Shown: one piece after another, positions 1 to 4,313 of the stretch
How positions within the stretch are numbered: the first letter of the stretch is position 1
How the letters are laid out: each line of letters starts with the position of its first letter
IMG/VR virus record: IMGVR_UViG_2671180637_000018
DNA length: 4,313 bases
From: a virus
Taxonomy: Duplodnaviria; Heunggongvirae; Uroviricota; Caudoviricetes
Reading direction: 5' to 3' (one strand)
Position numbers and translations under genes: made by a program
The notes under the pieces: generated by a model
Told to the model about the DNA's origin: nothing
Databases searched by the model: none
Seen by the model: only the letters and a program-made list of their open reading frames with translations

Positions 1-968
1 CCCAGCGTCACGTTATTCGTGTCATACCAGCTGGAGAACTTCTCCAGAATATTAATAAGCGGATTATCCTTCTGCCCCTGCGGCGCACCGGCGATATATT
101 CAAAGGCCTTTTCGGTATCAAGGTCACTTTCAATCGTCGCTGCATACATGGCTTTCACAATGGCCGACTGAAGCTGTGTTGCCTGCAGGGAATCCAGCAT
201 CTTCAGCCGTTCCATGACGCTGTAAAACTGATTAGCCCCACGGGTCTGCCCGTCCTCCACCGGCTCGAAAATATGCAGCATGGCCGGACGCCCGGTGGGT
301 AGTTCACGCGGGATCCGTTCCCATCGTCCACTCCCGGAGAACGGAAAATCATCCTCACAGATATGGTACGCAACGGCACGGCCATATCGATCGACCTCCA
401 CCCCGGCCCGCAGAAAACGGTTCCCCATACCGTGTCCTGGCGTGTCCACCCGTTTCGGACTCACGGCTTTAAAACGCGTACGGAATAACTGCGTGGTTTC
501 CGTATCCCAGACCGGCTGCACAAAGATTTCGCCGTTAAACGCATGAACGCCCACACCTTCACGGATAAATTCCGTGAACGTGCGTTTTCCTTCCACGTCG
601 ATCTCGCCAGACATCCCTTCGGCGTATTCCGACCAGGCCGCCTCCACCTCATCGACAAAGCTTTTTGCTGCGGTCTCCCGCATCCCCAGCCAGCGCCAGT
701 TCGGACGGTAGCTGATAAGAAACATATGCCCGACAATGTGATCCTTATGCAGGGCCACCGCATTGGCCGCTATTCCGTTATTGCGCACCAGATCATCTGC
801 CCGGGCATTCCCCAGACGCAACGCGGGCAGCAGGGCCGCATCGGCACTCTGCGCCGGTGGCAACCACTCCGCCATTTGCCCGCCAAATCCTGCACCGCCC
901 CCGTTGTAGCTGAGACTCTCACGAAGCGGAACGCCGTTCACATCAATCAGGACAGGCGTTCGTTTCAT
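1..968 (-). CDS. B: portal protein (lambda gpB-like), partial: N-terminal ~322 codons, C-terminal part beyond window start
   Basis: Minus-strand frame open from ATG at 968..966 to position 1 (not in the ORF track because it runs off the edge). Manual translation MKRTPVLIDVNGVPLRESLSYNGGGAGFGGQ...NARADDLVRNNG...HIFEPVEDGQTRGANQFYSVMERLKMLDSLQATQLQSAIVKAMYAATIESDLDT matches lambda gpB blocks as recalled. GAGG Shine-Dalgarno just upstream; ATG overlaps the gpW stop (ATGA), as at the lambda W/B junction. Confidence 0.85.
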   Translation of the reverse strand, partial: MKRTPVLIDVNGVPLRESLSYNGGGAGFGGQMAEWLPPAQSADAALLPALRLGNARADDLVRNNGIAANAVALHKDHIVGHMFLISYRPNWRWLGMRETAAKSFVDEVEAAWSEYAEGMSGEIDVEGKRTFTEFIREGVGVHAFNGEIFVQPVWDTETTQLFRTRFKAVSPKRVDTPGHGMGNRFLRAGVEVDRYGRAVAYHICEDDFPFSGSGRWERIPRELPTGRPAMLHIFEPVEDGQTRGANQFYSVMERLKMLDSLQATQLQSAIVKAMYAATIESDLDTEKAFEYIAGAPQGQKDNPLINILEKFSSWYDTNNVTL

Positions 969-1171
969 AACCTCACTCCCAGCGGACGACGGCGACGCCG
1001 GGTTGTCCCCAGTACCGACTCCGCATCATTGATCGCCCGGTTAAGCTCATCCAGAGAAGCCGCCGTATATTCAATTCTGCGACCATCTTTCTGGACAGAC
1101 ACCACCCGTTTACCGGTTAATAAATCAAGGCGCGCCTGACGCAGCGCCTGCAGTTCAGCGACTGTAACCAT
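965..1171 (-). CDS. W: head completion / head-tail joining protein (lambda gpW-like)
   Basis: 68-aa [71 protein letters not shown]; same length as lambda gpW with the conserved TGKRV.VQKDGRR core. Strong GGAGGA Shine-Dalgarno 4 nt upstream of the ATG; sits between terminase and portal as in lambda. Confidence 0.85.
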   Translation of the reverse strand: MVTVAELQALRQARLDLLTGKRVVSVQKDGRRIEYTAASLDELNRAINDAESVLGTTRRRRRPLGVRL

Positions 1172-3083
1172 TCACTCCTCCGGACAGCTTCGCTGCCAGT
1201 TCTTTCAGGGTTGGCCGGGTCGTCTCTTCTTCCCGGGATTTTGCCAGTACAGCCAGATCAAGCTGCCAGCGTTGCACGGACACACGTAATGCCGCGTAGG
1301 CATACACCAGGCAGTCCAGCGCTTCGTTACGCCGCTTTTTGTTATCCCACAGCAGACGCATCTTTCCTTTTTCCCACTTCTCCACCAGCTCTTCCGCCAC
1401 CAGTTGCTGCGCCTCTGTCTGCGAAAAAATCTCCGGATCATCAGGAAAACGGATGGCATACGACGTGGCTTCATCCGCAGGCGAGGGATCGGCTTTCATA
1501 CGGGCATAGAGAATTTCTTTTGCGGTGTCCGTTCCCACTTCACACAGATACACGCCCCGCTGATTGCGGGTTTTTGGCATGGTGATCACCGGCTTGCCAT
1601 AGACAGATGCGCCTTTTACCGGCAGCACCCGGAAAACACCGTGTTTTTTTGATCTCTGATAAACAATTTCACCATCGATCCCCCCGGTGTCCCAGCAGAC
1701 ACGGGAAATAGTCATTTCGGTGCCATCCGCATGGCGGTATTTTTTGTTGATCGCCGCATCCACACGTAACAGCGTCTCTTCCTCATCAGGACGCCCCATA
1801 ATGATGATTTTATCCACCAGAAAGGCTTCCTCTCCCGGAGCCCATCCCCAGACATACATCTCAAAACGGTTTCGCTGCGAGTCAATGCCCGCCGTCAGAT
1901 AAACCACCCGGGCAGGCACCGCCGCCGTGTAACGCACCACCTTATCCATCAGTACCTGGTGATCGAGTTTTTCGCCCACGGCCTCTTCCCAGGTCTCGCC
2001 CAGCGTGGTGTTCACAAAGGTTTTCAGGCCGTTGGGATCTTTCAGTGCATCCAGCCAGTCATAGACAATCTGTACCCAGGTGGTGAACGGACTGTACGCC
2101 GTCCAGATATGGAAAGTGATGGAGCGCGGCGGCGGAATTTCATTACCCGCAGCGCTGAAAAACGTCAGGCCGTCACGGGTCCACATGCCCGTGTTTTCAC
2201 AGATCCACCGCCCGTTGTTCTGGTCCAGTTCAGACTGATGGATCACGCAGCCATGATGTTCACAGAGGTAGAAAACGCTTTCGGGACTGTCCTTCTCCCA
2301 TTTAAGCCCAAAAGGCGTGGACTCATCGCCAAATTTCAGATACTGCGCCTCCCCACAGTGCGGGCAGGGCACATAAAAACGCATGAAATGCGCCGACTCG
2401 TTGGCCGCTTTTTCGATCTGGCAGGAGCCTTTGATTTTAGGAGTCGAGCCGCGAATGGATTTGGGCCATACAGAGCCCTCAATACGTTTATCCCCCAGCA
2501 GGGTTGGCGAACCCTCTTTTTCAACATCCGGTTCGAACGAGGAAAGCTCGTCATAACAGACCACATCCACGGATTTTTCACGGTAGTTTTTTGCTGCCGC
2601 TCCCCCCAGACACCAGAAACCCACACCGGAGGAAAAACGCTTCAGGGTGAGCGTATTATCGCGGTGTTTTCTTCCGAACCATGGAGCCAGCTCCAGCAAC
2701 GCAGGAACCTCCCTTATCGTTGGCTCAACATGAGATTTCATAAAATCTTCAGCAGCTGAGTCCGTGGGCTGAAAAAGAAGGCTGTTGCGTGATTTATGCT
2801 CAATAAAATAAGCCTCCACTCCCAGCAACATCTTTGTATAACCAACACGGGCAGATTTAATCAGGTTAACAGTGCGAATCAAATCGTTGCCCATACAGTT
2901 CATGATGCCAACCTGAAACGGCAGTGTTTCCCACCGCCCCGGGGTATAAGACGACTCTTTAGGAAGGTAATAATGTTTATTGGCCCACTGAACTGTCGTC
3001 AGTGGAACAGGAATAATGAGAGATAAAAGCCCTGTTGCTATCGCACCGGCTGCATTAGCTGCCTTCTGCGCGTCTGAAATCAT
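1155..3083 (-). CDS. A: terminase large subunit (lambda gpA-like)
   Basis: 656-aa track ORF (1155..3125) collinear with lambda gpA over its full length: [103 protein letters not shown]. Start placed at the second in-frame ATG (3083..3081, MISDAQK...), which aligns with the lambda gpA N-terminus, has a GGTGGA-like SD upstream and gives the lambda-like 29-nt overlap with the Nu1 3' end; the ATG at 3125 has no SD. Confidence 0.9.
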
Positions 3084-3603
3084 CGATCCACCCGCCCACG
3101 TTTTCACCGGCCTTAGCTGAAACATTGGAGGCTTTCGCGATTTCAGTTTTCACCACATCAAGGTGTGATGGTGAAATGTCCGGATATTTACGCTGTAATG
3201 TCAACGGCACACGCACAAGTATCCCCGAAATCTCCTGTGCCACACGTTGCAGAATGAAGGTAAACAGTTCAGTTTCCAGCACTACTCCGTCTTCACGGGC
3301 ATTTTTCAGTTCCTGCGCATCTGCCTGCGCTTTTGTGAGCCGGTAGCGTTCATAGTCAATGGTGCCGGGTTGTAAATCTGACTCCGCTGCCGCACGCAAA
3401 TCGTCCAGTTCTTTGCGGAGCTTTTCGTTTTCGATATCAGTTTCCCTCTGCGCATACCACTGAATTGCCATGGCAGTATCAAATACAGATTCAATGCCCT
3501 TACTACCTTTGGAGGCGCAAGGGAGTCCCTGAGACTGCCAGCGTTCAATCGTCCGCGGGTCCACGTTGAAAATTTCGGCAAGCCTCTTTTTATTAACCTT
3601 CAT
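3055..3603 (-). CDS. Nu1: terminase small subunit (lambda gpNu1-like), DNA-recognition subunit
   Basis: 182-aa [31 protein letters not shown]...[29 protein letters not shown] matches lambda Nu1 (MEVNKKQLADIF...RTIQNWQEQGMP...[28 protein letters not shown]) as recalled. Lies immediately downstream of the cos site and overlaps the gpA start, as in lambda. Confidence 0.9.
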
Positions 3604-3630
3604 GAAAACAACCCATTATCAAATACAAGG

Positions 3631-3642
3631 CCCGACATGAAA
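3631..3642 (-). promoter_or_regulatory. R1-like Nu1 binding site (cccgacatgaaa; minus-strand core CATGTCGG)
   Basis: Forms a perfect 11-bp inverted repeat with 3670..3680 (ccgacatgaaa / tttcatgtcgg); closest repeat to the Nu1 start (about 29 bp), the position of lambda R1. Confidence 0.6.
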
Positions 3643-3669
3643 ACGCCAGAAAAAGGCATTTTCGGACAC

Positions 3670-3680
3670 TTTCATGTCGG
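3670..3680 (+). promoter_or_regulatory. R2-like Nu1 binding site, inverted relative to R1 and R3 (tttcatgtcgg)
   Basis: Inverted partner of 3632..3642; orientation opposite to the other two copies, as for lambda R2. Confidence 0.6.
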
Positions 3681-3689
3681 ACCTTTACG

Positions 3690-3726
3690 GATGCAATATT
3701 AAAAAAAACAAAAAGTTATATTCGAG
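3690..3726. promoter_or_regulatory. A/T-tract region, candidate IHF (I1-like) bending site between R2 and R3
   Basis: gatgcaatattaaaaaaaacaaaaagttatattcg; positional equivalent of lambda I1 (AACTTAATGTTTTTATTTAAAATA) and similar on the minus strand (ATATAACTTTTTGTTTTTTTTAATATTGC). No exact IHF consensus verified. Confidence 0.4.
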
Positions 3727-3731
3727 AAGTA

Positions 3732-3739
3732 CCGACACG
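3732..3739 (-). promoter_or_regulatory. R3-like Nu1 binding site (ccgacacg; minus-strand CGTGTCGG)
   Basis: Third copy of the core with one mismatch, same orientation as R1, at the position corresponding to lambda R3. Confidence 0.45.
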
Positions 3740-3779
3740 ATTTTCCCTGAAAAATTTTCATAAATAGTGAAAAACCGCG

Positions 3780-3791
3780 AGGTCGCCGCCC
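3780..3791 (-). other. cosN: 12-bp cohesive-end site (minus strand 5'-GGGCGGCGACCT-3')
   Basis: Plus strand aggtcgccgccc at 3780..3791 is the exact reverse complement of the lambda cohesive end, with lambda-like flanks on both sides. Confidence 0.85.
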
Positions 3792-3835
3792 CGTAACGGT
3801 CTGGATCACCGGAAAGGACCCGCCAACGACTTTCG
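3792..3835 (-). other. cosQ-containing segment (right-end side of cos)
   Basis: Plus strand cgtaacggtctggatcaccggaaaggacccg closely resembles the reverse complement of the lambda right end (GGGTCCTTTCCGGTGATCCGACAGGTTACG, from memory). Exact cosQ bounds not determinable here. Confidence 0.55.
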
Positions 3836-3849
3836 CGTGCAGGCATTAA

Positions 3850-4003
3850 AAATTTTGCAGTTCCATGCCTAGTTGAAACCTCGATTTCTATAACATCCAA
3901 TTTTGTAAATTTAGATATAGCTCAACTTTTCCCAATGTTTTCAAGTGTATAAAAACAATTGGCGTTACGCCATAACACTATACTTAGGATAAGTAAAGAT
4001 TTT
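3850..4003 (+). promoter_or_regulatory. AT-rich leader likely carrying the promoter/operator for the plus-strand accessory genes
   Basis: Visibly AT-rich non-coding stretch upstream of a strong RBS. Several weak sigma70-like hexamers (TTGAAA 3873..3878, TTGTAA 3903..3908, TATAAA 3948..3953, TATACT 3979..3984), none with a convincing -35/-10 pairing at 16-18 bp, so the promoter is not pinpointed. Confidence 0.25.
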
Positions 4004-4009
4004 AAGGAG
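4004..4009 (+). promoter_or_regulatory. Shine-Dalgarno (AAGGAG) for ORF 4015..4266
   Basis: aaggag followed by a 5-nt spacer and ATG at 4015. Confidence 0.55.
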
Positions 4010-4014
4010 TTTTA

Positions 4015-4266
4015 ATGAGTCAACATCAATATTATCCACAGCTGAAATGGAAGCCTGCTGAATATGAATCTCTGATGCTTTTAGATCAAACTACGCTCTC
4101 TGGTTTTACTCCGATCATTACCATTCCAGACATAGACTGGGATTATGAAAACGAATGCTACAAGAAGAGTTTGAGTTCTTACTTATCTGACTTCGGTATT
4201 AACCTTGCGGCATCCTGGAAAGCCAATCTGATCTTACCCAGCAATAGTGGACACGCGGCTAAGTGA
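4015..4266 (+). CDS. hypothetical small protein (83 aa), first gene of AT-rich accessory cassette; family not recognised
   Basis: ORF MSQHQYYPQLKWKPAEYESLMLLDQTTLSGFTPIITIPDIDWDYENECYKK... with a strong SD at optimal spacing. AT-rich codon usage unlike the phage structural genes; plus strand, opposite to the late operon. Ends at TGA 4264..4266; the next ATG (4294) is in the same frame. Confidence 0.55.
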   Translation: MSQHQYYPQLKWKPAEYESLMLLDQTTLSGFTPIITIPDIDWDYENECYKKSLSSYLSDFGINLAASWKANLILPSNSGHAAK

Positions 4267-4281
4267 GTAAACTCTCAGTCA

Positions 4282-4287
4282 GAGGTG
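4282..4287 (+). promoter_or_regulatory. Shine-Dalgarno (GAGGTG) for downstream gene
   Basis: gaggtg 6 nt upstream of ATG at 4294. Confidence 0.4.
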
Positions 4288-4293
4288 ACTCAC

Positions 4294-4313
4294 ATGACAA
4301 AAACAGTATCAAC
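4294..4313 (+). CDS. hypothetical protein, 5' end only (MTKTVS...), continues beyond window
   Basis: ATG with a good SD 27 nt after the stop of the upstream ORF, same strand and same frame; only 6 codons visible. Confidence 0.35.

Follow-up and report, generated by a model that had tools for sequence, protein, structure and literature searches.

A 12-nt sequence, GGGCGGCGACCT, which is identical at 12/12 positions to the cohesive end of phage lambda, lies upstream of a terminase gene in the 4,313-bp stretch of viral DNA analysed in this work (referred to below as the window), and raises the question of whether a complete cos site is present there and which packaging specificity such a site would have. 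In sequence the window is identical to the complete contig CYEI01000065.1 of NCBI assembly GCA_001285545.2. A single exact copy of the 12-mer was found in it, at 3791..3780. This copy is 188 bp upstream of the gene for the terminase small subunit, and both of them are on the minus strand. The number of exact matches expected by chance in the window is about 0.0005-0.0006, and when one mismatch or less was allowed, a match was obtained in 7 of 200 shuffled sequences. From cosN, a stretch of 232 nt that reaches into gene 1 aligns with 100% identity to two independent phage 21 records, X02501 and OL657228, from their base 1 onward (BLAST, E = 3e-115). A chance match of the 12-mer is ruled out by this alignment together with the expectation of about 0.0005, and the exact lambda cohesive end reported by a first-pass annotation was confirmed.

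The packaging genes of the window

The genes that follow the 12-mer were assigned by Pfam profiles and by comparison with phage 21. Since all of the packaging genes are on the minus strand, the cos must be read on this strand. They are as follows.

3055..3603, minus strand: gene 1 (Nu1 homologue), terminase small subunit (TerS), 182 aa; Pfam Phage_Nu1, E = 3.4e-81
1155..3083, minus strand: gene 2 (A homologue), terminase large subunit, 642 aa; Pfam GpA_ATPase (5.5e-57) and GpA_nuclease (1e-71)
965..1171, minus strand: W homologue, head completion protein, 68 aa; Pfam gpW, 67/68 aa identical to phage 21
1..968, minus strand: portal gene (B homologue), N-terminal 322 codons only; frame open, 319/322 identical to the phage 21 portal

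The product of gene 1 is identical to phage 21 gp1 at 181 of 182 aa, the sole change being S162 for A, and is 52% identical to lambda Nu1. The product of gene 2 shares 628 of its 642 aa with phage 21 gp2 and has the same start; with this start, at 3083, gene 1 and gene 2 overlap by 29 nt. The frames of the packaging genes in the window are all open and 97-99% identical to those of phage 21, which is viable, and in nucleotide sequence the whole left arm is identical to phage 21 at 3708 of 3791 positions. In the portal fragment, Pfam Phage_portal_2 covers profile positions 2-258 of 354. The cos had been described as lying upstream of the Nu1 start, which agrees with the start codon of this Nu1-family gene at 3603 on the minus strand. 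It had also been described as accompanied by intact Nu1, A, W and B genes; this holds for Nu1, A and W, which are full length, but an intact B is unsupported, as the contig ends after 322 codons of the portal gene.

Two further observations concern these genes. The list of open reading frames gives a 656-aa gene 2 starting from an upstream ATG at 3125, and the annotation of phage 21, with its ribosome-binding site, points to 3083 and a product of 642 aa. The contig breaks at portal codon 322, and the median number of places with a sequence like that of the window is 4 per E. coli genome. The contig end inside the portal gene is probably an assembly break resulting from several related lambdoid prophages in one genome.

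Subsites of the cos and packaging specificity

The subsites of the cos were placed by mapping the curated phage 21 features of OL657228 and M81255 onto the window, followed by base-by-base comparison. The curated features of both records map one-to-one onto the window. From 5' to 3' on the minus strand, the order is cosQ, spacer, cosN, I2, R3, I1, R2, R1, I0 and the ATG of gene 1 (3603).

3815..3821, minus strand: cosQ, 7-bp packaging-termination signal GGGTCCT; shared unchanged by the window with phage 21, lambda and 5 other phages
3797..3814, minus strand: 18-bp spacer TTCCGGTGATCCAGACCG between cosQ and cosN; 12/18 identical to phage 21, 13/18 to lambda
3775..3796, minus strand: cosN, 22-bp nicking site TTACG-GGGCGGCGACCT-CGCGG; 22/22 identical to phage 21 and lambda
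3780..3791, minus strand: 12-nt cohesive-end sequence within cosN; equal to bases 1-12 of OL657228 and X02501, annotated there as cohesive ends
3748..3762, minus strand: I2, annotated IHF site beside cosN (M81255 196-210); 15/15 identical to phage 21, 13/15 to lambda
3742..3626, minus strand: cosB, complex R3-I1-R2-R1, placed by phage 21 feature mapping
3727..3742, minus strand: cosB R3, TerS binding box AATCGTGTCGGTACTT (OL657228 50-65); 16/16 identical to phage 21, 11/16 to lambda
3706..3720, minus strand: cosB I1, IHF bending site between R3 and R2 (M81255 238-252, OL657228 74-86)
3670..3685, plus strand: cosB R2, a TerS binding box that is inverted with respect to R3 and R1, with the plus-strand sequence TTTCATGTCGGACCTT (OL657228 107-122, 'opposite orientation'); 16/16 identical to phage 21
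3626..3642, minus strand: cosB R1, TerS binding box TTTCATGTCGGGCCTTG (OL657228 150-166); 17/17 identical to phage 21
3606..3620, minus strand: I0, annotated IHF-like site overlapping the ribosome-binding site of gene 1 at 3611-3614 (M81255 338-352, OL657228 178-181)

As cosQ (3815-3821), cosN (3775-3796) and cosB (3626-3742) are all inside the span 3604-3835, the earlier designation of this span as a complete cos is correct. Of the 22 positions in cosN, 10 show two-fold symmetry. Because position 3791 of the window corresponds to base 1 in both X02501 and OL657228, the phage 21 records, staggered nicks are predicted between 3792 and 3791 on the minus strand and between 3779 and 3780 on the plus strand, which would give virion ends with 12-nt 5' overhangs. 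The termini at 3780/3791 proposed before are correct by this correspondence. From the same sequence comparison, the cos would be expected to be cut in the source strain.

On the other side of cosN, cosQ maps onto the cosQ feature of OL657228 (42902-42908), the distance of 23 bp to the nick is likewise equal, and cosQ falls within the 'R4' box of M81255. The sole differences between the cos of the window and that of phage 21 are six substitutions in the 18-bp spacer. We compared this region in the window, phage 21, lambda, the isolated phages 4A7, PhiR5_1, IdasGreatGrand, 2H10 and phiSTEC1575-Stx2k, and one E. coli prophage relative. Throughout this set cosQ and the 22-bp cosN are invariant, and the spacer is constant in length at 18 bp and variable in sequence, with the greatest variation in PhiR5_1, an isolated phage. 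Since viable, isolated phages differ in the sequence of the spacer, the variant in the window is within natural variation. The exact spacer of the window is absent from the isolated phages in the collection, in which the nearest are 4A7, 1W and 3W, with 4 differences in 84 nt. An 11-nt inverted repeat (3680-3690 and 3791-3801, 91% complementary) that connects the flank of R2 with the left edge of cosN was considered as a structural element and rejected as probably due to chance; its pairing is not conserved, because the arm at cosN consists largely of variable spacer bases, which are not the same in phage 21 or in the nearest E. coli relative.

On the gene 1 side, window positions 3791..3604 align without gaps to bases 1-188 of phage 21 and are identical at 188/188. 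The core TGTCGG is common to R3, inverted R2 and R1, and R1 and R2, read in the same sense, are identical at 15 of 16 positions. This inverted pair was recovered independently by a repeat search, as 27-nt arms at 3627-3653 and 3659-3685. The plus-strand sequence of I1, AAACAAAAAGTTA, fits the consensus WATCAANNNNTTR with one mismatch, and at I0 the IHF consensus gave one match with 1 mismatch, at 3606-3618. The cohesive end, the 22-bp cosN, a cosQ at the conserved distance, a complex cosB and adjacent terminase genes are all found in the window, as in the lambda-like cos group (PMC4669245).

If the site had lambda specificity, the lambda Nu1/A terminase would recognise it and initiate packaging there. 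The identity of cosQ and of the 22-bp cosN to lambda, the mostly identical I2 and the equal R3-I1-R2-R1 layout are consistent with this reading. However, when lambda was compared at equal offsets, the identity fell from 7/7 in cosQ, 22/22 in cosN and 13/15 in I2 to 11/16 in R3, 6/16 in R2 and 5/17 in R1, while the R boxes are 100% identical to those of phage 21. In R3, both bp 56 and bp 59 are G in the window and in phage 21, whereas lambda has T (a T:A pair) and C; residues 20 and 24 of TerS are E and S in the window and in phage 21, and Q and E in lambda. These two base pairs and two residues were named as specificity determinants by Feiss et al. (PMC4669245), who attributed the discrimination to contacts between the recognition helix of TerS and the R site. 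According to the same work, lambda and 21 each prefer their own DNA to that of the other by a factor of more than 1000 in packaging (PMC4669245). Since all four determinants in the window are 21 alleles, the lambda terminase should not start packaging here. The low identity of the TerS to lambda Nu1 (52%, against 99% to phage 21 gp1) argues in the same direction, and we regard lambda specificity as very unlikely.

The spacing from cosN to R3 and the R2 and R1 boxes are likewise those of phage 21, and no sequence feature contradicting a phage 21-like cos was found in the window. We concluded, with a probability of about 0.9, that this cos belongs to a lambdoid E. coli prophage resembling phage 21 and is arranged as cosQ - cosN - cosB(21) - gene 1 on the minus strand. 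Its host of origin is presumably E. coli, to judge from the 98-100% identity of the window to E. coli prophages. The first-pass label of a lambda-type site is appropriate for the architecture, the class and the cohesive end but not for the specificity of initiation. The lambda-like flanks that had been noted on both sides extend on the gene 1 side only through I2, about 45 bp past cosN, and give way to phage 21-type sequence at the R boxes of cosB.

The literature on lambda and phage 21 suggests how such a cos would work. Dimers of gp1 would bind R3, R2 and R1, and IHF would bend the DNA at I1, which would bring R3 and the inverted R2 together and anchor the large subunit gp2 over cosN. The staggered nicks given above would then be made by gp2, leaving GGGCGGCGACCT as a 5' overhang on the left end, and the DNA would enter the prohead from the gene 1 side, toward lower window coordinates. 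At the next cos on the concatemer, cosQ and cosN would direct the terminal cut; termination at the cos of the window should be independent of the type of cosB.

The neighbourhood of the cos and the state of the prophage

Upstream of cosQ, the homology to phage 21 continues for about 8 bp and stops near position 3829. The GC content is 0.67 across cosQ-cosN, 0.32 in the intergenic region 3836-4014 and 0.54 in the terminase genes. It was also observed that the functional edge of the cos coincides with a recombination junction, seen as a sharp mosaic boundary in the region 3822-4014. Beyond this boundary are the following features.

4015-4228, plus strand: 'beta family protein' gene, N-terminal 71 codons, truncated by IS3, with a fusion ORF to 4266; Pfam Beta_protein
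4229-4313, plus strand: left end of IS3 (junction 4228/4229), with the terminal repeat TGATCTTACCC and then ATGACAAAAACAGTATCAAC, where orfA begins; 100% identity to IS3 copies that are annotated

The E. coli matches to the window all stop at 4228, and annotated IS3 copies 100% identical to the end of the window are present in 4286 of 5426 E. coli genomes. The contig probably ends in IS3 because the assembler could not resolve this repeat. The insertion interrupts the cargo gene at a distance of 438 bp from cosN, beyond all of the subsites of the cos. No exact match to the junction of the beta gene with IS3 was obtained in the species-representative genome collection. The full-length relative, a protein of 355 aa from E. 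coli STLEFF_47, is a match to the PADLOC model PD-Lambda-2_C (6e-32), and the convergent neighbour of its gene, encoding a 'sce7726 family protein', matches PADLOC 'cll' (3.8e-31). By these matches, the beta and sce7726 genes appear to form a candidate anti-phage defence pair, carried as cargo between the lysis genes and the cos and inactivated in the source strain. The right-end cargo of the window was found in none of the isolated phages in the collection.

The same cos is common in E. coli: a 257-nt cos that is 100% identical is present in 3 complete genomes, and a match with at least 80% coverage in 589 of 5426. E. coli Res13-Lact-EA06-22 is one strain with the identical cos. In complete E. 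coli genomes the cos lies in a full lambdoid prophage, flanked by the head and tail genes and, on the opposite side, by a lysis cassette together with two cargo genes. A metagenome contig, L012, has the same IS junction as the window and only 6 mismatches to it; it contains a complete 530-aa portal gene, followed by genes for the protease, decoration protein, capsid, FI, head-tail joining and tail.

The suggestion of the first-pass annotation that the element is packaging-competent was overstated, as it was based on a 4.3-kb contig in which B is cut and an IS3 copy is present 438 bp from cosN. Because of this insertion, the element as a whole may be decaying, and the cos could be an intact but silent relic in a defective, non-inducible prophage, cut only when a terminase of 21 specificity is supplied in trans. 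There are many defective lambdoid prophages in E. coli genomes. The IS3 copy in the neighbouring cargo gene shows ongoing IS activity in the element, the remaining prophage lies beyond the contig, and the absence of the cargo from the isolated phages is in line with a relic as well. On the contrary, the IS touches no subsite of the cos, the open packaging genes are close to those of a viable phage, the relatives in complete genomes look like full-length prophages, and in L012, which is nearly identical and shares the IS junction, the gene set from portal to tail tube is uninterrupted. A silent relic is the one live alternative, which we consider rather unlikely, and it concerns the activity of the cos and not its identity. 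It is also conceivable that the cos belongs to a satellite of the PICI (phage-inducible chromosomal island) or EcCI type, which would copy the cos of a helper phage for its own packaging; according to two papers, Gram-negative PICIs carry lambda-like cos sites (PMC6739421, PMC9026076). Such an island is without terminase and morphogenesis genes of its own, but in the window full terminase and W genes and then the portal gene come directly after the cos, and no satellite genes were found in the window. The relatives, moreover, have head, tail and lysis modules that are complete. A PICI-type cos, the probability of which is close to nil, was rejected on the grounds that the cos is directly followed by genes for terminase and morphogenesis.

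Significance and comparison with known systems

The feature itself is already known, being the experimentally characterised cos of phage 21 in a common E. coli prophage lineage, and its importance goes little beyond annotation. For this widespread lineage, the analysis fixes the type of packaging (cos, with 12-nt 5' overhangs), its direction and the predicted virion ends. The label of lambda specificity is also corrected to that of phage 21, and it is this label that determines by which helper phages or in vitro packaging extracts the cos could be used. The site is sharply delimited, with the homology to phage 21 stopping about 8 bp past cosQ and unrelated cargo following. A more speculative idea, which we think improbable, is that an intact cos of 21 specificity in a decaying prophage might let a phage of 21 specificity, whether co-resident or infecting, start packaging from the chromosome; separately, the variant spacer might alter the efficiency of termination. 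If so, such a phage would package from the cos toward lower coordinates and would move the prophage and possibly adjacent host DNA.

Among the known systems, phage 21 (X02501, M81255, OL657228) is closest to the window, with cosQ identical at 7/7, cosN at 22/22 and gp1 at 181/182 positions, and with gp2, W and the N-terminus of the portal at 98-99%. It differs in the six substitutions of the spacer and at the right end, where AT-rich cargo replaces the phage 21 genes. Lambda (NC_001416) has in common with the window cosQ, the 22-bp cosN, the 12-nt cohesive end, the distance between cosQ and cosN, the complex architecture of cosB with an inverted R2 and an IHF site that lies between R3 and R2, as well as the gene order Nu1-A-W-B. 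In contrast, the core of its R boxes is CGTTTCC instead of TGTCGG, the four determinants differ, and its Nu1 is only 52% identical to the TerS of the window; these differences between lambda and 21 define a separate, experimentally established packaging specificity (PMC4669245). N15 belongs to the lambda-like group with 12-nt 5' cohesive ends and a conserved cosQ. Unlike the window, it has a cohesive end that differs from that of lambda at bp 9 and 12, and a simple cos with a single critical R3 and a remote rR2 (PMC4669245), whereas the window has the 12-mer of lambda and 21 and a tripartite cosB.

Follow-up and report, generated by a model that had tools for sequence, protein, structure and literature searches.

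The cos region of a phage 21-like prophage: putative terminase recognition sites and their relation to those of lambda

The cosB regions and small terminase subunits (TerS) of phages lambda and 21 have been the standard model of how cos phages choose their own DNA since the 1980s. In helper-packaging experiments each of the two terminases favours its own DNA over that of the other phage by a factor of more than 1000 (PMC4669245). This discrimination occurs despite identical cosQ and cosN sequences in the two phages, cross-packaging yields being about 1e-4 per cell and self-packaging yields about 1.2-2.5 (PMC4669245 Table 6). The difference in specificity has been ascribed to the recognition helix of TerS and to the R sites of cosB (Feiss et al., PMC4669245). 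According to that paper, the determinants map to bp 56 and 59 of R3 and to residues 20 and 24 of TerS, and the GC pair that the phage 21 R3 has at bp 56 clashes with Glu24 of the lambda TerS. The cosB of phage 21 has the arrangement R3-I1-R2-R1, with R2 inverted, and a model has been put forward whereby bending by IHF at I1 allows a dimer of TerS DNA-binding domains to dock on R3 and R2, TerL being thereby anchored and cosN accurately nicked (PMC9026076). Phage N15, which belongs to the same cos family and has a closely related cosN, possesses instead a simple cosB, where TerS anchors TerL from a single site at the R3 position (PMC4669245).

The DNA analysed here is a stretch of 4313 bases, referred to as the window throughout. 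A preliminary description, made from the bare sequence, had drawn attention to three short repeats next to a lambda-like cosN, whose core differed from that of the lambda R sites. We compared this region with those of lambda, of phage 21 and of a set of relatives.

Gene content and identity with phage 21

The window is oriented in reverse with respect to the conventional lambda map. Pfam matches to Phage_Nu1, to the GpA ATPase and nuclease, and to gpW reproduce the lambda gene order, and the adjacent Nu1-family terS and gpA-family terL genes point away from cos, as is characteristic of a lambda-like cos region. The start and end of terL agree with the annotation in both OL657228.1 and NZ_CP062910.1; by analogy, its product would be the endonuclease/ATPase that TerS sets on cosN. 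Between the terS start codon (3601-3603) and cosN lies a spacer of 176 bases (3604-3779) that is A+T-rich, with 36% G+C vs 54% in the genes. The features are as follows.

Below 968, minus strand: start of the portal gene, visible in part only
965-1171, minus strand: gpW gene (Pfam gpW)
1155-3083, minus strand: terL, phage 21 gene 2 and gpA homologue (Pfam GpA_ATPase and GpA_nuclease, PF05876 and PF20454)
3055-3603, minus strand: terS, phage 21 gene 1 and Nu1 homologue (Pfam Phage_Nu1, PF07471, E=3e-81)
3442-3603, minus strand: winged-helix DNA-binding domain of TerS (residues 1-54), containing the recognition helix
3606-3620, plus strand: tentative I0, IHF-like, overlapping the terS ribosome-binding region (M81255.1 'IO site', 338-352)
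3626-3642, minus strand: cosB R1, TTTCATGTCGGGCCTTG (OL657228.1 protein_bind 150-166), core at 3632-3639
3670-3685, plus strand: cosB R2, TTTCATGTCGGACCTT as read on the plus strand of the window (OL657228.1 protein_bind 107-122), core at 3673-3680
3706-3718, plus strand: I1, annotated IHF site in the R3-R2 interval (OL657228.1 74-86; also in M81255.1)
3727-3742, minus strand: cosB R3, AATCGTGTCGGTACTT (OL657228.1 protein_bind 50-65; R3 of M81255.1), core CGTGTCGG at 3732-3739
3748-3762, minus strand: I2 segment in the cosN-R3 interval, IHF-like as annotated (M81255.1 196-210, corresponding to phage bp 30-44)
3780-3791, minus strand: cosN, cohesive-end sequence GGGCGGCGACCT, nicked by TerL (OL657228.1 nicking subsite 1-12)
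3815-3821, minus strand: cosQ, GGGTCCT, packaging-termination subsite (OL657228.1 cosQ at 42902-42908)

When the cos region was submitted to megablast, the phage collection yielded Escherichia phage 21 at 100% identity (X02501.1, OL657228.1). Compared base by base with OL657228.1, the window has zero differences from base 1 of the cohesive end to base 671, a stretch that takes in cosN, I2, R3, I1, R2, R1, the ribosome-binding site and codons 1-161 of terS. Phage positions p were converted to window positions as 3792 - p, those of M81255.1 by way of a 166-base offset. The complete genome OL657228.1 annotates cosN at 1-12, R3 at 50-65, I1 at 74-86, R2 at 107-122 and R1 at 150-166, and the older head-operon record M81255.1 bears the same R boxes together with I2, I0 and an R4 box. 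The annotated R3, I1, R2 and R1 of phage 21 coincide exactly with the repeats singled out in the preliminary description. Its coordinates, 3631-3739, correctly enclose these repeats but fall short of the annotated phage 21 R sites, which extend to 3626-3742.

At the protein level, TerS is identical to phage 21 gp1 at 181 of 182 residues, the sole substitution being S162 here where phage 21 has A, and over residues 1-54 it matches chain A of PDB entry 7LWR ('Terminase, small subunit') without a difference. A literature search with the PDB codes 7LWR, 7LXS and 7LW0 found no structure paper. Left of cos, identity to phage 21 is about 97.8%. The window departs from that phage through changes dispersed over terL, W and portal and at a few bases of the cosQ-cosN interval; right of cosQ the DNA is unrelated, comprising different accessory cargo and an IS3 end. 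In complete E. coli genomes this terS-cos stretch is found in chromosomal prophages.

It is thus very nearly certain, judging from sequence comparison, that 3604-3779 is the cosB, the site recognised for the start of DNA packaging, in a prophage of the phage 21 type, and that its R sites are suited to recognition by a 21-type terminase and incompatible with that of lambda. The phage 21 cosB (OL657228.1, M81255.1, X02501.1; terminase gp1/gp2) has the same sequence, so that this cosB is already known base for base, with nothing new in it. The novelty implied in the preliminary description is absent because the window cosB is that of phage 21 itself.

The R sites and their comparison with lambda

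The pattern CRTGTCGG occurs exactly three times among the 4313 bases of the window: at 3632-3639 (minus strand), 3673-3680 (plus) and 3732-3739 (minus). In dinucleotide shuffles of the whole window 0.28 matches are expected. In phage orientation the cores run +,-,+ and, counted from the cohesive end, their 5' bases occupy bp 53, 119 and 153; R2 is accordingly inverted relative to R3 and R1, in agreement with the OL657228.1 annotation. Detection of these sites requires the degenerate pattern C(A/G)TGTCGG. An exact 7-mer de novo search for the +,-,+ layout finds the lambda CGTTTCC class, as well as a CAGATCC class (see below), but misses the sites of the window, since the base that is A in R2 and R1 is G in R3.

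Three 8-mers in a spacer rich in A+T might be suspected of recurring by chance, given that the motif is short and that one of the 200 whole-window shuffles likewise reached three matches. Yet all three copies fall within 108 bases, inside the 176-base gap between cosN and terS, and the similarity is not limited to the core but extends over 16 bases, of which R2 and R1 share 15 and R3 shares 11 with either of them. Furthermore, the sites lie within 2 bp of the positions of the lambda R sites and the motif is kept in 58 related loci (see below). Conservation and position between them effectively refute a chance origin, the probability of which we consider negligible, and leave the assignment of the repeats as R sites in place.

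The remaining cos subsites resemble those of both phages. The 12 bases of cosN are all identical to bases 1-12 of lambda and of phage 21, and the cosQ 7-mer is identical in, and equally distant from cosN in, the right ends of the two. Conservation of cosN and the adjacent bases, as initially described, is borne out by bases 13-49 too, 30 of these 37 being the same as in lambda. In the cosQ-cosN interval (3792-3830, compared with L086 and L002) the window reads GGTGATCCAGACCGTTACG, the phage 21 records GTCGATCCAACAGGTTACG and lambda GGTGATCCGACAGGTTACG; the few spacer substitutions with respect to phage 21 are probably without consequence. For I1, AAACAAAAAGTTA at 3706-3718 fits the consensus WATCAANNNNTTR with one mismatch, but three such matches occur in the window vs 3.4 expected. 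The assignment of I1 is made because of its position between R3 and R2, the consensus count alone not being above chance. The tentative I0 includes a match to the IHF consensus at 3606-3618, again with one mismatch and again with a window-wide match count no better than chance.

Phage lambda, with its gpNu1/gpA terminase, has the same cosQ and cosN as the window and R3-I1-R2-R1 in the same order and orientation. The spacing is almost the same, with cores starting at bp 53, 120 and 155 in lambda vs 53, 119 and 153 in the window and terS starting at 191 vs 189 bases from cos. The lambda R3-I1-R2-R1 arrangement attributed to the repeats on first inspection therefore holds for order, orientation and spacing alike. 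The TerL proteins are homologous and the lambda TerS (Nu1) is 52% identical to that of the window. The differences reside in the R core, CGTTTCC in lambda and C(A/G)TGTCGG in the window, and in the recognition helix of TerS, which in the window has E20 and S24 where the lambda helix, RTIQNWQEQG, has Q20 and E24. The E20 and S24 of the window are those of phage 21 gp1 and of 7LWR_A.

The lambda core had been given in the preliminary description as CGTTTCC-type, and lambda does carry CGTTTCC at all three of its sites, so that the cores indeed differ. By direct reading, neither CGTTTCC nor GGAAACG is found in 3604-3779. Aligned over 16 bases, R3 of the window, AATCGTGTCGGTACTT, and R3 of lambda, AGGCGTTTCCGTTCTT, are identical at 11 positions and differ at bp 51, 52, 56, 59 and 62. 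Within the core itself the window departs from lambda at only two of these positions, as T56G and C59G, the rest being changes in the flanks. The 'different core' of the preliminary description therefore amounts to exactly the published discriminating base pairs. Its proposals that the winged-helix sequence at the N-terminus of Nu1 differs from lambda, and that the DNA-recognition specificity has changed, agree with the TerS comparison and with the identity of the window to phage 21, for which the discrimination is published (PMC4669245). The natural switch in terminase/cosB specificity that it envisaged is likewise real, although, having been established for the phage 21 sequence, it is not new. 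The window cosB would accordingly be expected to be usable by a 21-type terminase and closed to that of lambda, as has been published for the identical cosB of phage 21.

Transferred to the window, the packaging mechanism would take the following course. By analogy, winged-helix dimers of TerS (gp1) would insert their recognition helices, which carry E20 and S24, in the major groove at the R sites, R3 acting as the critical TerS site and R2 and R1 adding efficiency. IHF bound at I1 would bend the DNA and so present R3 and the inverted R2 to a single TerS dimer, a geometry of bending and dimer docking that has been modelled for lambda and that we infer for phage 21. From the R sites, TerS would anchor TerL (gp2) on cosN at a distance of about 47 bp, and staggered nicks made there by TerL would yield the 12-nt cohesive end. 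Packaging would then proceed toward terS and terL, that is, toward lower window coordinates. G56 and G59, in combination with TerS residues 20 and 24, would render the site usable by a 21-type and unusable by a lambda terminase, and the reverse would apply to the lambda site. In this scheme the sequence identity, the anatomy and the co-variation presented next were computed here, whereas binding, discrimination and the assignment of contacts come from the literature.

Co-variation of the R core with the recognition helix

The relation between R core and recognition helix was assessed in 80 IMG/VR loci encoding TerS relatives of 65-100% identity, using the 12 residues that span the helix (16-27) and the 200 bases upstream of terS. 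The helix of the window type is accompanied by CRTGTCGG sites in 58 of 58 loci. In 48 of the 58 all three copies are exact and lie 136(+), 77(-) and 36(+) bases ahead of the ATG; in the remainder R1 or R2 is one base off. CGTTTCC, sought in the same 58 loci, gave 0 matches. The helix RTITAWQSQG is found with CAGATCC in 17 of 17 loci, here at 129(+), 69(-) and 29(+), and RTIQNWQEQG with CGTTTCC in lambda, 2G7b and YDC107_1. Mixed combinations of helix and core were absent from 75 IMG/VR loci and the reference phages. The co-variation of R site and Nu1 recognition helix that the preliminary description had suggested looking for is therefore strict, with three classes that do not mix. Such a pattern is what co-evolution of protein and DNA would predict, and the tabulated classes independently confirm, by sequence alone, a code linking recognition helix and R core.

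Within the phage 21 class, loci of the L010 and L068 types retain an exact R3 core, with R1 and/or R2 drifted (e.g. CACGTCGG, CGTGTCGT or GACACG...). Drift of R1 and R2 alongside an exact R3 fits a critical R3 with accessory R2 and R1.

The inverted pair formed by R1 and R2 raises the question of whether these sequences are mainly an RNA hairpin or terminator, or an operator for terS, rather than binding sites for terminase. They do lie in a 27-nt inverted repeat that is 81% complementary (arms 3627-3653 and 3659-3685), and a consensus scan places a hairpin resembling a terminator on the minus strand at 3650-3631. However, this match is weak (three such hairpins are found vs 0.6 expected) and its stem is G+C-poor, and a hairpin leaves unexplained the third copy, R3, which lies 90 bases off in direct orientation. 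In addition, lambda and the CAGATCC class keep the three-site layout with unrelated cores that track the TerS helix, and published genetics assign the R sites to TerS (PMC4669245). We consider a primary role as hairpin or operator to be very improbable, and terminase binding the far better account of the pair. The terminator-like hairpins predicted over R1 and cosN were rejected as by-products of, respectively, the R1/R2 inverted pair and the dyad symmetry of cosN.

The CAGATCC/RTITAWQSQG class is represented by IMG/VR contigs L051-L065, L071 and L072, for example the prophage contig L052. It shares with the window the tripartite +,-,+ layout but differs in having a third R core and a third helix. 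Over its whole length its TerS shares about 82% identity with phage 21 gp1, the C-terminal part being close, and a chain of PDB entry 7LXS has a similar helix, RTVTAWQSQG. A search of the phage collection for cultured phages with a TerS of this class revealed none above 82% identity, the best hits being to phage 21. On these sequences, the class presumably represents a third packaging specificity.

One member of the class, L063, has at 919-1002 a single hybrid R site, the left half of which, ATCAGATCC, is R3-like and the right half, TTTCTGGTTCC, R1-like. It is without I1 or R2, and 81 bp separate base 1 of cos from the terS ATG. The sequence is consistent with a deletion through an unequal crossover of R3 with R1, a route that has been proposed for the origin of the simple cosB of N15 (PMC4669245). 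N15 itself has one R site, no I1, terS at bp 89 and a TerS with an unrelated N-terminus, in contrast to the complex tripartite cosB of the window. The possibility that the L063 cosB is N15-like in sequence was rejected, as the TerS N-terminus and left end of N15 are unrelated and the likeness is architectural only. Taken together, a third specificity carried on a 21-like TerS body, with the R3/R1 fusion of L063 as a snapshot of how the N15 type arose, is a speculative reading that we would put forward with considerable doubt.

The DNA right of cos

Similarity to phage 21 ends near 3830, and homology to uninterrupted prophages ends at 4228. The left end of an IS3 element occupies 4229-4313, beginning TGATCTTACCCAGCAATAGTGGACACGCGG... 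and leading into the start of the transposase orfA, ATGACAAAAACAGTATCAAC. These last 85 bases match thousands of copies annotated 'IS3-like element IS3 family transposase' in E. coli genomes; the exact IS3 junction is absent from the complete E. coli genomes in the collection.

An insertion of this kind invites the view that the cosB is a fossil, the prophage being defective and its 21-type R sites no longer serving packaging in the host. The IS3 end interrupts the gene beside cos at 4229, which represents some insertional decay, and only 4.3 kb of the element are visible. On the other hand, the open reading frames of terS, terL, gpW and the visible part of portal are intact, with about 98% identity to phage 21, cos and cosB are unchanged with respect to that viable phage, and IS3 has struck an accessory gene rather than a morphogenesis gene. 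Even in a defective prophage, moreover, the cos could be used by a 21-type helper terminase. We therefore regard the fossil interpretation as unlikely and prefer to see in the region a cosB that would still serve a 21-type terminase.

As regards discovery, the locus has little to offer: GenBank already lists its sites, the DNA-binding domain has a deposited structure, and genetic work has mapped the discriminating contacts. Its value is one of annotation, in that the window can be assigned to a prophage of the phage 21 type whose cos is intact. This predicts that 21-type helper terminases can mobilise the prophage and that lambda-type terminases cannot.

In the low-G+C stretch at 4015-4228 lie the opening 70-odd codons of a gene for a 'beta family protein' (PF14350), which IS3 cuts at 4229. 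The intact protein in NZ_CP062910.1 has 355 amino acids and matches the PADLOC model PD-Lambda-2_C (3e-32), and the convergent gene next to it codes for a sce7726 family protein with a match to the PADLOC model 'cll' (4e-31). In L084, an uninterrupted version, the intact pair lies at 5016-6083 and 6025-6645. The pair is located in the interval from cos to the lysis genes, where accessory genes typically reside, and is a candidate for anti-phage defence cargo, inactivated in the window by IS3.

Follow-up and report, generated by a model that had tools for sequence, protein, structure and literature searches.

Gene content and cos subsites

The window analysed here is a 4,313-base stretch of DNA that corresponds in full to contig CYEI01000065.1, a draft contig of assembly GCA_001285545.2. 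Positions 1-3829 carry a phage-21-type head and packaging module in reversed orientation, comprising portal, W, terL, terS, cosB, cosN and cosQ, and the remaining bases comprise AT-rich cassette DNA, the 5' part of a beta family gene and the left end of an IS3. Coordinates of the cos subsites were transferred from the phage 21 records, taking the window position as the M81255 locus position + 2799, or as 3792 minus the OL657228 position. All features are collected in Table 1.

Table 1. Predicted features of the window, in order of position
Feature	Position	Strand	Comment
Portal gene, partial	1-968	-	
gpW-type gene	965-1171	-	
terL, large terminase gene	1155-3083	-	
terS (phage 21 gene 1 / Nu1 homologue)	3055-3603	-	M81255 and OL657228 annotation; PF07471 Phage_Nu1
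cosB and flanking IHF sites	3606-3762	-	transferred from M81255 and OL657228
IHF site I0	3606-3620	-	phage 21 annotation
cosB R1	3627-3642	-	phage 21 annotation
cosB R2	3670-3685	-	phage 21 annotation
IHF site I1	3706-3720	-	phage 21 annotation
cosB R3	3727-3742	-	phage 21 annotation
IHF site I2	3748-3762	-	phage 21 annotation
cosN core	3775-3797		contains the 12-nt cohesive end, 3780-3791
Virion chromosome-end junction	3791/3792		phage 21 base 1 = window 3791
Variable cosN-cosQ spacer	3798-3809		GGTCT..AC in the window; CTGTT..GA in phage 21; CTGTC..AC in lambda
Older 'R4' annotation	3811-3822		M81255; overlaps cosQ
cosQ, packaging-termination signal	3815-3821	-	AGGACCC in the window, GGGTCCT on the phage strand; OL657228 42902-42908
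Homology breakpoint	3829/3830		last base common with phage 21 and other lambdoid cos, then cassette DNA
Cassette intergenic leader	3830-4014	+	AT-rich (32% GC); lacks the TGATAATnATTATCA palindrome
beta family gene, 5' 71 codons, truncated	4015-4228	+	PF14350; 355 aa when intact
IS3 left end, inside the beta gene	4229-4313	+	orfA start codon at 4294; contig end

Read on the opposite strand, the 12-nt cohesive end of the window, with the predicted nicks on either side of 3780-3791, gives phage 21 bases 1-12. The cosN flanks are the same in the window, phage 21 and lambda, and the cosQ sequence is the same in the window and lambda; the 7-bp cosQ is highly conserved (PMC4669245). By sequence, the window has the marks of a lambda-like cos, namely a cosN cohesive end, a 7-bp cosQ and an R3-I1-R2-R1 cosB beside a matching terS.

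The original prediction had placed a sharp mosaic and compositional boundary at 3792-3860, immediately after cosQ, where lambda-like sequence was said to give way to AT-rich DNA. With the subsites assigned as above, this interval would comprise the right-end half of the predicted cos and the first 31 bases of cargo, and cosQ sits inside the interval and not in front of it. The label lambda-like holds in that the cos is lambdoid, but the packaging module is of phage 21 type and not that of lambda itself.

A 71-aa ORF on the minus strand (window 3685-3900) crosses cosB, cosN and cosQ, and a hypothetical protein is annotated at the equivalent position in some phage records (PV340572). As it crosses the chromosome ends, this ORF can almost certainly be discounted as a gene.

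Homology to phage 21 and position of the break

The window was 100% identical to the phage 21 cos segment and left end over 3400-3791 (X02501, OL657228). A total of 91 differences from phage 21 were counted over window 1-3829. There were zero mismatches to M81255 and OL657228 from ~3201 to 3797, and 8 mismatches within 3798-3829 (3798-3801, 3808-3809 and 3823-3824). Past 3829, identity to the right end of phage 21 was at random level, and blastn gave no alignment between the last 3.4 kb of phage 21 and the cassette DNA of an intact relative.

A 589-base query containing cos and the AT-rich DNA matched 1,201 of 5,426 complete E. coli genomes. The cassette was carried by ~125 of the 1,201 genomes with a matching cos, the rest differing from the window from 3822-3830 on. 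Of the 1,202 matching E. coli records, a sample taken at even spacing had alignments that ended at window 3821-3829, and for the more distant cos types in the same sample they ended at 3799. Pairwise alignment with relatives, which had been proposed as the check on the boundary, located the homology breakpoint at 3822-3829 (8 of 8 fetched comparators), and the left edge of the novel DNA was at 3829/3830 in 6 of 6 class-R2 loci. The claim that lambda-like sequence ends soon after cosQ was correct as to the break, but the break is 8 bp past cosQ and not tens of bp beyond it.

Base composition

The DNA past the break is AT-rich, as had been stated, with 32.4% GC over 3830-4014 and 36.3% over 3830-4228, compared with 54.3% in the head genes. 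The cassette has 40% GC, against 55% in the head genes and 50% in the lysis genes. Segmentation of window 1-4228 by Jensen-Shannon divergence gave a best single split at ~3565, where terS has its 5' end (n × JSD 41.8; highest value in shuffles 17.5), and within 3604-4228 no split exceeded those of shuffled sequences. A compositional change point at 3830 found no support in these results. cosB (3604-3761) has 36% GC, and cosN-cosQ (3780-3839) forms a 60-bp island of 63-67% GC with AT-rich DNA on both sides; the GC drop after cosQ is the right shoulder of this island. Of the sharp compositional boundary claimed right after cosQ, a local GC step was confirmed, but the main shift in composition is at ~3565-3603, at the start of terS.

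The beta/sce7726 cassette and its interruption by IS3

Intact relatives of the locus have the gene order terS, cos, beta, sce7726-family gene, Rz, lysozyme and holin. In these relatives the cassette is 2.0-2.2 kb long and fills the interval from cosQ to Rz. CP062910, in which the cassette is intact, showed no difference from the window between ~2560 and 4228, and the beta fragment of the window was 98-100% identical to the intact gene of CP062910 and other genomes. Intact beta encodes 355 aa on the plus strand, and its partner, a sce7726-family gene of 206 aa, is convergent with it and overlaps it; in the intact relative L002 the two genes occupy 6616-8245. A full-length match of beta to Pfam PF14350 (Beta_protein) was obtained at 3.7e-56, and beta also matched the PADLOC PD-Lambda-2_C (3e-32) and 'beta' models. 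The partner matched NCBIfam sce7726_fam NF033832 (1.4e-54) and, in PADLOC, the 'cll' model (4e-31). In the literature searched, sce7726 was found in genome announcements only, and no papers were found on PF14350.

At the distal edge of the cassette, homology to other prophages resumed at the Rz stop or ~220 bases downstream (L002 8441-8658), and a hairpin is present downstream of Rz at L002 8597-8624. A promoter scan found no convincing plus-strand sigma-70 consensus upstream of beta. On the minus strand, just upstream of the beta start, the GC hairpin TGGCGTAACGCCA is followed by a T-rich run (3960-3972). This hairpin faces the direction of late transcription and is terminator-like by consensus only.

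The beta/sce7726 pair was found beside cos in about 2% of complete E. coli genomes; no phage record of the collection carried the beta/sce7726 cassette. The AT-rich DNA past 3830 is internal prophage cargo and not host chromosome, because the Rz and lysis genes of the same prophage come next in complete genomes.

In the window itself, the sequence leaves the intact beta gene at 4228/4229 and continues into IS3. Window 4226-4313 was 100% identical to annotated IS3, with matches in >4,000 E. coli genomes. The truncated beta ORF occurs on three public contigs, all of which end at IS3, and the IS3-beta junction was found in 0 of 5,426 complete E. coli genomes. The cassette is dead in the source strain, because IS3 cuts beta after codon 71. 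The resulting beta/IS3 fusion ORF is 83 aa long (4015-4266).

Classes of cos loci and the seam at cosN

For comparison across phages, 120 IMG/VR loci with a cosN-cosQ core were fetched, 116 of which were usable. Right-flank classes were defined by k-mer clustering of the 260 bases starting 40 bases past cosQ. Clustering was used because the flanks share no homology right of 3830, which made a MAFFT conservation profile uninformative there. The 116 loci fell into nine unrelated right-flank classes.

CP195498 (L008), which carries the same cassette, had no differences from the window from position 3775 to the right and ~70% identity to the left. This would imply that prophages of the L008 type have a different packaging specificity tied to the same right end. 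Over window 2560-3774, the cosB, terS and terL 5' end of L008 were only ~70-75% identical to the 21 type. The tract 3775-3797 is the sole one perfectly common to the window, phage 21 and L008, and 3751-3797 was nearly invariant across 106 distinct cos sequences. Among the 116 loci, the 21-type cosB class occurred with 5 right-flank classes and the beta cassette with 3 cosB classes. The spacer right of cosN carried 1.00 bits on cargo class compared with 0.68 bits on cosB class, and the 35 bases left of cosN carried 0.63 bits on cargo class compared with 2.15 bits on cosB class. Linkage across cosN was lowered, not abolished. From these patterns cosN appears to be a seam between left-arm and right-arm ancestry, separate from the break at 3829/3830.

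In lambda packaging the left chromosome end derives from the cos at which terminase starts and the right end from the cos at which it stops. Starting at one cos would require a matching cosB; stopping at the next cos met would require only cosQ, cosN and I2, whatever the type of its cosB. Following an exchange between two lambdoid genomes, a packaged chromosome could have a left end (cosB/terS) and a right end (cosQ and cargo) of different ancestry, and circularisation would then fuse the two ancestries exactly at the cohesive ends. We infer that packaging between different cos sites is the mechanism behind the seam.

The change of closest relative at cosN could also stem from ordinary homologous crossing-over, either inside the 23-bp conserved core or between I2 and cosN, for which the near-invariant tract 3751-3797 offers a short stretch of homology. 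The minimum homology length for RecA- or Red-dependent exchange is near the length of this tract. A crossover in so short a tract would be expected to be rare, whereas exchange elsewhere followed by packaging would yield the same hybrid cos freely, and we regard core crossovers as an improbable source of the seam. A core crossover and packaging between cos sites would both produce the same sequence pattern; the formation of a hybrid cos through packaging is supported by dilysogen experiments (PMC4669245).

Inside terL, window 2217-2322 had 19 mismatches in ~105 bp to both phage 21 and CP062910. Its flanks had 0-5 differences per 100 bp, and L006 and L008 carry most of the window bases in the patch. 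The segment looks like a small recombination patch.

Cargo exchange between Rz and cosQ

Different cargo was found beside the 21-type terminase and cos in L005, L006, L007 and L065, and L083 combined an alternative cargo with a different left class. In phage 21 and APEC O18 the interval is filled by a hypothetical gene, a TonB-family gene and iss/bor, and in O104:H4 by three hypothetical genes; ylcI, ybcW, ybcV and bor form a further filling beside 21-type terS and cos. Other flank classes carry Rha/KilA-N-type genes, or a bor gene ~430 bases from cosQ. The replaceable cosQ-Rz segment ranges in size from 0.4 to 3 kb. In 7 of the 9 flank classes the novel DNA begins farther from cosQ than it does in the window class.

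The Rz-to-cos 'bor region' is a classic moron or accessory locus of mosaic lambdoid phages (HK97/HK022-type mosaicism). The locus described here has the same place, between the lysis cassette and cos, and the same kind of AT-rich cargo, with bor/iss among its alternative fillings, and the cos-proximal gene, here beta, runs counter to late transcription, like bor. It differs in its filling, which is beta/sce7726 and not of the bor, TonB-like or ylcI type.

No empty-site relative was found among the loci compared. No direct or inverted repeats were found at L002 6431 and ~8441-8658, and no transposase, integrase or other recombinase gene is annotated in the ~2 kb cassette. Since neither an empty site nor terminal repeats were found, the cassette is best described as an allele of the replaceable Rz-cosQ interval and not as a simple insertion. 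The suggestion that an accessory cassette had been inserted at the boundary is borne out as to the presence of a cassette, but it is the whole Rz-cosQ interval that is replaced.

Another reading has the cassette as a transposon-like or integrase-driven mobile element with defined ends that targets the sequence just past cosQ; we consider it very unlikely. The left edge at 3829/3830 is highly reproducible, as such targeting would predict, and the elements of the P4 hotspot are also cos-adjacent, in either orientation (PMC9122126). However, terminal repeats and a transposase or integrase are lacking, relatives show other DNA in place of an empty site, and the palindrome that most classes (including phage 21) have past cosQ is missing here, which indicates substitution. 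Transposition and site-specific insertion were rejected, there being neither terminal repeats nor a recombinase.

That position 3830 is the end of the prophage, with the AT-rich DNA belonging to the host chromosome or a neighbouring island, is scarcely tenable. The contig stops 480 bp later in IS3, and the window alone would be compatible with a prophage end, but complete genomes continue from this junction into beta, sce7726, Rz, lysozyme and holin, all belonging to that prophage, and the Rz and lysis genes beyond the cassette refute this reading. Lambdoid prophages are circularly permuted with respect to the virion, so their cos is internal.

There is next to no chance that the boundary is an artefact, either of chimeric assembly at a repeat or of gradual divergence in fast-evolving non-coding DNA near cos, since, although the window comes from a draft assembly, is short and runs out in a multicopy IS, the same junction recurs at 98.7-100% identity among the closed E. 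coli genomes listed, the DNA past 3830 encodes a conserved family unrelated to the genes of phage 21 at that place, and identity falls from 100% to unalignable within 40 bp.

Replacement of the Rz-cosQ interval accounts for the break at 3829/3830, which is an ordinary, well-understood mosaic joint of lambdoid phages, and a routine one. That packaging module and foreign DNA meet here in a recombination joint, as had been proposed, was upheld by the presence of the cassette in only ~125 of 1,201 genomes, by the 9 right-flank classes of the 116 loci and by the Rz and lysis genes beyond. Cargo is exchanged at a hotspot, the Rz-cosQ interval, whose borders are under functional constraint. Novel DNA may enter the interval by illegitimate recombination, and the cargo would then be shuffled between phages through the conserved flanks, the lysis genes on one side and cos on the other. 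Selection on cosQ would fix the nearest point at which novel DNA can start; cargo cannot replace cosQ, because cosQ is needed for termination and is invariant. Both this original route of acquisition and a defence role for the cassette are what we infer. Taken as a whole, 3792-3860 is very probably the right half of a phage-21-like (Jouyvirus-type) cos followed by the start of the cargo, with a seam at cosN and a replacement break at 3829/3830.

A palindrome beyond cosQ

In 106 of the 116 loci, which make up 7 of the 9 right-flank classes, the conserved block extends beyond cosQ and takes in a 15-bp palindrome, TGATAATnATTATCA, 5-8 bp past cosQ. Individual copies matched TGATAATnATTATCA at 12-14 of 14 positions, and farther out the classes have unrelated DNA; a match of at least 12/14 has a chance of 0.05% in random AT-rich sequence. 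The palindrome was found in phage 21 (L001), in L007 and at the lambda right end (L010), the phage 21 copy being a 12/14 variant. It is absent from window 3830-3870, and the window class and one other class are without it. After cosQ the window keeps only GCCAACGA, where phage 21 has GAAAACGA. Compared with the cos of lambda and phage 21, the window is identical in the cohesive end, the cosN flanks and cosQ, and its cosB and terS are those of phage 21. It differs in the spacer haplotype GGTCT/AC, in 2 of the 8 bp past cosQ and in the missing palindrome.

TGATAATnATTATCA matches the 7-1-7 Fur-box unit reportedly described by Baichoo and Helmann. In the literature searched, a role of the palindrome in cos is undocumented, its sequence turning up in two contexts only, oligonucleotides of lambda ends and Fur boxes from other bacteria, and nothing was found there on ylcI with Fur.

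Comparison with P4 gop-beta-cII and PD-lambda-2

The models matched by the two proteins have their origin in satellite P4, where the order of the locus (L011 247-2540) is cos, gop, beta (355 aa) and a convergent cII that is annotated as sce7726 family. Amino-acid identity between the cassette and P4 was 22% for beta (E 4e-07) and 27% for cII (E 1e-18). The P4 locus has 36% GC, compared with 53% in the rest of P4. P4 gop gave no tblastn match in L002, where only 185 bp separate cosQ from beta. Kinship of the cassette with P4 at the DNA level was rejected, as blastn with a word size of 7 found nothing. Like gop-beta-cII, the cassette is cos-adjacent and AT-rich and pairs a 355-aa PF14350 beta with a convergent sce7726-family (cII) gene; unlike it, the cassette has no gop and no DNA similarity and belongs to a lambdoid prophage. 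The locus is at the right chromosome end here and at the left end in P4. On these protein matches, beta and the sce7726-family gene of the cassette are distant homologues of P4 beta and cII.

In P4, gop is presumably the toxin of the system, a toxic membrane protein. A defence function of the cassette is not assured, because gop is absent. Rules of the PADLOC gop_beta_cll type would probably miss the gop-less lambdoid pair. The P4 gop-beta-cII system protects against lambda and P1 and occupies a cos-adjacent hotspot (Rousset et al. 2022, PMC9122126).

According to Vassallo et al. (2022, PMC9519451), defence by PD-lambda-2 needs its beta-like third component, PD-lambda-2C, which they describe as related to a P4 antitoxin. 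The cassette resembles PD-lambda-2 in that its beta matches the PADLOC PD-Lambda-2_C models. PD-lambda-2 further comprises a HigB-like A and an Xre-peptidase B, whereas the cassette has neither and its partner gene is of the sce7726 family; no HigB- or Xre-like gene was found between cos and Rz, where there are only two genes.

Significance

The joint itself is routine, and its recognition helps to annotate the contig correctly as a cos site and not as a prophage end. The comparisons show to the base how far DNA around a lambda-type cos can be exchanged, with the seam at 3775-3797 and novelty from cosQ+8.

A defence or toxin-antitoxin-like role of the cassette is plausible from the family matches, and the beta/sce7726 pair may reasonably be viewed as a candidate two-gene module with such a role. 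We put forward only tentatively, as a combination more doubtful than probable, that TGATAATnATTATCA is an unrecognised functional element and, separately, that the gop-less beta/sce7726 pair is an autonomous anti-phage module. On the first of these readings the break at 3829/3830 would cut into an extension of cos that most lambda-like phages conserve. If the palindrome is functional, it would be a candidate site for a host factor or Fur, acting on packaging termination or controlling the first cos-proximal cargo gene, and the beta-cassette lineage would be a natural knockout showing when the palindrome is dispensable. If the beta/sce7726 pair is anti-phage, the cos-adjacent position would be a convergent defence hotspot of P4 satellites and lambdoid phages.

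Follow-up and report, generated by a model that had tools for sequence, protein, structure and literature searches.

Beyond the cohesive-end site of a lambda-like Escherichia coli prophage, GC-rich late genes give way to AT-rich DNA with two good gene starts on the opposite strand. What is this DNA, and does it open an anti-phage system that nobody has described? The window (the whole stretch analysed, 4,313 nucleotides) is the complete 4313-bp contig CYEI01000065.1 of the E. coli draft assembly GCA_001285545.2, and it carries the head end of the prophage on its minus strand. A sequence-only reading had seen in its right end the best candidate for an undescribed system: a cassette with two or more plus-strand genes, one for an unrecognised 83-aa protein and a second leaving the window. 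Our answer, to which we give a probability of roughly 85%, is that positions 3823-4313 are the start of a two-gene accessory cassette beside cosQ, with a beta gene broken by IS3, and that the pair in its intact form is related to Gop-beta-cII and PD-lambda-2 but lacks gop.

Late genes, cos and the DNA beside it

The window holds these features:

1-968, minus strand: portal (ORF/gene annotation)
965-1171, minus strand: gpW (ORF/gene annotation)
1155-3083, minus strand: terminase large subunit, 642 aa (gene callers and RefSeq)
3055-3603, minus strand: Nu1-type terminase small subunit, which opens the late/head operon (ORF; PF07471 Phage_Nu1)
3780-3791, minus strand: 12-nt cohesive-end sequence of cosN, AGGTCGCCGCCC on the plus and GGGCGGCGACCT on the minus strand, identical to lambda
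3815-3821, minus strand: cosQ-like heptamer, GGGTCCT (AGGACCC on the plus strand), identical to lambda
3823-4014, plus strand: AT-rich spacer/leader from cosQ to the beta start, GC ~0.32, with the AAGGAG ribosome-binding site (RBS) at 4004-4009; 100% identical to intact loci
4015-4228, plus strand: truncated beta family gene, codons 1-71 and the first base of codon 72 (full gene 355 aa; megablast, Pfam, PADLOC)
4015-4266, plus strand: chimeric 83-aa ORF, 71 native beta residues, then 12 residues (LILPSNSGHAAK) and a stop codon contributed by the IS3 inverted repeat
4229-4313, plus strand: left end of IS3, with the terminal inverted repeat from TGATCTTACCC..., the RBS GAGGTG at 4282-4287 and the orfA (insE-type) start at 4294

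For the terminase large subunit, the mechanical ORF spans window 1155-3125 (656 aa, start 3125); the gene callers and RefSeq place the start at 3083, which gives a 642-aa product and an overlap with the end of Nu1 that lambda has as well.

Aligned by blastn against the joined ends of lambda, window 3250-3822 runs from lambda position 544 back to 48472. There the similarity stops, one base past the cosQ heptamer, which we take to lie at lambda 48473-48479. Among E. coli prophages that share this Nu1-cos region, most lose similarity at 3821-3829. The GC content is 0.536 over positions 1-3603, 0.324 over 3830-4014 and 0.356 over 3850-4228; by a binomial estimate, the last stretch of 379 bp lies ~7 SD under the late genes. 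The sequence-only reading had seen both things correctly: similarity to lambda ends past the cosQ-like segment, and the composition shifts there from GC-rich to AT-rich (0.536 vs 0.356).

Between the beta start and cos, the minus strand contains a terminator-like hairpin (TGGCGTAACGCCA, window 3960-3972) followed by a T-rich tract. It is a candidate stop signal: in the lysogen, it could end antisense or sce7726-derived transcription before cos and Nu1 are reached. A promoter scan for a plus-strand sigma-70 promoter of beta returned no site above background and none that was convincing.

An IS3 copy inside a beta family gene

The first plus-strand start, the ATG at 4015, follows its AAGGAG (4004-4009) at a spacing of 5 nt. 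When window 3600-4313 was searched by megablast in 5426 complete E. coli genomes, 79 of them matched 3600-4228 at 99-100% and then diverged; the annotated feature beneath the match is a 'beta family protein'. Pairwise alignment with the intact locus of NZ_CP062910.1 (L001) gives the same limit: the two sequences are identical to window 4228 and unrelated beyond. The 71-residue fragment is still matched by Pfam PF14350 (7.8e-07). The 83-aa product, which had gone unrecognised, is a truncated pseudogene product comprising codons 1-71 of a 355-aa beta family gene (PF14350); it exists in RefSeq as WP_053901486.1.

What follows is the left end of IS3, an element of the IS3 family with orfA/orfB and a programmed frameshift. 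We read the ends of a K-12 IS3 copy directly: it is 1258 bp long, bounded by TG...CA, starts with TGATCTTACCC..., ends with ...GGGTAGGATCA and has orfA 65 nt inside. Window 4225-4313 is identical to K-12 IS3 at 89 of 89 positions and finds matches in 4286 of the 5426 genomes. The window thereby shows what marks this element, namely a terminal inverted repeat beginning with TG, orfA ~65 nt in and reference-identical sequence. IS3 starts at 4229, after the first base of beta codon 72. The second plus-strand start, the ATG at 4294, lies 6 nt behind GAGGTG (4282-4287), and its product MTKTVS... is that of IS3 orfA.

The four bases to the left of the IS3 end, AATC (window 4225-4228), also flank the IS3 copy in the ren gene of K-12 DLP12 (L009 1401-1404). 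That two IS3 copies share this neighbour may be chance or target preference.

An intact novel cassette would account for two ATGs with good ribosome-binding sites in AT-rich, non-lambda DNA. But the 83-aa ORF joins beta residues 1-71 to 12 residues read from IS3, the second ATG belongs to an IS3 orfA with 100% identity to K-12 IS3, and the gene that really comes second in the cassette is encoded on the opposite, minus strand. The alignments to intact beta loci and to K-12 IS3 refute such a cassette, and we leave it next to no probability. What survives of the two plus-strand genes with strong ribosome-binding sites is the two starts themselves; they are not two genes of one cassette, one being the beta stub and the other IS3 orfA. 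An intact cassette has only one plus-strand gene, beta, and its other gene (sce7726/cII-like) is on the minus strand. Similarly, the oppositely oriented accessory cassette holds up as AT-rich cargo, but in the source genome its beta gene is broken.

Could the junction instead be an assembly artefact, a chimeric contig end that hides an intact beta gene? A short-read contig ending in a multicopy repeat invites the suspicion. Yet the break coincides to the base with the start of the IS3 inverted repeat, a RefSeq entry exists for the product, and the identical junction with its 83-aa product was assembled independently in three contigs, two from NCBI E. coli assemblies and one from an ENA metagenome, all ending in IS3 and at the same position. 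Because of these independent assemblies the junction is real, and an artefact is extremely improbable. The window stops in IS3 because IS copies interrupt short-read assemblies: the contig end, 85 bp into the element, is the usual break at a repeat and no biological boundary. Beyond the contig are the remainder of IS3 with its right end and the 3-bp target duplication. Exact-pattern scans found no match to the left beta/IS3 junction in genome contigs or to the predicted right-hand IS3 junction in metagenome contigs, so they did not recover the DNA past IS3 in the source genome. The missing part of beta and sce7726 would lie past the contig end, if this genome still has them.

Directly visible in the window is a beta gene, part of an accessory cassette, that IS3 has inactivated. 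On the predicted model of beta, the 71-residue stub covers just the opening strand-helix units of the barrel. As 80% of the protein is gone, and with it seven of eight barrel strands, the module has most probably lost its function in the source genome.

The intact pair and its relatives

In the intact locus of NZ_CP062910.1, where the cassette and its flanks span about 980,050-982,290, the order is Nu1 (minus strand), cos, beta (plus, 355 aa), sce7726 (minus, 206 aa), a 416-bp spacer and Rz/lysozyme/holin (minus); the RefSeq annotation reads Nu1, beta family protein, sce7726 family protein and lysis protein. The two cassette genes are convergent and overlap by 59 bp at their 3' ends. Their GC content is 0.41-0.43, against 0.545 in the late genes and 0.50 in the lysis genes.

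The cassette occurs in 127 of the 5426 complete E. coli genomes, always on the chromosome and always at 99% identity or more. A Nu1-cos region of this type is present in ~1189 of the complete genomes (at least 80% coverage). Other prophages carry different cargo at the cos site: a TonB-like gene with ISEc52 and iss/bor, a DUF6979 gene, or a Qin-type ynfO/gnsB/ynfN/cspI set. Because few Nu1-cos genomes have the cassette, others have different cargo and the GC content shifts, the evidence supports accessory cargo beside cos; presence or absence beside common core genes, together with deviant composition, is characteristic of a lambdoid cos-proximal accessory locus. The sequence-only reading had called the cos-proximal right end a variable cargo site and had proposed comparing related prophages for the cassette. 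Its view agrees with the 127 carriers among ~1189 Nu1-cos genomes and with the three other cargos, and the comparison shows the cassette to be accessory (127/5426) and replaced elsewhere by other genes.

Like lambda bor and other lambdoid cos-proximal morons, the cassette is AT-rich, independently oriented cargo between the lysis cassette and cos. Unlike bor, to which it bears no sequence relation, it is a convergent two-gene pair that abuts cosQ directly. In the intact locus, 220 bp between sce7726 and Rz (L001 11241-11460) share 86% identity with part of a P22-like rha gene and are probably a remnant of earlier cargo at the site. A megablast search of sequenced phages found no record that holds the cassette, the sole match being to this 220-bp P22 rha-like remnant.

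Intact beta matches Pfam PF14350 from end to end (3.7e-56) and the PADLOC models PD-Lambda-2_C (3.3e-32 and 1.3e-25) and 'beta' (5.9e-10). Its partner matches NCBIfam sce7726 at 1.4e-54 (184.9 bits vs a cut-off of 70) and PADLOC 'cll' at 4e-31, and its precomputed Pfam family is PF26915 Phage_P4_cII. Beta had no model match in the NCBIfam search, and profile searches of PDB sequences returned nothing significant for either family. Profile searches of the cassette proteins, as the sequence-only reading had recommended, thus reached anti-phage models (PD-Lambda-2_C, beta and cll). Its term 'undescribed system' was too strong: the families are curated (PF14350, PF26915, NF033832) and the published P4 Gop-beta-cII and PD-lambda-2 systems have them as components (PMC9122126, PMC9519451). 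The intact cassette is also a typical member of the sce7725/sce7726 pair (NF033832; PF14350 with PF26915 Phage_P4_cII), naming families with no assigned function. Literature searches met sce7725/sce7726 in gene lists only, and those for PF14350, Beta_protein and PF26915 led only to unrelated 'beta protein' papers.

The closest comparison in layout is with satellite P4, in which gop (plus), beta (plus, 355 aa) and cII (minus) adjoin the P4 cos. The P4 gop-beta-cII system protects E. coli against lambda and P1; in P4-like satellites it occupies a hotspot next to cos (Rousset et al. 2022, PMC9122126), and the region is non-essential in P4 (PMC9122126). What sets off its toxicity, and with it cell death, is the phage accessory gene orf184 (bioRxiv 10.1101/2023.04.06.535777). 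The cassette shares with this system (gop_beta_cll in PADLOC/DefenseFinder; PMC9122126) the convergent order of beta and cII, a beta of 355 aa, and a place beside the cos of a mobile element as non-essential cargo in a variable hotspot. The proteins are distant by BLASTP: 22% identity for beta (E 4e-7) and 27% for cII (E 1e-18). The cII-like protein has 206 aa in the cassette and 264 aa in P4, and the 3' ends overlap by 59 bp in the cassette, whereas in P4 they are separated by a 27-bp gap with an annotated terminator. The host element differs as well, a lambda-like prophage against the P4 satellite, and the beta copy in the window is destroyed by IS3.

As to components, the beta family is represented in full in intact loci and by residues 1-71 in the window; the convergent cII (sce7726/PF26915) is present in intact loci, outside the window. 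The third component is missing: P4 has gop, but the cassette has neither gop nor a gop-sized ORF. A tblastn search with P4 Gop found no match in L001 or related loci, and the PADLOC gop model does recognise P4 Gop. Between cos and beta there is only a 190-bp spacer, which leaves no room for gop.

PD-lambda-2 has three published components, a HigB-like A, an Xre-M78 peptidase B and a beta-family C (Vassallo et al. [quoted passage not shown] Component C is what the cassette has in common with it, PD-Lambda-2_C being the best PADLOC score of beta. The E. coli prophage cassette lacks both A and B: L001 9000-11500 contains no ORF for a HigB-like A or an Xre-M78 B. Conversely, the cII-like partner falls outside the published three-gene definition. 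On these sequence comparisons we assign the cassette to a known defence family, as a variant that lacks gop and has been inactivated in the source genome. A literature search found no published test of this two-gene, gop-less form.

We then surveyed 80 loci from species-representative genomes, collected with the sce7726 profile (L024-L103), together with four reference loci (L001, L005, L010, L015); the 80 cover Proteobacteria, Firmicutes, Bacteroidota, Acidobacteriota, CPR and others. Beta is adjacent to a cII-like gene in 81 loci and convergent with it every time. In 79 of these 81 the genes overlap at their 3' ends (median 50 bp); the two that do not include P4. A gene for an Xre-M78 peptidase of the PD-lambda-2B type (PADLOC ~1e-140; Pfam Peptidase_M78) precedes beta in 23 of the 81 and is itself preceded by a gene of the PD-Lambda-2_A type (~95 aa, 1e-37). 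These 23 loci have the PD-lambda-2 A-B-C operon and then the convergent cII-like gene (e.g. L060 4001-7129 and L099 4001-7146), and the latter may be an overlooked fourth PD-lambda-2 partner. The other 58, including L001 and all close enterobacterial relatives, have neither an A- nor a B-type gene. The gop-less pair is found in primase-type satellites too. In Acinetobacter prophages (L015-L018 6001-8620) it lies directly downstream of an S24 CI/LexA-type repressor gene and in the same orientation. The position after a CI-type repressor is that of lambda rexAB, typical for an exclusion gene expressed in the lysogen. We conclude that beta and the cII-like gene form a conserved core, which stands alone or with different third and fourth genes; the E. 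coli prophage has the bare core.

These positions also bear on the idea that the pair serves the phage life cycle, in lysogeny control (compare the historical name cII) or in DNA processing near cos, and gives the host no protection. The pair does adjoin cos both in P4 and in the lambdoid prophage, and one partner has a nuclease fold. However, only ~1/9 of the Nu1-cos genomes carry it, with other cargo as a substitute; elsewhere it lies far from any cos, beside a CI repressor or a primase; in P4 it belongs to a non-essential region (PMC9122126); and beta is repeatedly inactivated by IS elements, as set out below. We consider a role in the life cycle improbable, and keep to a gop-less relative of the known defence systems.

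Predicted proteins and recurrent loss of beta

The AlphaFold2 model of the sce7726 partner, built with 48 homologs, is confident (pLDDT 89.2). Residues E29, D40, E52 and K54 are invariant and fit a D...E-x-K catalytic motif (RADIAV...GYELKS). The protein combines a restriction-endonuclease-like fold with an acidic/acidic/Lys motif, the signature of the PD-(D/E)XK superfamily, and the cII-like partner is accordingly predicted to be a PD-(D/E)XK nuclease with its active site intact. In the beta model (pLDDT 92.9), helices at the C-terminus extend a TIM barrel. It matches TIM barrels generically only, which indicates no specific substrate or ligand; 38 invariant columns in the beta alignment suggest a conserved pocket.

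We somewhat favour the view that the intact cassette is an anti-phage module expressed in the lysogen, where the pair would probably act in superinfection exclusion or abortive infection. TIM-barrel beta might sense infection or activate its partner, and the cII-like protein with its PD-(D/E)XK fold might be the effector. This division into sensor/activator and effector nuclease, drawn from folds and conserved residues, is offered tentatively. One point speaks against the defence reading: the known toxin of P4 is Gop, which is absent from the cassette.

Beta is often found broken. In complete genomes it is interrupted by IS1, by IS5 or, with truncation, by an IS2/IS66 cluster, and the 206-aa sce7726 is annotated as intact. 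The disruptions were recorded as follows:

L021, 3550-4247: beta disruption
L022, 1868-2848: beta disruption
L023, 1-3909: beta disruption
Protein cluster of P0155: beta disruptions

The 90% cluster of the 83-aa product comprises 44 N-terminal beta fragments with several break points; it can contain beta fragments only and is uninformative on any bias between beta and sce7726. The break points are a frameshift after S67 and junctions after N71, K79, L81 (of two kinds) and L92, the last with an IS5-like read-out, GKVRIS. In complete genomes at least four IS events fall in beta (1068 bp) and none in sce7726 (621 bp), a difference that is not significant for these gene lengths (p ~0.16 by our estimate). 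The tally does not establish a preference for beta over its neighbour. The disruptions could reflect a fitness cost or an AT-rich insertion hotspot.

They count against a toxin-antitoxin reading, in which the pair would be an addiction module that stabilises the prophage, with the cII-like nuclease as toxin, beta as antitoxin and no anti-phage role. Its appeal lies in the tight two-gene architecture on mobile elements and in the behaviour of P4 beta, which neutralises the toxic Gop according to Ghisotti 1990 as cited in PMC9122126. Loss of an antitoxin beside an intact toxin should, however, be intolerable, and beta has been broken independently in many E. coli lineages with sce7726 annotated as intact (IS1, IS5, IS2/IS66), besides the further breaks after residues 67, 71, 79, 81 and 92. 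The genes are moreover convergent and form no operon, unlike classical type II toxin-antitoxin pairs. Since beta is lost with the nuclease gene intact, the data argue against beta as a simple antitoxin of the nuclease, and we judge an addiction module unlikely.

A bolder version of the defence reading is possible, though we hold it with reserve. The bare pair would be an autonomous two-gene anti-phage system and at the same time the core common to Gop-beta-cII and PD-lambda-2. Beta would sense infection, or make or bind a small molecule, and switch on the nuclease; Gop or the HigB/Xre-peptidase genes would be optional effectors, the 3' overlap would be regulatory, and the IS knock-outs would reflect a fitness cost.

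For the window itself the result is mainly corrective: the candidate for an 'undescribed system' is a pseudogene stub and the end of an IS3 copy, and no long-standing question is altered by the finding of the cassette. Beyond the window, the cos-proximal right end of lambda resembles the cos-proximal hotspot of P4 satellites in the kind of cargo found there. The convergent beta/cII-like core occurs with Gop, with PD-lambda-2 A/B or alone, and the cII-like partner, whose role is unexamined in the published systems, is predicted to be a nuclease with an intact active site. Finally, beta can be lost from loci that keep an intact nuclease gene, and this constrains models of how such systems are restrained.

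Follow-up and report, generated by a model that had tools for sequence, protein, structure and literature searches.

The window analysed here is the whole 4313-bp contig CYEI01000065.1 of assembly GCA_001285545.2. Its minus strand carries a lambda-type packaging module made up of the portal gene (cut), gpW (W), the large terminase subunit (terminase A), and Nu1. Upstream of Nu1 lies AGGTCGCCGCCC, the reverse complement of the phage lambda cohesive end (cos), GGGCGGCGACCT. This exact lambda-type cohesive end has lambda-like flanks and is separated by 177 nt from the Nu1 start codon, and, judging from these motifs, the prophage appears to retain a cos site. From the placement of cos and the packaging genes, the open reading frame (ORF) that starts at 4015 belongs to a lambdoid prophage, in which it occupies the slot for accessory genes that separates cos from the lysis genes, and it has a G+C content of 0.40 vs. 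0.54 for the packaging genes. As a separate observation, the longest start of the large terminase ORF on the minus strand is at 3125 (656 aa), whereas its annotated homologues and the gene call of the contig use 3083 (642 aa), a start that overlaps the stop of Nu1; such uncertainty about a start codon is commonplace.

Read from the sequence, the plus-strand ORF comprises 83 codons, from ATG 4015 to the TGA at 4264..4266, and after this stop there are nine sense codons (GTA AAC TCT CAG TCA GAG GTG ACT CAC, or VNSQSEVTH) before an ATG at 4294..4296 that shares the frame of the first one (4294 − 4015 = 279 = 93 × 3), with AGAGG at 4281..4285, 8 nt 5' of this second ATG. The preliminary description had reported this arrangement, including a Shine-Dalgarno (SD) sequence belonging to ATG 4294, and we confirmed its coordinates and frames as well as the presence of that SD. 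The frame shared by the ORF and the ATG has a chance expectation of 1 in 3 and is therefore statistically unremarkable. The features of the stretch are collected in Table 1.

Table 1. Features in and beside the 4015..4313 stretch of the 4313-bp window (IRL and IRR, left and right inverted repeats of IS3; nt, position within IS3).
Feature	Position	Strand	Evidence
5' part of the beta family protein gene (71 of 355 codons and 1 further base)	4015..4228	+	100% identity to WP_000077907.1 (L001, strain DA33133); PF14350
ATC at the left border of IS3, one copy of its 3-bp target-site duplication	4226..4228	.	Right junction on L010 (CYBQ01000077.1); single ATC in the intact allele
IS3 left end, first 85 bases; contig stops within the repeat	4229..4313	+	100% identity to K-12 IS3
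IS3 IRL, ~39 bp, imperfect	4229..4267	+	K-12 IRL vs. reverse complement of IRR, matches through ...CTAAG(T/C)GAG
TGA, IS3 nt 36-38; closes the chimeric ORF and bounds the orfA frame on its 5' side	4264..4266	+	Within block CTAAGTGAGTA
Predicted RNA hairpin GUGAGU..CUCU / AGAG..ACUCAC	4263..4293	+	Folding; -12.6 kcal/mol
AGAGG, Shine-Dalgarno of IS3 orfA	4281..4285	+	Sequence; CAGAGG invariant among aligned IS3-like ends
IS3 orfA start (insE; MTKTVS...), cut by the contig end	4294..4313	+	K-12 transposase CDS start, L002 (K-12) 1670 = window 4294
cos cohesive-end sequence	3780..3791	-	Reads GGGCGGCGACCT on the minus strand, the phage lambda cohesive end

The upstream ORF is the remnant of a beta-family gene. 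Its 83-aa product matches Pfam PF14350 (Beta_protein) with 29.3 bits, just above the Pfam gathering threshold of 27 bits that served as the cut-off, over residues 6-70 and profile positions 1-60 of 342; the full-length domain (about 340 positions) is absent from the remnant, which has 71 of the 355 residues before the insertion sequence (IS). In a megablast search with positions 3800..4313 as the query, 124 of 5426 complete E. coli genomes matched at least 80% of the query, and among the matches listed, each is 100% identical over window 3800..4228 (query 1..429) and no further, and all fall under genes annotated as "beta family protein". The intact gene of strain DA33133 (locus L001) has 355 codons, encodes WP_000077907.1, and bears the same annotation. 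When compared base by base with this allele, the window follows it through ...GGAAAGCCAATC (4228) and is unrelated beyond that point, and the two proteins are identical over residues 1-71 and match nowhere thereafter; over the longer window 1..4228, gapped blastn against the DA33133 locus gave 97.35% identity with one indel. The tail of the chimeric ORF consists of 12 residues (LILPSNSGHAAK), counted from the junction codon and otherwise encoded by the IS. The RefSeq entry of the 83-codon ORF, WP_053901486.1, which is named "beta family protein", represents a pseudogene fragment that was truncated by an IS and gained a foreign tail of 12 residues, and at 71 residues the window allele is presumably non-functional, the truncated protein having presumably lost its function. 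A promoter scan of 3600..4313 returned no sigma-70-like plus-strand site 5' of 4015, which leaves expression of the truncated ORF unsupported.

The downstream part belongs to IS3, a member of the IS3 family of about 1258 bp that transposes by a copy-out/paste-in mechanism and carries orfA (insE) and orfB (insF), which are joined by a -1 frameshift into OrfAB. Positions 4229..4313 are identical in 85/85 bases to the left end of K-12 IS3 (TGATCTTACCCAGC...; TGATCTTACCCAGCAATAGTGGACACGCGGCTAAGTGAG...). The 89 bases at 4225..4313 occur at 15,504 places in 4286 of the 5426 complete E. coli genomes, with a median of 3 places per genome, and these matches lie under the annotation "IS3-like element IS3 family transposase". 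The assignment to IS3 rests on a left end identical to the reference, on terminal inverted repeats beginning with 5'-TG, and on IRL/IRR pairing over ~39 bp. The ATG at 4294 is IS3 nt 66, namely, the orfA start, and the corresponding K-12 CDS is flagged as "programmed frameshift". In the window, 85 of the 1258 bases of IS3 are visible, and the contig ends 20 bases into orfA. IS3 begins about 440 bp from the cohesive-end sequence. In the phage collection, the region was found in no record, the single hit being an IS3-like stretch with a 90% match on a fragment of a Salmonella phage.

The same junction was found, by exact look-up of the chimeric 83-aa product, on two further contigs, CYBQ01000092.1 (L005) and a metagenome contig (L003), both of which are identical to the window over 4015..4313 with 0 mismatches. 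Past the window end, they continue into IS3 for 9 bases in L005 and 55 in L003 (all 55 identical to IS3), and both stop within about 100 nt of the ORF stop, inside the IS. The identity of 4264..4266 in these two contigs and in K-12 IS3 also excludes a sequence error at the stop codon, a possibility that the preliminary description had raised. The junction is known from these 3 draft or metagenome contigs only, with 0 occurrences among the 5426 complete E. coli genomes, and its pattern had 0 matches among species-representative genomes (one genome per species), as expected. That the window contig breaks off after 85 bases of IS3 is most likely an effect of short-read assembly, which normally fails at repeats present in many copies.

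The far side of the element was approached by predicting right-junction ORFs on the assumption of a 3-bp duplication and then looking them up in the protein collection, where all three predicted ORFs were present. The 289-aa product MGRINRPVLL..., which starts in the IS3 right end, has an exact match there, and this fusion is obtainable only from an IS3 end followed by ATC and the remainder of the gene. The contig that encodes it is CYBQ01000077.1 (L010) of assembly GCA_001284265.1, which also contains L005. The first 92 bases of L010 belong to the IS3 right end, with 1 mismatch to K-12, and after them come ATC and then GTCCTGTTTTG...; the 900 bases after ATC, spanning the rest of the gene, show 3 mismatches vs. 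the intact allele, and further on there are a cII-like (sce7726/P4 cII-like) gene and lysis genes that match the gene order of the intact locus. ATC is therefore present on the left (window 4226..4228 and L005) and on the right of the element (L010, where the junction comes from sister assembly GCA_001284265.1 and not demonstrably from GCA_001285545.2 of the window), whereas the intact allele has a single one, which makes ATC 4226..4228 the target-site duplication and points to a simple IS3 transposition.

We propose that IS3 entered codon 72 of a 355-codon P4-beta-like gene located beside cos in a lambdoid E. coli prophage, the insertion point being between 4228 and 4229 and the duplicated target triplet being ATC. 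Such a simple insertion would place the IS3 right end (...CGTGGGTAGGATCA) directly before ATCGTCCTGTTTTGCTGGATG at the far junction. Translation of the truncated gene would run 12 codons beyond the break, into the IRL, and halt at the IRL TGA, and the next ATG, 27 bases on, would be the normal orfA start with its own ribosome-binding site. The shared frame would follow from the phase of the insertion, which leaves one host base in the junction codon, and the host gene would be inactivated, with 71/355 residues left and nothing recoded. We regard it as highly probable that an IS3 insertion truncated this cos-adjacent prophage beta-like gene, with ATC duplicated, the frame shared by phase, and the host gene inactivated. 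Among the options considered in the preliminary description, that of two genes sharing a frame came closest, since the two coding sequences are indeed unrelated and their common frame is a matter of chance, but the IS end had gone unrecognised. The event is an ordinary gene disruption of an already known kind, that is, IS3 itself in a new site.

One may ask whether, in the window's own genome, an IS3-mediated deletion or inversion took away or displaced the 3' part of the gene, or whether the contig end is an assembly chimera, given that the contig ends inside the IS, with the far side outside the window, and that the complete E. coli genomes (5426) lack the junction. We consider this quite improbable, because the identical junction occurs in three assemblies and the sister assembly supplies the corresponding right junction, in which ATC is duplicated and the genes beyond are those expected. 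In addition, the accession of the 281-aa remnant, CTU87061.1, belongs to one series with that of the window product, CTU90772.1, which weakly links GCA_001285545.2 to the right junction.

A longer ancestral gene split by a point nonsense mutation at 4264..4266, with a restart at ATG 4294, was another option of the preliminary description, and it was right insofar as the upstream ORF really is a fragment of a longer gene, being its first 71 of 355 codons; moreover, the same beta gene is split by a nonsense change in other strains (L006 and L009; G203A, TGG to TAG, 67 + 281 aa). What broke the gene here, however, is IS3 at 4228/4229, and the downstream ATG is that of orfA: the window and the intact allele diverge wholly from 4229 on, not at one base, and all that comes after 4228 is IS3, the TGA and the ATG included. 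A nonsense split needs a homologue continuing as ...ANLILPSNSGHAAK-x-VNSQSEVTHMTKTVS, and it is refuted by the base-by-base alignment with the intact allele, so that we give it a negligible probability. The intact 355-aa gene matches the upstream part only; no single long homologue extends across the stop, and two separate genes with an intergenic spacer, the pattern that the preliminary description had set against continuity, do not describe what the homologues show either.

The stop codons before orfA are a property of the IS3 end itself. All frames incoming from the left close before orfA, at TGA nt 1-3, TAG nt 17-19, and TGA nt 36-38, of which only the last is in the orfA frame. Given this three-frame closure, whenever IS3 inserts so that the junction codon contains one host base, the host ORF acquires the tail (x)ILPSNSGHAAK and ends at a TGA, and the orfA ATG follows in frame after nine sense codons. 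The TGA-27 nt-ATG arrangement is also present in K-12 IS3 with other flanks and in three diverged plasmid IS3-like left ends. In an alignment of nine IS3-like left ends (78-100% identity), eight of which were parsed by script, the block CTAAGTGAGTA is invariant in 9/9, and frames close at nt 1, 17, and 36 in 8/8 of the parsed relatives. Nevertheless, in 4/8 of them the conserved TGA has been shifted off the orfA frame by indels of 1-2 nt, and in the ninth end (EcO26), outside the script parse, the TGA appears in frame by eye. With the block invariant and the frame variable, it is the terminal-repeat DNA that is conserved, and not the frame relation. The predicted hairpin at 4263..4293 holds the TGA in its 5' arm and the orfA SD in its 3' half. 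Folding predicts a comparable hairpin for 8/8 of the parsed IS3-like relatives, with no compensatory changes; its 43-nt core has z = -1.55, not significantly better than shuffles, and the fold of the whole 4229..4313 segment has z = -0.21.

Programmed UGA readthrough or selenocysteine insertion joining the 83-codon ORF to the downstream ORF, the remaining option of the preliminary description, would fit two in-frame ORFs with a single TGA between them and a predicted hairpin that overlaps and follows the stop, but it finds no support and is scarcely credible, since no homologue spans the stop and the intact 355-aa homologue is unlike anything after 4228, what lies downstream is IS3 orfA, which has an SD of its own, K-12 IS3 carries the same TGA and ATG in other flanks, the TGA lies off the orfA frame in half of the parsed IS3-like ends (4/8), so that the frame relation is not under selection, Rfam gave no match to the window, SECIS included, and the hairpin (z = -1.55) does not stand out from shuffles in stability. 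On the comparison with homologues, the frame variation, and the negative Rfam search, it is rejected.

In the phase of this insertion, one regulatory consequence may be entertained, namely, that translation of the host gene up to the TGA could open the SD hairpin and couple to orfA initiation, thereby tying the IS3 protein levels at this copy to prophage gene expression; we judge this speculative model unlikely. If coupling were true, it would amount to an unrecognised external activation route of IS3 or, alternatively, to repression via OrfA. OrfA has been reported to be inhibitory to IS3 transposition. In practice, the significance of the locus lies mainly in its correct annotation, the downstream ATG belonging to IS3, and it also carries a caution for sequence-only scans: an ORF stop near a strong start at the end of a draft contig often means a gene entering the terminal repeat of an IS.

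The disrupted gene is part of a cassette that is whole in other strains, and this is the mildly interesting side of the locus, given that the cassette is related to known anti-phage systems. At the intact locus (L001 4716-6345), the beta-like gene (355 aa) faces a convergent sce7726/P4 cII-like gene (206 aa), with lysis genes beyond; the 3' ends of the two genes overlap by 59 nt, and the G+C content of the cassette is 0.42 vs. 0.54 for the neighbouring phage genes. The intact beta allele matches the PADLOC models PD-Lambda-2_C (4e-32) and "beta" (3.5e-10), with no NCBIfam match on this protein, and its convergent neighbour matches PADLOC "cll" (8e-31), NCBIfam sce7726 (7.9e-54), and Pfam Phage_P4_cII. 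We took as a complete set either gop, beta, and cII, or a HigB-like A, an Xre-peptidase B, and a beta-like C. Neither the full gop-beta-cII nor the full PD-lambda-2 set is present at L001: from cos to the lysis genes, it carries a beta-like and a cII-like gene and no further ORF longer than 71 aa, it lacks a gop-sized ORF (gop being judged by ORF size and annotation), and its annotation lists neither a HigB-like nor an Xre-peptidase partner. The cassette was found in 124 of the 5426 complete E. coli genomes.

Other broken alleles of the beta gene were also seen. The G203A change affects W68 (L006 5779-6846 and L009 46-1113), alleles at L006, L009, and L008 (3314-4380) also include a 1-base deletion at nt 195 (80 + 281 aa), and the protein collection contains further N-terminal beta fragments that break off at residue 79, at residue 81 (with two different foreign tails), or at residue 92. 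The GKVRIS... tails look like another IS end. There is, then, repeated independent inactivation of the beta gene across several E. coli lineages, in a sampling that favours early lesions and does not imply a hotspot.

Compared with IS3 of Escherichia coli as already described, the element in the window has the same IRL, SD, and orfA start and the same 3-bp target duplication, and its visible part shows no difference; only the insertion site, codon 72 of a beta-family gene, is novel. In K-12, too, an IS3 copy disrupts a prophage gene, ren. That copy (L002 1595-2870) has AATC directly to its left and ACC to its right, without a clean 3-bp duplication, and it may have undergone recombination between IS copies. 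With respect to other elements, IS transposase genes are shielded from outside translation and transcription, for example by fold-back inhibition in IS10 and IS50. IS3 resembles this IS10/IS50-type protection in that its repeat has stops in three frames 5' of the transposase start and its predicted hairpin includes the SD, and by this analogy one may ask whether the three-frame stops or the SD hairpin protect orfA from outside translation. However, the IS3 hairpin is not statistically distinctive, and its conserved bases double as the transposase-binding repeat, so that their conservation may be unrelated to translation.

As for the disrupted cassette, the gop-beta-cII locus of P4 adjoins cos and protects against lambda and P1 (PMC9122126), and PD-lambda-2C, for which a relationship to a P4 phage antitoxin has been described, is needed for defence (PMC9519451). 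The cassette differs from PD-lambda-2 in being without the HigB-like and Xre-peptidase partners, and the likeness consists in the match of the C component. It differs from P4 gop-beta-cII in lacking gop and in residing in a lambdoid prophage, not in a P4 satellite, while sharing with it the PF14350 beta-like and cII-like genes as well as the cos-adjacent position (PMC9122126). By analogy, this two-gene cassette may be a minimal variant of the gop-beta-cII/PD-lambda-2C anti-phage systems.
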